This document shows, one piece after another, positions 1 through 64,000 of a stretch of DNA of 64,000 nt. Origin of the DNA: Smithella sp. M82 (GTDB lineage: Bacteria; Desulfobacterota; Syntrophia; Syntrophales; Smithellaceae); assembly GCA_001683985.1 (NCBI GenBank), contig MAEO01000227.1:4958-68957 (forward strand), given 5' to 3'. The translations under genes and the position numbers were made by a program. The notes under the pieces are model-generated. The model did not search any database. It saw nothing but the letters and a program-made list of their open reading frames with translations, and was not told where the DNA came from. Every line of letters starts with the position of its first letter. Positions within the stretch are counted from its first letter, which is position 1.

Positions 1-83
1 ACGGTTATCCTACTACGGCCAGCGGTAAAATTCAGAAGTTCAAAATGAAAGAGATTTTTTCACATAAATATTATCAAAAATGA
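1..83 (+). CDS. AMP-dependent acyl-CoA synthetase/ligase, C-terminal fragment (5' end outside window)
   Basis: Frame 3 reads GYPTTASGKIQKFKMKEIFSHKYYQK* with stop at 81-83. The T-x-SGKI-x-K/R motif is the conserved C-terminal motif of adenylate-forming ligases. Confidence 0.5.
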   Translation, partial: GYPTTASGKIQKFKMKEIFSHKYYQK

Positions 84-139
84 TAAAAGGATTCTTACTA
101 TCGATAAGGGTTTGATTGAGGAAGGAGTAATATTTAAAA

Positions 140-2227
140 ATGGAAAAATTTTTCTATCCACGCAGTATTGTAGTTATTGGCGCGTCAGTAAAAAGAATGA
201 ATCTGGGGCATATTATCGTATTGAACAACAGAAAGAACGGATATCAAGGGAACATTTACGGGGTCGGCAGTAAAGAAGGAGAAATTGCAGGCGCGCATGT
301 TTATGACAGTGTCGATAAACTTCCAGAAATTCCTGATGTCGCCATTATCATTTCTCCGGCAAAAACAGTTCCGGATTTCATGGAGGCCTGCGGAAAAAAA
401 GGTATTAAGCGCATTGTAATTGAATCCGGCGGATTCAGCGAATACTCGAAAGGTCAGCAAACTATAGAGAAAAAATTACTGGAGATTGCCGACCGTTACA
501 ATATTCGTTTCATAGGTCCGAACTGTGTAGGTACGGTAAATTTCGATATCAAAATGATGATGCCTTTCGGTTTTTTCCCGGGAACACCGGCTGGAGGACG
601 TGTGGGTATGATTGTCCAGAGCGGCGGGGTCGGCAGCTCCTACCTTAGAGAATTGGGTGATAATGCCATCATTCCCGGCAAATTCGCGGCCATCGGCAAT
701 AAATTGCAGATAGATGAAGTAGATATTTTTGACTATCTGCTCAAAGATGAAAAGACAGATATTATTACAATGTATATGGAAGGCTTCAAGCGGGGGAGAG
801 CGTTTTTTGACCTGGCGCATAAATCGAATAAACCGATTATCGTCCAAAAATCCAACCGCAGTAAGCTCACCGCCAGTATCGCTCAGTCTCATACAACAGC
901 CCTTTCCGCCGATGATGCCGTTGTAGACGGTTGTTTTCGACAGGCAGCAATTATCCGTGCGGAAGATGATATTGATTTTATCAGCGCAGTTAAAATTATC
1001 AGGCTTCCTCTCATGAAAAGCAGGCGGGTGGCGGTTCTGTCCCGTTCCGGTGGGCATGCCGTCATGACCGTTGATGCCTGTGCCAAATTCGGATTTTCGC
1101 TGGTTGATTTTCCCGAAACTTTCTTTGAGACGATAAAAGCCATTTATCACACGCGGGTAATTGCTCATCAAAACCCCCTCGACCTGGGAGAAATTTTCGA
1201 CTACACCATCTTTACCAGAATACTGGAAGAAGCCCTGAAACTCCCTGATGTTGACGGCGTTCTGTTCAATCACCTTTATGTATCCAGTTACGAAGGTGAA
1301 ATGTCGCGCGACTTTTTAGGCAATGTCGGCAGGCTTGTGGAAAAATATCAAAAACCCGTAGCGGTAACAGTAATTACCGATGCACCTGAACTTCTTAATA
1401 TATCGAGACACCAGGGATATCCTCTTTTTACTACTCCTTTAATGGCGGCAAAAGCCCTCCATGCTTCCGCTACTTACTATGAAGAGAAAGCCGCCAGAGA
1501 TAACAGGGGAGAAATTGTCACTACACCTATCGATCTGGAGACAATCAACAAAATTAAAAACATCTGTCAGGCCGAAAAGCGGATTCCGCTGACTGATGAA
1601 GCCCTGCAAATTGCCGAAGCCGCAGGTATTCGATGCATTTCCGGCGTTACCGTTAAATCAGCGAAGGAAACAGGCAAAATCAAATTTGATTTCCCGGTTG
1701 CAGTGAAACTTCTTTCTCGTGACGCATCCCATAAATCCGATGTAGGTGGTGTGCAGCTAAAAATTAAAAACCACAAGGAACTCACCAAGGCCATATCCGG
1801 CATGAAAAAGACTTTCAGAAAAATCTTTTCTCAACCATCTATTGATGGCTTCCTGATTCAGAAAATGGCTGAAGAAGGTGTAGAATGTTTCGTCGGCGGA
1901 CGTCAGGATCCTGTTTTCGGTCCTATTGTCATTGCCGGGCTTGGTGGTATTTTTCTCGAAATTTTTAAGGACACGGCTATTCGACTTGCACCGGTAACAA
2001 AAAACGAAGCTATGGACATGCTGAAAAATTTGAAGGCGTATCCGGTATTGCAGGGAGCGAGAGGAAAGATGAAAGCTGACATAGATGCTTTTGCCGATAT
2101 AATTTGCCGGGTATCACAGCTATTGGCAACGGCTACGGATATAGCCGAAATAGATCTTAATCCTGTTATTGTTCACGAAGTAGGCACGGGCGTGTCTATC
2201 GTCGATAGCCGGGTTTTCTTCAAATAA
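140..2227 (+). CDS. ADP-forming acyl-CoA synthetase (acetate--CoA ligase family; CoA-binding/ligase-CoA domains fused to ATP-grasp)
   Basis: 695-aa ORF. N-terminus PRSIVVIGAS, FIGPNCVG and QSGG resemble succinyl-CoA-synthetase alpha; the C-terminal half looks like an ATP-grasp domain. GAAGGAG RBS lies upstream. Confidence 0.8.
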   Translation: MEKFFYPRSIVVIGASVKRMNLGHIIVLNNRKNGYQGNIYGVGSKEGEIAGAHVYDSVDKLPEIPDVAIIISPAKTVPDFMEACGKKGIKRIVIESGGFSEYSKGQQTIEKKLLEIADRYNIRFIGPNCVGTVNFDIKMMMPFGFFPGTPAGGRVGMIVQSGGVGSSYLRELGDNAIIPGKFAAIGNKLQIDEVDIFDYLLKDEKTDIITMYMEGFKRGRAFFDLAHKSNKPIIVQKSNRSKLTASIAQSHTTALSADDAVVDGCFRQAAIIRAEDDIDFISAVKIIRLPLMKSRRVAVLSRSGGHAVMTVDACAKFGFSLVDFPETFFETIKAIYHTRVIAHQNPLDLGEIFDYTIFTRILEEALKLPDVDGVLFNHLYVSSYEGEMSRDFLGNVGRLVEKYQKPVAVTVITDAPELLNISRHQGYPLFTTPLMAAKALHASATYYEEKAARDNRGEIVTTPIDLETINKIKNICQAEKRIPLTDEALQIAEAAGIRCISGVTVKSAKETGKIKFDFPVAVKLLSRDASHKSDVGGVQLKIKNHKELTKAISGMKKTFRKIFSQPSIDGFLIQKMAEEGVECFVGGRQDPVFGPIVIAGLGGIFLEIFKDTAIRLAPVTKNEAMDMLKNLKAYPVLQGARGKMKADIDAFADIICRVSQLLATATDIAEIDLNPVIVHEVGTGVSIVDSRVFFK

Positions 2228-2327
2228 CAATTTCGTTTTCCGGAAGTGAATCACAGCATCGCGTCTTCTATATGCTTGCGTAAGCGATGAACGCAATCAG
2301 TTCTATAACTGTTTGAATTTGCTATGA

Positions 2328-3575
2328 TCAAGTTAGTGTATATTGTTTTCCTTTTTTTAGGGTCAGAATGGCAAGGGCAATGCAACTTAACACAAAAATA
2401 TTTACCAGCCAGAGATATTGATACGATCCGAATTTATCGTAAATAAAACCGCCTAAAGCTGGTCCGATTGCTCCACCGAGACCGATAAAAAAAGTTAAAA
2501 GACCATAGATTGATCCCAAAACATGTCTGCCGAAACGATCAGCTATAAGAAGCGGTATTAAAGGTGCGAGCGAACCGTAGCCAAACCCATAGATAAGAGC
2601 ACAAACATACAGATTAAAGACACCGCGTACATTCAGCATAAGTATTGTACCTGTCAGCATAAAAACTATCCCGGTAAAAGATATATATTTGGGATCTTTT
2701 ATTCTGTCTGTCATCCAACCGAAAAGAAATTGGCCGATAAAACCGGTTAAACTTATCGCGGCTAAAGACGAAGCAGCGGCCATTTTGTCAATACCGTTAT
2801 CAGTCGCGTAAGCCACCTGATGCACAAAAACAGACATAGTAACCATAACAGCCAATCCCTGACAAAAAGCAAGCGTCCAGAAACGCGAATCTTTAAAAAG
2901 AATCAGGGCGGAAACACTTTGAATTTGTTTTGTTTCCGGCAGTTGATGACTAAAAGTTATTTCGTCTCCATCAGGTAAAAGACCATACGCTTCAGGATTA
3001 GTTTTTTTCATCAACGTTTGGGAAATTAAAACTCCCATCATTAATACAATAAAACTCAAAGTCATCAACCCGAAACGCCAATTAAATGTGCTGACAATAT
3101 ATCCGGCCAGTGGCGTCAATATAACAGTTCCCAGACTTATTCCCATGGAAGCAATTCCCACTGCCACCCCCCTTTTTTTAACAAACCATTTACCGACTGA
3201 AGAACTGCAGGCAACCACACCCATTCCGGCAGCTCCCCATCCGACCATTAATCCATAACTGACATACAAACCGAGAGAAGTTTTAACAAAGCTCGTCATC
3301 ATGTAACCACAACAGGAAATTAAAGCCCCTGCAGTTATTATCCAACGCGGCGCAATGCGGTCCAGCATTCTTCCGACAAATATAGCGCAAAATGAATAGA
3401 CAACCATATTGATAGTCGCTGCCATCGATATTACCGAACGTGACAAGCCAAACTCTGCCGCCATCGGTTTGAGAAAAACACCGAAACAGTAACGGGACCC
3501 GTAATTCATCGCCATCACTAGAAAAGCTCCGCTTACAATGTACCAGCCCCAGAAGATTTTTTGATTCTTTTCCAT
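2328..3575 (-). CDS. MFS transporter (oxalate/formate-antiporter-like subfamily)
   Basis: 415-aa highly hydrophobic ORF with about 12 predicted TM helices and an MFS-like GRxxDR loop (VGRMLDRIAPR). Confidence 0.75.
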   Translation of the reverse strand: MEKNQKIFWGWYIVSGAFLVMAMNYGSRYCFGVFLKPMAAEFGLSRSVISMAATINMVVYSFCAIFVGRMLDRIAPRWIITAGALISCCGYMMTSFVKTSLGLYVSYGLMVGWGAAGMGVVACSSSVGKWFVKKRGVAVGIASMGISLGTVILTPLAGYIVSTFNWRFGLMTLSFIVLMMGVLISQTLMKKTNPEAYGLLPDGDEITFSHQLPETKQIQSVSALILFKDSRFWTLAFCQGLAVMVTMSVFVHQVAYATDNGIDKMAAASSLAAISLTGFIGQFLFGWMTDRIKDPKYISFTGIVFMLTGTILMLNVRGVFNLYVCALIYGFGYGSLAPLIPLLIADRFGRHVLGSIYGLLTFFIGLGGAIGPALGGFIYDKFGSYQYLWLVNIFVLSCIALAILTLKKGKQYTLT

Positions 3576-3720
3576 TTATGTATTCTCTTTTTAAAAGAAA
3601 TTTAAACATTTTCTTCAACTATTCCATAATAAATGTAAAAAATAAATAAAATTGAAGTCAGATATAAATTCACCGTTTAGGTTTGGAAAGATTTTTTTTG
3701 ATACTAATGGAAATTGGAAC

Positions 3721-4386
3721 TTATTGACCGACAAGAAGTTTCTTAAACCAAGGGAAAAAGAGCGTCATACTGGCGTCTTTTACCCAGATCCGATATTTTT
3801 CTTCCAAAGGATTCATGTTCAGTATCTGGGCCTGGCATGATCTGGCTCCAACCAGGGATATCATCAGGCTGTAAAAACAATAGATGAACATTTCTATTTC
3901 GCGGCCCGATCCCCGAAGCGTTAGTTTTTCTTCCATGCCACGTCTCATGGCAGCCATGCTCATAATGATAAAACGATAGCCGGGTATTTCTTCGATATTA
4001 CCGATGTTTACTGCATTAAGGGCAGCTATACGCAAAGCATCGGGTTTGTCCATGGTGTAATCAAGCATCCGATCAATGAAAAGTGAAAATCCATCCTTAA
4101 ACGACATGGTATCAAGACCGTCATACCAGGATTCCTGTACCGGAATTGTCTCATCATAAATAGCCTCAGCCATTTCGTAGAATAGTTTTTCTTTAGAACC
4201 GAAATAATAATGAATCATCGGGTGCTCTACACCAGCCTGGCTGGCAATCATACGGGTACTGGCAGTTTTAAACGAATATGATGAAAATACTTCTCTGGCC
4301 GCTTGTAAAATTCTTTCCCTGACATTTTTTTCATTGGCAGGTGATTGTTTTTTAGTATTTTTTTTAACTTTTCCATAATTCAGCAT
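3721..4386 (-). CDS. TetR/AcrR family transcriptional regulator
   Basis: 221-aa ORF. N-terminal HTH signature RILQAAREVFSSYSFKTASTRMIASQAGVEHPMIHYYFGSKEKLF. Divergent from the ACAD operon. Confidence 0.85.
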   Translation of the reverse strand: MLNYGKVKKNTKKQSPANEKNVRERILQAAREVFSSYSFKTASTRMIASQAGVEHPMIHYYFGSKEKLFYEMAEAIYDETIPVQESWYDGLDTMSFKDGFSLFIDRMLDYTMDKPDALRIAALNAVNIGNIEEIPGYRFIIMSMAAMRRGMEEKLTLRGSGREIEMFIYCFYSLMISLVGARSCQAQILNMNPLEEKYRIWVKDASMTLFFPWFKKLLVGQ

Positions 4387-4561
4387 GATATAAACAAGAC
4401 CACATGGTAAATAAAATATTTAATTTTTTACAGCCTCTATTTGGCTAATTCAGCACATTTCACAGTAATAACGTATAATTGTATAAGTTGTTGTATTTAT
4501 AGCTATATGCTGTACATATCACAATATTTATCATAAAGATAGAAATATTTTAAAAAAGAGA

Positions 4562-4590
4562 TTGACATGCATTATTTTTTCTAGTACTTA
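4562..4590 (+). promoter_or_regulatory. sigma-70-like promoter candidate for the ACAD operon (TTGACA-17 nt-TACTTA)
   Basis: TTGACA at 4562-4567, 17-nt spacer, TACTTA at 4585-4590, in the divergent TetR/ACAD intergenic region. Confidence 0.4.
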
Positions 4591-4601
4591 CCAATCGGTA
4601 A
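4588..4601. promoter_or_regulatory. Inverted repeat TTACC-N4-GGTAA, candidate TetR operator overlapping the -10
   Basis: TTACCAATCGGTAA: 5-bp arms are perfect reverse complements and overlap the putative -10 hexamer. Confidence 0.3.
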
Positions 4602-4785
4602 ACAACTTTGCAACAAATTTAGAACGGATGAAATTCTGCGTAGGTTGGTTTTGTGTGTTTTAATTTTTAGTTACTTTTTTAGAGTGACGCCGTAACAAAA
4701 TTGTCGTAGCATCACAAAAGTTTTTGGTTTTAAATAGATACTTTTAAAACAATGTTTATTACAAAAGTTAAAAAAGGAGGTAGGA

Positions 4786-5892
4786 ATGTCAACTTTTAGT
4801 TTGGATGAAGATCAACGACAAATTAAAGAATCCATGGAAAGCTTTGCGGCCGATGAATTAAGACCGATTTCAAGGGATTGCGATGAGAAATTTGAAATTC
4901 CACCGGAGTTTCTTGAAAAAACATGGGGGCTGGGACTTACTGCCAATATCATACCTGAAGAGTATGGCGGCTATGGATTTAACAGATCATGCCTGAATAA
5001 TGTCATCATGGCAGAGGCGCTTGCTCACGGCGATCTTTCATTGTCTCTCGCGGCAATGGCGCCGAATCTTTTTGTGTTGCCCATTCTGGAAATGGGAACG
5101 GATGCGCAGAAGAAGAAATACCTTCCAACTTTTTGCGACGATAAATACAAGGTTGGAACCTTGGCTATCATGGAACACTCCATTTCTTATGATCCGTTTA
5201 ACGTGCAAACAAAAGCTGTCCTGAACAAGGATAGTTATGTGTTAAACGGAGAAAAATGCCTTGTTCCGATGGCGGATCAGGCAGAATACATGCTTGTAAT
5301 TGCTTCGACAGACAAGGGCGCCGGCGCTTTTATCGTCGATAAGAATGCTGCGGGAATGTCATTGGTAGAAAAAGAAAAAAACATGGGTCTTAATGCTCTG
5401 CCCCTTTACAGTGTAGCTTTTAAAGATTGCAAGGTGCCTGTCGAAAATTGTCTCGGTGGGGAAAGGGGAATTGATTACACAAGACTTTTATGTCTTTCCC
5501 GTATCGGACTTTCCGCCACGATGGTGGGTGTTTCACAGGCAGTATTGGATTACTCCATCAAATATGCAAAAGAACGTGTAGCTTTCGGATTTCCTATTGC
5601 TACACGTCAGTCAATCGCATTTATGCTTGCCGATGCAGCCATAGAAATTGAAGGAATAAGATCTATGACCTGGAAGGCGGCCTGGACAGCAGACCAGGGA
5701 GAAGCAATGAATAGCGAGCTTTTGAGGATCTCCTATCTAACCAAGACATATGCTGCCGAACAGGCATTTAAGATTGCCGATTATGGAGTTTCGATATTGG
5801 GAGGACATGGCCTTATCCGTGAACATAACATCGAACTGTGGTTCAGGAATGCAAGGGCATTTTCAATGTTAGAAGGTCTGGCAATGGCCTAA
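4786..5892 (+). CDS. acyl-CoA dehydrogenase (short C-terminus)
   Basis: 368-aa ORF with ACAD-like layout, AGGAGG RBS. Ends ...FSMLEGLAMA only 5 residues after the position of the catalytic-base motif. Confidence 0.85.
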   Translation: MSTFSLDEDQRQIKESMESFAADELRPISRDCDEKFEIPPEFLEKTWGLGLTANIIPEEYGGYGFNRSCLNNVIMAEALAHGDLSLSLAAMAPNLFVLPILEMGTDAQKKKYLPTFCDDKYKVGTLAIMEHSISYDPFNVQTKAVLNKDSYVLNGEKCLVPMADQAEYMLVIASTDKGAGAFIVDKNAAGMSLVEKEKNMGLNALPLYSVAFKDCKVPVENCLGGERGIDYTRLLCLSRIGLSATMVGVSQAVLDYSIKYAKERVAFGFPIATRQSIAFMLADAAIEIEGIRSMTWKAAWTADQGEAMNSELLRISYLTKTYAAEQAFKIADYGVSILGGHGLIREHNIELWFRNARAFSMLEGLAMA

Positions 5893-5914
5893 GCCTAAAT
5901 GAAGGAGGAGCAAA

Positions 5915-7114
5915 ATGATAAGTTTTAAAGTATCTGATATGGAAAAACAGGTTGCGGATTTAATCCATGGTATGGCCAAAGATATCATGAGACCGATTGC
6001 ACGATATTATGACGAACACGAACATCAAAGACCGACAGAACTGGAGCCGTTTCGCGTTATCATGCAGGCGGGAGGAATGGGAACAGGCAGAAAAAAGAAA
6101 AGCGGCGAAAAAAAGGAAATTAAAGTAACCGACGATAAGATTGGCGCAAATGCAATGTCTATTACCGGGGCCGAAGAACTGGCCTGGGGCGATGTCGGGT
6201 TGATGCTGGCCCTGCCGGGACAGGGACTGGGAAACGCAGCCATCAGTGCGGTAGCTACTGATGAACAATATGAGCGTTTTGGAAGCAAGTATGCCGCCAT
6301 GGCTATTACCGAACCGGGTTGCGGATCGGATGCCAGCGCCGTCAGCACGACAGCCGTTCTTGATGGCGACGAATATGTATTGAATGGGGAAAAAATATTT
6401 GTTACCGACGGCGATCGCTGTGAAGTAGTTGTTGTCTGGGCTACCCTCGATAAGAGTAAGGGTAGAAATGCAATTAAATCCTTTGTCGTGGAAAAAGGCA
6501 CACCGGGCCTGACCGTAGGTAAACTGGAACATAAGTGCGGCATCCGGGCGTCAGATACCGCAGTGCTGATTTTTCAGGATTGCAGAATACCAAAAACCAA
6601 TATATTGGGCGATCCGGAAATAAGACCCGAAGGCGGCTTCAAGGGTGTTATGGCGACTTTTGATGCCACACGTCCATTGGTTGGCGCTCTGGCATTGGGT
6701 TGCGCAAGAGCCGCTTATGAGTTCACCAAAGAAGCCCTGGCTAAGGAAGGCATAGAAATCCGATACGACAAACCTCTCGTTAAATTAAGCGCTATTGAAA
6801 AAGACATGCTCTGGATGGAAGCCCAGTTGGAAATGATGCGCGTCATAATACAAAAGGCTGCATGGATGGCCGATAATGGCCGGCCGAATAATTTGGAGGC
6901 GTCCATGGCCAAGGCCAAAGGAGGCAAGGCAGGCAATCTAATTGTTCAGAAGTGTGTTGAGATCCTTGGACCTATCGGCTATTCACAGAGATATCTGCTG
7001 GAAAAATGGATGAGAGACAATAAGGTCAATGATATTTATGAGGGTACGCAGCAGATTCAGATGCTGGTTATCGCAAGGCGTATCCTTGGTTATGGAAGAG
7101 ATATGCTTGCTTAA
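5915..7114 (+). CDS. acyl-CoA dehydrogenase
   Basis: 399-aa ORF with canonical ITEPGCGSD and DIYEGTQQIQ motifs. AAGGAGGAG RBS; starts 22 nt after the previous ACAD. Confidence 0.9.
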   Translation: MISFKVSDMEKQVADLIHGMAKDIMRPIARYYDEHEHQRPTELEPFRVIMQAGGMGTGRKKKSGEKKEIKVTDDKIGANAMSITGAEELAWGDVGLMLALPGQGLGNAAISAVATDEQYERFGSKYAAMAITEPGCGSDASAVSTTAVLDGDEYVLNGEKIFVTDGDRCEVVVVWATLDKSKGRNAIKSFVVEKGTPGLTVGKLEHKCGIRASDTAVLIFQDCRIPKTNILGDPEIRPEGGFKGVMATFDATRPLVGALALGCARAAYEFTKEALAKEGIEIRYDKPLVKLSAIEKDMLWMEAQLEMMRVIIQKAAWMADNGRPNNLEASMAKAKGGKAGNLIVQKCVEILGPIGYSQRYLLEKWMRDNKVNDIYEGTQQIQMLVIARRILGYGRDMLA

Positions 7115-7140
7115 AAAAAATAAGAAAATTAAATTGTTTG

Positions 7141-7176
7141 GTGGCTTGCGTGTTTTCATGTAAGCCACTTTTTTTA
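7141..7176 (+). terminator. Rho-independent terminator after the ACAD pair
   Basis: GTGGCTTGC (7141-7149) pairs with GTAAGCCAC (7160-7168), including one G-U pair, followed by a run of 7 T. Confidence 0.6.
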
Positions 7177-7345
7177 AAGTAATTTCATTCTTTTTATCTA
7201 TCTTCATAATTATAAGCAAATCAATAGTATTCTTCGTTCACTTCTCAAATAAAAAATCAATTAACAACTGGAAATTTGTAATCAAATTGTGTTATTCATC
7301 ATGCAAATATGATATAAATTGAAATGATTTTTAGAGGAGGCAATT

Positions 7346-7816
7346 ATGGCAGACTTGTCAAAGCTGGATATGGAATTCCCTGCTTATACTTTCACAATAG
7401 AAAAAGACAAAGTAATTGAATTTGCCATTGCTGTTTCTCAAAAAGAAAATAAGGAACAAATAAACCCGATTTATTACGACGAGGAAGTTGCCCGCAAGGC
7501 AGGATACAGAGGAATACCAGTCCCGCCAACTTTCCCGACCTGCTCTTTCTTTTGGACAGGCGGCGGACTAATAGGTACAGTTAAAGCTTTGGGAATTGAT
7601 TTGAGCAGGCTGTTGCACCGGGAAGAAGAATACGAATATTTAGGCAACATTTACGTCGGTGATGTCATTACCCGTAAAATGAAAGTTATCGATATGTCAA
7701 AAAAAGTGAGCAGAAACAAGGTTGTGGAGGTTACTATCCTGGAAACGGAATTGATAAATCAGCTCGGCGAATTGGTGCTTAAAAACCATACAAAATTAAT
7801 GGAAATAGGAACATAA
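7346..7816 (+). CDS. MaoC-family hot-dog protein, N-terminal-type (non-catalytic partner subunit)
   Basis: 156-aa ORF, GAGGAGG RBS. Hot-dog-sized, lacks the D-x-N-P-x-H hydratase motif, and sits 2 nt upstream of the catalytic half. Confidence 0.7.
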   Translation: MADLSKLDMEFPAYTFTIEKDKVIEFAIAVSQKENKEQINPIYYDEEVARKAGYRGIPVPPTFPTCSFFWTGGGLIGTVKALGIDLSRLLHREEEYEYLGNIYVGDVITRKMKVIDMSKKVSRNKVVEVTILETELINQLGELVLKNHTKLMEIGT

Positions 7817-7818
7817 AT

Positions 7819-8268
7819 ATGGCTCTAAATTATGATGATATTGAAGTCGGGGATAAAATGCCTGTTTATACATCCGCCCCGATTACCAGAACACATCTTG
7901 TCCGTTATGCCGGAGCTTCCGGTGATTTTAATCCGCTTCATCATGATCAGACTTTCGTTAAAACAATAGGCATGAAAAATGTTATAGCCCACGGTATGTT
8001 AATAATGGGTATTGCCGGCGAGGCCGTTACTTCCTGGATAGAAAATAAATATCTAAGAAAAATTAACGCCCGTTTTTTAAGCATGACAGAGCCCGTAGAT
8101 CTGGACGACATCGAAAACACAAAAAACCGGGCAACAATCATCGTCAGCGGTGAAGTAGTAAAAAAATTTGAAGAAAACGGCGAAAAAAGAATTCAGTGCG
8201 ATATAATTGCTCAAGATGCTTTAGGAAGCAAAAAACTTTCGGGATTTTTTATCGCAGCTTTGCCTTAA
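7819..8268 (+). CDS. MaoC-like (R)-specific enoyl-CoA hydratase, catalytic subunit
   Basis: 149-aa ORF with the hydratase-2 motif YAGASGDFNPLHHD. Confidence 0.8.
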   Translation: MALNYDDIEVGDKMPVYTSAPITRTHLVRYAGASGDFNPLHHDQTFVKTIGMKNVIAHGMLIMGIAGEAVTSWIENKYLRKINARFLSMTEPVDLDDIENTKNRATIIVSGEVVKKFEENGEKRIQCDIIAQDALGSKKLSGFFIAALP

Positions 8269-8321
8269 CAAGCCAAACTTTACAAGCTGGTCGCTTTATC
8301 AAAAATAACAACAGGTAATTT

Positions 8322-9662
8322 ATGAAGTCCCATATTTTAGTGATTGATGACGACGCGGTCGCCTGTGAATTTTTACAGGAAGCTCTTTCGCTTGACGGCT
8401 ATGATGTAAAAACTTATACATCCGCCAAAGAAGCTTTAAAGCAAGACCTCTCACAGTACGATCTGCTAATGTCCGATATTCGTATGCCTGAAATGGATGG
8501 TTTGCAGTTTTTAAATGAAGTGCACAAAACATGGCCGGATTTGCCGGTTATTCTTATGACCGCTTACGGTTCTCTGGAAACGACTATGGAGGCTATAAGT
8601 CTGGGAGCGTGGGATTATATAAGCAAGCCATTTTCTCCTGAAGATTGCCGGACTATTGTTAAAAAAGTATTGGAAGTCAGGGAACTTCGTGAAAAACGCC
8701 TGAAACTTGATTTATCCGAGGCAGATAAAGCACCGGCATTACTGGGATCATCAGCAGCCATGGTAGAGTTTTACAAACAGATTGCCCGTGTCGCCGATGC
8801 CTCTGCCAGTGTATTAATCGAAGGTGAAAGCGGTACAGGAAAAGAATTAACCGCCCGATCTTTGCACAATATGTCCTCCAGAAGGGAAAAACCTTTTGTT
8901 GTGGTTCATTGCGGAGCTATTCCCGATAATTTGCTGGAATCGGAACTGTTCGGATACGAAAAAGGAGCATTCACCGGCGCCAGTCATCAACATATCGGGT
9001 TACTGGAATCAGCAGAAGGCGGAACTGTTTTTCTCGATGAAATTACGGAAATGTCAACAGCCTTACAAGGCAAATTTTTACGGTTTATGCAAAACGGTGA
9101 AATAAGAAAAATCGGCAGCCACGACGTTCGGCATGTTGCCGTGCGGGTGGTTGCGGCAGCGAATAAAAATATCGACCAGGAAGTGAATGCCGGCCGTTTT
9201 CGTCTGGATCTGTTGTACAGATTCATCGTGCGATTGCATGTTCCGCCCTTGAGAGAACGAAAAGAAGATATTCCTTTGCTTATCGAATCAATGCTGAAAA
9301 AATTCGGTTATCCCAATGTACGCATTTCCGTAGAAGCAATGGAATTACTGATGTCTTATGATTGGCCGGGCAATGTCCGGGAGATGGAAAACGTGCTTCA
9401 GCAAACTCTTCTGTTATCTCCCTTTGCGGTTATTTTACCGGAAAATCTGCCGGTGCGCTTTCAACAGCAACAAGAGCTTGTAAAAAGTAACGCTCCATAC
9501 GAACTTTCGCCGCTGGAAATTGCCGAAAGAGAAAAAATATTACAAACCTTGCAGGCAACTCTCTGGAACCAGTCCAAGGCAGCTCATATTCTGGACATTG
9601 ATCGCAAAACTCTACGTATGAAAATCCGCCGTTATGGATTAATCAGCGAAAAAAAATCATAA
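8322..9662 (+). CDS. sigma-54-dependent response regulator (NtrC family: REC + AAA+ + Fis-type HTH)
   Basis: 446-aa ORF. REC domain (LVIDDD...DIRMPEMDG), Walker A GESGTGKE, GAFTGA motif (GYEKGAFTGA), C-terminal HTH NQSKAAHILDIDRKTLRMKIRRYGL. Confidence 0.9.
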   Translation: MKSHILVIDDDAVACEFLQEALSLDGYDVKTYTSAKEALKQDLSQYDLLMSDIRMPEMDGLQFLNEVHKTWPDLPVILMTAYGSLETTMEAISLGAWDYISKPFSPEDCRTIVKKVLEVRELREKRLKLDLSEADKAPALLGSSAAMVEFYKQIARVADASASVLIEGESGTGKELTARSLHNMSSRREKPFVVVHCGAIPDNLLESELFGYEKGAFTGASHQHIGLLESAEGGTVFLDEITEMSTALQGKFLRFMQNGEIRKIGSHDVRHVAVRVVAAANKNIDQEVNAGRFRLDLLYRFIVRLHVPPLRERKEDIPLLIESMLKKFGYPNVRISVEAMELLMSYDWPGNVREMENVLQQTLLLSPFAVILPENLPVRFQQQQELVKSNAPYELSPLEIAEREKILQTLQATLWNQSKAAHILDIDRKTLRMKIRRYGLISEKKS

Positions 9663-9708
9663 AAATTAATCTTGATTGTTGTCGTGAAATCAATAAGAGT
9701 GCTTAGAG

Positions 9709-11262
9709 CTATGTTGGAAAATAATTTTCCTGCCGGGCTATCGGCAAATTAAGAATTACTGAAGTTCCTTGCCCCTGAACACTTTTTATTTCCAATGTTC
9801 CGCCGTGAACTTTGATTATGTCGCGTACAATGGCCAGCCCCAGTCCACGCATACCTTCATCCTGTTTTGTACTAAAAAACGGTTCGCAACCTTTTTCGAC
9901 AATCTCATGTGCCATTCCTACCCCCGTATCAGTGATAATTATTGATTCAAAGCTTTTAGTGGAGAGATAATTAACCGATATATTGATTTCTCCACCTTCA
10001 GGCATTGCTTCAAGAGCATTTTGAATTAAATTCATCAGCGCAGTTTGAATACGATAACGATCCACATATAAAGGTTTAACATTTTCGTCGATATCCACTT
10101 TCATTTTTACTTTATTCTTCTGCATAAAAGGTTCGATAAGCGGCAAAGTCTCACTTAAAATTTGCTGAATAGTCAAAACTTCAAAATGCGGTTCCGGAAG
10201 GCGCGTGGCTTTGCGCACATTTTGAATTACATTATCCAATCGTTGAGTCTGCTGTATAATTAAATTAAGCTTATGCGCTACATCGGGCGGCCAGCCTTCT
10301 TTTTCTAAAAGGAGTTTAGCCAACCCGCCAATGGAATGAAGCGGTGTGCCCAAATCATGAGCCAGAATGGCCGTTAACTGACCCAGGGCGGTTAATTGTT
10401 TCAAGTCCGTAACCTGTTTCTGTAACTGAACCACCTTGATTGTTTCTTCGCGGATACGGTCCTCCAGATGCTTATTTAGTTCCAGATACCTGGTCATCAC
10501 TTCCTGAATTTCATCAGCCATGACGTTGAAGTGTTGGGATATCTGCCCCCATTCGTCATTCCGAACGATAGGCATTCGATTAATATATTGTCCCTTTTGA
10601 AACTCATCAATCGTTTGAACAATTAACCTCAGAGGTTTTTCAATTATCCAACCGTAACTTAATCCTAATATAAAAAGAATGAACAACAATAAACCGATAC
10701 TGCTGATAACGAGTAATTGTTGGGCACGGTTCATAATCTCGGCATTCATGCGCGAAAAACCAATGATACCCACAACTATATGAGAACTTTTTGTATTTCC
10801 AGAAACAGGATAAAGTAAACCCAATGCCGGACCGCCTTCCGTTTCTATTTTAACATAACGCACATTACCTTTGGCATTGACGGAGGCAACAATATTTTCC
10901 GGCCATTCATATGGTACACGGCTTGCACCGGCCACGTAATCAACATTGCCATGATTGATATCAAAAATATCAATTCTCGCCAGACGAACATCAGATTGGA
11001 TAAAGTCTTTAAGAGCTGAATCAAGGGCAAGAAGTCCGCGCCTTGTAGGAAAATATTGATAAAACGTGCTGATCGTATCAGCTACGCCTTCAAGTCTTTT
11101 TACCTGTTGATCAATCAATATTTTATCCAAAGCTGTAAGCTGAACGATACCCCAAATAGTCATAGTTAGAGCAAGACCTACTACCGTTAACGCCGTCAGC
11201 CTTACTCGTACTGTCAAGTTATAGTTGTAAGTAATTATTCTATCGAAGATTTTTTTAAACAT
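9709..11262 (-). CDS. sensor histidine kinase (2 TM, periplasmic sensor domain, HAMP, HisKA, HATPase_c)
   Basis: 517-aa ORF. TM helices near residues 22-45 and 183-205, H-box AILAHDLGTPLHS, N-box LIQNALEAM, G-boxes DTGVGM and GLGLAIV. Confidence 0.85.
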   Translation of the reverse strand: MFKKIFDRIITYNYNLTVRVRLTALTVVGLALTMTIWGIVQLTALDKILIDQQVKRLEGVADTISTFYQYFPTRRGLLALDSALKDFIQSDVRLARIDIFDINHGNVDYVAGASRVPYEWPENIVASVNAKGNVRYVKIETEGGPALGLLYPVSGNTKSSHIVVGIIGFSRMNAEIMNRAQQLLVISSIGLLLFILFILGLSYGWIIEKPLRLIVQTIDEFQKGQYINRMPIVRNDEWGQISQHFNVMADEIQEVMTRYLELNKHLEDRIREETIKVVQLQKQVTDLKQLTALGQLTAILAHDLGTPLHSIGGLAKLLLEKEGWPPDVAHKLNLIIQQTQRLDNVIQNVRKATRLPEPHFEVLTIQQILSETLPLIEPFMQKNKVKMKVDIDENVKPLYVDRYRIQTALMNLIQNALEAMPEGGEINISVNYLSTKSFESIIITDTGVGMAHEIVEKGCEPFFSTKQDEGMRGLGLAIVRDIIKVHGGTLEIKSVQGQGTSVILNLPIARQENYFPT

Positions 11263-11300
11263 GGTTTGTTTATATCAAAAATAGAAACAATTCACTAGTG

Positions 11301-11342
11301 ACAAACAAAAAGAAGGAGCAGGTTTAACCCTGCCCCTTCTTT
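11301..11342 (-). terminator. Rho-independent terminator after the small secreted-protein genes
   Basis: On the minus strand AAGAAGGGGCAGG/CCTGCTCCTTCTT form a stem with one mismatch, followed by TTTTTGTTTGT. Confidence 0.55.
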
Positions 11343-11370
11343 GAAAGCGCATAATGATTTTTTTATAAAC

Positions 11371-11613
11371 TTATTTTGCAGCGGGAACGGCTTCTTCAGC
11401 AGCCTTCTCTTCGTCTCCCTTTGCTTTCTTCGCTTTTTTGGCTTTCTTTACTTTCTTTTTCTTTACTTCTTTCTTTACTTCGGCTTTTGCCGGTTCAGCT
11501 TTTTCTACAGCGGGAGCGGCGGCAGCAGGAGCTGCAGCGGGTTCGTCAGCCGCCATAACGGTTGTACAAAATGCGAAAACCAATGCAACAACAAACAATA
11601 CTAAACGCTTCAT
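11371..11613 (-). CDS. small secreted Ala/Lys/Glu-rich low-complexity protein (unknown family)
   Basis: 80-aa ORF, AGGAGG RBS 8 nt upstream. Signal peptide MKRLVLFVVALVFAFCTTVMA|AD, mature part contains KKEVKKKKVKKAKKAKKAK. Confidence 0.6.
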   Translation of the reverse strand: MKRLVLFVVALVFAFCTTVMAADEPAAAPAAAAPAVEKAEPAKAEVKKEVKKKKVKKAKKAKKAKGDEEKAAEEAVPAAK

Positions 11614-11706
11614 CTTTAAATCCTCCTTAAAAAATTTGTTTTATTTTAATACCACCCTCTAAAATTAAGGGACTCCCACAACTTTTTCATGAAAATGCTT
11701 TAATCT

Positions 11707-12057
11707 CTAATGGGACTTTATTTCTTTCTGCTTGAATGTAACTTTAACCACTTTTAATGCTATTAATTTTCCATCTTTTTCTACATATGCTATTTTTACA
11801 AAATCATTCACAGCAATATTTTCTGCAGGTTTTTCTAAAGCAAACTCCATATATTCCACATCACCCTTTACAGTACGTTCAATTTTCACTGACTCATCAG
11901 AAATTTCTACAACCTTACCTGTCGCATGCATTTTAGCGGCTTTAACAATATTTGGCTTAACCGCATCGGCCTTAACAGTGGAAGCAGGCCTATCAACGGC
12001 AAAAGCAAAAGTTGACAAAATAAAAATTAAGCCAACTACGTACAAAGCTTTCTTCAT
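11707..12057 (-). CDS. small secreted protein (unknown family, predicted beta-rich)
   Basis: 116-aa ORF, GGAGA RBS. Signal peptide MKKALYVVGLIFILSTFAFA|VD. A sigma-54 promoter lies 38 bp upstream. Confidence 0.65.
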   Translation of the reverse strand: MKKALYVVGLIFILSTFAFAVDRPASTVKADAVKPNIVKAAKMHATGKVVEISDESVKIERTVKGDVEYMEFALEKPAENIAVNDFVKIAYVEKDGKLIALKVVKVTFKQKEIKSH

Positions 12058-12094
12058 GATTAACTATCTCCGCAGCATTTCGAACGCACATATA

Positions 12095-12110
12095 AGCAAC
12101 TAGTATGCCA
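12095..12110 (-). promoter_or_regulatory. sigma-54 (-24/-12) promoter TGGCAT-N5-TTGCT
   Basis: The minus strand reads TGGCATACTAGTTGCT. GG and GC have the exact consensus spacing of TGGCAC-N5-TTGCW. It lies about 38 bp upstream of the ATG at 12057. Confidence 0.6.
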
Positions 12111-12202
12111 TCGAAAGAATTTTAATAATTATTTATAAATAATTGAAATTATTAATTATTTTTTTTCAATGTGCAGCGCCACTTTGCTTTTTTTAGGTAA
12201 AC

Positions 12203-12238
12203 GATGAATAATTCCCCGGAGCTGGGGAATTATTCATC
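12203..12238. promoter_or_regulatory. Perfect 15-bp inverted repeat (6-nt spacer), candidate enhancer-binding-protein UAS
   Basis: GATGAATAATTCCCC ggagct GGGGAATTATTCATC. It lies about 95-130 bp upstream of the sigma-54 promoter, separated by very AT-rich DNA. Confidence 0.4.
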
Positions 12239-12361
12239 AAACATATTCCTGATTTTTATGGCAAATCTATAAAAACTGAATTCCCAAAGAAATTATATTA
12301 TGCGCGATTGACCGTCGATATCCTTTCATGTTACGTCTAAACAAAATATGGAAACAAACAC

Positions 12362-13699
12362 ATGATTGAAGAAAAAATGGATTGGGATATTATTGTCGTG
12401 GGAGGTGGAGCCTCCGGTCTTATGGCCGCGGGCCGTGCAGCGGAATGCGGCGCAAAAGTTTTACTAATCGAGAAAACAGACGGTTGCGGCAAAAAAATTC
12501 TGGTCAGCGGCAAGACGCGCTGCAACCTGACCAATTCGGCTGATCTGAAAAATTTTGTTTCCATGTACGGCAATAACGGCCGTTTTCTTTTCAGCGCTTT
12601 TCATAAATTTTTCCGTCCCGAACTACTTAACTTCTTAAATAAGTACGGTCTGCTCACCAAATTAGAACGCGGCGGCAGAATATTTCCTGTCTCCGATAAC
12701 TCTCATGATGTTTTACGAATCTTTAAAAAGTATCTCTCCATTAATAATGTGCAAATAAAACTAAACACTAAAGTCAACGGCATTACGATAAAAGATAACG
12801 CTGTTTGCGGCGTTAAAACAGAACACGGAAATTATCATTGCAAAGCTGTTATCCTGGCAACAGGCGGCGCTACCTGGCCTTCCACCGGATCTACCGGCAA
12901 CGGTTATAAAATCAGCGCCGCGCTCGGGCACCATATAGAGAAACTTAAACCTGCCCTGGTGCCGCTGATCGTAAAAGAGCAGAAACTTGCAAAATCCATG
13001 CAGGGAGTTAGTTTACGTAACGTACGAGTCACAGCTTTTCAGGGTGAAGCAGTCTCAATCGATTCTAAATTAACGCCTGATTGCGTTTACGGGCGCGGTG
13101 AAAAGAAATCTCCACGTCCCCCAGTAATTGAAAGCCGTTTCGGAGAAATGCTCTTTACTCATTTTGGATTAGGCGGCCCGATTATTTTGCTGATAAGTCT
13201 GTCTGTTGTGGAAGCACTGGAAAAAGGCCCGGTGTCTTTATTAATTGACCTAAAGCCGGCTCTGACCCGTGAACAGCTTCATAAGCGCCTGCAACGGGAT
13301 ATGGATAACTCCAGTAAAAGAAAAATCAGCGGCATCATCAAAGAATATCTACCCGCCAAAATGATTGAACCGTTTATCGATTTAACCGGCATTGATAAGG
13401 AAAAACTGGCTCATCAGATAACAGCTGCCGAAAGAGGAAAGATTGTCGAGCTTTTCAAAGCTCTGCGTTTCAATATAAAAGCGCCTTTATCACTTGAAAA
13501 AGCCATAGTTACTGCCGGAGGCGTTTCGCTTGATGAAATAGACCAGCGCACGATGGTTTCCAAGCTGATTAAAGGATTATACTTTTGCGGAGAGCTTATG
13601 GACATTGACGCCGATACCGGCGGTTATAATTTGCAGGCTGCTTTCTCTACCGGCTATCTGGCCGGCGAAAAAGCCGCCGAATATGCAATCCATCTCTAA
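12362..13699 (+). CDS. NAD(P)/FAD-dependent oxidoreductase, HI0933/BaiN-like flavoprotein
   Basis: 445-aa ORF. N-terminal dinucleotide fold DIIVVGGGASGLMAAGRAAECGAKVLLIEK, then GKKILVSGKTRCNLTN, typical of the HI0933 family. Confidence 0.8.
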   Translation: MIEEKMDWDIIVVGGGASGLMAAGRAAECGAKVLLIEKTDGCGKKILVSGKTRCNLTNSADLKNFVSMYGNNGRFLFSAFHKFFRPELLNFLNKYGLLTKLERGGRIFPVSDNSHDVLRIFKKYLSINNVQIKLNTKVNGITIKDNAVCGVKTEHGNYHCKAVILATGGATWPSTGSTGNGYKISAALGHHIEKLKPALVPLIVKEQKLAKSMQGVSLRNVRVTAFQGEAVSIDSKLTPDCVYGRGEKKSPRPPVIESRFGEMLFTHFGLGGPIILLISLSVVEALEKGPVSLLIDLKPALTREQLHKRLQRDMDNSSKRKISGIIKEYLPAKMIEPFIDLTGIDKEKLAHQITAAERGKIVELFKALRFNIKAPLSLEKAIVTAGGVSLDEIDQRTMVSKLIKGLYFCGELMDIDADTGGYNLQAAFSTGYLAGEKAAEYAIHL

Positions 13700-13835
13700 A
13701 TCAAAGCGCTCTCTTTGTTGGCACAGCCTGCCCCGGCGAAGGCCGGGGTCGTCAGTTTCCTCAACGTATTACTTAATATGCCTCGTCACATCTTCATCGC
13801 CGCTTCGATATCATCTTTGATTTAAAAACGGAATT

Positions 13836-13885
13836 ATGTATTGTGTCCCTTAAATTTTGAATGTATTGTGTCCCTTAAATTTTGA
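13836..13885. repeat. Exact tandem duplication of a 25-bp unit (ATGTATTGTGTCCCTTAAATTTTGA x2)
   Basis: 13836-13860 and 13861-13885 are identical by direct reading. Located in a convergent intergenic region. Confidence 0.9.
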
Positions 13886-13900
13886 AATACGACTTGGTAC

Positions 13901-15259
13901 TTAGCTAATGAGTGGCGTAAAGATTTCGCTCAGCGTCGGATGTGCGATTACCCAACTGCACAATTGTTTTTTGGTTAATTCATTGGAAACTGCGAGAGTA
14001 AGTGGAGCAATCAGTTCCGCCGCATCTTCACCGACAATCGTTGCGCCGATAAGTTTGTCCTCGTAAAAGATTGCCTTGACAAACCCCGGCCCCATCAATT
14101 CCGCACGAGCGATAATATTGACGCTGTACTGGGATTTCACAACTTCCACGGATAGACCTTCGTCTTCCACCCTCTTCTGTGTGTAGCCGACGCGCGCGAT
14201 CTGCGGATGACTGTAAACAATCGAAGGAATGACATTCTCGTTATAAGGGAAGTCTCCGTCGCCAAAAATATTTTTCGCGGCAAATTTTGCCTGATGCTCC
14301 GCCCGGTGCGCCAGCATCATTCCACCAGTAACATCGCCCACAGCATAAATACCGGCGACATTCGTCATCATTTTTGAATCTACCTTGATTCCGGCTTTTG
14401 TATATTCAATACCGAGTCTGTCCAGCTCTTCCGTATGCAACAGAGGCTTTCTGCCTGTGCAAAGAAGCGCGTAATCGGCGCTTATTTCCAGTTGTTTGCC
14501 TTCCTTTTGCGCTGTCATCACAACTGAATTGCCTGTGACTTTCAGGCTCTCCAGTTTTGTAGAAGTGTTAATAGCGACACCCATCCGGGTCAATTCCTGT
14601 TTGAGCAAATCGGCACACTCCTGATCTTCCAGGGGAATGATTCTGTCTAAAATTTCCACAATGGTTACTTTCGTGCCCAGTTCGGCAAAGAAGGTGGCAA
14701 ACTCTACACCAATGACACTCCCGCCGACGATAATAATGCTCGCCGGAAGCGTATTTAAATTCAAAATGCCGTCCGATGTTAAAATCCTTTCAGAAAAATT
14801 TACGCCCGGAAGCACCTGCGGCACAGAGCCCCAGGCAATCATGATATTTTGAGTTTGGAAATTTTCATTTTTCCCCGACGAATCGGTAAAACGAACTTCC
14901 GCAGCAGAAATAACCTCGCCGACGCCCTGTTTGATTTCCGCTCCCGCATCGGTGAGCAGTTTCTGCGCGCCCAGAGCGGATACTTTCACAATCTGCTGCT
15001 GGTGTTTTTTGACGGCGGCAAAATCAACGGACGCCTCGACAATATTTATTCCCATCCTCTTGAGTTTTTTCAAATCGGCAAAATGCTTGCTGCACGCCAA
15101 TAGCGCCTTGGTCGGAATACAGCCTCTGTGCGTGCAGGTGCCGCCCCAGCCGTTTTTTTCAATGATGAGAACTCTTTTTTTCTTCGCCGCCGCAACTTCC
15201 GCCGCCGCAACTCCCCCCGGCCCTCCACCGATAATTATTAAATCATACTTTTCTGACAC
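13901..15259 (-). CDS. lpdA: dihydrolipoyl dehydrogenase (E3 / L-protein)
   Basis: 452-aa ORF. FAD fold DLIIIGGGPGG, redox-active disulfide GGTCTHRGCIPTK, C-terminal HAHPTLSE motif. Confidence 0.85.
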   Translation of the reverse strand: MSEKYDLIIIGGGPGGVAAAEVAAAKKKRVLIIEKNGWGGTCTHRGCIPTKALLACSKHFADLKKLKRMGINIVEASVDFAAVKKHQQQIVKVSALGAQKLLTDAGAEIKQGVGEVISAAEVRFTDSSGKNENFQTQNIMIAWGSVPQVLPGVNFSERILTSDGILNLNTLPASIIIVGGSVIGVEFATFFAELGTKVTIVEILDRIIPLEDQECADLLKQELTRMGVAINTSTKLESLKVTGNSVVMTAQKEGKQLEISADYALLCTGRKPLLHTEELDRLGIEYTKAGIKVDSKMMTNVAGIYAVGDVTGGMMLAHRAEHQAKFAAKNIFGDGDFPYNENVIPSIVYSHPQIARVGYTQKRVEDEGLSVEVVKSQYSVNIIARAELMGPGFVKAIFYEDKLIGATIVGEDAAELIAPLTLAVSNELTKKQLCSWVIAHPTLSEIFTPLIS

Positions 15260-15420
15260 TTATTTACCTCATAATTTATAGAATCATTTTGATTATGAAA
15301 ATATTGACTATTTACTATTCACTTTTCACCATTCACTTTTTTTAATTTCCTCTGAAAATACACATCTAAGTTATTGTTTATATTGTTATTTAAAAACTAT
15401 CCTCATCAAATCCCCCTCCA

Positions 15421-15565
15421 TCCCCCTTTTCTAAAGGGGGAAGTTCCCCTCTTGGACAAAGAGAACAGGGCCTGAGTTCCCCCCTTTTCTAAAGGGGGAA
15501 GTTCCCCTCTTGGGCAAAGAGGACAGGACTTGAGTTCCCCCCTTTTCTAAAGGGGGGTGAGGGGG
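15421..15565. repeat. 58-bp tandem repeat (about 2.4 copies); each unit carries the hairpin CCCCCTTT-tct-AAAGGGGG
   Basis: The period of 58 bp was measured between equivalent positions (15427, 15485, 15543). The two full units differ at about 4 positions. Confidence 0.85.
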
Positions 15566-15605
15566 ATTTTTATCCTCCTTTGTGACGGATACCGTCATGT
15601 GGGTT

Positions 15606-16469
15606 TCACCTTGCTTTCGCTGCGTGATAGGAGCTACGTACCAGCGGCCCGGACTCCACATATTGAAAACCCTTTTGGTAAGCGATTTGCTTGAACTCGG
15701 CAAATTCGTCAGGATGATAGTATTTGGCCACCGGCCAGTGTTTGAGAGTCGGCTGCTGGTACTGCCCGATGGTCAGGCGCGCGCACGATGCCGCTGCCAG
15801 ATCGTCAATCAGTTGCCGAATATCTTCTCGGCTCTCGCCGAATCCTATCATAAAACCGCTTTTGGAAATAATGGAAGACGAACTTATATTTTTGAGAAGC
15901 TTCAGCGAAACATCGTAATTGCCCTGAGGGCGCAATTTCGTAAATATCGGTCTGACAACTTCCATGTTGTGATTGATGACATCAGGTTTGGCCTTAAGAA
16001 CTTTTTGCAGAGCGTCCAGATTACCCTTAAAATCGGGAATTAAAACTTCTACCTTGCAGGATGGATTTTCTTCACGCAACCTGACAATACAATCGGCAAA
16101 AACCGAAGCTCCGCCATCCGGCAAATCGTCTCGGGTAACAGATGTAATCACCACATATTCCAGTTTCATCTTTTTTACGGCATCTGCCAAATGTCGGATT
16201 TCATTTTCGTCAACCGCCGCCGGATAACCGTGTTCCACATTGCAATAAAGGCAGTCTCGCGTGCAGACATTGCCCATAATCAGAAAAGTTGCAGTGCCCA
16301 AGGCAAAGCATTCCGCCATGTTGGGACAGGCCGCTTCCTGACAAACAGTGTGTAACTGAAGATGGGAAAGCATCGATTTTATCCTGCGGCACTCATCGGA
16401 ATAAGGAGGCCGGACTTTTAACCAGTCAGGTTTGCGGAGGATTTGTTTGGCGCTTTGACGTTCGTTCAT
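15606..16469 (-). CDS. lipA: lipoyl synthase
   Basis: 287-aa ORF. KPDWLKV start, auxiliary cluster CQEAACPNMAEC, radical SAM CTRDCLYC. Confidence 0.9.
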   Translation of the reverse strand: MNERQSAKQILRKPDWLKVRPPYSDECRRIKSMLSHLQLHTVCQEAACPNMAECFALGTATFLIMGNVCTRDCLYCNVEHGYPAAVDENEIRHLADAVKKMKLEYVVITSVTRDDLPDGGASVFADCIVRLREENPSCKVEVLIPDFKGNLDALQKVLKAKPDVINHNMEVVRPIFTKLRPQGNYDVSLKLLKNISSSSIISKSGFMIGFGESREDIRQLIDDLAAASCARLTIGQYQQPTLKHWPVAKYYHPDEFAEFKQIAYQKGFQYVESGPLVRSSYHAAKAR

Positions 16470-16693
16470 AAAGTTACATTTAGAAAATATTATAAAACGG
16501 AAGTTAAGCTCCTTGCGCGAAGCGTATAGTTGAGATTAGCGGGGCTGTTCAAAAGCTTTCCCGTACTTGATACGGGATGCTCAGATGCAAGGCGCGCAAA
16601 AATCCGAACCGCGAGGCGTATATTTACATACGTTGAGCGGTGCTGTTTGCAGCGCAACGCAACGGATGGGTGTTTTTCAACAGTCCTATAGTA

Positions 16694-18133
16694 TCATCTT
16701 TTACAACAAACATCCGGCTTGCGGGCGGCCAGCACTTCATCCAACCGAGTAACTGGTGTGGTAACCGGTGCGCTTTTCACGCCTTCGGGATTTTCCTTGG
16801 CTTCCTTGGCTATGGCAATCATGGCCTTGCAGAAAGTATCCAGCGTTTCCTTACTTTCCGTCTCGGTAGGTTCAATCATGATTGCTTCCGGCACAATCAG
16901 CGGAAAATAAATTGTCGGTGGATGATAACCGTAATCAATCAGCTTCTTGGCAATATCTGTTGTGTGCACACCATTTTCGGCAACCTGCCTGCTGCCGGAA
17001 AAAACGCACTCGTGCATGCAGATCCGGCCATAAGGCAAATTATAGTATGGTTTTAATTTTTCCTTTACATAGTTTGCATTGAGAACCGCCATTTCTGTCG
17101 CACGTTTCAAACCTTCGGCGCCAAGAGAACGAATATAGGTATACGCTTTCACAACTACGTTGAAATTTCCGTAAAAAGAACGGACCCGGCCGATTGTGTC
17201 AGGAAATTTCTCCGACCATTTGTACTTATCATCTTTTTTAACAACGCGCGGAACAGGCAGAAAATCGACAAGCTCTTTACCGACACCTACCGGACCGCTG
17301 CCCGGACCGCCGCCGCCGTGCGGTGTGGAAAAAGTTTTATGTAAATTTAACTGAATAACATCGAAGCCGAGATCGCCGGGCCGGACTTTGCCTAAAAAAG
17401 CATTGGCATTAGCGCCGTCGCCATAAAGCAGGCCGCCTTTTTTATGAACGATAGCCGCTACCTTTTCAATATTGCGTTCAAACAGCCCCAGCGTGTTGGG
17501 ATTGGTCAGCATCAAAGCCGCCACATCTTCTGTCATCAAAGATCGTAGATGTTCAATGTCCACACCGCCTTCACTGTTAGAACGTAGTTCCATAACTTCA
17601 AACCCGCAAAGAGCGCTGGATGCCGGATTGGTGCCATGGGCGGCATCGGGAATCAGAACAATGCGTCGTTTCTGTTTCTTCTTTTCAAAATATTTTTTGA
17701 TAATCATTACACCGGTAAGCTCGCCATGTGCGCCAGCTGCCGGTTGCAGGGTAAATTCCGCCATGCCGAAAATGGCGCACAGATATTTCTGCATTTCATA
17801 GATGAGCTGTAAATTTCCCTGAGCAGATCTTTCATCAATATAGGGATGCAATCCGGTAAATCCGGGAAGCGCCGCGGCATTCTCATTAACTTTGGGATTA
17901 TATTTCATCGTGCAGGAGCCAAGGGGATAAAAGCCGAGATCAACGCCGAAATTACGCCGCGACAAATTGGTGTAATGACGGATTAGATCAATTTCAGCAA
18001 CTTCCGGCAAATCAAGCTCATTGCGCAGATATTTACCCCCGATCGTATTTTCGATGTTTACAGCCGGAACATCACTTGCGGGAACATCAGCGGTACTGCG
18101 TCCCGATTTACTTATTTCAAATATCAATTCCAT
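16694..18133 (-). CDS. gvcPB: glycine dehydrogenase (decarboxylating) subunit 2
   Basis: 479-aa ORF. LIFE.S..GR N-terminus, [27 protein letters not shown] (PLP-Lys region). Confidence 0.9.
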
Positions 18134-18185
18134 GATTACCTCTTTTTAACTCCCGCTTAGAGACAGCGTCTCAATTTTTGTTCTT

Positions 18186-18275
18186 GTCATTTCGAAGCGT
18201 AGCGCGAAATCTTGCTTTTATTAATTTCGGTATTTTAAGATTCCTCACCCCGACAAATCGGGGTTCTGAATGACA
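18186..18275. repeat. 90-bp MITE-like composite repeat with about 11-bp terminal inverted repeats (GTCATTTCGAA...TTCTGAATGAC)
   Basis: Module A is 18186-18214 and module B is 18236-18275, 21 nt apart. The reverse-complement copy lies at 26371-26460 with the same spacing. Confidence 0.7.
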
Positions 18276-18323
18276 TCTTTTATTATTACGATGCCGGCCT
18301 TCGCCGGCATGACCGGATAATTT

Positions 18324-19649
18324 TTATTTCAATATCTCGATAACCTTATCAATATTTTCCTTGGAAATCATTTCCGTGGCACAAAAGAGCAACGTATTTT
18401 TCAACTCGGGATAATCTTTCTGCAGTTCGTAGCCGCCGATGATGCCTTCTTTTTTTAATTTCTTGTTCACTTTTCTGGCATCTGAACAGCGCAAAACAAA
18501 TTCATTGTAAACCGGCGCGGGAAAAACTTCCTCCCAGCCGGAAAGTTCCAATAGTTTATTTTTCAAATATTGAGTTTTATAAACGTTGAGTTCGGCAAGG
18601 CGCTTAAGATTTTTACCCAGGGCGGCAAGATAAACACCGGCCGCCAGCGCGCAGAGCGCTTCATTGGAACAAATGTTGGATGTGGCTTTTTCTCTGCGAA
18701 TATGCTGTTCGCGGGTTTGCAGTGTCAAAACAAATCCCCGCTTGCCGTTTTTATCCACGGTCGCGCCGACAAGTCTTCCGGGTATACGGCGCATAAACTT
18801 TTCCTTGGCGGCAAATATTCCCAGATAAGGACCGCCGTAGTTAAGCGGGTTACCGAAACTCTGCCCTTCACCCACGACAAAATCCGCGCCTAAAGAGCCG
18901 GCAGGATTTAATATACCCAGCGATGTCCCGTCAGTAAAACCTGCCGCAAGTAACGCTCCTTTGTTATGAGCGGAATCGGCAATGGAAGCGACATCTTCGA
19001 CGACGCCAAAGAAGTTAGGACTCTGCACCAGCACAGCAGCAACCTGATCATCAAGTTTCTTTTGCAGAACATCCAGGTCAATCTGACCGGATGCGGCATA
19101 CGGTACTTCAACAACTTTATACCCGTTAGCCCAAGAGTATGTTTTCACCACCTGTCTGTATTCGGGATGGACGGAACGGGCAATTATAATTTTACTTCTG
19201 CCGGACATTTTCGCGCAAAGTACCACGGCTTCGGCCATAGCGGAAGCTCCGTCATACATGGAAGCGTTGGCCAGTTCGGTGCCGGTGAGATGGGCAATCA
19301 TGGTTTGATACTCATAGATCGCCTGAAGAATGCCCTGGCTGATTTCTGCCTGATAAGGCGTATAGGCAGTGTAAAATTCGGCGCGTCCCGTTATATGTCC
19401 AACCACAGCCGGAACGAAGTGATGGTAAGATCCCGCGCCTGTTAAAGTAAACTGAGGCAGTTTATTTTTTCCGGCAAGATCGCTCATCATGGACATAGTT
19501 TCCAGCTCGGAGAGTGCCTGAGGTATATCCGGTATTTGTTTTATCCTGAATTTCCCGGGAATGTCGGAAAAAAGTTCTTCGATACCGGCAATACCAATTG
19601 CCGCCTGCATTTGCTTGATATCATCCGGAGTGTGAGGACAATAATCCAT
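18324..19649 (-). CDS. gcvPA: glycine dehydrogenase (decarboxylating) subunit 1
   Basis: 441-aa ORF. GAGSYHH, TPYQAEISQG and ATSNICSNEAL motifs typical of GcvPA. Confidence 0.9.
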   Translation of the reverse strand: MDYCPHTPDDIKQMQAAIGIAGIEELFSDIPGKFRIKQIPDIPQALSELETMSMMSDLAGKNKLPQFTLTGAGSYHHFVPAVVGHITGRAEFYTAYTPYQAEISQGILQAIYEYQTMIAHLTGTELANASMYDGASAMAEAVVLCAKMSGRSKIIIARSVHPEYRQVVKTYSWANGYKVVEVPYAASGQIDLDVLQKKLDDQVAAVLVQSPNFFGVVEDVASIADSAHNKGALLAAGFTDGTSLGILNPAGSLGADFVVGEGQSFGNPLNYGGPYLGIFAAKEKFMRRIPGRLVGATVDKNGKRGFVLTLQTREQHIRREKATSNICSNEALCALAAGVYLAALGKNLKRLAELNVYKTQYLKNKLLELSGWEEVFPAPVYNEFVLRCSDARKVNKKLKKEGIIGGYELQKDYPELKNTLLFCATEMISKENIDKVIEILK

Positions 19650-19684
19650 ATCTACCTTTTCTTTCTTTACGACTTTTTAAAATG

Positions 19685-19766
19685 TCCCCGGCATTCGCTG
19701 GGCTACGCATCTACTGAGTGTATCCGGCGCATACCGGATGTGCTTCCTCATGTTTCGCGCGCCTTG
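19685..19766. repeat. 82-bp GC-rich hairpin repeat core (inverted relative to the copy at 33349-33430)
   Basis: The reverse complement aligns along its length with 33349-33430 (CAAGGCGCGC...GAGGAAGC.CATCCG..AT.CGCCGGATAC...GATGCG.AGCCC...GCATGCCGGGGA). Confidence 0.7.
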
Positions 19767-19803
19767 CATATGAAGCATTTTACAAAGCCGTATATAATGT
19801 TCT

Positions 19804-20202
19804 TTAGTGTTTTTCCTCTTTCAGCATTTGTTCGTAATCGGCCGCCCTAAGGAGTGTCTTCAGTTCGCCCGCATCGGAAAGGCGTATTTTAACCATCCAT
19901 CCATCGCCAAAAGCATCCTGATTGACAATTTCCGGATTTGATTCCAACTTTGTATTCACATCGATAACCTCACCGCTGACGGGAGAATAAACATCGGATA
20001 CCGATTTTACTGATTCCACAACCGCTACCGGTTCGCCTTTAGCCACTTTTTTGCCATTCGTCGGCAACTCAACAAAAACGATGTCCGTAAGCATTTCCTG
20101 GGCGTAATCGGTAATGCCGACAACCACTGTCCCGTCGCCGTTATCCTTTGCCCATTCATGATCGCGGGAATAAACTCTGTCTTGAGGATTTGGTTTGGGC
20201 AT
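19804..20202 (-). CDS. gcvH: glycine cleavage system H protein
   Basis: 132-aa ORF. HEWA, lipoyl-lysine context VESVKSVSDVYSP. Confidence 0.9.
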   Translation of the reverse strand: MPKPNPQDRVYSRDHEWAKDNGDGTVVVGITDYAQEMLTDIVFVELPTNGKKVAKGEPVAVVESVKSVSDVYSPVSGEVIDVNTKLESNPEIVNQDAFGDGWMVKIRLSDAGELKTLLRAADYEQMLKEEKH

Positions 20203-20306
20203 TTTGTCCCTCCTTAAATATTATTTTGATCTTTTATAGAAAGGTCCTGGCATGCGCCGGGCCAGCAGCTTTTTACTTTGCCAACCTTATTAATCTATTT
20301 TATAGG

Positions 20307-21413
20307 TTATTTCTCCCGCTTATAAAAGGGAAGTTTAACAATTTTTGCCTGTACCATTGCATCGCGAACGGCAATTTCTATTTGAGTATCCGGCGCGCTA
20401 AAATCAATAGCGACAAATGCCATACCTATTGCTTTATTCAAACTCGGCGAAAATGTTCCGGAAGTTACAACACCGATTTCTTTACCTCCATAAAAAACTT
20501 TGTATTCATGCCGGGCAATACCCCTTCCGGTCACTTCTATGCCAACCAGTTTATTGCCCTTGCCTGAATTTTTCCTGGCCAGGACTGCCTCTTTTCCTAT
20601 AAATTCTTTGTTCATATCGACAATCCAACTATAAGGAACTTCCAGCGGGCTTACCGATTCATTCATATCCTGACCGTTGAGCATCATGCCTGCTTCCAAC
20701 CGCAGTGTATCTCTGGCGCCCAGACCTGCCGGTTTCAGACCTAAATGTTCACCGGCATGCATAAGACTATCCCATATATTGCCTATGACATCAGCAGCAG
20801 TATAAATTTCAAAACCGTCTTCACCCGTATAGCCGCTTCGCGAAATAATTGCCGGGAAACCCGCGACACGAGATTCGTAAAAATGATAAAAACGCAGAGT
20901 TGTCAAATCAGTCTCTGTAAACTTCTGCAAAATTTGTTCAGAACGCGGGCCCTGTAAATCGAGTTTGCCGGTTTTATCGCTGATATCTTTTAAACTGCAA
21001 TCAAATTTTTTCTTTTGTTGAATCTGATTAAGCCATGCCCAGTCGCGATCTTTAGGCGTGGCATTGGTGACCAGCATGTAAAAATCATTCGCCATTTTAT
21101 ACACAGTCAGATCGTCAATAATGCCGCCTTTTTCATTAAGTAGCGCAGATAACTTAACCTGCCCGATAGCTTGTTCCGCCAGATTTCTGGTTAAAACCAG
21201 TTGCAGAAGATCAAGAGCCTGAGGACCTTTAATTTCAATCTCTCCCATGTGACAAATATCAAAGAGACCGGCAAAACCTCTCGTTGCTCTATGTTCTTCT
21301 ATAACATTGGTGTACTGCACAGGCATGGCCCATCCGCCAAAATCAATTATTTTAGCATTAAGGGCGATGTGCTTTTCATACAACGGTGTCTTTCTCAATT
21401 TATTCCACCCCAT
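20307..21413 (-). CDS. gcvT: aminomethyltransferase (glycine cleavage T protein)
   Basis: 368-aa ORF. KTPLYEKH, FGGWAMPVQY, SRSGYTGEDGFEI. Confidence 0.9.
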   Translation of the reverse strand: MGWNKLRKTPLYEKHIALNAKIIDFGGWAMPVQYTNVIEEHRATRGFAGLFDICHMGEIEIKGPQALDLLQLVLTRNLAEQAIGQVKLSALLNEKGGIIDDLTVYKMANDFYMLVTNATPKDRDWAWLNQIQQKKKFDCSLKDISDKTGKLDLQGPRSEQILQKFTETDLTTLRFYHFYESRVAGFPAIISRSGYTGEDGFEIYTAADVIGNIWDSLMHAGEHLGLKPAGLGARDTLRLEAGMMLNGQDMNESVSPLEVPYSWIVDMNKEFIGKEAVLARKNSGKGNKLVGIEVTGRGIARHEYKVFYGGKEIGVVTSGTFSPSLNKAIGMAFVAIDFSAPDTQIEIAVRDAMVQAKIVKLPFYKREK

Positions 21414-21557
21414 ATTTTAAAATAAGAGCTATTACTAACGCTTAGACTTGTTGAGATTCGTTTTTGTCAAGTTTCACTATCATCGAGTATCTTTATCCCA
21501 CTCCGCTACGCTTCGGGGATAGTTCCACTAACGCTTCAAGCTTCACTTCGCTCGCTT

Positions 21558-22163
21558 TCAGCGAGTGTCACTAAACAGTTTTTCAAAAAAAAGTTGCTTG
21601 TCTTTGGGATAATAAATGTCTCCGTAATCAACAATTAATCTGCCATCAAGATGGTCAATTTCATGCTGGATAACACGGGCGACATAATCCAGATATCTTT
21701 TGTTAATTTTTCCCCCCTTGATATCTAAAGCACGAATCTTGATTTCCGGAAAGCGGCTTATTTCAACCTGAACATCGGGGCAGGAAAGACATCCTTCAGC
21801 CGCAGTCACTTTTTCGCCGCGTGTCTGAGTAATCCGGGGATTAACCAGCAACTCGATCTCATTGATATCTTTTATTTTTTTCTGTCCACCTTCTGAACCT
21901 TTAGCGCGGAAAACTATCACTCTTTTATTAATGCCTATTTGCGGAGCAGCCAATCCGGACGCATCATCTCTTTCCATAAAGGCATCTATTAGTGTCTGAA
22001 TTACCTCTTTAGCTTCTTTATTAAAAGGCACAGGTAATTCCATGGACTTTTTCCTGAGAACAGAGATATCTTGGGGATTTTCTCCCTCATCATTCCATAA
22101 TGTTAAAACTCTTTTTAAAGACATAAAACTACACCGAAAAATTAATCTGGCGCCATTTATCAT
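21558..22163 (-). CDS. def: peptide deformylase
   Basis: Motifs GLAAPQIG, EGCLS and HEIDHLDG. The true start may be the internal ATG at 22124 (MSLKRVL...). Confidence 0.85.
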   Translation of the reverse strand: MINGARLIFRCSFMSLKRVLTLWNDEGENPQDISVLRKKSMELPVPFNKEAKEVIQTLIDAFMERDDASGLAAPQIGINKRVIVFRAKGSEGGQKKIKDINEIELLVNPRITQTRGEKVTAAEGCLSCPDVQVEISRFPEIKIRALDIKGGKINKRYLDYVARVIQHEIDHLDGRLIVDYGDIYYPKDKQLFFEKLFSDTR

Positions 22164-22226
22164 CTATTCTTCGTTATTTCAAGTAATACCGATTAATATA
22201 CTAATATCAATAAATATTCGGTAGAA

Positions 22227-23549
22227 TTGCAGCTTGCAATGAGCACCTATATTTTGTTAAGGAATTATAATACTAATCTTGATACTAAGGACAGACAATT
22301 GATTAATCAAATAGTCACCAAAATAGCCCAACGGGAATTCGCCCGCTCGTTAAAGTTTGAAGAAGGAAGTTCGCCGGAATTGCCACCATGTAACGACGAA
22401 AAACAGCGCCTTCTTTATATGCATATCCCTTTTTGCGAAGAACTTTGCCCTTACTGTTCCTTTCATCGCATAATTTTCAGTGAACCGCTGACAAAAAGAT
22501 ATTTTCAAGCCCTACGCCGGGAAATTAAAACTTATCACGAAAAAGGCTATAAATTCGAAGGGATTTACGTGGGTGGCGGTACGCCGACAGTTTTGATCGG
22601 GGAACTGGCGGAAACGTTGAATCTGGCAAGGGAACTTTTTCCGATTAAAGATATTTCTGTGGAGACAAATCCCCATCATTTAATTTCCGAAAAAATTAAA
22701 GTTTTGCAACAATGCGGAATAAAAAGACTTTCTGTGGGAGTGCAAACCTTCAACGATGACATGTTGAAGAAAATAGGACGATATGAAAAGTATGGCTCCG
22801 GCAAGGAAATCGCAGAACGATTAAAAAATACGCAAGGTTATTTTCATACTTTAAACGCAGACATGATTTTTAATTTCCCCGGACAAACAGCCGAAATGCT
22901 CGAAGCGGACATAGACGTTTTACTTAAATTAAATATGGAACAAGCCACTTTTTATCCCTTAATGGTTTCTGCATCTACACAGGAAATAATGAAAAAAACC
23001 GTAGGCAACGTCGATTTCAGTGGTGAAGAAAAATTTTATAAATTGATAGTCAGGCGTCTTGAAAAATTTTATGATTTTTCCTCGGCATGGTGCTTTTCGC
23101 GCAAGGAATCACTGGTCGATGAATACGTTGTCGAGTTTGAAGAATACGCGGGTCTGGGCAGCGGCGCCATCGGTTATCTGCACGGAACCTGTTATTCCAA
23201 TACTTTTGATATTGAGGAATATATTTCTTCTCTGGAAAAAGGGAAACTACCTCTCCAGGCTTCCCGCAAGTTTGATCTTCACGATCAGATGAGTTATGAT
23301 TTTTTAATGAAATTATTCAGCACAAAACTGGATATCAGTGCTTTACAGAAAAAATATGACGGCAAATTTTTGAAAACCATGTGGAAGGAAATAGCCGCCT
23401 TCGAAATAGTCAGGGCTTTTCGCTATTTTGATCACTACTTGCACCTGACACCGTATGGCCGTTATCTGTGGGTAATCATGATGAGAGAATTTTTCATCGC
23501 CGTAAACAATTTCCGCGACTACTGCCGAAAACAGGTGAACATCGGATGA
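22227..23549 (+). CDS. HemN-family radical SAM protein (coproporphyrinogen-III-oxidase-like; exact function uncertain)
   Basis: The ORF opens at TTG 22227, with the first ATG at 22239. Motifs HIPFCEELCPYCSF (CX3CX2C) and IYVGGGTPT. Confidence 0.75.
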   Translation: MQLAMSTYILLRNYNTNLDTKDRQLINQIVTKIAQREFARSLKFEEGSSPELPPCNDEKQRLLYMHIPFCEELCPYCSFHRIIFSEPLTKRYFQALRREIKTYHEKGYKFEGIYVGGGTPTVLIGELAETLNLARELFPIKDISVETNPHHLISEKIKVLQQCGIKRLSVGVQTFNDDMLKKIGRYEKYGSGKEIAERLKNTQGYFHTLNADMIFNFPGQTAEMLEADIDVLLKLNMEQATFYPLMVSASTQEIMKKTVGNVDFSGEEKFYKLIVRRLEKFYDFSSAWCFSRKESLVDEYVVEFEEYAGLGSGAIGYLHGTCYSNTFDIEEYISSLEKGKLPLQASRKFDLHDQMSYDFLMKLFSTKLDISALQKKYDGKFLKTMWKEIAAFEIVRAFRYFDHYLHLTPYGRYLWVIMMREFFIAVNNFRDYCRKQVNIG

Positions 23550-23667
23550 AATATATTTTGTCTCTTTGAATTCCGATTTATAGGAGTGAAAAGTCTTTAA
23601 AACAAGATGTCTCGCTCCACTCGACATGACAAAAGAAAAACTTAAGAATATAAAAAATTGAATTTTG

Positions 23668-23756
23668 TTCCCCTTTAGAGGGGGTGTCGCGAAGCGACGG
23701 AGGAGGATTCATATAAAAAGAATTTCCACCCCCTGTACCCCCGCCAGCGCGGGACA
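23668..23756 (+). repeat. Composite GC-rich repeat (homologous to 42918-43011) upstream of selA
   Basis: GGGGGTGTCGCGAAGCGACGGAGGAGG...TCCACCCCCTGTACCCCCGCCAGCGCGGGACA aligns with GGAGGTGTCCGCTATAGCGGACGAAGGTGG...TCCGCCCCTTTAATCCCCCACCAGCGGGGGACA. Confidence 0.6.
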
Positions 23757-23787
23757 AAGAAATGAATTGGTATCGAATGAGGAAATT

Positions 23788-25203
23788 ATGGACGAAACAA
23801 AAAAAGAAATGTTGAAAAAGCTGCCGAAAATTGACGAGGTTCTTTTGATTTTGGAAAAGCAGAATATCTATGATCTGGCGCCGCGCGATATTGTCATTGC
23901 AACATGCCGGAAGGTTGTGCAGGATTTGAGAGAAAGGATTGTCAATGCCATGGAAAAGATTCCTGTGGAATCTTTTCCAGACGCGGCCATTGTCGCTGGG
24001 AAAGTGGAAAAGTCAATCAGGGGCTTATCCAATTATAGCCTGCGCCGTGTCGTCAACGCCACCGGCGTCATCCTGCATACCAATCTGGGTCGCGCGCCGC
24101 TTTGCCCCGAAGCGCTGGAAAGAATTCTGGACGTGGGCAAAGGTTATTCTAACCTGGAATTTGATTTGGGCAAGGGCGAACGCGGCCAGCGCTACGATCA
24201 TGTCAGTTCGCTGCTTTGCGCCCTCACTGGTGCCGAAGACGCTCTGATTGTGAATAATAACGCCGCAGCTGTTTTGCTGGCGCTCAATACTCTGGCCCAG
24301 AAAAAAGAAGCCATCGTATCGCGCGGTGAGCTCATTGAAATCGGCGGTGAATTCCGCATCCCGGAAATCATGCAGAAAAGCGCTACAAAACTTCGCGAAG
24401 TGGGCACAACCAACCGTACGCGCCTGAGCGATTACGAAAAAGCTATTAATAATAAAACCGGTCTGATTATGAAAGTGCATACCAGCAATTACCGCATTGT
24501 GGGATTTACCGAAGAGGCGGATATCGAATCGCTGGTTGCTCTGGGGAAAAACCACGGCATTCCGGTTATGTATGATTTAGGCAGCGGCTGCCTGATTGAC
24601 TTGGAGCTCTACGGCCTTCAGCATGAACCAACCGTGCGCGAAACACTGACCAAAGGTTGTGATGTGGTCACCTTTAGCGGCGATAAACTGCTGGGCGGTC
24701 CGCAGGCCGGAATTATTGTCGGCAAAAAAGAAGTCCTCGAAAAAATCAAAAAGAATCCCCTGAATCGCGCCCTGCGCATTGACAAGTTCACTCTGGCCGC
24801 ACTGGAAGCAACCTTAATGCATTACCTTAATCCTGCCGTGGCACCCAGGAAATTAAGAGCATTAAAGGCCTTAACCGAATCTGTTGTTGATGTAAAAAAA
24901 CGCGCTGAGAAATTAATCACGAAACTGCAGAAAGAAACTTTCGATTCGCTGGAGTTTTCCCTTCGGGAAGATTTTGCGGCTGCCGGCGGAGGTTCTTTGC
25001 CCACGCAGCAGATTCCCACTGTTTTAGTAGCTATCAAAAACAAGAAAATGACGGCAACCAAGATGGAAGAAAAACTGCGCCGGCTTGAAGTACCCGTAAT
25101 CGTGCGCGTGGATAAAGACGAAATCCTATTCGATTTGCGCACCGTAGCCGAAGACGACTTTACTTTCGTCATCGAAGGGTTGAGACAAATAATATCTAAT
25201 TAA
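23788..25203 (+). CDS. selA: L-seryl-tRNA(Sec) selenium transferase
   Basis: MDETKKEMLKKLPKIDEVL start, VVNATGVILHTNLGRAPL, FSGDKLLGGPQAG (PLP-Lys). The track ORF from 23665 is a repeat-encoded N-terminal extension; ATG verified at 23788. Confidence 0.85.
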   Translation: MDETKKEMLKKLPKIDEVLLILEKQNIYDLAPRDIVIATCRKVVQDLRERIVNAMEKIPVESFPDAAIVAGKVEKSIRGLSNYSLRRVVNATGVILHTNLGRAPLCPEALERILDVGKGYSNLEFDLGKGERGQRYDHVSSLLCALTGAEDALIVNNNAAAVLLALNTLAQKKEAIVSRGELIEIGGEFRIPEIMQKSATKLREVGTTNRTRLSDYEKAINNKTGLIMKVHTSNYRIVGFTEEADIESLVALGKNHGIPVMYDLGSGCLIDLELYGLQHEPTVRETLTKGCDVVTFSGDKLLGGPQAGIIVGKKEVLEKIKKNPLNRALRIDKFTLAALEATLMHYLNPAVAPRKLRALKALTESVVDVKKRAEKLITKLQKETFDSLEFSLREDFAAAGGGSLPTQQIPTVLVAIKNKKMTATKMEEKLRRLEVPVIVRVDKDEILFDLRTVAEDDFTFVIEGLRQIISN

Positions 25204-25209
25204 GAAATC

Positions 25210-25268
25210 GGCGCATTCGGGGGAATGCGCCCTACACCATAACGTAGGGACTGTTCCCCGAACAGTCC
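25210..25268. repeat. Rearranged copy of the GTAGGG/CCCTAC double-hairpin repeat
   Basis: GGCGCATTCGGGGGAATGCGCCCTAC-accataac-GTAGGGACTGTTCCCCGAACAGTCC. Both hairpin modules of 33166-33220 are present but permuted. Confidence 0.6.
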
Positions 25269-25390
25269 GAATACTGGATTGCCTTTGTTCAGCAAAGTCT
25301 TTTTGACTTGGCTGTCTGCAATACAGATAACCAGTCGAGTCCAAAAGACTCGACTGAACTTGGGGAGGAAAATTTACACGGAGTAACAAT

Positions 25391-26401
25391 TTGGTCGAGC
25401 AGGCGGAAAAAATTAACTTTACAATAAATAAAAGCCAGTGCGGGCAGAGGCTGGACATATATCTCGCGCAAAGCGAAGCCGCGCTTTCCCGTTCGCAGGT
25501 CAAATACGCTATTGAAGAAGGCGACGTGCTGGTCAACGACAAGGTCCCGAAAGTCGGTCAGCGCCTCAAAGAAGGCGATGTGATTATCCTGACCAAAAAA
25601 CCGCCGGTGGAGGCTAAAGCTGTCGCGCAGGAAATACCTCTGGATATCATTTACGAAGACGATGCCGTTATCGTCATTAATAAACCGGCGGGCATGGTTG
25701 TGCACCCCGCCCCGGGCAATCCTGAAAAAACGCTGGTCAATGCCCTGCTTTACCATTGCCATGATTTGTCGGGCATCGGCGGCGTTTTGCGCCCCGGTAT
25801 CGTGCACCGGCTGGATAAAGACACATCCGGTCTGATTGTAGCGGCAAAATCGGATGAAGCTCACCGGCATCTTTCAAAGCAGTTCGAAAAACATGATGTG
25901 CATAAAAAATATCTGGCGCTGGTCTGGGGAGATGTGAAAGGCAACCATGGAGAAATATTAGAGCCCGTAGGCAGGCATCCGGTCAACCGTAAGAAAATGT
26001 CCACGAAAAGCAGACACGGAAAAGACGCGCTTTCTCTATGGAAAGTACGTGAACGCTTTGGTGTGGTCACCCTTCTGGAAGTGGAAATCAAAACCGGTCG
26101 CACCCATCAGATTCGTGTGCATCTTTTATCCCGCGGTTATCCGGTTGTGGGCGATGCCGTTTACGGCAACTCTTCCCGAATCAAAGCTATTGCCGATACC
26201 GTGCTGAAAGCCAAACTCAAAGAATTCAACCGGCAGGCTCTGCACGCGGCACAGCTTTCTTTTATTCATCCGGTTAAAAATGAGCGGATGGTATTTACAG
26301 CGGACATACCGCAGGACATGACTGATTTGTGCGCTCAGCTACGAGTAAAAACTGCTCCAGCAAAAAAGAATGTCATTCCGAATCACGATGAATCGGGATG
26401 A
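25391..26401 (+). CDS. rluD: 23S rRNA pseudouridine synthase, RluA/RluD family
   Basis: TTG start with GGAG RBS, S4-like N-terminus, HRLDKDTSGL catalytic-Asp motif, GRTHQIRVH. The last ~9 codons plus the stop lie inside repeat 26371-26460. Confidence 0.85.
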   Translation: MVEQAEKINFTINKSQCGQRLDIYLAQSEAALSRSQVKYAIEEGDVLVNDKVPKVGQRLKEGDVIILTKKPPVEAKAVAQEIPLDIIYEDDAVIVINKPAGMVVHPAPGNPEKTLVNALLYHCHDLSGIGGVLRPGIVHRLDKDTSGLIVAAKSDEAHRHLSKQFEKHDVHKKYLALVWGDVKGNHGEILEPVGRHPVNRKKMSTKSRHGKDALSLWKVRERFGVVTLLEVEIKTGRTHQIRVHLLSRGYPVVGDAVYGNSSRIKAIADTVLKAKLKEFNRQALHAAQLSFIHPVKNERMVFTADIPQDMTDLCAQLRVKTAPAKKNVIPNHDESG

Positions 26402-26460
26402 GGAATCTTAGAACGCTAAATTCAAAAAAATCAAGATTTCTCGCTTCGCTTCGAAATGAC
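26371..26460. repeat. 90-bp MITE-like composite repeat (inverted copy of 18186-18275)
   Basis: Module B' is 26371-26410 and module A' is 26432-26460, 21 nt apart. Both are reverse complements of the modules at 18186-18275. Confidence 0.7.
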
Positions 26461-26531
26461 ATAAAATTAATTGCGATAAAGACTTTCAAGGATTATATTT
26501 TTATTAATTTATAATAAACTACAGTAAAAAA

Positions 26532-27386
26532 ATGTTTAAGCTCAACAAAAAACATTCTATCCGGTATTTTGAATCTTCACTTTTGAGTGAGTGTGATTTC
26601 TTAACTCATGCATTTTGCACGAGGCTGGGCGGTGTATCGGAAGACGATTACACGTCGCTGAATATCAGCTTCAAGGAAGGCGATTCGGAAGGCAAGGTTT
26701 TACAAAACTGGCATCGTCTGGCCATGGCTTTTTCCATACCGCTGGAACAATTTCTTACACTCAATCAGGCTCATGGTGACGATATTTTTGTCATAAAGCC
26801 TTACGGCGATTATTATTCTTCACGCGAACATCTTAACTATGACGCGATTGTTACCAACCGCACAAATCTGGCTATTTGCATCAAAACAGCCGACTGTGTT
26901 CCAATTTTTCTTGTTGATAGGATCAAGAAAGTAATTGCTGTGGTTCATGCCGGCTGGAGAAGCACCGCTCTGGGTATAACCGCCAAGGTAATACGTTTGC
27001 TTATCGATAAATATCATTGTTTACCGCGCGATATTCTGGCGGTAATCGGTCCGGCTATCGGCAAATGCTGTTTTGACCTGGACGCGGCGGCAGCTGATGA
27101 TTTCCGCAAGCAAAAAAACCATGATACTTTTATATTCCCCGGCAAACGACAAAATAAATACGCAATCGATCTGGCTGAAGCCAACCGCAGTCAAATTATG
27201 AACTGTGGAGTCCCCGAATCAAACATAGATGTTTCTGATTTTTGCACTTCCTGCCGTCAGGATTTATTTTTCTCGCATCGTGGTTCGGGCGGAATCACAG
27301 GCCGGCAGGTCAATTTTATGATAATTAAGGGAGATGTCCCCTGCCGCGTTCTAACCGTTGGCGATGAAATACAACATATTCAATAA
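26532..27386 (+). CDS. pgeF: YfiH/PgeF family protein (laccase-domain / peptidoglycan editing factor)
   Basis: 284-aa ORF. HAFCTRLGGVS, ADCVPI and VVHAGWR are typical of DUF152/YfiH. Confidence 0.8.
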   Translation: MFKLNKKHSIRYFESSLLSECDFLTHAFCTRLGGVSEDDYTSLNISFKEGDSEGKVLQNWHRLAMAFSIPLEQFLTLNQAHGDDIFVIKPYGDYYSSREHLNYDAIVTNRTNLAICIKTADCVPIFLVDRIKKVIAVVHAGWRSTALGITAKVIRLLIDKYHCLPRDILAVIGPAIGKCCFDLDAAAADDFRKQKNHDTFIFPGKRQNKYAIDLAEANRSQIMNCGVPESNIDVSDFCTSCRQDLFFSHRGSGGITGRQVNFMIIKGDVPCRVLTVGDEIQHIQ

Positions 27387-27397
27387 AAACATCGGTA

Positions 27398-27426
27398 TTG
27401 ACAGCATTTGTTTTCAGTATTAATTA
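27398..27426 (+). promoter_or_regulatory. sigma-70-like promoter candidate (TTGACA-17 nt-TAATTA) upstream of hldD
   Basis: TTGACA at 27398-27403, 17-nt spacer, TAATTA at 27421-27426. Confidence 0.35.
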
Positions 27427-27598
27427 AGATCAACGCCTTTAAAAAATGATTCCGTTTCTAAATTAATGATGATATCGCGGCAGCCAGGAGAAGGCGACAA
27501 GGCGTATTGTACATACGTTGAGGAAGCCGACGATCCCGACGCGTCGGGACCAACAAGGATAGCGCTTGATTTAGAAATGGAATATAAGGAGCAAAAAA

Positions 27599-28576
27599 AT
27601 GATTATCGTTACGGGTGGTGCCGGATTTATAGGAAGCGCTTTTGTCTGGAAACTTAATCAGGAAGGTATAAATGACATTGTAATAGTTGACCAACTGGGC
27701 ACGGGCGATAAATGGAAAAATCTGGTAAACTTAAAGTTTGAAGACTACATCCATAAAGATGTATTTTTTAATATGCTTTGTGATGATGCGCTCCCCTTTG
27801 AGGTAAACGCTATTATCCATATGGGAGCCTGTTCTTCAACAACCGAGCGTGACGCTGATTATCTCTGGAAAAATAATTTTCTCTATACAAGAACCCTGGC
27901 CGAATGGGCGCTCCCGCGAAATATCCGTTTTATATACGCCAGTTCCGCCGCAACATACGGAGACGGAAAACAGGGCTTTCCCGACGACCATACTAAAATA
28001 AAACTCCTCAAACCGATTAATATGTATGGTTATTCCAAACAACTATTTGATCTATGGGCGCTTCGCAATAACCTCGCAGAGAAAATGGCAGGGATAAAAT
28101 TTTTCAACGTTTTCGGCCCCAACGAATATCACAAAGGCGACATGGCCAGTGTTGTTTTTAAAGCGTTTCATCAAATAAAAGAAACCGGCAAAGTCAAACT
28201 TTTCAAATCCTATATCAAAGGATACAAAAATGGCGGCCAAATGCGTGATTTCGTTTATGTCAAGGATTGCGTCAATGTCATGTGGTGGCTTTTTAAAAAT
28301 CCCAGGGCCAACGGCATTTTTAATCTGGGCACAGGCAAAGCCCGAACATGGAATGATTTAATCAAGACCGTTTTTGCAGCAATGAAGAAAAAAACAAACA
28401 TCGAATATATTGAAATGCCGGAAGCCTTACGCAATCAGTATCAGTATTTTACGCAGGCGGAAATGAAAAAATTAAAAAGCGCCGGCTGTCCGATAAAATT
28501 TTCATCGCTGGAAGATTCCGTGTACGATTACGTAACAAAATATTTGCAGAAAACCGACACGCATTTGGGAATTTAA
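27599..28576 (+). CDS. hldD: ADP-L-glycero-D-manno-heptose 6-epimerase
   Basis: 325-aa ORF. MIIVTGGAGFIGS Rossmann fold, YGYSK catalytic motif, RDFVYVKD. Confidence 0.85.
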   Translation: MIIVTGGAGFIGSAFVWKLNQEGINDIVIVDQLGTGDKWKNLVNLKFEDYIHKDVFFNMLCDDALPFEVNAIIHMGACSSTTERDADYLWKNNFLYTRTLAEWALPRNIRFIYASSAATYGDGKQGFPDDHTKIKLLKPINMYGYSKQLFDLWALRNNLAEKMAGIKFFNVFGPNEYHKGDMASVVFKAFHQIKETGKVKLFKSYIKGYKNGGQMRDFVYVKDCVNVMWWLFKNPRANGIFNLGTGKARTWNDLIKTVFAAMKKKTNIEYIEMPEALRNQYQYFTQAEMKKLKSAGCPIKFSSLEDSVYDYVTKYLQKTDTHLGI

Positions 28577-28646
28577 TTTCCCTTAATGATTTTTATCCGT
28601 CGCACAACTGAACAATTTGTGATAAATTTATTCAAGGAATAAAAAA

Positions 28647-28958
28647 ATGAGACAAGACCTACTGGATAAAATCAAAGAGCAAAAATTAAAATATGCCGGC
28701 GAAGGGTTTATTATTCTCGGCGTTTTTGGATCTTTTGCGCGTGGCGAAGAAACTTCTGAAAGCGATCTCGATCTTTTATTTGAAATAGATGATGTATTTC
28801 TGGACAGGAATTCCGGCTGGAAAGCATGCGGACGTCTCGAAGATATTAAAAAAGAAATCAGCAGGGACCTCGGCAGGCATATTGATATGACCGATAGAGA
28901 TGCTCTCGATGACATAGGCAGAAGATTTATTTTGCCGGAGGTCGTCTATGTCGTATAA
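28647..28958 (+). CDS. mntA: MntA-type nucleotidyltransferase antitoxin (type VII TA)
   Basis: 103-aa ORF. GVFGSFARGEETSESDLDLLFE = the G-S-x9-12-D-x-D minimal nucleotidyltransferase motif. Overlaps the downstream HepT gene by 11 nt. Confidence 0.75.
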   Translation: MRQDLLDKIKEQKLKYAGEGFIILGVFGSFARGEETSESDLDLLFEIDDVFLDRNSGWKACGRLEDIKKEISRDLGRHIDMTDRDALDDIGRRFILPEVVYVV

Positions 28959-29307
28959 AGGGGATATCGTCCGCTTATATACAATAAGAAAATTCATTAC
29001 CGACATCGAAACAATCATAAACAATCACGAAACTGTCATAAAAGCGGTAGAAAACATGGAAGGCCAATACGCATTGATGCTTTGTATCGCACAGATCGGC
29101 GAACTGTTAAACAAAATAACAACTCCCGAACTGAAAGCAGATTTGCCGGTTAAGGATGCCGTGGCTTTCAGAAATGTAATTGTTCGCAACTATGAGCACA
29201 TCAATATTAAATTCACCGTAAGAACGTTAAAAGAAAGTATTCCCGAATTGAAAACAAAAATATCTTCTTTAATAAAGGACTACGAAGAGAAACAGATTAA
29301 ATCTTGA
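28948..29307 (+). CDS. hepT: HepT-like (DUF86/HEPN) toxin
   Basis: 119-aa ORF of DUF86 size and position downstream of the nucleotidyltransferase. The C-terminal region FRNVIVRNYEH resembles the RNxxxHxY HEPN motif, with Arg at the His position. Confidence 0.65.
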   Translation: MSYKGDIVRLYTIRKFITDIETIINNHETVIKAVENMEGQYALMLCIAQIGELLNKITTPELKADLPVKDAVAFRNVIVRNYEHINIKFTVRTLKESIPELKTKISSLIKDYEEKQIKS

Positions 29308-29364
29308 ATGTAATCGATTCTTCATTTTCAGGAACTGATAACCGGTTTTTTTATGGAATAGATA

Positions 29365-30111
29365 ATGAAAAGAAAAATTGTTTGTATCATCCCCTCTCGT
29401 TATGAATCCAGCAGGTTTCCGGGCAAACCTCTGGCCGACCTTTGCGGAAAGCCGATGATTCAACATGTCTATGAACGCGTAACCAAGGCTAAGGCCATAC
29501 CCTACGTGGCTGTGGCAACTGACGATCAGAGAATATTTGAAGCCGTAAAGAAATTCGGAGGCAACGCCATAATGACGGCAGCTACACATCGCTCCGGCAC
29601 AGATCGCATTGCTGAGGCAGTAAAGACACTGAATCTTCCCGCTGATGCAATTGTCGTCAACATTCAGGGAGATCAGCCTATTTTCGAACCGGCACATGTT
29701 GACGAAGTTATCCAACCGCTCATCGATGATCCGTCAATCAATATATCCACGCTGATTTATAAAATAATTATTGATGAAGAAATAACCCATCCTAATGCAG
29801 TTAAAGTAGTATTCGATCATCAGAATTTCGCCGTTTATTTTTCAAGAGCAACGATTCCTTACGTGCGGAATAAAAATCTTAAGGCCGACTATTATAAACA
29901 TCACGGCATTTACGCATATCGTCGTGACTTTCTCGATACTTTCACCAAGCTTCCCGAAGGCAAACTCGAAAAACTTGAAGCACTCGAACAGTTGCGTGCG
30001 CTGGAATACGGCTATAAAATCAAGGTCGTCATCACCCTCCACGATTCTGTAGAAGTAGATAATAAGCTGGAGTTGGAAAGAGTGCGCCGGATTCTTATGA
30101 CAAAAAAATGA
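29365..30111 (+). CDS. kdsB: 3-deoxy-manno-octulosonate cytidylyltransferase
   Basis: 248-aa ORF. IIPSRYESSRFPGKPL, SGTDR, VNIQGDQP. Confidence 0.9.
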   Translation: MKRKIVCIIPSRYESSRFPGKPLADLCGKPMIQHVYERVTKAKAIPYVAVATDDQRIFEAVKKFGGNAIMTAATHRSGTDRIAEAVKTLNLPADAIVVNIQGDQPIFEPAHVDEVIQPLIDDPSINISTLIYKIIIDEEITHPNAVKVVFDHQNFAVYFSRATIPYVRNKNLKADYYKHHGIYAYRRDFLDTFTKLPEGKLEKLEALEQLRALEYGYKIKVVITLHDSVEVDNKLELERVRRILMTKK

Positions 30112-31283
30112 AAACTATAAAAACAAAGAAACCCTTCAAGGCAATACTGACGTGTATTGTTTTTCTGCTAATAGCAGCCCTACCCTCAAATGCAGCTGAA
30201 ACTGAAGACGGTCTGGCAAAATGCGCCCGGATGAAGAATGACACTGAAAGACTTAGATGTTTTGATGAACCGGCAAAAAGGCAAATCCCTTTAAAAGAAT
30301 CTGTTATCCTGAAATCGCCTGAAGAAGAAACTCAAGAATTTGCAGCAGAGGAGAAAGAAATAGGCCGTCTGCCGGAAGCAGAAGAGAAATACTTCTCTGT
30401 TATGGAGAAACAATGGGATCTGAGAAGCGATAAACCCAAAGAAAGAAATATTTTTGTACTTTGGCCTTACCGTCCCTGTTTTTTTCTACCTCTGGCTTAT
30501 AATTCTTCACCTAATGACAGTACCCAGCTTGATGTTGATCCCAGAGCCAAGGCACAATACAACGAGGTAAAATTTCAGTTAAGCTTCAAATTTAAAATAT
30601 GGAGCGATATTATCAGAAGTGAAGAAATAAGAAAATTTGTTGAAAAAAATACAGGTATCAGAGGTATAGATGTCTGGTTAGCATATACACAGCAATCCTT
30701 TTGGCAACTCTATAATTCGGCATTTTCTGCTCCATTCAGAGATACAAACTATGAACCGGAGTTGCTTTTTAATTTCGATATGCAGCAAATAATTCCCGGC
30801 CTGATGGGAACAAAACTGCAATTTATAAACATTGGATTTAATCATCAATCCAACGGACGCGCCGAACCGCTTTCCCGCAGTTGGAACCGTATCGTTGCCA
30901 ATTTCGGACTTGAAAAAATTTTCGGTCCGGAAAAAAAAGACAATTTTGACCTGCTGTTAAAAACATGGTGGCGGCTTCCTGAAAACGATGAAGACGACGA
31001 CAATCCCGACCTCTCCTCATATATGGGATACGGCGAACTTTGGGGAACTCTCTACTGGAAAAATCAGCGGTTTGCCTTAATGCTGCGCAACAATTTACGG
31101 TCGGAGAATAAGGGAGCGGTTCAGCTGGACTGGAGCATCCCGCTATCATCGTTTAACGAAAGTCTCGCCAAGAAAATCAGCCTCTACGTACAGTACTTCA
31201 ACGGTTACGGAGAAAGCCTGCTCGATTATAACACCAGCATTAACCGGATAAGCGCTGGTTTGATGCTGGCAGACTGGAGATAA
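30108..31283 (+). CDS. pldA: outer-membrane phospholipase A (OMPLA)
   Basis: Signal peptide, YEPELLF, catalytic HQSNG followed by SRSWNR. ATGA overlap with kdsB. Confidence 0.8.
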   Translation: MKTIKTKKPFKAILTCIVFLLIAALPSNAAETEDGLAKCARMKNDTERLRCFDEPAKRQIPLKESVILKSPEEETQEFAAEEKEIGRLPEAEEKYFSVMEKQWDLRSDKPKERNIFVLWPYRPCFFLPLAYNSSPNDSTQLDVDPRAKAQYNEVKFQLSFKFKIWSDIIRSEEIRKFVEKNTGIRGIDVWLAYTQQSFWQLYNSAFSAPFRDTNYEPELLFNFDMQQIIPGLMGTKLQFINIGFNHQSNGRAEPLSRSWNRIVANFGLEKIFGPEKKDNFDLLLKTWWRLPENDEDDDNPDLSSYMGYGELWGTLYWKNQRFALMLRNNLRSENKGAVQLDWSIPLSSFNESLAKKISLYVQYFNGYGESLLDYNTSINRISAGLMLADWR

Positions 31284-31338
31284 TATTTATAAAAATGAGA
31301 AAAGAATACGATTTTTCAAAAGCTAAATAGAGAAACCG

Positions 31339-31383
31339 AATTGCCGGGTCATCAGGCATTCGCCTGATTTCTAACCCGGCAAT
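31339..31383. terminator. Nested hairpin between convergent pldA and ilvD (probable bidirectional terminator)
   Basis: The outer stem AATTGCCGGG/CCCGGCAAT encloses the inner stem ATCAGGC-attc-GCCTGAT. Confidence 0.45.
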
Positions 31384-31408
31384 GACAATTTATGCTTTTT
31401 GTGTCTGA

Positions 31409-33070
31409 TTAATCTTTAAATATCGCTCCCGTTGAGGAGGACGTTACTAACTTCGCATATCTCGCCAGATATCCCTTGGTAATTCTCGGTTTAAAAGGCT
31501 TTAAATCTTTCTTTCGTTTGGCCAATTCCTGAGCGCTGACTTTCAGGTTCAGTTTCTTGGCCGGGATATCAATGGAGATAATGTCTCCTTCTTTCACCAG
31601 CGCAATCGGACCGCCTTCTGCAGCTTCGGGCGAGATGTGGCCGATAGCCGCGCCCTGCGTGCCGCCGCTGAAACGTCCGTCCGTCAGAAGAGCGACGGTT
31701 TTATCCAAACCCATGCCAACAATCGCCGACGTGGGCAAGAGCATTTCTCTCATGCCCGGACCGCCCTTGGGTCCTTCGTAGCGGATAACCACAATGTCGC
31801 CGCCTTTGATTTTGCCGCCGAGAATCGCCTTGATGGCATCGTCTTCGCTGTCAAACACACGCGCTTTGCCGTCGTTTACCTGCATCGCCGGTGCGACCGC
31901 GGATTGCTTGACCACCGCTCCGTCCGGTGCGAAATTGCCGCGCAGAATCGCGATGCCACCCTGCTGTGAATAGGGATTTTTCAGCGGTCTAATAACATCG
32001 TTATCGAGAACTTTTGCATTTTTCAAATTGCTGCCGACATTTTTGCCGGTCACCGTCATTGCCTTTTCATCAATGACACCGAGCGCGCTGATGACTTTCA
32101 TCACCGCCTGAATACCGCCGGCCATATCCAAATCTTCAATGTGATGGAGACCTGCGGGACTGAGCTTGCAGATATTGGGCGTTTTCTCACTGATCTTATT
32201 AAAGAGATCCAAATCAAGTTTGATTCCCGCTTCGTGCGCAATGGCGGGAATATGCAACACCGTATTGGTGGAACAGCCCAGCGCCATATCCACGGCGATA
32301 GCGTTTTTAAAAGCGGCCAGAGTGGCAATGTCGCGTGGCCGGATATTGCGCTTGAGCAGATCCATGATTTTCATTCCGGCCTGTTTGGCCAGCCGGTGAC
32401 GAGCGGCCTGTATCGCGGGAATGGTTCCGTTGCCGGGCAGTCCCAGACCAATCGCTTCAGTCACACAGTTCATGGAGTTGGCCGTGTACATACCGGAACA
32501 GGAACCACAGCCGGGACAGGCGCAGTCTTCCAGTTCTTTGAGTCGGGCAGCGGTCATCTTTTTTACTTTGACGGCGCCGACGCCTTCAAAAACGCTGATG
32601 AGGTCAACGGCCTTCCCCTGAAGTTTTCCGGCCAGCATCGGTCCGCCGCTGATGAAGATAGACGGAATGTTCAAACGCAGAGCGGCCATGAGCATTCCGG
32701 GAATAATCTTGTCACAGTTAGGAATAAAAACCAGAGCGTCAAAAGGATGAGCCATGGCCATGATCTCGATGGAATCGGCAATCAGTTCGCGACTGGCCAG
32801 CGAAAATTTCATGCCTTCATGACCCATGGCGATGCCGTCACAAACGCCGATGACCGGAAATTCCACCGGCGTTCCTCCGGCCATGCGGACTCCCGCCTTG
32901 GCTGCCTGTGTAATCAAATCCAGATGAATGTGTCCGGGAATGATTTCATTGGCTGAATTGACCACGCCGACCAGCGGCCGGGCAAGTTCTTCATCCGTGT
33001 AGCCCATTGCCTTGAACAGCGAGCGATGCGGCGCACGCTCGAAACCTTTTTTCATGAGATCGCTTCGCAT
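31409..33070 (-). CDS. ilvD: dihydroxy-acid dehydratase
   Basis: 553-aa [33 protein letters not shown]. Confidence 0.95.
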
Positions 33071-33165
33071 TGTTTTCTCTCCCTTTGTTAAAAATATTTA
33101 TAATGTCTCATTTTACTCCCCACAGGCAGGGAATAACAAAACTATTTTAATTCGTAATTTATGTC

Positions 33166-33220
33166 GTAGGGCGCGATTCCCAAGCGCGCCGTTTCGGACT
33201 GCTCGGGGAGCAGTCCCTAC
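33166..33220. repeat. 55-bp double-hairpin repeat closed by GTAGGG...CCCTAC
   Basis: GTAGG-GCGCG-attcccaa-GCGCGCC...GACTGCTC-ggg-GAGCAGTC-CCTAC. A near-identical copy lies at 35267-35318. Confidence 0.7.
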
Positions 33221-33348
33221 ATTATCTTTGGAAGGGATATCTTTTTCACTCTCACTTACCCTCTCCCCCGGCCTTCGCCGGTATGACAGATTACGTATGT
33301 ATGAATGACAAACATAAATATTTAAGGCTTAGTAAAAAGCTTCAGCTA

Positions 33349-33430
33349 CAAGGCGCGCAAGCCTTGAGGAAGCGCATCCGACATACGCCGGATACCCTCC
33401 GCAGATGCGAAGCCCGGCGCATGCCGGGGA
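33349..33430. repeat. 82-bp GC-rich hairpin repeat core (inverted relative to 19685-19766)
   Basis: See 19685-19766. In both loci the core is flanked on the same side by TTTTACAAAGCC (33433-33444 and 19778-19789). Confidence 0.7.
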
Positions 33431-33447
33431 CTTTTTACAAAGCCTTG

Positions 33448-34506
33448 TTACTTCTTCTTACGTCTTTCCGGTCTTAACTCGCGCACAGCAGCTCCCGCTT
33501 TCCACATTTCCGAATCACGCATTTCTTTAAGTTCGGCTTCCAGTTTAACTTTATAATCCGGAGCGCTATTGGCTGCCAATACTATGGCTGTTTCTTTACC
33601 GCTCGCAACTGATTTATAGAGTTTGGCAAAGACGGGCTCGACGGCCTTGCGGAAATTATGACGCCAGTCCAAAGCTCCGCGTTGAGCCGTGGTCGAGCAA
33701 TTGGCGTACATCCAGTCCATACCGTTCTCCGCAACCAGACGAATAAGACTCTGGGTTAATTCTTCGACAGTTTCATTGAATGCCTCGCTGGGGGTATGGC
33801 CGTGTTTGCGCAGCTCGTTGTATTGAGCTTCCATGATGCCCGCCAGCGCTCCCATAAGCACACCGCGTTCGCCGGTTAAATCACTGTAGACTTCCATCTG
33901 GAAAGTTGTCGGGAACAAAAATCCCGAACCGATAGCAATGCCCACAGCCAGAGTTCTCTCCAGGGCGCGACCGGTAAAATCCTGATGCACGGCATAGCTG
34001 GAATTAATCCCGCTGCCATCCAGAAAATTCCGGCGGACGCTCGTCCCCGAACCTTTGGGAGCAACCATGATGACATCCACAAATTTCGGCGGCACAACAC
34101 CAGTCTGCTTTTTATAAACAATAGAGAATCCGTGTGAAAAATAAAGGGCATCGCCTTTCTTAAGGTTGGCTTTAACTTTAGGCCAGAGAAGTTTTTGCGC
34201 GGCATCGGAAACCAGATATTGAATAATAGTTCCGCGCTTGACTGCTTCTTCAATGGGAAAAAGAGTTTTGCCTGGTATCCAGCCATCGGCAATAGCTTTC
34301 TTCCAATACTGTTTGTCTTCTTTTGCCTGTCCGATAATAACATTGATGCCATTATCTCTCATATTTGCAGCCTGTGCCGGTCCCTGCACTCCATAGCCCA
34401 GAACCGCTGCTACTTCATCTTTTAAAACTTTCTGCGCTTTTTTCAGCGGAAATTCTTTTTTTGTAACAACGTCTTCAATTACGCCACCAAAATTAATCTT
34501 TGCCAT
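33448..34506 (-). CDS. ilvC: ketol-acid reductoisomerase
   Basis: 352-aa ORF. GYGVQGPAQAANMRDNG NADP fold, class I KARI length and motifs. Confidence 0.95.
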   Translation of the reverse strand: MAKINFGGVIEDVVTKKEFPLKKAQKVLKDEVAAVLGYGVQGPAQAANMRDNGINVIIGQAKEDKQYWKKAIADGWIPGKTLFPIEEAVKRGTIIQYLVSDAAQKLLWPKVKANLKKGDALYFSHGFSIVYKKQTGVVPPKFVDVIMVAPKGSGTSVRRNFLDGSGINSSYAVHQDFTGRALERTLAVGIAIGSGFLFPTTFQMEVYSDLTGERGVLMGALAGIMEAQYNELRKHGHTPSEAFNETVEELTQSLIRLVAENGMDWMYANCSTTAQRGALDWRHNFRKAVEPVFAKLYKSVASGKETAIVLAANSAPDYKVKLEAELKEMRDSEMWKAGAAVRELRPERRKKK

Positions 34507-34555
34507 GATAACCCCCTAGTATATGTTAATAAAAAAATTTTTTTTAAAGTCACAA

Positions 34556-35056
34556 TTAATTTTCCAAATTTAAGGCTATAATTCCTGTTCTGGTTATATC
34601 GGCGATACCCAGCGGTTCCATGCGCGCCAGAGCAAAATCAATCTGTGACTGATCGCCGGTTATTTCCAGAATTATATATGTATCGGCTAAAGCTATTACT
34701 TTCCATTTATTAATGTCAACAGCTTTCTTTATCTGCTCTTTTTTGTCCGGTGTAAGATTAAGACGAACCATAATTAGCTCGCGGTGAATCGATTCCACAT
34801 TGGTCAAATCATCAACCTGAATAACATCAACGAGTCTCTGTAATTGATTTTCAATGCGGGTGATAATATCCTGAGTGCCTACGGTTGTCATTACTATCTT
34901 GGAAATTTCGTATTGCGTTGTCGTATTAACGCAGAGACTTTCAATGTTGTAACCCTTGCCGCCCAGAACCCCGGCGATTCTCGCCAGCACGTCCGGCTTG
35001 TTGTAAACAAGTATTGAAATTATATGTTCCTTTTTTTCCATCTTTAACCTCACCAT
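34556..35056 (-). CDS. ilvN: acetolactate synthase small (regulatory) subunit
   Basis: HIISILVYNKPDVLARIAGV ACT domain. The likely true start is MEKKEH at 35041. Confidence 0.85.
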   Translation of the reverse strand: MVRLKMEKKEHIISILVYNKPDVLARIAGVLGGKGYNIESLCVNTTTQYEISKIVMTTVGTQDIITRIENQLQRLVDVIQVDDLTNVESIHRELIMVRLNLTPDKKEQIKKAVDINKWKVIALADTYIILEITGDQSQIDFALARMEPLGIADITRTGIIALNLEN

Positions 35057-35266
35057 TATATTTATTTAAAACCTCTCCGCAACTTAGTCAAAAGTAAAAT
35101 GTAGCACGGATCTTCAGACCCGTTAAAGCGCAGCTAATAACCTGAAGGTCACGCGAGCTACGCGCTACGTGATTTTCTTTCATATGACTTCGTCAAAATA
35201 TACTAATTTTTTATTGTCCTCCGCAGGCGGAGGTTTAAGCGACTGTATTAATCCATAATTTTTGTT

Positions 35267-35318
35267 GTAGGGCGCGATTCCCAAGCGCGCCGCCGACTGC
35301 TCGGGGAGCAGTCCCTAC
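35267..35318. repeat. 52-bp double-hairpin repeat closed by GTAGGG...CCCTAC (copy of 33166-33220)
   Basis: GTAGGGCGCGATTCCCAAGCGCGCCGCCGACTGCTCGGGGAGCAGTCCCTAC. Same orientation, and both copies are followed by ATTATC. Confidence 0.7.
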
Positions 35319-35427
35319 ATTATCCGCCTCCGTCATGGAGTTTATCCGGCGTATGCCGGATGACACCTCTCGGAAATCCTCCCGACTTCGCGCTGGCGGA
35401 GGATATCCAGGGTATTTCACAAAGTCA

Positions 35428-37131
35428 TTAATTAATCGTTTCTCGACTACCTAGTGACATATTATTTATCGAATCACCCGGATGCACCATAGGATAAACA
35501 CATTCTTCACGCGATACACGAAAATCCATCAATACCGGCCGATCAAGAGCAAGTCCTTCTTTCAAAACAGATTCCACCTCCTCCGGTTTTGTTGCGCGCA
35601 AGCCGACAATGCCGAACGCCTCCGCCAGCTTCACAAAATCCGGAGCATAAGTCATATCTGTATGCGAATAACGTTTTTCATAGAACAATTCCTGCCACTG
35701 ACGAACCATTCCCAGATAACCGTTATTCAACAAAACTATTTTTACGTTGATTTTATATTGCGCTGCGGTAGCCAGTTCCTGAATATTCATCTGAATGCTG
35801 CCGTCACCGGCAATATCTACAACATGTTTATCCGGAAAAGCACACTTGACGCCGATTGCCGCCGGCAGGCCGAAACCCATTGTTCCCAATCCGCCTGAAG
35901 AAACAAATGTATTGGGATTATCAAAATGGAAAAACTGCGCTGTCCACATCTGATTTTGACCGACTTCCGTTGTTATAATCGCGTCGCCTTTAGTCAATTT
36001 ATACAGAGTTTCAATCACAAATTGCGGTTCGATTACGTTGCCGTTCTGGCAATATGTCAGAGGAACTTTTTCTCTCCAATCGGCAATCTGATCCAGCCAT
36101 TTCTGCCGCTCTGATTTATCATATGTACAATTATGTTCATCCAGAAATTTAATCACATCTTTCAATACTGCCTGTGTATCACCGACGATCGGCAGATCAA
36201 CGGCTATATTTTTATTAATGGATGAAGGGTCAATATCAATCTGGACTATTTTGGCATTGGCGGCAAATGTATCAATAGCGCCGGTAACCCTGTCGTCAAA
36301 TCTCACACCCACGGCCAAAAGCAAATCGCAATGACTAACAGCCATGTTAGCATAGTAGGTGCCGTGCATCCCCAACATTCCCAGCCACAGCGGATCTGTT
36401 CCCGGGAAAGAACCAAGACCCATCAAAGTACCGGTAACAGGGACCTGATATTCTCTGGCCATTTTAGTCAACAGTTCAGAAGCCCTTCCCCGAATAACGC
36501 CTCCGCCGGTCATAATTAAAGGTTTTTTAGCAACGGTGAGCATATCCAGCAAATTGGTCATCTTTTTGAAAGCCGGTTTATATACCGGTTCATGATTCCT
36601 GATTCTTATGTTGGCAGGATCATATTCCGTTTCTGCCGCCATCACATTTTTGGGCAAGTCGACAAGAACAGGACCAGGCCTTCCTGAACGGGCAATATGA
36701 AAAGCTTCCTTGATGGTTGCAGCAAGGTCATCGATATTGCGTACCAGGAAATTATGTTTGGTGCAGGGACGGGTTATTCCCGTGATATCGCATTCCTGAA
36801 AAGCGTCATTGCCGATGAGTCCCGTGGGAACCTGGCCGGTAAAAACAACAAGAGGAATGGAATCCATATTCGCCGTGGCAATTCCTGTTACCGTATTGGT
36901 TGCGCCCGGGCCGGACGTAACCAGACAAACACCCACTTTTCCGGTCGCCCGGGCATAGCCGTCAGCGGCATGCGCTGCCCCCTGTTCATGCCGGACTAAA
37001 ATGTGCTTCATATTGCTTTTGTAAAGCTCGTCATAGATATCCAGAACAGCTCCTCCCGGATATCCGAAGATAATTTCAACCTTTTCTTCTTCAAGAGCCT
37101 TCAACAGTATTTGTGTTCCCTTCAGCTTCAT
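35428..37131 (-). CDS. ilvB: acetolactate synthase large (catalytic) subunit
   Basis: 567-aa ORF. ThDP enzyme motifs GYPGGA, HEQGAAHAADGYAR and GDGSIQMNIQELAT. Confidence 0.9.
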   Translation of the reverse strand: MKLKGTQILLKALEEEKVEIIFGYPGGAVLDIYDELYKSNMKHILVRHEQGAAHAADGYARATGKVGVCLVTSGPGATNTVTGIATANMDSIPLVVFTGQVPTGLIGNDAFQECDITGITRPCTKHNFLVRNIDDLAATIKEAFHIARSGRPGPVLVDLPKNVMAAETEYDPANIRIRNHEPVYKPAFKKMTNLLDMLTVAKKPLIMTGGGVIRGRASELLTKMAREYQVPVTGTLMGLGSFPGTDPLWLGMLGMHGTYYANMAVSHCDLLLAVGVRFDDRVTGAIDTFAANAKIVQIDIDPSSINKNIAVDLPIVGDTQAVLKDVIKFLDEHNCTYDKSERQKWLDQIADWREKVPLTYCQNGNVIEPQFVIETLYKLTKGDAIITTEVGQNQMWTAQFFHFDNPNTFVSSGGLGTMGFGLPAAIGVKCAFPDKHVVDIAGDGSIQMNIQELATAAQYKINVKIVLLNNGYLGMVRQWQELFYEKRYSHTDMTYAPDFVKLAEAFGIVGLRATKPEEVESVLKEGLALDRPVLMDFRVSREECVYPMVHPGDSINNMSLGSRETIN

Positions 37132-37281
37132 TATAGTCTCTCCCTATGTAATAATATTAAATCTTAAATAATATAATTCGTCTTTTGTCCCGAAAATGAC
37201 ACTCAGAACAATTTTTCAAAAGTTGAGTCTCATTAACTAAAAAAGCCGCCTGTCTCCTTGAGAAAAAGCGGCCTTGCCCTT

Positions 37282-37317
37282 AAAACAACAAAGCCGCAGG
37301 CTTCAGGGGCCTGCGGC
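37282..37317 (-). terminator. Attenuator terminator of the ilv leader
   Basis: On the minus strand GCCGCAGGC-ccctgaa-GCCTGCGGC is followed by TTTGTTGTTTT. A second GCCGC...GCGGC+TTTTTT element follows at about 37238-37272. Confidence 0.6.
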
Positions 37318-37338
37318 CTGTATCTTTATTTTTATTTC

Positions 37339-37440
37339 CTAAAGATACAGAGCGGCAGACCCCGTAAGTACGACTACTACGAGTACCAATACTTTGATCC
37401 GTATCGGAACAACGCCGCCTGTTAAATCTTTAAGAAACAT
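37339..37440 (-). CDS. ilv operon leader peptide (33 aa, 17 branched-chain residues)
   Basis: Hand translation gives MFLKDLTGGVVPIRIKVLVLVVVVLTGSAALYL*. A purine-rich GAAGAGAG lies upstream, and the stop codon is embedded in an 11-bp-stem hairpin (37318-37350). About 200 bp upstream of ilvB. Confidence 0.6.
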   Translation of the reverse strand: MFLKDLTGGVVPIRIKVLVLVVVVLTGSAALYL

Positions 37441-37471
37441 AAATCTCTCTTCACTAAATTGACTTGAGCTT

Positions 37472-37500
37472 TCAATAACTAAAAACAAAAAGTTTGTCAA
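37472..37500 (-). promoter_or_regulatory. sigma-70-like promoter candidate for the ilv leader (TTGACA-17 nt-TATTGA)
   Basis: On the minus strand TTGACA is at 37500-37495, the spacer is 17 nt, and TATTGA is at 37477-37472. Confidence 0.35.
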
Positions 37501-37594
37501 TAAAATTTTTGTTTAATTAATAATTTGGCCTCATACATCTATTTGGATACATTTTTACGATGGCCTACATCTGTCCAAAATAGATTTTGGAATT

Positions 37595-37665
37595 GAAAAG
37601 GGCGCACACAATCAGGTAGAAGTTTCTTTGTGACAAGAAAGCGAAAACCTGAAGAGGCGGCGCCC
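37595..37665 (-). terminator. Long three-tier hairpin with short T-tail, probable terminator of the tatA-tatC-mrcA transcript
   Basis: Nested pairs GGGCGC(37600-05)/GCGCCC(37660-65), CAGG(37613-16)/CCTG(37648-51) and TTTCTT(37623-28)/AAGAAA(37635-40). On the minus strand it is followed by TTTT. Confidence 0.4.
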
Positions 37666-37743
37666 TGATGAATAGATTTATATACAACGTCATAAATAAT
37701 TGCGCATGACTATCATTGTCGAGAGAAAACACCCGGTACATGG

Positions 37744-37792
37744 TTCGACAGGCTCACCATGACCGGTCACCCTAAGCTTGTCGAAGGGTGAC
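37744..37792. repeat. Hairpin repeat (CGGTCACCC...GGGTGACCG) of the CCTTCGACAAGCT-AGG-TGAC family
   Basis: The reverse complement GTCACCCTTCGACAAGCTTAGGGTGAC matches GAGCCTTCGACAAGCTCAGGATGAC at about 63038-63062. The GTCATGGTGAGCC module is also shared. Confidence 0.6.
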
Positions 37793-37878
37793 CGATGCGC
37801 AAATAATTACGTCGTTATGTATAGAAAAAATTAATGCAGAATCAATATTGCTGGTTCGCGGTGAAAATAAAATCAACG

Positions 37879-38061
37879 TCACTTTGAATACAAGAAAAGA
37901 AAGAAAACAAGATGGAGTGTCGGCAAAAACTGTTTCGTCCGGCGCTTTACCCGATATGACTTCCAGACAATCCATACCAACAGTGCAATCACAAGCAAAG
38001 CCCAGGCCTTACATGCCGCCACTACCACCGAAGCCAAATATAAACACAAAGCAGTCAACAA
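37879..38061 (-). CDS. possible small membrane protein (hypothetical)
   Basis: 60-codon ORF with a hydrophobic stretch LTALCLYLASVVVAACKAWALLVIALLVWIVW followed by a basic loop. It has a TTG start and no convincing RBS. Confidence 0.2.
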   Translation of the reverse strand: MLTALCLYLASVVVAACKAWALLVIALLVWIVWKSYRVKRRTKQFLPTLHLVFFLFLYSK

Positions 38062-38097
38062 TACTGCTATTATCGAAGTATTTATAATACAAATTTT

Positions 38098-40143
38098 TTA
38101 CCTGAACAGATCTTCCTTCTCGTCGCTCATGCCTCCGGCGTTGTCTTTCGGCGTAAGACCTTCCAAAAAGGCTTCGGAAATTCCTTTTTCAAAAAAACCG
38201 GCCGGTTTCCCCGTTTGAGGGTTAACCTTCATAAAAATAATGCCCTGTGGCACGGGAAAAGATTCCACCGGTGTATTTTGCAGAACCTTTTCCATAAAGT
38301 AAAGCCAAATAGGAGCGGCCGCTCTTCCGCCAACTTCCTGTGAGCCCAGAGATGCCTCCTGATCAAAGCCCACCCACACTCCGGCAATCAGAGAAGGAGT
38401 AGCGCCGATAAACCAAGCGTCACGAACATCATTTGTGGTTCCTGTTTTTGCGGCAACAGGCCTTCCGATGCTTCTTACCCGTGTTCCGGTACCGCTAATC
38501 ACAACATCCTGCATAACATAAGTCGTCAGGAAAGCGATGCGCGGATCAATAACCTGTTCTGATTGAACTTTAGTTTCCTCAAAAACATTGCCGGTACGGT
38601 CAACAATTTTTTTAATGAAATGAGGAGTTACTTTTTGTCCCTGATTGACCAGCACACCATAAGCCTGAACCAGTTCCTGCAATGTTACTCCAGATACACC
38701 TAACGCCAAGGCCAGGTTCCGCGATAGAGGAGATGTGATCCCCATATTCATAGCATATGATACTGCGTAATCCACGCCGATTTCCTGCAGAATCTTGACT
38801 GTGACCACATTGCGGGATTGAACAAGTCCGGTCCTCATGGTAACCGGTCCAAGGAACTTTTCATCAAAGTTTTTCGGTTTCCAAAGACCGCCCTGCTGAG
38901 ATGGATCTTCCAAAGCAATGGGAGAATCAATAAACTGTGACGACGGGTTGAATCCTTTATCAAAGGCTGCCGTATAGATCAGAGGTTTAAAAGCGGAGCC
39001 GGGCTGCCTGCGGGACTGCGTTGCCCGGTTGAATTCACTTTTATTGAAATCCCGTCCGCCAACCATCGCGCGAATAGCGCCTGTTTTTACATCCATGCAG
39101 AAAAGCGCGCCTTGAACCAATCCACGTTGATATTTTTCTCTGTCTTCCAACTCTGCTAAGCCTCTTTCCACAGCATCACGCGCGTATTTTTGTGCGGACA
39201 AATTCAAAGTTGTATAGATTGAAAGACCTTCTTTATAAAGGACATCGGCACCATATTTTTCCTGCACATAGCGACGGACGGTTTCTACAAAATAAGCGGC
39301 TACTTTATCTTTTGGTTTAATAGATCGCAATTTCAAAGGAAGGGCGTATGCTTTCTTCATTTCTTCCTGCGAAATGAAGCCATCCTCCATCATACGTGTA
39401 AGAACATAAAGCTGCCTTTCTTTTGCCTTGTCATAATGAAGAAATGGAGAATAATTGGTAGGAGCTTTAGGTAAGCCGGCAAGCAAGGCCGCCTCATGCA
39501 GTTTTAAGTCCTTGGCGTTCTTGCCGAAATAACCGAGAGATGCCGATTCTATTCCATAAGTACCATGTCCTAAATAAATCTGGTTCAAATATAGATTTAG
39601 AATTTCATCTTTAGTAAGATACTTGTCTATTTTATATGCGAGAATTGCTTCTTTAATTTTGCGTGTGTATTTCTTTTCAGGCGAAAGGTACATCATCTTC
39701 GCCACTTGCTGCGTAATGGTACTGCCGCCCTGAACGATATGTCCTGCTTCGACATTTTTCAGCATTGCACGAAAAATACTTTGTGTATCCAAACCGGTAT
39801 GTTGATAGAAGCGCGAGTCTTCCGAGGCAACAAAAGCATATTGAACTATCTTTGGAATTTCAGCGATCTTGATAACTTTTCTGTCTTCCAGAAAAAATTC
39901 ATCAATAAGTTCATTGTTGTCATCATAGACACGGGAGGCTATGCTGGGACGATAATCCTTGAGTGCGTCAATACGCGGCAAATCCAGAGTCAAGGCATAG
40001 TAAGTGGCAGTTCCACCAACTGTAACCAGCAGGGCGCTAACCATTATAACCAGAAAAAGATTAAACAGGGTGAACAGTTTTTTAACTTCTCCATTATCTT
40101 TATATTTCGATCTTTTACGGGACACCGGCATAATTTTTACCAA
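38098..40143 (-). CDS. mrcA: penicillin-binding protein 1A (bifunctional transglycosylase/transpeptidase)
   Basis: 681-aa ORF. GT51 motifs EDSRFYQHTG and GGSTITQQ, transpeptidase motifs SAFKP and KTGTTN. Confidence 0.9.
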   Translation of the reverse strand: MVKIMPVSRKRSKYKDNGEVKKLFTLFNLFLVIMVSALLVTVGGTATYYALTLDLPRIDALKDYRPSIASRVYDDNNELIDEFFLEDRKVIKIAEIPKIVQYAFVASEDSRFYQHTGLDTQSIFRAMLKNVEAGHIVQGGSTITQQVAKMMYLSPEKKYTRKIKEAILAYKIDKYLTKDEILNLYLNQIYLGHGTYGIESASLGYFGKNAKDLKLHEAALLAGLPKAPTNYSPFLHYDKAKERQLYVLTRMMEDGFISQEEMKKAYALPLKLRSIKPKDKVAAYFVETVRRYVQEKYGADVLYKEGLSIYTTLNLSAQKYARDAVERGLAELEDREKYQRGLVQGALFCMDVKTGAIRAMVGGRDFNKSEFNRATQSRRQPGSAFKPLIYTAAFDKGFNPSSQFIDSPIALEDPSQQGGLWKPKNFDEKFLGPVTMRTGLVQSRNVVTVKILQEIGVDYAVSYAMNMGITSPLSRNLALALGVSGVTLQELVQAYGVLVNQGQKVTPHFIKKIVDRTGNVFEETKVQSEQVIDPRIAFLTTYVMQDVVISGTGTRVRSIGRPVAAKTGTTNDVRDAWFIGATPSLIAGVWVGFDQEASLGSQEVGGRAAAPIWLYFMEKVLQNTPVESFPVPQGIIFMKVNPQTGKPAGFFEKGISEAFLEGLTPKDNAGGMSDEKEDLFR

Positions 40144-40935
40144 TCATTTTTCATCAGTTTCGGCATTTTCTTTTTTCTTTTCAGCAAATTTCGATATAAA
40201 TATACTTATTTCATAAAGAAACATCAAGGGTATGGCCATTAATATCTGACTTAAAGCATCCGGCGACGGTGTTAAAATAGCAGCAATTACAAATATAAGC
40301 AAAACAGCATACCTTCTTTGTTTGGAAAGCATTTTAGGGTTAACTATTCCCAATTTGGTTAAGAAGAAAATAAATATGGGCAATTCAAAAGATAAACCGA
40401 ACCCCAGCAGAAAAGTCACAAAAAGAGAAAGATAATCTTTAAAAGAAAGCATTGCCTGCAGATATTGGTTGTTAAAACTGACAAAAAATTTAAAGGCGGG
40501 AGGCAGCGCAATAAAATATCCGAAAAAAACGCCGGCTATAAAAAGAAAAGACGAAGAAAGCACAAAAGGAACAACATACTTTTTTTCTTTAGGCAACAAT
40601 CCAGGCGCAATAAATTTCCATATCTGATAAAGGATAAAAGGACTTGTAATTATCAAAGAAGCAAAAAAAGCCACTTTCATATAAGTGAAAAAAGCTTCTG
40701 TCAGGCCGATATAAATCAGATAACTATTCTTAGGCATAACCTGAGTAAGAGGGCGGGTAACTACATCAAAGATGAAATCTTTATAATAATAGCAACCCGC
40801 GAAACCAATGCCTAAAGCAATCAAAGAACGTGTAAGCCTTTTACGCAGTTCTACCAAATGTCCTGTAAGAGACATTTTATAATCTTCGCTGTATTCATTA
40901 CCTTCTTGACGTTCTTTATCTTCGCTATCTTCCAT
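40144..40935 (-). CDS. tatC: twin-arginine translocase subunit TatC
   Basis: 263-aa ORF with 6 TM helices. HLVELRKRL N-terminal motif. Confidence 0.9.
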   Translation of the reverse strand: MEDSEDKERQEGNEYSEDYKMSLTGHLVELRKRLTRSLIALGIGFAGCYYYKDFIFDVVTRPLTQVMPKNSYLIYIGLTEAFFTYMKVAFFASLIITSPFILYQIWKFIAPGLLPKEKKYVVPFVLSSSFLFIAGVFFGYFIALPPAFKFFVSFNNQYLQAMLSFKDYLSLFVTFLLGFGLSFELPIFIFFLTKLGIVNPKMLSKQRRYAVLLIFVIAAILTPSPDALSQILMAIPLMFLYEISIFISKFAEKKKENAETDEK

Positions 40936-40987
40936 AATATTTTATTTATTCTTGATTTAATAAATCAGAGGATTTTAATTTCGACTT

Positions 40988-41272
40988 TTATTTTTTATCG
41001 GAGGCATTACTACTGAATGAAGCCGGTATGACTTCTTCATCATCCGGCTTTTTCATTAAAAGAGAATCTTTCCAGGCGTCATCATTATTCTTTGGACTTT
41101 CATCTTCCTTCAGAGTATCTTTAAGATCTTCGGTGACACCTTCTGTTGCTTTTTTAAATTCGCTGAAACCTCTACCCAATGTTTTCGCCAGATCAGGCAA
41201 CTTTTTAGGTCCGACAATTAGTAGAGCAATTATCGCTATTATTATAAGTTCCTGCATTCCTATGCCAAACAT
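40988..41272 (-). CDS. tatA: twin-arginine translocase TatA/TatB family protein
   Basis: 94-aa [45 protein letters not shown]. Confidence 0.85.
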
Positions 41273-41489
41273 TAATTAATAATTCCCCCGTAATACTTGG
41301 AATATACCTATATATTGATTCCTGTTTTTGTCAATGTTTTTTGCACGCATACAACAAGAATACTATTGACATTAAAGATATATTTTAGTACCCGGATACC
41401 TGTTTTTAAAAATGCAAATCGGAAATATTTTGCTTTTTAACGTCATTTATGATACATGAGCTATACTCCTTATAGTAGCTTGAAAGAAG

Positions 41490-42551
41490 GTGCTTTTGCC
41501 CAGAAAAACAGGTATTGTCAAAGACGCCAGATACTTACAGCATTCGGCAGGTTTTTTCCATCCGGAAAGTCCGGAAAGGCTGGCGGCAATTTATGAAATG
41601 CTGGAAAACCCTTTGATGGATTGGAAATTCACCCATATAGAACCGCGTGAAGCCGCCCACAAAGAAATTGAAATGATCCATTCACCTTCTTATGTAAAAT
41701 TTATTGCGAGTACCGCTGGACAACGCTGTGTATATCTTGATCCCGATACCTCTACTTCCCCGGAAACATACGAAATTGCAAAGTTGGCAGTGGGTGGTGT
41801 TTGCAATGCCATCGATAGCGTCTTTAATGGTGAAGTAGATAATGCTTTTGCTTTTATACGTCCTCCGGGACATCATGCGGAAAAAGATACTGCCGCCGGT
41901 TTTTGCGTATTTAACAATATAGCCATAGGAGCAATGCACGCCATATCGAAATACGGTTTAAAAAGAATATTGATCGTGGACTGGGATTTGCACCATGGTA
42001 ATGGTACCCAGCATAGCTTTTACAGGGATCCGCGGATTTTATATTTCTCCACTCATCAATATCCTTATTATCCCGGAACAGGAAGTTTGCAGGAATTTGG
42101 TCAGGGAGAAGGAGAAGGCTACACCATCAATGTTCCTTTACGGGAAGGTGCAGGTGATTCTGCCTTCGTAAAAATATACCGTAGAATCTTACAGCCGGTA
42201 GCGCTGGAGTTCAAACCGGAGCTGGTTTTGTTATCTGCCGGTTTTGATACCCATTTTCAAGACCCGTTGGGTGGAATGCGCGTCACACCGGAAGGTTTTG
42301 CCGCTATGGCACGCTTATTACTCAATATCGCCGAAACCTGCTGTCAGGGACGCTTTGCGGCAGCGCTGGAAGGCGGTTATCACATCGCAGGACTAACCAG
42401 ATCGGTAAAGGCTGTTTTGGAAGAAATGCTTGATGAGACACATGTTTCAGACGAGAGACTTTCTTTCCTGGAAAAAGAAGCTGATGAAGAAACAGAACAA
42501 TTAATTAACAAGGTTATTTCCAGGATTCGTCCCTACTGGAAAGTGTTCTAG
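41490..42551 (+). CDS. histone deacetylase family protein (acetoin-utilisation/AcuC-like deacetylase)
   Basis: 353-aa ORF with a GTG start. RPPGHHA, DWDLHHGNGTQ and GFD motifs. Confidence 0.85.
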   Translation: MLLPRKTGIVKDARYLQHSAGFFHPESPERLAAIYEMLENPLMDWKFTHIEPREAAHKEIEMIHSPSYVKFIASTAGQRCVYLDPDTSTSPETYEIAKLAVGGVCNAIDSVFNGEVDNAFAFIRPPGHHAEKDTAAGFCVFNNIAIGAMHAISKYGLKRILIVDWDLHHGNGTQHSFYRDPRILYFSTHQYPYYPGTGSLQEFGQGEGEGYTINVPLREGAGDSAFVKIYRRILQPVALEFKPELVLLSAGFDTHFQDPLGGMRVTPEGFAAMARLLLNIAETCCQGRFAAALEGGYHIAGLTRSVKAVLEEMLDETHVSDERLSFLEKEADEETEQLINKVISRIRPYWKVF

Positions 42552-42571
42552 AATATAAAGGAGAAAATGTT

Positions 42572-42859
42572 TTGAAAATAAGCTCCCGTGAAGTTGAATA
42601 TGTAGCACATCTGGCACGTTTGGAAGTTACGGAAAAAGAAACCGAAAAATTTACTGCACAACTAAATGATATTTTGCTTTACATCGACAAGCTAAATGAA
42701 TTGGATACGAAAGGAGTGGAACCGATGAACCACGCTATTTCCGTAACCAACGCTTTCCGTGAAGATAAAATGTTGGATTCTATCGGCACGGAAAATTCAT
42801 TGACCAATGCGCCGGATGCGCGGGGCGAGTTTTTTCGGGTACCCAAAGTAATAGATTGA
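42572..42859 (+). CDS. gatC: Asp/Glu-tRNA amidotransferase subunit C
   Basis: 95-aa ORF, TTG start with AAGGAG RBS. VAHLARLEVTEKE, typical GatC. Confidence 0.85.
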   Translation: MKISSREVEYVAHLARLEVTEKETEKFTAQLNDILLYIDKLNELDTKGVEPMNHAISVTNAFREDKMLDSIGTENSLTNAPDARGEFFRVPKVID

Positions 42860-42917
42860 CGACTTTGAAAAAAGTTTCCAGCCCCTACGATAGGGTCATA
42901 ATAAAAAAATCTTACAT

Positions 42918-43011
42918 ATCCTCCGCTGGCGGAGGTGTCCGCTATAGCGGACGAAGGTGGATGTAAGAAATCAATGCATCCGCCCCTTTAATCCCCCACC
43001 AGCGGGGGACA
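42918..43011 (+). repeat. Composite GC-rich repeat inside the gatC-gatA spacer (homologous to 23668-23756)
   Basis: Contains the CCTCCGCTGGCGGAGG hairpin, the GTCCGCTATAGCGGAC hairpin and the CCCCCACCAGCGGGGG module. The first part is bracketed by CTTACAT/ATGTAAG. Confidence 0.6.
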
Positions 43012-43028
43012 TTTTTTAAAGGAAGATT

Positions 43029-44486
43029 ATGGAGTTAAATCAGCTTACTATTCATGAACTGCAGGAAAAAATTAAAAATAATAGTGTAACAGCCACACAG
43101 ATTACCGAGTCTGTATTTTCACGAATTGATGCTGTGGAAGAACGTGTTCATTCCTATATCCGTTTGATGAAGGAAGACGCCTTGGCCGCTGCGGCAAAAG
43201 CAGACGTAGATATCAAAAAAGGCAATATAAAACCATTAACCGGAATTCCCATCGCACTGAAGGATATTGTCTGCACTAAAGGTATCACCACAACATGCGG
43301 ATCACGTATATTACACAACTTTGTTCCGCCCTATAACTCAACTGTTGTGGAAAAACTTCGCAGTGCCGGAGCCATCTTTATCGGCAAGGCCAACATGGAT
43401 GAATTTGCCATGGGTTCTTCCACAGAAACATCTTACTTCGGACCGACCCGCAATCCCTGGGATTTGGAGAGAATTCCCGGCGGCTCCAGCGGTGGTTCGG
43501 CCGCGGCGGTTGCCGCTGATGAATGCATCGCTTCCATCGGCTCTGACACCGGCGGTTCCATCCGCCAACCCGCAGCACTGTGCGGTATTGTCGGCATGAA
43601 GCCGACTTATGGCCGAGTGTCGCGCTTCGGATTGATTGCATTCGCCTCATCGCTCGATCAAATCGGACCTTTTACCAAGGATGTGGAAGATTGCGCAATT
43701 ATGATGAATATCATCGCCGGTTATGATCCGAAAGAATCAACTTCCGTCAACGCAGAAGTTCCTGATTACCGGCAATTTATTGGACGGGACATCAAAAGCT
43801 GGAAAATAGGCATTCCTAAAGAATACTTTATCGAGGGCGTTGACCCGGAAGTAAACGCCGCCATTAAAAAAGCCATCCGCGTAATCGAACAAAGTGGCGG
43901 ACAATGTGTGGAAATTTCTCTGCCTCACACTCAATACTGCGTGGCAACTTATTATATTATCGCTCCGGCAGAAGCCAGTTCCAATCTGGCGCGTTACGAC
44001 GGGGTCAAATACGGTTTCCGGGCGGCTGATGTTCGCGAACTACTGGAGATGTACAAAATAACACGTATGCAGGGATTCGGTTCTGAGGTTAAAAGAAGAA
44101 TTATGATCGGCACCTATGCATTGTCCGCCGGTTATTATGATGCGTACTATAAGAAAGCTTCACAGGTACGTGCCTTAATCAAACACGATTTCGATGAGGC
44201 TTTTAAACCTTGCGATGTTATCCTGACACCGACTACTCCGACGCCGGCTTTTAAGATTGGCGAAAAAACTGATGATCCGTTGCAAATGTATCTTTCCGAT
44301 GTTTTCACCATATCGACAAATCTGGCGGGAATACCGGGAATCTCCGTTCCCTGCGGTTTTACTTCGCGCGGTTTGCCGATTGGAGTACAGTTCTTGGCCG
44401 GCCATTTTGAAGAAGGCAAACTAATCCAAATTGCCTCCGCTTATGAGAAGAACGCGAAAATTGAAAAGAGGAGGCCAACGCTTTAA
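43029..44486 (+). CDS. gatA: Asp/Glu-tRNA amidotransferase subunit A
   Basis: 485-aa ORF. Amidase signature [13 protein letters not shown]...[12 protein letters not shown]. Confidence 0.95.
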
Positions 44487-45916
44487 TGGATTTTGAAACA
44501 ATAATCGGGCTGGAAGTTCATGCCCAAATGTTAACAGATACGAAAATTTTCTGCGGTTGCTCCACCAAATTCGGCGCGGCGCCCAACAGTCATACATGCC
44601 CTGTCTGCCTCGGTATGCCGGGTGTTTTGCCGGTGCTCAATAAAAAAGTAGTCGAATACGCTATGAAGATGGCGCTGGCAACAAATTGTGTCATAAATAA
44701 ATCCTGCGAATTTGCCCGTAAAAATTATTTTTATCCCGATCTGCCCAAAGGCTATCAGATATCCCAGTATGCCTATCCGCTTGCCGAACACGGCTATGTC
44801 CTGCTGGAAACCAACGGTGAACAGAGAAAAATCGGCATCACCAGAATTCATATGGAGGAAGATGCGGGAAAACTTCTTCATGATGAACATAATCCGGTCA
44901 GTTATGTTGATTTGAATCGTACCGGCGTCCCCCTGATTGAAATCGTCAGTGAACCGGATATGCGCTCGCCGGAAGAAGCGGCCGACTATCTCAAACGTTT
45001 GCATGAAATTCTGGTTTATCTGGAAATCTGCGACGGCAATATGGAGGAAGGATCTTTTCGCTGCGACGCCAATGTATCCATCAGACCACGAGGTCAGAAG
45101 GAGTACGGCACCCGAACGGAATTAAAAAACATGAATTCCTTCCGCAATGTACAGCGTGCGTTGGAGTATGAAATCAAGCGCCAGCAGTATCTTGTGGAAA
45201 ACGGCGAAACCGTCGTTCAGGAAACGCGGCTGTGGGATGACGCGCAGGGCGTTACCAGTTCCATGCGCAGCAAGGAAGAGGCGCACGACTATCGTTATTT
45301 CCCGGATCCTGATCTGGTGCCGATTATGATTGATGACGCATGGGTGAAAAAAATCAATGAAGAACTTCCCGAATTGCCGCCGGCCAAACGGGAAAGATTT
45401 ATCAAGGATTACCAGATTCCCGCCTACGACGTGGGGGTGCTCACAGCCGATAAAGCGCTGGCGCTTTACTATGAAGAAGTCGTCAAACTCTGTAATAAAC
45501 CCAAAGTAGCCAGTAACTGGCTGATGGGTGATGTCATGCGTTTTCTTAATGAAGACAAACGCTCTATCCGTGAATGCCCCATCAAACCGGAATCGCTGGC
45601 CGATATGATTAAGCTGATTGAAGAAGGCGCCATTAGCGGAAAGATGGCCAAAGAAGTCGTGGAAGATATGTACAAAACAGGCAAGTCTCCACAGGAGATC
45701 ATCAAGGAAAAAGGATTGGTACAGATTACTGATGAAGGAGAACTGGTCAAGGCTATCACTTCCATCATCGAAGCCAATCAAGCGCAGGTTGTGGAATATC
45801 GCGGAGGGAAGGAAAAAGTCTTCGGTTTCTTTGTCGGTCAGGTTATGAAAGCAACAAAGGGTAAAGCCAATCCGCAACTCGTTAATGAACTTCTCAAGAA
45901 AATGCTTGCCGGATGA
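44486..45916 (+). CDS. gatB: Asp/Glu-tRNA amidotransferase subunit B
   Basis: 476-aa [33 protein letters not shown]. Confidence 0.95.
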
Positions 45917-46965
45917 TGATCAAAACAATTTTTTGGAAAAACAATTCTGTAGTTTTAATCGACCAGAACGCTTTGCCGCTTGTTGAAAGACACGTTCTCT
46001 GCAAATCGTATAAAGAAGTAATTTCCGCTATTAAAAATTTAACCGTGCGAGGCGCGCCGGCTATCGGCGTTGCTGCTGCAATGGGCGTTGCTCTGGGAGC
46101 ATTACGGCTGCCGCCTCTACCGCCGGAAAAATTCCGTAAACAACTTTTGGCCATTTGTGAAGAAATCGCCAAGTCCAGGCCGACGGCGCGCAATCTCTTC
46201 TGGGCGCTGGAGCGAATGAAGAAAGTTATCAATCATTCACGTCAGACATCCCAACGAGATTCAGTAAAAGAACTGATCAAGGAAGCCATCCATATCTGTT
46301 CTGAAGATATAGAAATAAACCGCCAAATAGGTAAAAATGGAGGATTTCTTTTTACCAATGGTGACAATATCCTCACTCATTGCAATGCCGGTGCCCTGGC
46401 GACGGCCGGATACGGAACAGCGCTGGGTGTCATCCGCGCGGCCGGCGAAAAAGGCAAAAAACTGCATGTTTATGTGGATGAAACGAGGCCCGTACTTCAG
46501 GGAGCAAGGCTCACCACCTGGGAACTGAAAAAAGAAAAAATTCCTTTTACGCTGATTACCGACAATATGGCGGGCTTCCTGATGAGCCAGGGGAAAATTG
46601 ATAAGATTATTGTGGGAGCTGACAGAATAGCTGCAAACGGCGACACCGCCAACAAAATCGGCACTTATTCTCTGGCAGTTCTGGCTCAAGTTCATCACAT
46701 TCCGTTTTATATTGCCGCTCCGGTTTCGACAATTGATACCTCTTTAAAAACGGGAATATCCATTCCCATTGAAGAGAGAAAAAGTGACGAAGTAACACAT
46801 TTTAAAAAAGTCCGCAGCGCGCCCACGGGAACCAAAGTTTATAACCCGGCTTTCGATATAACGCCGGCTAAATTTATCACAGCAATTATTACGGAAAAAG
46901 GAATCCTCAGAAAACCATATAGCATTTCCATTTCCCGTATCCACAAAGGGGAAAAGCATTCATGA
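45913..46965 (+). CDS. mtnA: S-methyl-5-thioribose-1-phosphate isomerase
   Basis: 350-aa ORF of the eIF-2B alpha/beta/delta-like family. [24 protein letters not shown]. Start overlaps the gatB stop. Confidence 0.85.
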
Positions 46966-47582
46966 AATTGTTTCTTTTTGATTTTGACGGTGTCCTTGTC
47001 GACTCACTGGATGTTTACGAAAAAACAGTTACCGATTGCCTTATAAAAATTAATCGGCCTTTAACACGCGGCCGAGAAGAATTTCTGGAGCTTTTTGATG
47101 ATAATTTTTATGAATCACTGGAAAAGAAAGGTGTTGATTTGGATGTGTTTATGAAAGCTGCCGAAGATATTCCCGCAAAAATTGATTACGGTAAAATGAA
47201 ACCATTTACCGCTATGCGGCCGGTTCTCGATGAACTCAAAAAGAATAATATTCTTATTGTTATTTCTTCAAATGACAGCCCGACAATTCAGGAAGCTCTG
47301 CGCCTCTATAACTTCAACGGAATATTTCAGGAAATTCTAGGGGCTGATTTCAAGTTCAGTAAAAAAGAAAAAAATCTTTACGCCATAAAAAAATATTCAA
47401 CAGCGCCGAGAGATATTTATTATATAGGCGATACAACCGGCGATATCAAAGAGGGAAAACAAGCCGGTGTGAAAACAGTCGGTGTAACATGGGGCTGGCA
47501 CAGTAAAGAAAAAATGGCCGCATCCAAACCCGATCATCTTTTTGACAGCCCTCAGGAATTGCTGAATTTAATTCACGATTGA
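46962..47582 (+). CDS. HAD-superfamily hydrolase (phosphoglycolate-phosphatase-like)
   Basis: 206-aa ORF. Motif I FDFDGVLVDS and motif IV-like GDTTGD. Confidence 0.75.
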   Translation: MKLFLFDFDGVLVDSLDVYEKTVTDCLIKINRPLTRGREEFLELFDDNFYESLEKKGVDLDVFMKAAEDIPAKIDYGKMKPFTAMRPVLDELKKNNILIVISSNDSPTIQEALRLYNFNGIFQEILGADFKFSKKEKNLYAIKKYSTAPRDIYYIGDTTGDIKEGKQAGVKTVGVTWGWHSKEKMAASKPDHLFDSPQELLNLIHD

Positions 47583-47599
47583 CTCACTTCTTGTTTTTT

Positions 47600-48502
47600 T
47601 TATGGTTGAAAGTATTTAAAATGAGTTTCCAGCAGGCGGTGTTTGTCAAAATCTTTGAGTTTCAGATATTCAGGCGTTGTTCCGGCAAAAGCGCATTCCG
47701 GTGCAAGACCGACTAATTCCGATTCCAATATTTTTATGCCGCCTTCAGTCGCCAGGATCTTCACCCGGTCAAAAACAGTTTTCAGCGGCGTTTCTTTGCA
47801 GTCGATTAAATTAACGGATACCTGCGCCAGTCCGCGGCTTTTCAACATTACTCCAATAGCCCGCACAGATTTCAATCCGCCGCCTTTTTCTCTGATTTTC
47901 GAAGCGATATATTTTGCCAGATGTAAATCATCACTGGCCAGATTGATATTATAAGCAACCAGTAAATCTCTGGCGCCAACGACAGCAGCGCCGGAACGTA
48001 CGTTGAATTGTTCCCCTCCTTCGTCGGGAACAGCCTCTTTTAAGGTAATCTTTTCTGCCAATCCTTCATATCCGCCGCGCCTGATATCAGGCAATTCCAC
48101 ATACTGATCTTTTCGCGCCGCAAATCCATAAAAATATACGGAAACTCCGAAGTGTTCACTCAACTGTTTCCCAAAAACATGCGCCAGATCAACCGCATCT
48201 TTCATTTCAGCAGAACCCAATGGAATAAAAGGCACAACATCAACCGCGCCCAGCCGCGGATGGGCCCCGCCATGTTTACGCATGTCAATAAGCTCCAAAG
48301 CTTTGCCGCAGGCAGCTAATGCCGCTTTCATCACGTCTTTAGGCTTTCCCAAAAAAGTAAAAACGCTTCTGTTGTGATCGGCATCACTACTGAAATCGGC
48401 CAGCCGCACATCCGGAAATGATTTAAAAACAGCAACAATTTCCTTGATTTTTCCGGTGTCCCGTCCTTCACTGAAATTCGGCACGCATTCAATGATTTTC
48501 AT
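47600..48502 (-). CDS. glutamate formimidoyltransferase
   Basis: 300-aa ORF. The N-terminus IECVPNFSEGRD is characteristic of the FtcD formiminotransferase domain. Confidence 0.8.
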   Translation of the reverse strand: MKIIECVPNFSEGRDTGKIKEIVAVFKSFPDVRLADFSSDADHNRSVFTFLGKPKDVMKAALAACGKALELIDMRKHGGAHPRLGAVDVVPFIPLGSAEMKDAVDLAHVFGKQLSEHFGVSVYFYGFAARKDQYVELPDIRRGGYEGLAEKITLKEAVPDEGGEQFNVRSGAAVVGARDLLVAYNINLASDDLHLAKYIASKIREKGGGLKSVRAIGVMLKSRGLAQVSVNLIDCKETPLKTVFDRVKILATEGGIKILESELVGLAPECAFAGTTPEYLKLKDFDKHRLLETHFKYFQP

Positions 48503-48504
48503 TA

Positions 48505-49152
48505 CTAAGCCTGATAAATTTTTACATCCGGCAACTCAACACAGGTCAGCTTTCCGCCATAAACTGCGCCTGTATCAATGCCTATTTTATTCTTCCTGAT
48601 TAACGGTTTCTCCCCTACCGGGGTGTGACCGAAGACAACTATTTTACCAATGTCTTTTTCGCTTTCTATAAACTCGTATCTGACCCATAACAAATCATAC
48701 ATTCCCTGCTCGGCCAAGGGTACGTCAGGATTTAAACCTGCGTGAACAAATATATATATCCCTTCTTCATAATAAGGCAGCAGAGATTTGAAAAAAGTCT
48801 GATGATCAGCGGGAACCTTGCTTTTTCTTTTTTCAATATCGTCATAAAGAAATATTTCATAGGAGTGAAGGGTGTTTATACCTCCATTTACCAGATACAT
48901 GTCCTCATCCACACCTTCAAGATAGTTCAAAAACATTCTTTCATGATTACCGAGAAGACATACTAAATTTTTGTATTTGCTTTGCAGTTGCAGTATATAA
49001 TCCACAACTTCTTTACTGAACCGACCGCGATCAATGTAATCACCTACGAAAACCAACGTGTCATTGCGGCTATCGATATCAATCCCGGACATCAGCTCTT
49101 CGAGTTTTTCCAGACAACCGTGGATATCTCCTATGGCAAATATTTTACCCAT
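48505..49152 (-). CDS. PPP-family metallophosphoesterase (Ser/Thr phosphatase / ApaH-like)
   Basis: 215-aa ORF. GDIHG, GDYIDRG and GNHE motifs. Confidence 0.8.
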   Translation of the reverse strand: MGKIFAIGDIHGCLEKLEELMSGIDIDSRNDTLVFVGDYIDRGRFSKEVVDYILQLQSKYKNLVCLLGNHERMFLNYLEGVDEDMYLVNGGINTLHSYEIFLYDDIEKRKSKVPADHQTFFKSLLPYYEEGIYIFVHAGLNPDVPLAEQGMYDLLWVRYEFIESEKDIGKIVVFGHTPVGEKPLIRKNKIGIDTGAVYGGKLTCVELPDVKIYQA

Positions 49153-49216
49153 GATACCTTGTCGGAATTTTATAATTGTTTAATTCAAACACGATAAACC
49201 GGATAAGTGCGTTAAC

Positions 49217-49255
49217 GAGATTATTTTCTGCCGGAAAAGCGCAGAAAATAATCTC
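49217..49255. other. Perfect 15-bp-stem hairpin abutting the ftsY stop codon
   Basis: GAGATTATTTTCTGC-cggaaaagc-GCAGAAAATAATCTC. No T-tract on either side. Confidence 0.6.
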
Positions 49256-50226
49256 TAACTTACTAAAAGAGCATTTGTAAAATCCGCACTGTCGAAAACG
49301 CGTAAATCATCCAGATCCTCCCCGACCCCGATATATCGTACCGGCAGGGCCAGTTCACTGGCTATACGCACTAGCACGCCGCCCTTGGATGTGCCATCAA
49401 GTTTTGTCAGAACAATGCCGGTTGCTCCGATTTCTTCTTTAAAAGTTTTCGCCTGGGCAACGGCATTCTGGCCTGTTGTCGCATCCAAGATTAACAATAT
49501 TTCCGGTGACATTTCTGGCATTTCTTTGTTAATAATTTTCTTTACCTTTTTTAACTCTTCCATCAAATTTACTCTGGTATGCAACCGTCCGGCAGTATCC
49601 ACAATGACAACTCCGGAATAACCGGCTTTAATCTTTGCCATAGCGTCAAAGACAACCGCGGCCGGATCGGCATTCATTTTTTGCTTGATAACCGGAGCTC
49701 CAACGCGTTGACCCCAGATTTCAAGCTGTTCGACAGCTGCCGCCCGGAAAGTATCGGCGGCAACCAACATAACCTCATAACCATCGCTTTTCAATGAACC
49801 GGCTAATTTACCAATCGTGGTTGTCTTGCCGCTGCCGTTAACCCCTATGGTCATTATAATAAAAGGCTTTCCCTTGGGGATAGACAGGGGCTTTTCCATT
49901 TTTTGTAAAATAGAATTCATCCGCTCCTGCAAAACTTTTTTAATTTCCTGAGCGTTTTGAAGTTCATTACGGTTTACGCGCTGTTTGACATCATCAATCA
50001 AATCGTAAGTAAACTGGGGCCCCATATCCGCGGAAATTAAAAGCTCTTCCAGTTCTTCAAAGAGTTCCTTATCCAGAACTCTTTTGCCGAAAATAAGATT
50101 ATCCAGATTTTTTGTCAGAGCATCTCTAGTCTTGGTCAGCCCATTTTTTATTTTTTCAAAAAAACTTATCTTTGCCATGAAAACACCTTTCCTATGATAT
50201 TGGTATTTAATAGCTGCTTTTTGCAA
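49255..50226 (-). CDS. ftsY: signal recognition particle receptor FtsY
   Basis: GVNGSGKTTTIGKL, DTAGRL and TKLDGT GTPase motifs. The likely true start is MAKISFFEK at 50178. Confidence 0.9.
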   Translation of the reverse strand: MQKAAIKYQYHRKGVFMAKISFFEKIKNGLTKTRDALTKNLDNLIFGKRVLDKELFEELEELLISADMGPQFTYDLIDDVKQRVNRNELQNAQEIKKVLQERMNSILQKMEKPLSIPKGKPFIIMTIGVNGSGKTTTIGKLAGSLKSDGYEVMLVAADTFRAAAVEQLEIWGQRVGAPVIKQKMNADPAAVVFDAMAKIKAGYSGVVIVDTAGRLHTRVNLMEELKKVKKIINKEMPEMSPEILLILDATTGQNAVAQAKTFKEEIGATGIVLTKLDGTSKGGVLVRIASELALPVRYIGVGEDLDDLRVFDSADFTNALLVS

Positions 50227-50242
50227 AGAAGTAAAGAATGGA

Positions 50243-53200
50243 TTAATTAAGACTTACGGAAACCAGAGACGATATCCCCTGCTTTTGCATTGTCACTCCA
50301 AAGAGCGTATCGGCTACTTCCATAGCGCTCTTGTTATGAGTAATCATAACAACCTGTGATTTCTGGGCAACATCTTTGATCAGACGGTTGAACAGATTAG
50401 TGTTGGCATCGTCGAGAGCGGCGTCAACTTCATCCAGCACCAAAAACGGAGACGGACGATACTTTAAAATGGCAAAGATCAGAGAAACAGCAACCAGGGA
50501 TTTTTCACCGCCTGATAGTAAATTAACATTCTGCTTTCTCTTGCCGGGAACTTGTATGTCAATATCAACTCCCGTTTCCAGCAAATCACTTTCATCAGTC
50601 AGAACCAGTTCCCCCCGACCGCCCGGAAAGATCTGCGCGAATACCTCCTTAAAACAAACATTGACTGCTTCGAAAGTCTCAGCAAATCTGGCGCGTGAAA
50701 TTTTATTAATGCGTGTTATCGTTCTTTGCAAAACATTAAGTGAAGTATTCAAATCCGCTATCTGTGCAGACAAGAAATTATAACGTTTATCAAGCTCTTC
50801 ATACTCGCTAAGGGCCAACAAATTTACTTCGCCGAATTCATCTATTGTTTGTTTGTTTTTTTCCAATAAGGCTATGAGTTCGGCAAATTTCTCTTCTTCA
50901 ATTTTTGTAAATCCGACCGCCATGTTTTTCAGATCAACATCATGTTTTTCGGCAATTATCTTTCTCAAATTTTCGCCATTCAAGGCTACTTCGCGAAATT
51001 GAATTTCCATCTCATTTATCTGCTGACGTAATTCATCAAGCTTCTTTTTAGCTTCTCTGATTTCATTTTCTTTTACTTTCAGTTGCGCATCTTCCCGATT
51101 TTGTGTCGCCTTTTTTTCTGCCAGAGAAGTTTCCTGAGCTGCAAAATCGGCATAAAGGCCATTGAGTATCGTTCGCTCGGTTTCAATTGCCTGGGTTAAT
51201 TCGATGATCTGCTTTTCACAGGAGACTATTTCTTCAGCTTTAGAACTATTTTCACTTTCTATAGTGGTGATATCATTTTGCAGCCGCAGTATTGTACGCA
51301 AATCAGCTTCCTTCTTCTCCTCTGAAGAAGCCTTTTCTATTTTCTTATCCGTTAAATACCGCTCCTGCTCATCGATTAACACCCGTGTCTGTTCTCTTTC
51401 CGCGTTTAAATTGGAAATAATCGCATTGATTTCCTTTTCTTCTTCATCTTTGATTAAAAGATCGGCGCTGAACTTTTGCAATCTTTCTTCGGCTTCAGTT
51501 TCTTCCGCCTTGATGTTTTGCCGGTTAAACTCCAAAACGGCAATTCTTTGTCTTAGCCTATTCGTTTCGTCTCCGAAGCGTTCGTGATCCTTTTTCCTGC
51601 CGTTAATGGCTATCTCCAGCAAATGGATTTTATTTCTTATTTGAGCCAATTCTTCTTCCCCCTGGGCTATAATAGAAATAAGTTTCTTCTTCTGCTCTGT
51701 TTTCTCTTCCAAATCTGAAGTAAGCGATGATACTTCGCTTTTCAGTTCACTAATTTCCCTCTTTGTAGCAAGAAGACTTTTTTCCACAGCTGATCCGCTG
51801 CCGCCTGTCAGCACCCCATTCGGGCTGATAATATCTCCATCGGGTGTAACAAAGGTTCCTTTGAAATCATTTTGTTTCCAGAGAGAAAGACCTTTTTCAA
51901 TTGTTGGTGTGAGAAGAACATTTCCCAGCAGACATTCGGCAATTTGCTTAAAATCTTCCTGAACTTTAACTTTCTGTAATAAGTATTCAGCTTCATGATG
52001 ATGTTCTTCGCTGAAAGTTTTCGCATCGCGGTTTCTCAAATCCACTGATACAAAACTACCGCGGCCCAATTGATGATTTTTTAAATAATCGATAGCGCGA
52101 ACTCCGTCTTCCTGACTTTTGACAACCACATACTGAAGTTTTTCACCCAGTACAGCTTCCACAGCCGCTTCATACTCACGGGAAACATTTATATGGTCAG
52201 CTACGACTCCATAAAAATTATCTTTATAATCATTATTCCCCATAATTGTCTTAACACCTTCATTACTCCACTTATATGCTTCCTGAAATTCTTTCAGCGA
52301 ATCCAATCGGGATGACTTAACACTGATATCTTCTTTAATCTTAGCGATATTTTCTTCGTTTGATTGTAAATCCGATTTGTATCTTTCAATTTCACTTGTT
52401 GCCGTCGCTCTTCTTGCTCCTAATTGAATGATTTCTTCTTCGTCCTTTGTTAATTCTTCATTTACCGATGCCAGTTTGCCCATCAAATCAGCAAACAATT
52501 TTTTATCATCCTCCAGTTCGTGTGTTTCTCTTTCCTCACGTTTTTTCAAATCTTCGATATTTTTACTGAGGCTGGAAATCATGTTCTTTAGTTTGGCTTT
52601 TTCCGTCACTATATCGATATACAAAATTTTCTTTTCTTCCAACTGAGTGTGAGCTGTTTTATCAATGTCAGCCAGTCCCTGCACTTTTTGCTGAATTTCG
52701 TCATGTTCTGTTTTCAGAAAAGCTATTCTGCTCTCGGCTTCAGTCACACTTTGTTGCAAAGTTTCAATTTCAGCAATTAAATCGGATTTTTTTGCAACGA
52801 GCAGTTGAATCTCTGCCAAATCTTTCTGCCTGCGTTCCGTAGTATCCTCAACCTGGCGGCGGGCGAATTCGATATTTTTCTCTTTAATACTGATGGTGTT
52901 TTTTATCTCATAGAGCTCCTGCTGTCTCCTGGCTATTAACTCCTCATTTTCCAGAAGTTTTATTTTCAGCTCTTCCAAAACCGATTCTTTAGCTTCAAGG
53001 TTTGCATGAAGGACTGTATTTTGATTTTGCAATTCAACACGTATAGCCTGCAAAAAAGTTTCTTTCTCTGTAAGTTCAACATAATTTTGCAGAGCAATCA
53101 TTAATTCCGTTTCTTTTACCTGCTGCTTTATGTTTTTATATTGTTCCGCTCTTTTGGCCTGACGGGAAATAGTATTGAGCTGAGATTTTACTTCTTTAAT

Positions 53201-53791
53201 GATATCGTTCAGCCGCAATATATTTTGTTTTGTCGCCTCCATTTTACGGACCGCGGCTTCCTTACGACTTTTGTATTTGGATACACCGGCGGCATCCTCA
53301 ATGAACAATCTCCTGTCTTCAGGCTTGGCTTCAACCAGATTTTGCACATGTCCTTGTTCAATCAGAGAATATGTTCTGGCGCCAATACCGGTACCCATGA
53401 AAAATTCCTTGACATCAAGAAGCCTGCAGGGAACCTTGTTTATATAGTATTCATGCTCACCTTCGCAAATGACTTTACGGGAAATAGAAACCTCACTCAA
53501 GTCGGAATAAGATCCAGGGAAATTTTGACCGTTGGCAACCAAAGTCATGGTAACTTCCGCCATACTTACCGGCGCGGAATCCTGACTGCCGTTGAAAACA
53601 ACGTCATCCATCTTTGTCCCGCGCAACGCTTTGACACGTTGTTCACCCATTACCCAACGAATCGCGTCAACGATATTGGATTTTCCGCAACCGTTGGGCC
53701 CGACAATCCCTGTAATTCCGTCGTGAAAATTAAGGATAACTTTATCGCGAAATGATTTAAAACCGGATATTTCTAACTTTTTTAAATTCAT
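50243..53791 (-). CDS. smc: chromosome segregation protein SMC
   Basis: 1182-aa ORF. Walker A GPNGCGKSN, long coiled coils, hinge, signature LSGGEKS, Walker B FLVLDEVDAALD. Confidence 0.95.
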   Translation of the reverse strand: MNLKKLEISGFKSFRDKVILNFHDGITGIVGPNGCGKSNIVDAIRWVMGEQRVKALRGTKMDDVVFNGSQDSAPVSMAEVTMTLVANGQNFPGSYSDLSEVSISRKVICEGEHEYYINKVPCRLLDVKEFFMGTGIGARTYSLIEQGHVQNLVEAKPEDRRLFIEDAAGVSKYKSRKEAAVRKMEATKQNILRLNDIIKEVKSQLNTISRQAKRAEQYKNIKQQVKETELMIALQNYVELTEKETFLQAIRVELQNQNTVLHANLEAKESVLEELKIKLLENEELIARRQQELYEIKNTISIKEKNIEFARRQVEDTTERRQKDLAEIQLLVAKKSDLIAEIETLQQSVTEAESRIAFLKTEHDEIQQKVQGLADIDKTAHTQLEEKKILYIDIVTEKAKLKNMISSLSKNIEDLKKREERETHELEDDKKLFADLMGKLASVNEELTKDEEEIIQLGARRATATSEIERYKSDLQSNEENIAKIKEDISVKSSRLDSLKEFQEAYKWSNEGVKTIMGNNDYKDNFYGVVADHINVSREYEAAVEAVLGEKLQYVVVKSQEDGVRAIDYLKNHQLGRGSFVSVDLRNRDAKTFSEEHHHEAEYLLQKVKVQEDFKQIAECLLGNVLLTPTIEKGLSLWKQNDFKGTFVTPDGDIISPNGVLTGGSGSAVEKSLLATKREISELKSEVSSLTSDLEEKTEQKKKLISIIAQGEEELAQIRNKIHLLEIAINGRKKDHERFGDETNRLRQRIAVLEFNRQNIKAEETEAEERLQKFSADLLIKDEEEKEINAIISNLNAEREQTRVLIDEQERYLTDKKIEKASSEEKKEADLRTILRLQNDITTIESENSSKAEEIVSCEKQIIELTQAIETERTILNGLYADFAAQETSLAEKKATQNREDAQLKVKENEIREAKKKLDELRQQINEMEIQFREVALNGENLRKIIAEKHDVDLKNMAVGFTKIEEEKFAELIALLEKNKQTIDEFGEVNLLALSEYEELDKRYNFLSAQIADLNTSLNVLQRTITRINKISRARFAETFEAVNVCFKEVFAQIFPGGRGELVLTDESDLLETGVDIDIQVPGKRKQNVNLLSGGEKSLVAVSLIFAILKYRPSPFLVLDEVDAALDDANTNLFNRLIKDVAQKSQVVMITHNKSAMEVADTLFGVTMQKQGISSLVSVSLN

Positions 53792-54084
53792 AATCCTTCT
53801 TTAATGTTTTAGGTGGAATTGGCAAAATACTAACAAAAGATTACTACTTTGTAAAGAAAAAATACAACAAATGGTATTATCTGATAATTTATACCACAAC
53901 ATATAGTGCTTTGATCTTCTTTGCTTTTTTCCGCATTTTCTTTAAATTACAGTAATTTTCAGACATAAAAAGCTCTTAAATATAAATTCGGGAGTAAAAA
54001 GCTGGAAAAACCGGCGGTAAAATATATTTGCAGAATTTTGTATTACAAAATTAGCATAGAATGCAAATGATCCGCTAAATTTAA

Positions 54085-54630
54085 TTATGCTCCTAACAAT
54101 TTCAATGCAATCAATGCTGCTGCTCTGGCATCACTTAATGCTTCATGGTGATTCAGCTCTATTCCATAGTAATTACAAACAGTCGATAACTTATGGTTCA
54201 TCAGACGGGGTAAATTTCTGCGTGCTGATTGACAAGTGCAGAAACTGGCCGGCAAATTATAATTAATCCCATATTTTTCGCAACAGGCCGTTAATACTTT
54301 TATATCAAATACTGCATTATGCGCTACCAACATTTCCGAACCAGCCAAATATTCGGACATCTCGCTCCACAATTCACCAAATGAAGGAAAACCGCTTACT
54401 TTTTTAGCGTCGATATTGTGCAGTTCAGTAAAAAATGGAACAAAAAAGTTAGGGGATGGTTTTATATAACTTGAATACGTCTTTATTATTTCACTTTTTT
54501 CAACAACCACTATTCCTATCTGACAGGCGCTGGTTATGCTGTAATTAGCAGTTTCAAAATCAATTGCCGTAAAATTCAGCTTATTTTTATTTACGGCAAT
54601 GTTATTTTTACGCCCTAATGTTGTCCTCAT
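54085..54630 (-). CDS. DEDDh 3'-5' exonuclease (DnaQ/epsilon-like)
   Basis: 181-aa ORF. ExoI FTAIDFETAN, ExoII LVAHNAVFD, ExoIII HEALSDA. Confidence 0.8.
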   Translation of the reverse strand: MRTTLGRKNNIAVNKNKLNFTAIDFETANYSITSACQIGIVVVEKSEIIKTYSSYIKPSPNFFVPFFTELHNIDAKKVSGFPSFGELWSEMSEYLAGSEMLVAHNAVFDIKVLTACCEKYGINYNLPASFCTCQSARRNLPRLMNHKLSTVCNYYGIELNHHEALSDARAAALIALKLLGA

Positions 54631-54662
54631 AGTTGGCTACTTTTGACAATTCAAATTGAAGA

Positions 54663-55337
54663 CTATTTTGATTGTTTGAAAACGTCAAACTCTCTCTTCA
54701 GCCAGTCGGTCCAGTCTTCTATACCCGAACCTGTTACACAAGACACCTCTATGATCTTGATATCGGGATTTAAAGCCAAAACCCGTTTACGCAGCGCAGA
54801 CATGTCAAAATTGCTGAGCGACAAATAATCAATCTTATTAATAAGCAATACATCACAGATGGAAAACATCAAAGGATATTTAAGAGGTTTATCATCCCCT
54901 TCGGGAACGCTCAGGATCATCACATTTTTGTGAGCGCCGGTATCAAATTCCGCCGGACAAACCAGATTCCCTACATTCTCAATGATTATAATATCAAGAT
55001 CCTTCACAGGCAGAGCTTCAATACCCTGATTAACCATCGTGGCATCTACATGACAGAATCCCCCGGTCCTGAGCTGAACGGCAGATATGCCCTGGGCGGC
55101 AACTTTTTCCGCATCAACCTTGGATTCAATATCAGCCTCAATCACACCCAAACGCAATTTGCCTTTCAACTTGGCAATCGTTTGAAGAATCAGACTGGTT
55201 TTACCAGAACCCGGTGAAGACATCAGGTTTAAGAGCATAGTCTCTGTCTTGCGAAGCTGCTCCCGAACTTCGGCAGCTACTTTTACGTTATCCGCAAGGA
55301 TTTCTTCCTTAACTTCTATCAGCCTGACTTCGTCCAC
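54663..55337 (-). CDS. hypB: hydrogenase nickel incorporation GTPase HypB
   Basis: 224-aa ORF. GSPGSGKT P-loop, ENVGNLVCPA, NKIDL. Confidence 0.9.
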   Translation of the reverse strand: MDEVRLIEVKEEILADNVKVAAEVREQLRKTETMLLNLMSSPGSGKTSLILQTIAKLKGKLRLGVIEADIESKVDAEKVAAQGISAVQLRTGGFCHVDATMVNQGIEALPVKDLDIIIIENVGNLVCPAEFDTGAHKNVMILSVPEGDDKPLKYPLMFSICDVLLINKIDYLSLSNFDMSALRKRVLALNPDIKIIEVSCVTGSGIEDWTDWLKREFDVFKQSK

Positions 55338-55687
55338 TATTGCACCTCCATCTCTTTGATATAATATTCCCTTCCGGAAACAAGCGTAATGTTTTTTCTT
55401 CCGCAGGCTGGACAGATAAGTTCGCCCAAATTTGTTGCCTGGACTTCATAAGAAGCAGCGCAATCACTGCATTGCACCATGATCGGCATTCTTTCAATCT
55501 TGAGTTTTGCCCCCTGGGCCAAGGTGTCCTTGCTCAGGTAATCAAAATAGCGCTGAATCCATTCATCTTCGAGATCGCTTAACTTGCCTATCTGCAAATG
55601 AATGGCCACTACCTGTCGCACATTGTTTTTCTCTGCGTGTTTTAAGACAATCTTTAAAATACTCTCAGTAACCGGAAGTTCATGCAT
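55337..55687 (-). CDS. hypA: hydrogenase maturation nickel metallochaperone HypA
   Basis: 116-aa ORF. The MHE N-terminus is the Ni site; the zinc-ribbon cysteines are CSDC...CPAC. Confidence 0.85.
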   Translation of the reverse strand: MHELPVTESILKIVLKHAEKNNVRQVVAIHLQIGKLSDLEDEWIQRYFDYLSKDTLAQGAKLKIERMPIMVQCSDCAASYEVQATNLGELICPACGRKNITLVSGREYYIKEMEVQ

Positions 55688-55729
55688 ATTTGGACATTAC
55701 CCCAATTCTAAAATAATTTTTGCACATCT

Positions 55730-56332
55730 TTATTTCTTTTCCCTTGCTTTAATGTTTTCAAAATATCCTGTCAAGCAGCCACGGAACGCCCGAAAAGGTT
55801 CTGTATTCTTCGTAACTTTCATATGCAGGATAGCCCCTTCAAATCCATAAAAAATTAAGCGCGCTGTATCATAAGTTTTCAAAGCGGAAGGTATCGCCCC
55901 GTCGCGCTTGCCTTCCTCAAGACATGATTCTATCTGGGCGATAAGGACTTCGATAACATCTTTTAAATGAACACGCAAACGTTCATTAGTTCCGGCCAGC
56001 TCCAGTGAAAGGTTCCCGATGGGACACCCCAGAGCATTACCGTTTTCCTGAAAAGAGGTTTCGAAAAATTCAAATAACTTCTCCATTCGCTGAATAGGCG
56101 GTATTTTTTTGTCACTTAAATAATGCGTGAGAATTCCGCTGATCATTGCGTCGAAATAATCAATAACCTCCAACCCGAAATCTTCTTTACTTTTAAAATA
56201 AAAATAAAAAGAGCCTTGGGGAATACCCGCTACTTGTAGTATCTGCTGAAGACCGGTGGCATTGAAACCCTGCGCGTGAATAAGTTCAGCTCCTTTGCGG
56301 ATGATCTCCTCACGTGTACTTATTTTGGTCAT
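55730..56332 (-). CDS. TetR/AcrR family transcriptional regulator
   Basis: 200-aa ORF. The N-terminal HTH is REEIIRKGAELIHAQGFNATGLQQILQVAGIPQGSFYFYFKSKEDF. Confidence 0.85.
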   Translation of the reverse strand: MTKISTREEIIRKGAELIHAQGFNATGLQQILQVAGIPQGSFYFYFKSKEDFGLEVIDYFDAMISGILTHYLSDKKIPPIQRMEKLFEFFETSFQENGNALGCPIGNLSLELAGTNERLRVHLKDVIEVLIAQIESCLEEGKRDGAIPSALKTYDTARLIFYGFEGAILHMKVTKNTEPFRAFRGCLTGYFENIKAREKK

Positions 56333-56359
56333 TACCGATTCTCCCTATAAGCAATTTTA

Positions 56360-56710
56360 TTAACTTTGCATAATTTTTGGAAAAGCGCCAATCCTTCCTT
56401 TTTTCTGAAGCACTTCAGCTCCCATATCCCTGACCGCAGCCGGAATAAAGGGAATTTGTTTTCTTTCCATAAGTTTTATAGCTCCAGTTGGGCATCCAGT
56501 CACGCACAAACCGCAGCCTATGCGCTCCTGCAAATTTACAACGGCAATATTATCTCTCACTTCAATTGCTTTCATCGGACAACGTTCTTCCGCACAAATA
56601 GCACAGCCGGTGCAGTCTTCACTAGTGACATACGCTTCAAAACGGCTTGGCTCGAAGGCATGTCGATTCACAAAGCAGGGAGTTTTGTTAAATGAACCAT
56701 CAAGAGGCAA
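56360..56710 (-). CDS. 4Fe-4S ferredoxin-domain protein (start uncertain)
   Basis: CTGCAICAEERCP and GCGLCVTGCP cluster motifs. The ORF opens at TTG with no SD, an in-frame TAA lies 8 codons upstream, and there is no ATG before the first cluster motif. Confidence 0.55.
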   Translation of the reverse strand: MPLDGSFNKTPCFVNRHAFEPSRFEAYVTSEDCTGCAICAEERCPMKAIEVRDNIAVVNLQERIGCGLCVTGCPTGAIKLMERKQIPFIPAAVRDMGAEVLQKKGRIGAFPKIMQS

Positions 56711-56757
56711 AAAGCATTCAGCAAAAGCGATAAATTACATACTATCCCATATTGATT

Positions 56758-58686
56758 CTATATTTTTTCACCTGCTTTGTGGCCTTCATGAATGGCCTCA
56801 AGAATACGGCGAGGACTTTTAGCGTCACCAACGATTTTATAGGGAATGGTCAAGTTCTTAAGCGCCTCTTCCAGAGAATTATCTGACTTGGCACCCATGG
56901 CAGTCACTATCATGGCCGCGCTCTCCATACGTTCTGTATTTTCCTGACAATAACGCACATCTCCTGTTAAAATACCTGTTACCTGAGCGCCAAAGAGTAA
57001 CCTGCCACCGGCAGTTTTGATGCGTTTGTGCAACCAGTATCCATGTGCAGTTAACTTGCCGACCGGAGGAAATGCCTGCATCTCTAAGACTGTAACAGCT
57101 ATACCTTTAGATAATAAATAGTCAGCTGTTTCCATCCCCACATAACCTGCCCCCAAAACAACAGCCGGACTTTTAAGATTGACTTTGCCTGTAAGAACAT
57201 CACGGGCATCAACCACTATTTCGGAATCAAGGCCTGAAATGGAAGGTGTGACAGGATATGCACCGCAGGCAAGAATCACAGCCTCAGGCATATGTTGTTT
57301 TATTTCTTCTTTGCTGATCATGTGCTGACAATGAACAGGTACTGAACTTTTTTTAAGCTGACGCAATGACCATGTAACCCAGTCCCTGAAGGCTGATTTG
57401 TGCGGCGGCCGGCTGGCAGACAATAACTGCCCTCCCGGTTTTTCTTCCTTCTCAAATATTTCTACTTCATGTCCACGAGCCGATGCGGCCATAGCGGCAG
57501 ACAAACCGGCGGGTCCGGCACCGATGACCCATACACGTTTAGCATGATCTACCTTCGGATGCTGTCCCTTATACTCATTCCCACATTCCGGATTGAAGCT
57601 GCAGGCAATCGACTTCATTTCAAAACTTAATCTTTCTATACAGCCCTGATTACAGGCAGTACACCATCGTATATCATCAAGATCACCATTGTAAGCCTTG
57701 TTAATAAAATCGGGATCGGTTAAATGCTGGCGTCCGAAACTTATGAGATCGGCATCACCACGTGCAATGGCTTGATCAGCCACTTCGGGATTGTTGATAC
57801 GTCCCACACCGATAACAGGAACGCTCACAACATCCTTAAGCGCACGGGCACGAAACAAATTGAAGCCGGATTCCGTATCCATGGAAGCAACAGACAAACC
57901 GCCGGGTGTGGAATAAATTCCCACTGAACAGTGAATGGCATCAACTCCGGCAGCCACCATCATTGGCGCGAATTTCTGCATGAAGGATAAATCATATCCG
58001 CCGCGCACCAGTTCATCAGCCGATACACGAATCCAGACAGGAAAATCCTTACCTACTTCTTTGCGTACCGCTGCAATAATTTCCAGAACAAACCGCATGC
58101 GATTTTCATCGCTGCCTCCGTATTTATCATCACGCTGATTGGAAAAAGGAGAAAGGAATTGATTTAACAGATATCCGTGAGCTCCGTGAAGCTCCACGGC
58201 ATCAAAACCAGCTGCTTTTGCGCGTCCGGCCGCTTTGGCAAAAGCCTCGATAATCTGGGCAATACGCTCCAGACTCATAGATTCACACGGCTGTCCCAAA
58301 ATAACGCTGGGTATCGCCGAAGGCGCCTCCGGAATAGCGCCTGTTGCATCTTCAAAAGTTTCCCTGCCGGCATGATGGAGTTGCAGCGCGACCTTGGCCC
58401 CGAAATGATGCAAAGCATCAGGAATGCGCGCCAGTCCGGAAATAAACGCATCGCTCCAGATGCCGATCTCGTTGGGGAAACCTTTGCCGCGCGGATCAAC
58501 AGCACATACTTCAGTTATAATCAGACCGGCGCCACCCTGTGCCCGCCGTGAAAGATATGCCACCAACCGGTCACTGACCGTGCTATCGGTATTGCCGTAT
58601 CCCGTACCCATCGGCGGCATGACCGCCCGATTCTTTAATGTCATACCATTAATGGTGATAGATGAAAAAAGACGTGGAAATTGCAT
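56758..58686 (-). CDS. NADH:flavin oxidoreductase of the 2,4-dienoyl-CoA reductase / enoate reductase type (OYE barrel + Fe-S + FAD/NAD(P) domain)
   Basis: 642-aa ORF. OYE-like N-terminus (MPPMGT, HGAHGYLLNQFLSP), Cys motif CTACNQGC, C-terminal dinucleotide fold VWVIGAGPAG. Confidence 0.85.
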   Translation of the reverse strand: MQFPRLFSSITINGMTLKNRAVMPPMGTGYGNTDSTVSDRLVAYLSRRAQGGAGLIITEVCAVDPRGKGFPNEIGIWSDAFISGLARIPDALHHFGAKVALQLHHAGRETFEDATGAIPEAPSAIPSVILGQPCESMSLERIAQIIEAFAKAAGRAKAAGFDAVELHGAHGYLLNQFLSPFSNQRDDKYGGSDENRMRFVLEIIAAVRKEVGKDFPVWIRVSADELVRGGYDLSFMQKFAPMMVAAGVDAIHCSVGIYSTPGGLSVASMDTESGFNLFRARALKDVVSVPVIGVGRINNPEVADQAIARGDADLISFGRQHLTDPDFINKAYNGDLDDIRWCTACNQGCIERLSFEMKSIACSFNPECGNEYKGQHPKVDHAKRVWVIGAGPAGLSAAMAASARGHEVEIFEKEEKPGGQLLSASRPPHKSAFRDWVTWSLRQLKKSSVPVHCQHMISKEEIKQHMPEAVILACGAYPVTPSISGLDSEIVVDARDVLTGKVNLKSPAVVLGAGYVGMETADYLLSKGIAVTVLEMQAFPPVGKLTAHGYWLHKRIKTAGGRLLFGAQVTGILTGDVRYCQENTERMESAAMIVTAMGAKSDNSLEEALKNLTIPYKIVGDAKSPRRILEAIHEGHKAGEKI

Positions 58687-58757
58687 TTGTAGTTCCTTTG
58701 AATTTACAATTAATAAAACTCTGCGGGAATATTCATATTACAAAACAAATTCACCCG

Positions 58758-59213
58758 CTACCAGATTTCGGGAAACGCCATATTTGTATATATATCCTCA
58801 AGCTTGCTCTTGTGTCCGCGTTCCATTTTCACCAGCCCAAGAAAAACATTTTTTTGTTCCGCGTCGGCGCTGACATTTGCCAGTCGAGTATACATCTGCA
58901 TGGCTTCCAGTTCGTTCTTGATTGCAATTATAATGCCCTCAACAGGCTTGAGATCCGCAGTCAGCGGCGGCGTAGGAAGTGAATCCACAATTTTGTAATC
59001 TTGGGATTCCGAAAAATGCATTTTCTCCGGAGCCTTAGTAAGAAAACTCTCTAATGTATGCCGATGCCCCTGCTCTTCTTCGGCAAGTTTGCCAAAAAGA
59101 GATTTGATGTTTTTATCTTTAGCCTTGTCGGATACCATACGATAAAATGTATAAGCCTCGATTTCACGTTCGATTGCGGAGGAAATTATTTTCTTGTATT
59201 GATTCTGATTCAT
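58758..59213 (-). CDS. ferritin-like / rubrerythrin-family diiron domain protein
   Basis: 151-aa ORF with two E-x-x-H motifs (EEEQGH, MERGHK) in a four-helix-bundle-sized protein. No rubredoxin Cys motifs. Confidence 0.7.
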   Translation of the reverse strand: MNQNQYKKIISSAIEREIEAYTFYRMVSDKAKDKNIKSLFGKLAEEEQGHRHTLESFLTKAPEKMHFSESQDYKIVDSLPTPPLTADLKPVEGIIIAIKNELEAMQMYTRLANVSADAEQKNVFLGLVKMERGHKSKLEDIYTNMAFPEIW

Positions 59214-59339
59214 CGTTTTGTTCTCCTTAGTAAAACGCCTTTAAAGACTTACGAGGGTCGCTGAGGATTATTGTTCCCTATCTGTTGATTATTGTATCAA
59301 ATCAATTAAATTTCACAATAAAATTACTTTAAAAAATAT

Positions 59340-60350
59340 TCAGAAAATCCCATCTAATTCCGTTCCGCATTTGGTGCATTTATTGCCCTTCAAATTAAGG
59401 TTGATGATTCTGAATCCATAGCGTTTAATCAGAAGGTTGCCGCAATTAGAACAATATGTGTTTTCACCGTCATCTCCCGGCACATTGCCGCTGTATACAT
59501 ATTTCAATCCGGCCTGCTTTCCTATTGCCACCGCACGATGCAACGAGGCAACCGGAGTTGCCGGCAGATTCTGCATTTTAAATTGCGGATGAAAACGGCT
59601 TATATGCCAGGGAGTTTCTCTTCCAAGCCCGGCAATGAATCCGGCAATATCTTTTAGTTCTTCGTCACTGTCATTTAAGGTTGGAATAAGCAGCGTGGTT
59701 ATCTCCACCCATATTCCTTTTTCTTTCATCTTTTTCAAACTCTCCAGAACAGGATTAAGTTTGGCTCCGCATCTTTTTTTATAGAATTCATCGCGGAAGG
59801 ATTTCAAATCCACATTGGCAGCGGATAAATAAGGAGCTATTGTTTCAATTGCTTCGGTTGTCATATAACCGTTGGTGACAAAAACATTAATCAAACCGTT
59901 TTCTGAGGCGATTTTCGCAGTATCGTAGGCCAGTTCGAAATAAATTGTCGGTTCTGTGTAGGTATAGGCAATTGTTTTTGACCCGCTTTTCTTTGCCTTT
60001 GCCACGATTTCCGTGGGCATAAAATCTTCGCCGCTTATCATGCGCGTGGCACGCGGCATTTGTGAAATGTCGTGATTCTGACAAAAATCACAACTAAAAT
60101 TACATCCCACCGTGGCAATGGAATATGATCCGGAAGCGGGACACACATGAAAGAAAGGTTTTTTTTCGATGGGGTCAATATTCTCGGCTATCAGTGTTCC
60201 GTAAACCAAAGAGTATAAAACACCTTCTTTATTCTCCCTTACTCCGCACATACCCCTCTTACCGGGCTCAACCGTACATCTATGCGCGCACAGGACGCAA
60301 CGCACCCGCCCTTCGGAGAGTTTTTCGTAAAGCATCGCTTCTTTTATCAT
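59340..60350 (-). CDS. AmmeMemoRadiSam-system-type radical SAM enzyme (PFL-activase-like)
   Basis: 336-aa ORF. N-terminal Cys motif CVLCAHRCTVEPGKRGMCGVR, radical SAM CNFSCDFCQN, C-terminal zinc ribbon CSNCG...CTKCG. Confidence 0.75.
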   Translation of the reverse strand: MIKEAMLYEKLSEGRVRCVLCAHRCTVEPGKRGMCGVRENKEGVLYSLVYGTLIAENIDPIEKKPFFHVCPASGSYSIATVGCNFSCDFCQNHDISQMPRATRMISGEDFMPTEIVAKAKKSGSKTIAYTYTEPTIYFELAYDTAKIASENGLINVFVTNGYMTTEAIETIAPYLSAANVDLKSFRDEFYKKRCGAKLNPVLESLKKMKEKGIWVEITTLLIPTLNDSDEELKDIAGFIAGLGRETPWHISRFHPQFKMQNLPATPVASLHRAVAIGKQAGLKYVYSGNVPGDDGENTYCSNCGNLLIKRYGFRIINLNLKGNKCTKCGTELDGIF

Positions 60351-61126
60351 TTGTCCGCCTGTCTCAATATTTCCCGAATAGCTTCAGGAGCTGTATTTCG
60401 TGTTTTAGCCTTTAGTTTAAATGATTCAGTAATCGGGCTTTGTAGTGTAAAGTAGGCGTATTTAACAGGAAATGTCACGCCAATAAATGCCCCAAAGGGG
60501 TTTTTTCGCAGGGGAAAGATTTCCTCCAGTGCCTCAAAATAATAACGAATAATGTTCGGGAAATAAATAACACTACCCCATCTAACAGCAACATCACCTG
60601 CACATTTTTTTACCATGGTTTTAATTTCATAAAAACTGAGAAAGTGCATTTCCCGCGAAAGTGGCAAACCAAACATTTCTTTCAATCCCTGCTTTGTACT
60701 GACAAAAGAATAATTATTTATAAACCCGATAAAGACACGACCACGACAGACTCTAATTACTTCTTCAATAATTTTCTGCGGATTATCGGAAATTTCCAGA
60801 ACATTAACCAAGGTCACGATGTCAAATTCATTATCGGAAAAGGGAATGTCATCGGGCTGAGCCAGAACCAGTTCGGCACGGTCACCGTATTTTTGCCGGG
60901 CAACATCCAGTTTTTCCTTAGAAGGATCAATTCCTGTTAAAGAACACCATTTCTCCTGAAAAAACTGTAAATTTTCTCCGGTTCCGCATCCTACATCCAG
61001 AATTCTTTCGCCGGCCAGCGGAGCTATCAAATCCAGAATCAACTCTTTCTGCCGGGAAATAACATATTTTCTTCGCAGCGCTTTCAGTTCTTTATCGGAT
61101 AATGGGGATGCCTGATCTAAAAACAT
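60347..61126 (-). CDS. class I SAM-dependent methyltransferase
   Basis: Motif I ILDVGCGTGEN. I prefer the ATG at 61126 (MFLDQASP...) because the track start at 61243 overlaps the moaA 3' end by 31 nt. Confidence 0.75.
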   Translation of the reverse strand: MFLDQASPLSDKELKALRRKYVISRQKELILDLIAPLAGERILDVGCGTGENLQFFQEKWCSLTGIDPSKEKLDVARQKYGDRAELVLAQPDDIPFSDNEFDIVTLVNVLEISDNPQKIIEEVIRVCRGRVFIGFINNYSFVSTKQGLKEMFGLPLSREMHFLSFYEIKTMVKKCAGDVAVRWGSVIYFPNIIRYYFEALEEIFPLRKNPFGAFIGVTFPVKYAYFTLQSPITESFKLKAKTRNTAPEAIREILRQADK

Positions 61127-61212
61127 TTGCGTTATTCCAAGTAAATCATATACCAAATTATACGGCAAATAACATCTTATTCTTTTAAACAATGCCTTCT
61201 TGATTATTCTGT

Positions 61213-62205
61213 CTAACCGCCAATTGCCGACATATGCCGGCATTTTTTTAAAGTGTTTTCTGTGCAGATCAAATCATGCTGTTTTGGTTTCAGCAAAACA
61301 GCCTCCCGGAAAAGCCCTTCCAATTCTTCATCACTACAATTTTCCCGTAGAGCCTTTTTTAAGTCAACTTCTTTTTCGTTAAGCAGGCAAACCCGCAATT
61401 TGCCATCAGACGTAAGGCGCAAACGGTTACATGTCGAACAAAAATGATCGCTCACCGGATTAATAAAACCTATTTCGCCACGACCTCCTTTTATTTTGAA
61501 TATTCTGGCCGGGCCATCGAATCTTTTCTTCTTGTTTTTTATCGGTTCCAGTTCGTATTTCTTTTTAATTCTATCAATCAACTGCGACGTCGGCATATAA
61601 TCCCCAACGTCATCCAGATTTGTTTGCTGGCCTACCCGCATCAATTCAATAAACCTCACTTGGAAGGGCTTGTCTAAGGCTAAGCGGACGAAATCCAAAG
61701 CTTCATCGTCATTAAAACCCTTAATGACAACTGTGTTAATTTTTATCGGAGAGAAACCTACTTCTTCAGCACGGGCAATTCCACGCAAAACAGCATCTAA
61801 ATCTCCGCCGTTGGTAATATGGGAATATTTATCTCTATTCAGAGAATCAAGGCTGATATTTATGCGGCTAATGCCGGCATCAAAAATCTTTTGGGCAAAT
61901 TCTTCCAGAAGAATGCCGTTTGTTGTCAGGCTTATATCCTGAAGACCTTCGATCTTTTTCAGCCGGGAAAGAAAATCGACGCAGCCGCGGCGCACCAGCG
62001 GTTCACCTCCCGTTACCCGTACCTTGACTAATCCCATTTTCACAGCAACTGAAACTACACGGATTATTTCTTCATAACGCAATATGTCATCATGTCCCTG
62101 CAAGGAAATTCCTTCTTTGGGACGGCAATAACGGCAATGTAAATTGCACCTGTCGGTTATGGAAACACGCAGGTAATTTATTTCTCTGTTGAATTTATCA
62201 AGCAT
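61213..62205 (-). CDS. moaA: GTP 3',8-cyclase (molybdenum cofactor biosynthesis protein A)
   Basis: 330-aa ORF. LRVSITDRCNLHCRYC, GGEPL, C-terminal CSTCNRLRLTSDGKL and terminal GG. Confidence 0.9.
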   Translation of the reverse strand: MLDKFNREINYLRVSITDRCNLHCRYCRPKEGISLQGHDDILRYEEIIRVVSVAVKMGLVKVRVTGGEPLVRRGCVDFLSRLKKIEGLQDISLTTNGILLEEFAQKIFDAGISRINISLDSLNRDKYSHITNGGDLDAVLRGIARAEEVGFSPIKINTVVIKGFNDDEALDFVRLALDKPFQVRFIELMRVGQQTNLDDVGDYMPTSQLIDRIKKKYELEPIKNKKKRFDGPARIFKIKGGRGEIGFINPVSDHFCSTCNRLRLTSDGKLRVCLLNEKEVDLKKALRENCSDEELEGLFREAVLLKPKQHDLICTENTLKKCRHMSAIGG

Positions 62206-62428
62206 TGTATTAAAATCCTTACTTTTTTCGCAGCATGCTGCAAAATATTTCCAAAGTGTGTTTCAGATTACAACTTTGATTATGCCCTAAATAGCACAAT
62301 CAGACAATTCCAGCCATTTAAATGTTTCTTGACAGGGCAAATATTCTTTATTAAACAAAGGCCAAGTTATATCCTGCCCGTTTTTAAAAAAATCACGCCA
62401 GGACATAGTTAAATAATCTGGAGTTGTT

Positions 62429-62908
62429 ATGCAAAGAATACCTATTACAAAAGCCGGCTTTGAGAAACTGAAAAAAGATCTGGAAACAATAAAAAATGTA
62501 TCTATTCCGGAAAACGTTCGCGATATTGAAGTAGCACGCGCTCATGGCGATATTACAGAAAACGCCGAATATACCGCAGCCAAAGAAAGACAGTCTTTCC
62601 TTTATGGAAGGGTGCAGGAGTTGGAACATCAACTGGCCATGTCCAACATTATCAATCTAAAAGGATTAACCACTGAAAAAGTTGTTTTCGGCTGTTACGT
62701 AAGTCTGGAAGATATCGACAACGGCGAGAAAATAAAATATCAATTGCTCGGACCTTATGAATCCGACATCAATCAAAACAAGATTTCCGTAACATCTCCC
62801 ATCGGCAAAGCTCTCATCGGGAAAAAAATCGGCAACGAAATAACCGTGCAGACACCTGGTGGAACACGAAATTTCGAAATAACAGATATTTCCATTGATG
62901 AGGACTAA
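62429..62908 (+). CDS. greA: transcription elongation factor GreA
   Basis: 159-aa ORF. PITKAGFEKLKKDLE, AHGDITENAEYTAAKERQ. Confidence 0.9.
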   Translation: MQRIPITKAGFEKLKKDLETIKNVSIPENVRDIEVARAHGDITENAEYTAAKERQSFLYGRVQELEHQLAMSNIINLKGLTTEKVVFGCYVSLEDIDNGEKIKYQLLGPYESDINQNKISVTSPIGKALIGKKIGNEITVQTPGGTRNFEITDISIDED

Positions 62909-63013
62909 ACTTTTCTCTTTCCAATCGCTATAACAACTTGTTTGATCTCTTTCTTTACAATTCCTTCGCTGTTGTCAAAAAATTTTCGGTTCTTTTTAAC
63001 TGAATAACTCAGT

Positions 63014-63126
63014 TTCGAAGGCTCACCTGTCACGGTGAGCCTTCGACAAGCTCAGGATGACAGCGTTATTGTCATGGTGAGCCGAGCCTGTCATGAGTTT
63101 ATCGAATGGAACCATCAGGGTGACAA
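63014..63126. repeat. Multi-hairpin repeat of the CCTTCGACAAGCT-AGG-TGAC family
   Basis: AAGGCTCACC-tgtcac-GGTGAGCCTT and ATGACA-gcgttat-TGTCAT hairpins. Shares modules with 37744-37792. Confidence 0.6.
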
Positions 63127-63197
63127 TTTACCCACATATTATGAGAAAGAGCCAAATATAATAGTATAAATTTATTTTCATAGTTTAAGGGTATTTA

Positions 63198-64000
63198 ATG
63201 AAATCAAGATATTTGCCAATAATAATCTTCATGGTCTTCACGTTTTGGGGCTGTGTTTCCTACGACGAACATGTCCGTAAAGTTCCGGATTCACTTATTC
63301 CCGCTAAAGTTGAAGAACTGAAGAATCAGCTCATTATGAATGGAGTGTCCGGAGAATGGTTCGATAAACAGATTCAGCATGACACCTTTCGTCTTCACTC
63401 CAATATTGATCAATACTTTCAGAAATCAGCAGAAAAACAAACCGATCATGAAAAGAAACACGATATCACCTGGTATTTCGCCCGACTGGGAGTAAACGCC
63501 AAAATCGAAAAGGGGAAAACATTTATCGAAGACCGCATCGAGCTTTTCAGTCGCGCCGAAGCGAAGCATGGAATTCACAAGGAATTGATCGCTGCCATAA
63601 TCGGCGTAGAAACCAATTTTGCCGATCGTCATCAACGAGGTAATTTTTACGCATTCAATTCTTTGGCATCTCAATACATTTTCACTAATCGTAAAAATTT
63701 TGCCATCCGGGAAATCACGGCACTTTATAAATTTTCACAAAAAACAGGACATTCTTCGCAATATTTTACCAGTTCATATGCCGGCGCGATCGGCTGGGGA
63801 CAGTTTATTCCTTCTTCTTTGCAGTCGTTTTTCATAGATTCAAACGGGGCCGATGATGATGTAGATCCTTTCGATATAGAAGATACTATCTTCAGTGTCG
63901 AAAACTACCTTTACAAAAATAAGCTATCGGGAGAAAACATCGGCGATTATAACAGCAAATACAAAGCTATTTTTGCATATAACCGCAGCGATGCTTATGT
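63198..64000 (+). CDS. lytic murein transglycosylase (MltB-like) lipoprotein, 3' end outside window
   Basis: Hand translation gives MKSRYLPIIIFMVFTFWGC (lipobox), GVETNF and SYAGAIGWGQFIPSS motifs. The frame stays open to the window end, so it is absent from the ORF track. Confidence 0.75.
   Translation, partial: MKSRYLPIIIFMVFTFWGCVSYDEHVRKVPDSLIPAKVEELKNQLIMNGVSGEWFDKQIQHDTFRLHSNIDQYFQKSAEKQTDHEKKHDITWYFARLGVNAKIEKGKTFIEDRIELFSRAEAKHGIHKELIAAIIGVETNFADRHQRGNFYAFNSLASQYIFTNRKNFAIREITALYKFSQKTGHSSQYFTSSYAGAIGWGQFIPSSLQSFFIDSNGADDDVDPFDIEDTIFSVENYLYKNKLSGENIGDYNSKYKAIFAYNRSDAY

Follow-up and report, generated by a model that had tools for sequence, protein, structure and literature searches.

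Among the described systems against which the present locus can be set, ZraPSR of Escherichia coli and Salmonella comes first: there, the gene of a small periplasmic protein has a -24/-12 promoter preceded by an enhancer, and is switched on by an NtrC-type sigma-54 activator paired with a kinase that senses the periplasm (PMC4987338). In the CusRS-cusCFBA system, a small Sec-exported five-strand OB-fold protein, CusF (PF11604), stands beside a two-component system whose regulator is OmpR-type and sigma-70-dependent. YgiW and YdeI, of the BOF family, are small periplasmic OB-fold stress proteins found beside QseBC or under the control of PmrAB/PhoPQ. To our knowledge, no function has been assigned to the small secreted beta-barrels of DUF5666 (PF18914), which are grouped here with those of DUF1344. 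In Enterobacteria, the repetitive, basic acid-shock protein Asr of the periplasm is controlled in a sigma-70-dependent manner via the PhoBR or RstAB two-component systems. It is described as disordered, working as a chaperone and aggregase in support of the integrity of the outer membrane (PMC10746267).

Here we describe a locus of a Smithella-like syntrophic bacterium in a window of 64 kb (the whole stretch of DNA that was analysed), compared with related loci that carry homologues of one of its genes, ORF116 (labelled L005-L042). Taken as a whole, it is probably a conserved, sigma-54-dependent regulon, restricted to Syntrophales, in which a two-component system controls two genes, ORF116 and ORF80. 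The features are as follows.

8322..9662, plus strand: NtrC-type sigma-54 enhancer-binding response regulator (Pfam Response_reg, Sigma54_activat, AAA_lid_14 and HTH_8).
9709..11262, minus strand: sensor histidine kinase with TM1, periplasmic PDC/Cache-type domain, TM2, HAMP, HisKA and HATPase (Pfam HAMP, HisKA and HATPase_c).
11269..11277, minus strand: putative extended -10 element TGATATAAA of the kinase gene, read from the sequence.
11301..11342, minus strand: intrinsic terminator closing the ORF116-ORF80 unit (14-bp G+C-rich stem at 11309-11342, 6-nt loop, T-run).
11371..11613, minus strand: ORF80, a basic, lysine-rich peptide, secreted and intrinsically disordered (signal peptide ending VMA/AD).
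11707..12057, minus strand: ORF116, secreted small OB-fold protein (Shine-Dalgarno sequence; n-h-c signal peptide ending AFA/VD).
12095..12110, minus strand: sigma-54 promoter TGGCATACTAGTTGCT, -24 TGGCAT and -12 TTGCT (exact match to TGGCAY-N5-TTGCW).
12111..12202, no strand: A+T-rich spacer between enhancer and promoter (92 bp, 79% A+T).
12203..12238, no strand: enhancer (UAS) of two imperfect 15-bp palindromes side by side, GATGAATAATTCCCC and GGGGAATTATTCATC (inverted-repeat search and comparison).

All but the putative -10 element had been pointed out in a preliminary description of this DNA, and each holds on closer analysis: the REC, AAA+ and Fis-type HTH domains of the regulator by Pfam and by a translation that shows GAFTGA, Walker A and Walker B; the periplasm-sensing HAMP kinase by Pfam and two hydrophobic segments enclosing a periplasmic domain of about 145 aa; the two ORFs (116 and 80 aa) by their n-h-c signal peptides and Shine-Dalgarno sequences, that of ORF80 being a perfect AAGGAGG; and likewise the terminator, the sigma-54 element, the inverted repeat and the A+T-rich DNA between the last two. 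By sequence and by comparison of loci, the gene identities, promoter, enhancer and terminator are established, as are co-conservation and purifying selection.

The likeness to ZraPSR that had been proposed stands in part. The locus shares with that system the same kinase, activator, promoter and enhancer logic (an enhancer dyad and a sigma-54 promoter under an NtrC-type two-component system, with small periplasmic proteins as the output) as well as a compact local gene architecture. Unlike in ZraPSR, the kinase and regulator genes lie outside the sigma-54 promoter and not in a divergent operon driven by it: the kinase gene follows the terminator, and the regulator gene is convergent to it at the tail of a metabolic operon, starting 53 nt past a MaoC-type hydratase gene on the same strand. 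The scores also differ, 367 for the regulator against a ZraR equivalog cut-off of 760 and 145 for the kinase against a ZraS cut-off of 479; the regulator's matches to the NCBIfam models of NtrC, AtoC and ZraR are all under their equivalog cut-offs. Lastly, in place of a helical PF13801/LTXXQ protein, the output here comprises one protein with an all-beta OB fold and one disordered polycation; that neither resembles CpxP, Spy or ZraP had been noted before, and agrees with the family search and the ORF116 model.

The regulator is the only sigma-54 activator encoded in the window, and its association with the other components extends well beyond it. A kinase orthologue lies downstream of the ORF116 homologue in 21 of 24 loci, 52-83% identical with the sensor domain included, and is followed in most of these by an orthologous activator, even where all other neighbours differ; the synteny that the preliminary description had proposed to examine is thus found. 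Both orthologues stay linked to ORF116 homologues despite wholly different flanks in L016, L019-21, L026, L027 and L029-L038. Regulator orthologues adjoining ORF116 homologues are 67-94% identical and retain the HTH WNQS+AAQxLxIDRKTLRxKIxRYGL; this DNA-binding helix is kept only in the linked activators, and other activators of the same loci differ. Two observations count against the association: the regulator gene is apart from the kinase gene in L012, L016 and L029, and the sole nearby activator of L014 is non-orthologous. As to expression of the kinase gene, TGATATAAA ends 6 nt ahead of the ATG and no Shine-Dalgarno sequence is present, so that a leaderless mRNA is possible; TGATATA(A/T) occurs at the same position in L005-L009, L012 and L015.

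An AlphaFold2 model of kinase residues 1-259 gives the periplasmic part as a single PDC/Cache-type fold, and its best Foldseek match is the extracellular domain of WalK (4ywz, TM 0.68-0.71 on target), a kinase modulated by accessory extracytoplasmic proteins. This match is one of several points in favour of another reading, that the small proteins, the OB-fold one above all, are accessory or feedback partners of the kinase periplasmic domain and not terminal effectors. In most loci the OB gene immediately precedes the kinase gene in the same orientation, CpxP for CpxA and ZraP for ZraS offer parallels, and a Lys motif conserved at the C-terminal end of the tails could serve for docking. ZraP is reported to repress ZraSR (PMC4987338, citing Appia-Ayme 2012). 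Against it, the OB gene and the kinase gene have four unrelated genes between them in L027 and L036, and L010 and L028 keep the OB gene, promoter and enhancer with no kinase gene nearby. In L010 the kinase is reduced to a 13-codon remnant and both small genes are kept along with promoter and enhancer, which points to the small genes as the targets. We consider feedback partnership the less likely account, albeit one that deserves to be taken seriously; it is compatible with the two-gene regulon and differs from it in emphasis only.

ORF116 belongs to a family with 276 close homologues (107 clusters at 50% identity) that forms its own well-separated cluster with the motif M-x-A-x-G-K-V...I-E-R...E-x-M-E-F-x-L. 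The preliminary description had placed both small proteins in unknown families, which holds for curated models, as ORF116 has no match in Pfam or NCBIfam, but not for remote relationships. The AlphaFold2 model of ORF116 is a five-strand barrel (core pLDDT >90) whose closest periplasmic structural match by Foldseek is CusF (1zeq, TM 0.66 on target); the hhalign probability is 59% for CusF and 98% for a protein passing the DUF5666 threshold. ORF116 is hence a remote DUF5666/CusF/DUF1344-type OB fold. Its homology to DUF5666 is remote but clear, with sub-threshold matches in 21 of 62 family members, though ORF116 itself, at 13 bits, stays under the cut-off of 27. YgiW and YdeI may be compared with it as small periplasmic OB-fold proteins adjoining or under a two-component system; their regulator class and sigma factor differ, and the search of the ORF116 family gave no match to BOF (PF04076). 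In this genome, a 2-nt insertion (frameshift) has shortened the basic C-terminal tail of ORF116. Some members of DUF5666 likewise come after a sigma-54 two-component system: in L040-L042, the OB core and K/A/E/P-rich low-complexity segments are joined in one polypeptide adjoining another such system, which may hint at function.

The structural match to CusF also invites a metal-responsive reading, with ORF116 as a CusF-type periplasmic metallochaperone and a kinase that senses metal, on the model of CusRS-CusF or of ZraPSR, which responds to zinc. Sub-threshold CusF_Ec matches in 14 of 62 family members, one homologue named 'Cu/Ag efflux protein CusF' by JGI, the conservation of Met43 and Met70 in 50 of 62 members, and a Metal_resist (PF13801) gene adjoining the locus in L026 all fit such a role. 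Yet ORF116, under the Pfam threshold for CusF, does not have its Cu(I)/Ag(I) ligand set: the profile alignment puts Arg61, Glu68 and Met70 at the ligands His36, Met47 and Met49, Arg61 and Glu68 are almost invariant, and CusF Trp44 falls in an alignment gap. Moreover, no CusCBA-type (RND) pump genes adjoin any examined locus, the regulator here is NtrC-type and sigma-54-dependent, and the Metal_resist gene of L026 adjoins a second, different two-component system. A metal-responsive system is accordingly unlikely.

The mature form of ORF80 has 59 aa, a pI of 9.6 and the C-terminus ...AVPAAK. Its best match in the NCBIfam library is Asr (NF033636), with a sub-threshold 27.3 bits against a cut-off of 50. 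Like Asr, it has a signal peptide and then a short, basic and disordered chain rich in Lys, Ala and Pro, under two-component control; unlike Asr, it has no His/Gln-rich repeats, carries a conserved APAxK C-terminus and is predicted to be sigma-54-dependent. The similarity may be purely compositional. Homologues in L005-L010, L012, L015 and L026 have near-identical signal peptides and an APAxK or PAK C-terminus. The small ORFs, whose lack of conservation would have spoken against the regulon, are both under purifying selection, with dN/dS of 0.07-0.19 for ORF116 and dN far under dS in the signal-peptide codons of ORF80. A strong hairpin and T-run also close the small-gene cassette of L005-L012, L014-L016 and L026; in L019 and L028 the hairpins are strong and the T-run is slight or absent.

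Upstream of ORF116, TGGCATACTAGTTGCT is the only exact TGGCAY-N5-TTGCW match in the 64 kb and predicts a transcription start near 12085. Since 0.18 matches are expected by chance (at least one in 18 of 100 shuffles), the match taken alone is only suggestive; it becomes significant because it is conserved across related loci, with a -24/-12 promoter 50-105 nt upstream of the ORF116-homologue start codon in 30 of the 32 that have enough upstream DNA (about 24 of them distinct). The two palindromes of the enhancer, presumed to be a site for two regulator dimers, stand 21 bp centre to centre and jointly form a perfect 15-bp inverted repeat (12203-12217 and 12224-12238). In related loci the composite enhancer consists of two 15-bp palindromes of type GGGGAATAATTCCCC, a unit found in perfect form in L009, L013, L015 and L019, and in 20 of the 22 loci carrying it is placed 107-118 bp ahead of the -24 GG. 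Upstream of ORF116 homologues the composite motif reaches 21-30 out of 30, against a maximum of 17-20 in control windows of the same loci, and it beats every control window in 17 of 19 loci tested. The spacer, presumably a bent or IHF-assisted looping region, holds a recurring ATTTCAA block and an IHF-consensus match with one mismatch (TTTCAATTATTTA); the strict IHF consensus is not conserved in the spacers of related loci, and IHF involvement is therefore weakly supported. L025, where a gene of the ORF116 family stands without promoter, enhancer and two-component system, counts against the association. In L027 and L036, which have the same promoter, lipid head-group and flippase-type genes stand between the OB gene and the kinase gene, a hint as to function.

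That these sites are unrelated to the regulator (chance, or another factor's sites for the divergent HI0933-like flavoprotein gene), which would instead control the acyl-CoA genes that precede its own gene, is very improbable: a single -24/-12 match at 18% chance expectation, a regulator gene that comes after same-strand genes for MaoC and acyl-CoA dehydrogenase and a dyad in the divergent intergenic region common to the HI0933-like gene would allow it, but promoter and dyad accompany the OB gene where HI0933-like or acyl-CoA genes are absent (L019, L024, L026, L031, L038), regulator neighbours vary (GAPDH in L026 and L028, for example), and the acyl-CoA island, which the preliminary description had considered as an alternative binding region, holds neither a second copy of the dyad nor a sigma-54 promoter.

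The earlier proposal that the small proteins are the direct output of the two-component system is strongly supported by comparison of the loci, as promoter, enhancer, spacing and the kinase and activator orthologues still co-occur with ORF116 homologues in lineages where these are only 30-45% identical and have otherwise different neighbours. ORF116 and ORF80 would then be activated by this particular regulator. The membrane kinase would detect, via its PDC/Cache-type domain, what is presumably a periplasmic or envelope signal and phosphorylate the regulator. The phosphorylated form would occupy the two palindromes, with their centre about 112 bp ahead of the -24 element, oligomerise, loop over the A+T-rich spacer and remodel the sigma-54 holoenzyme at TGGCAT-N5-TTGCT. 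The resulting bicistronic mRNA of about 0.75 kb, ending at the strong terminator ahead of the kinase gene, would yield two Sec-exported proteins: a ~10-kDa OB-fold protein of DUF5666/CusF-like lineage that does not carry the CusF Cu(I) site (ORF116), and a ~6-kDa polycationic disordered peptide, Asr-like in composition (ORF80).

Altogether, the module is ZraPSR-like in its working and stands outside the ZraPSR family, with different and uncharacterised output proteins. As to their biochemical role, we infer from analogies of fold and composition that ORF116 and ORF80 would most likely be stress effectors, protecting the envelope in the periplasm under charge, acid or ion stress, and that they may in addition exert feedback on the kinase.

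The preliminary description, made from the sequence alone, had proposed that an NtrC-type two-component system controls two small secreted proteins through a sigma-54 promoter. All the elements named in that proposal are present, with their domains or sequence features as described:

8322-9662, plus strand: response regulator gene, with REC, Sigma54_activat, AAA_lid_14 and HTH_8 domains (Pfam)
9709-11262, minus strand: histidine kinase gene, with HAMP, HisKA and HATPase_c domains (Pfam)
11301-11342, minus strand: terminator, a 14-bp hairpin with a T-run, 3' of the two small ORFs
11371-11613, minus strand: ORF80, with a Shine-Dalgarno sequence and an n-h-c signal peptide ending VMA/AD
11707-12057, minus strand: ORF116, with a Shine-Dalgarno sequence and a classical signal peptide
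12095-12110, minus strand: candidate sigma-54 promoter, the -24/-12 element TGGCATACTAGTTGCT with exact spacing
12203-12217 and 12224-12238: candidate enhancer, the perfect 15-bp arms of an inverted repeat

Phylogenetic footprinting and gene linkage lend strong support to the regulatory proposal itself, that the small genes are under the control of the NtrC-type system. The regulator matches Response_reg (E-value 4e-28), Sigma54_activat (4e-64) and HTH_8 (3e-12), and its translation shows the Walker A (GESGTGKE), GAFTGA and Walker B (VFLDEI) motifs. It combines the REC domain with its acceptor Asp, the AAA+ domain with GAFTGA and the Fis-type HTH of an NtrC-type sigma-54 enhancer-binding response regulator, and no other sigma-54 activator gene occurs in the 64-kb window.

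The sequence TGGCATACTAGTTGCT is the sole exact match to TGGCAY-N5-TTGCW in the window. The expected number of such matches is 0.18 and at least one occurs in 18% of shuffles, so that the match taken alone would be only suggestive. We compared the window with related loci (L001-L042), a set taken from the narrower alignments A4 and A7; all counts refer to the loci listed. A -24/-12 element lies 50-104 nt 5' of the start codon of the ORF116 homologue (the OB gene, named for the fold of its product) in the window and in all 11 Smithella-type loci. It recurs in distant members with 29-45% identity (L016, L019, L020, L022, L023, L024, L026, L027, L028) and in metagenome loci (L029, L031-L038), which amounts to 30 of the 32 listed loci whose upstream sequence is long enough, with about 24 distinct ones; the element is absent from L025 and L039. 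The contigs of the family representatives P0160, P0175 and P0214, which measure 0.5-1.4 kb, are informative for the promoter only.

Upstream of this element, the most plausible reading of the inverted repeat is a pair of adjoining 15-bp palindromes of the GGGGAATAATTCCCC type, a unit that occurs in perfect form in L009, L013, L015 and L019. The window has GATGAA and TTCATC as outer half-sites, and its palindrome centres are 21 bp apart. The composite motif reaches 21-30 on a 30-position match score upstream of the OB gene, compared with a maximum of 17-20 in all remaining 330-nt segments of these loci, and the distance from its centre to the GG at -24 is 107-118 bp in 20 of 22 listed loci. The GG at -24, the GC at -12 and a putative activator site within about 80-150 bp 5' together have the arrangement of a sigma-54 promoter with its enhancer. 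The 92-bp spacer between repeat and promoter is 79% A+T in the window; we do not claim an involvement of IHF, since the loci do not share a strict consensus site for it in this spacer. Elsewhere in the window, the search for enhancer copies returned only chance-level matches with three mismatches, at 48002 and 57908, and the acyl-CoA island, the metabolic genes 5' of the regulator gene, carries neither an enhancer copy nor a -24/-12 element.

A further block, GATTGACC...CCTTTCATGTTACGT (12306-12336), occupies part of the DNA from the enhancer to the divergent HI0933-like flavoprotein gene (12362-13699); it is kept in L005-L009, L012 and L013 and is probably the promoter or operator of the flavoprotein gene.

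Gene linkage provides the second line of evidence. An orthologous kinase gene follows the OB gene in 21 of the 24 listed loci with enough sequence, and these kinases are 52-83% identical, periplasmic domain included. The linkage is more than inherited synteny, because the flanks are completely different in L016, L019-21, L026, L027 and L034. The activators beside the OB genes are likewise orthologous, with 67-94% identity and a common HTH (WNQS+AAQxLxIDRKTLRxKIxRYGL) among the loci listed, while further activators encoded there (L026b, L014) reach about 40% identity and have a different helix. One locus, L010, has lost the kinase and kept the promoter, the enhancer, the OB gene and the ORF80 homologue, which marks the small genes as probable targets of the system rather than mere passengers of the kinase gene. 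After the terminator of L010, a 13-codon remnant of the kinase N-terminus can still be read within 6790-6840 (MFDKIIAKIIAYNK, then a stop).

The sensor domain of the kinase is a single PDC/Cache fold in its structural model, with the extracellular domain of WalK as best match; a search for homologues of this domain returned fragments from Smithellaceae only and no named family. The kinase gene has no Shine-Dalgarno sequence. An extended -10-like element, TGATATAAA (within 11262-11280, minus strand), ends 6 nt before its ATG, and TGATATA(A/T) is kept at this place in L005-L009, L012 and L015. The conserved element so close to the start codon, together with the missing Shine-Dalgarno sequence, suggests that the kinase gene has a promoter of its own and possibly a leaderless mRNA.

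Convergent to the kinase gene, the regulator gene closes a housekeeping operon. It seems to be carried along on such operons, because it shows no obvious separate promoter and its orthologue is placed after GAPDH in L026 and L028, as opposed to MaoC/acyl-CoA dehydrogenase genes in the window. Within the stretch 5915-8268, a gene pair for MaoC-type hydratase subunits ends 53 nt before the regulator start at 8322; 5' of this pair there is at least one acyl-CoA dehydrogenase gene in the window and there are two in the syntenic L001 and L004.

The predicted sigma-54 transcript comprises ORF116 and ORF80, and only the OB gene in loci lacking an ORF80 homologue, since strong hairpins follow the small-gene cassette. 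Such hairpins are followed by T-runs in L005-L012, L014-L016 and L026, and in L019 and L028 the T-run is slight or missing. The intercistronic region (about 11655-11690, minus strand) holds a conserved block, GGAGTCCCTTAATTTTAGAGGGTGG, with a small CCCT(T)/AGGG stem-loop; L005-L007 carry the block almost unchanged. It may act in RNA processing or stability and so determine in what proportion the two products are made. Rfam gave no match in 7000-14000.

Both small proteins had been described as members of an unknown family, which holds as far as neither has a curated match and needs qualification at the level of remote likeness: ORF116 appears as a distant relative of the DUF5666/CusF-type OB folds and ORF80 as an Asr-like polycation. 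ORF116 has no match above threshold in Pfam or NCBIfam. It has 276 close homologues, and the family comprises 107 clusters at 50% identity; the sources that carry a name are Smithella, Smithellaceae, Syntrophus, Syntrophales and MAGs labelled 'Deltaproteobacteria'. Smithella sp. SCADC is the closest species representative among the matches listed (80% identity for ORF116, 94% for the regulator). The core of the protein has a dN/dS of 0.07-0.19 against relatives with unsaturated synonymous sites. AlphaFold2 models a disordered leader and a five-strand barrel (pLDDT about 90), for which the Foldseek matches are OB folds (ribosomal S17, RPA, the anticodon-binding domain of LysRS); the best periplasmic match is CusF (1zeq, 3e6z; TM 0.66-0.67 on the target). 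Sub-threshold sequence matches among 62 family members concern DUF5666 (21/62), CusF_Ec (14/62) and DUF1344 (11/62). The family profile aligns to a DUF5666 threshold-passing protein with an hhalign probability of 98%, and a sequence search of solved structures gave only weak CusF matches (E-value 0.15). One apparent member, P0128 (4819 aa, 13 matched stretches), is a eukaryotic BRCA2-like protein and was rejected as spurious; the resemblance of its BRC repeats (FQTASGNKVKISEQSLK) to the ATGKVxEISxxSxK motif made it a false positive of the representative search.

The window copy of ORF116 is itself shortened. Compared with L005-L007, a 2-nt insertion at 11715-11735 (minus strand; AAGTCCCAT against AAG--CC...) frameshifts the tail. 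The protein measures 116 aa compared with 125-126 aa in relatives, its basic tail is cut and the terminal Lys motif is lost. The insertion is not a read error, as the identical protein is found on six contigs.

ORF80 yields a mature peptide of 59 aa with a pI of 9.6 and 17 Lys+Arg. Homologues occur in L005-L010, L012, L015 and the distant L026, and the copy in L011 is interrupted by unresolved bases. They follow a common pattern of MKRLxLFVVALVFAFxTTVMAA, an Ala/Pro-rich stretch, KKAKK repeats and an acidic stretch, and all of them end in APAxK or PAK (11371-11388 in the window; loci L005-L026). The signal peptide is nearly invariant as protein although its synonymous sites have diverged, with dN of 0.02-0.12 against dS of 0.2-0.85. 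Both small ORFs are accordingly genes. The sole library match is Asr (NF033636; 27.3 bits against a cut-off of 50, E-value 5e-6), and this is likely driven by composition.

The C-terminal lysine extends to the OB proteins: the last residue is Lys in 52 of 83 representatives of the ORF116 family (63%; P0121-P0226) compared with 19% Lys in the preceding 24 residues (p about 2e-18), and the tails of this family resemble ORF80 in being basic, Pro/Ala-rich and disordered. Braun's lipoprotein (Lpp) is attached covalently to peptidoglycan by L,D-transpeptidases via a Lys. The shared residue could similarly be a handle for L,D-transpeptidases on peptidoglycan, or else a docking signal for the sensor domain of the kinase; alternatively, it could be a protease signal. 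We consider it quite improbable that the OB-fold protein and the polycationic peptide constitute a new class of envelope effector; if they did, the charge or tethering of the envelope in syntrophic bacteria would be under a sigma-54 switch.

Judged from its genes and sites, the module would work like ZraPSR, from which it is set apart by regulator, kinase, small proteins and autoregulation alike. The regulator scores 367.5 bits against a ZraR cut-off of 760 and the kinase 144.9 bits against a ZraS cut-off of 479, so that neither is an orthologue by NCBIfam. ZraP is helical (PF13801 Metal_resist, CpxP-Spy-like), whereas ORF116 is all-beta in its model and ORF80 is of low complexity; neither has a Pfam match to PF13801 or LTXXQ, which bears out the initial view that they are unlike CpxP, Spy and ZraP. 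Furthermore, ZraPSR is autoregulated through divergent sigma-54 promoters, and zraSR has one of its own (PMC4987338), whereas the window has a single -24/-12 element, a terminator between ORF80 and the kinase gene, and a convergent regulator gene after a MaoC gene.

CusF (PF11604) is also a small periplasmic protein, and ORF116 is modelled with the same five-strand OB fold. ORF116 itself nevertheless has no Pfam match to CusF (sub-threshold matches in 14/62 family members, best E-value 4e-5; hhalign probability 59%) and is without the metal site and pump context of CusF. Arg61, Glu68 and Met70 align with the CusF Cu(I)/Ag(I) ligands His36, Met47 and Met49, and Trp44 falls in a gap. Arg61 and Glu68 are nearly invariant, in 57/62 and 59/62 family members, respectively, and a CusF-type Cu(I) site is therefore absent. 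For DUF5666 (PF18914), ORF116 scores 13.1 bits (E-value 0.12), below the gathering score of 27 bits, although the hhalign result speaks for remote homology. ORF80 appears to share with Asr a Sec signal peptide and a short, basic, repetitive and disordered chain; it is alike in composition and below the family threshold.

The gene context in relatives provides hints at a function. In L027 (5426-9837) and in L036/L037, four genes stand between the OB gene and the kinase gene; in L027 and L036 these encode Aminotran_3, CDP-OH_P_transf, a GFO_IDH_MocA oxidoreductase and an MprF-like LPG_synthase_TM protein. The set points to lipid head-group modification and looks like the synthesis of an amino-lipid head group with its flippase, hinting at control of membrane charge. 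In L026 (2806-6650), the module is adjoined by a second sigma-54 two-component system (PAS kinase and activator) with a divergent PF13801 Metal_resist (ZraP-like) gene, and a true ZraPSR-type unit and the module form one island there. In L040 (605-3721), L041 (2395-5459) and L042, yet another sigma-54 two-component system (a tandem kinase-regulator pair) is followed by a secreted DUF5666 protein. These regulators are non-orthologous (38-41% identical), and L040 carries a -24/-12-like element 92 nt upstream. The DUF5666 protein places an OB core between K/A/E/P-rich low-complexity segments resembling those of ORF80, which links ORF116-type and ORF80-type proteins through a single chain. Together with the common C-terminal lysine, these contexts point to a putative response to envelope charge, acid or ion stress.

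Syntrophales such as Smithella are key degraders of alkanes and fatty acids in methanogenic systems. To our knowledge, their regulons are not known, because these bacteria are almost entirely uncultured and without genetics. Our literature searches brought up no publication on the module, nor any on the sigma-54 regulons of Smithella or Syntrophus, and DUF5666 received incidental mentions only. The module offers a fully specified and testable regulon, composed of a sensor, an activator, a defined 36-bp enhancer, a promoter and two outputs, and the enhancer consensus can be used to find more regulon members in Syntrophales genomes. It also offers two families of small secreted proteins without a curated model, and the OB-fold family could enter the databases as a branch of the DUF5666/CusF superfamily. 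The logic of sigma-54 envelope responses is known from ZraPSR and Psp; here it appears to be coupled to effectors of different folds.
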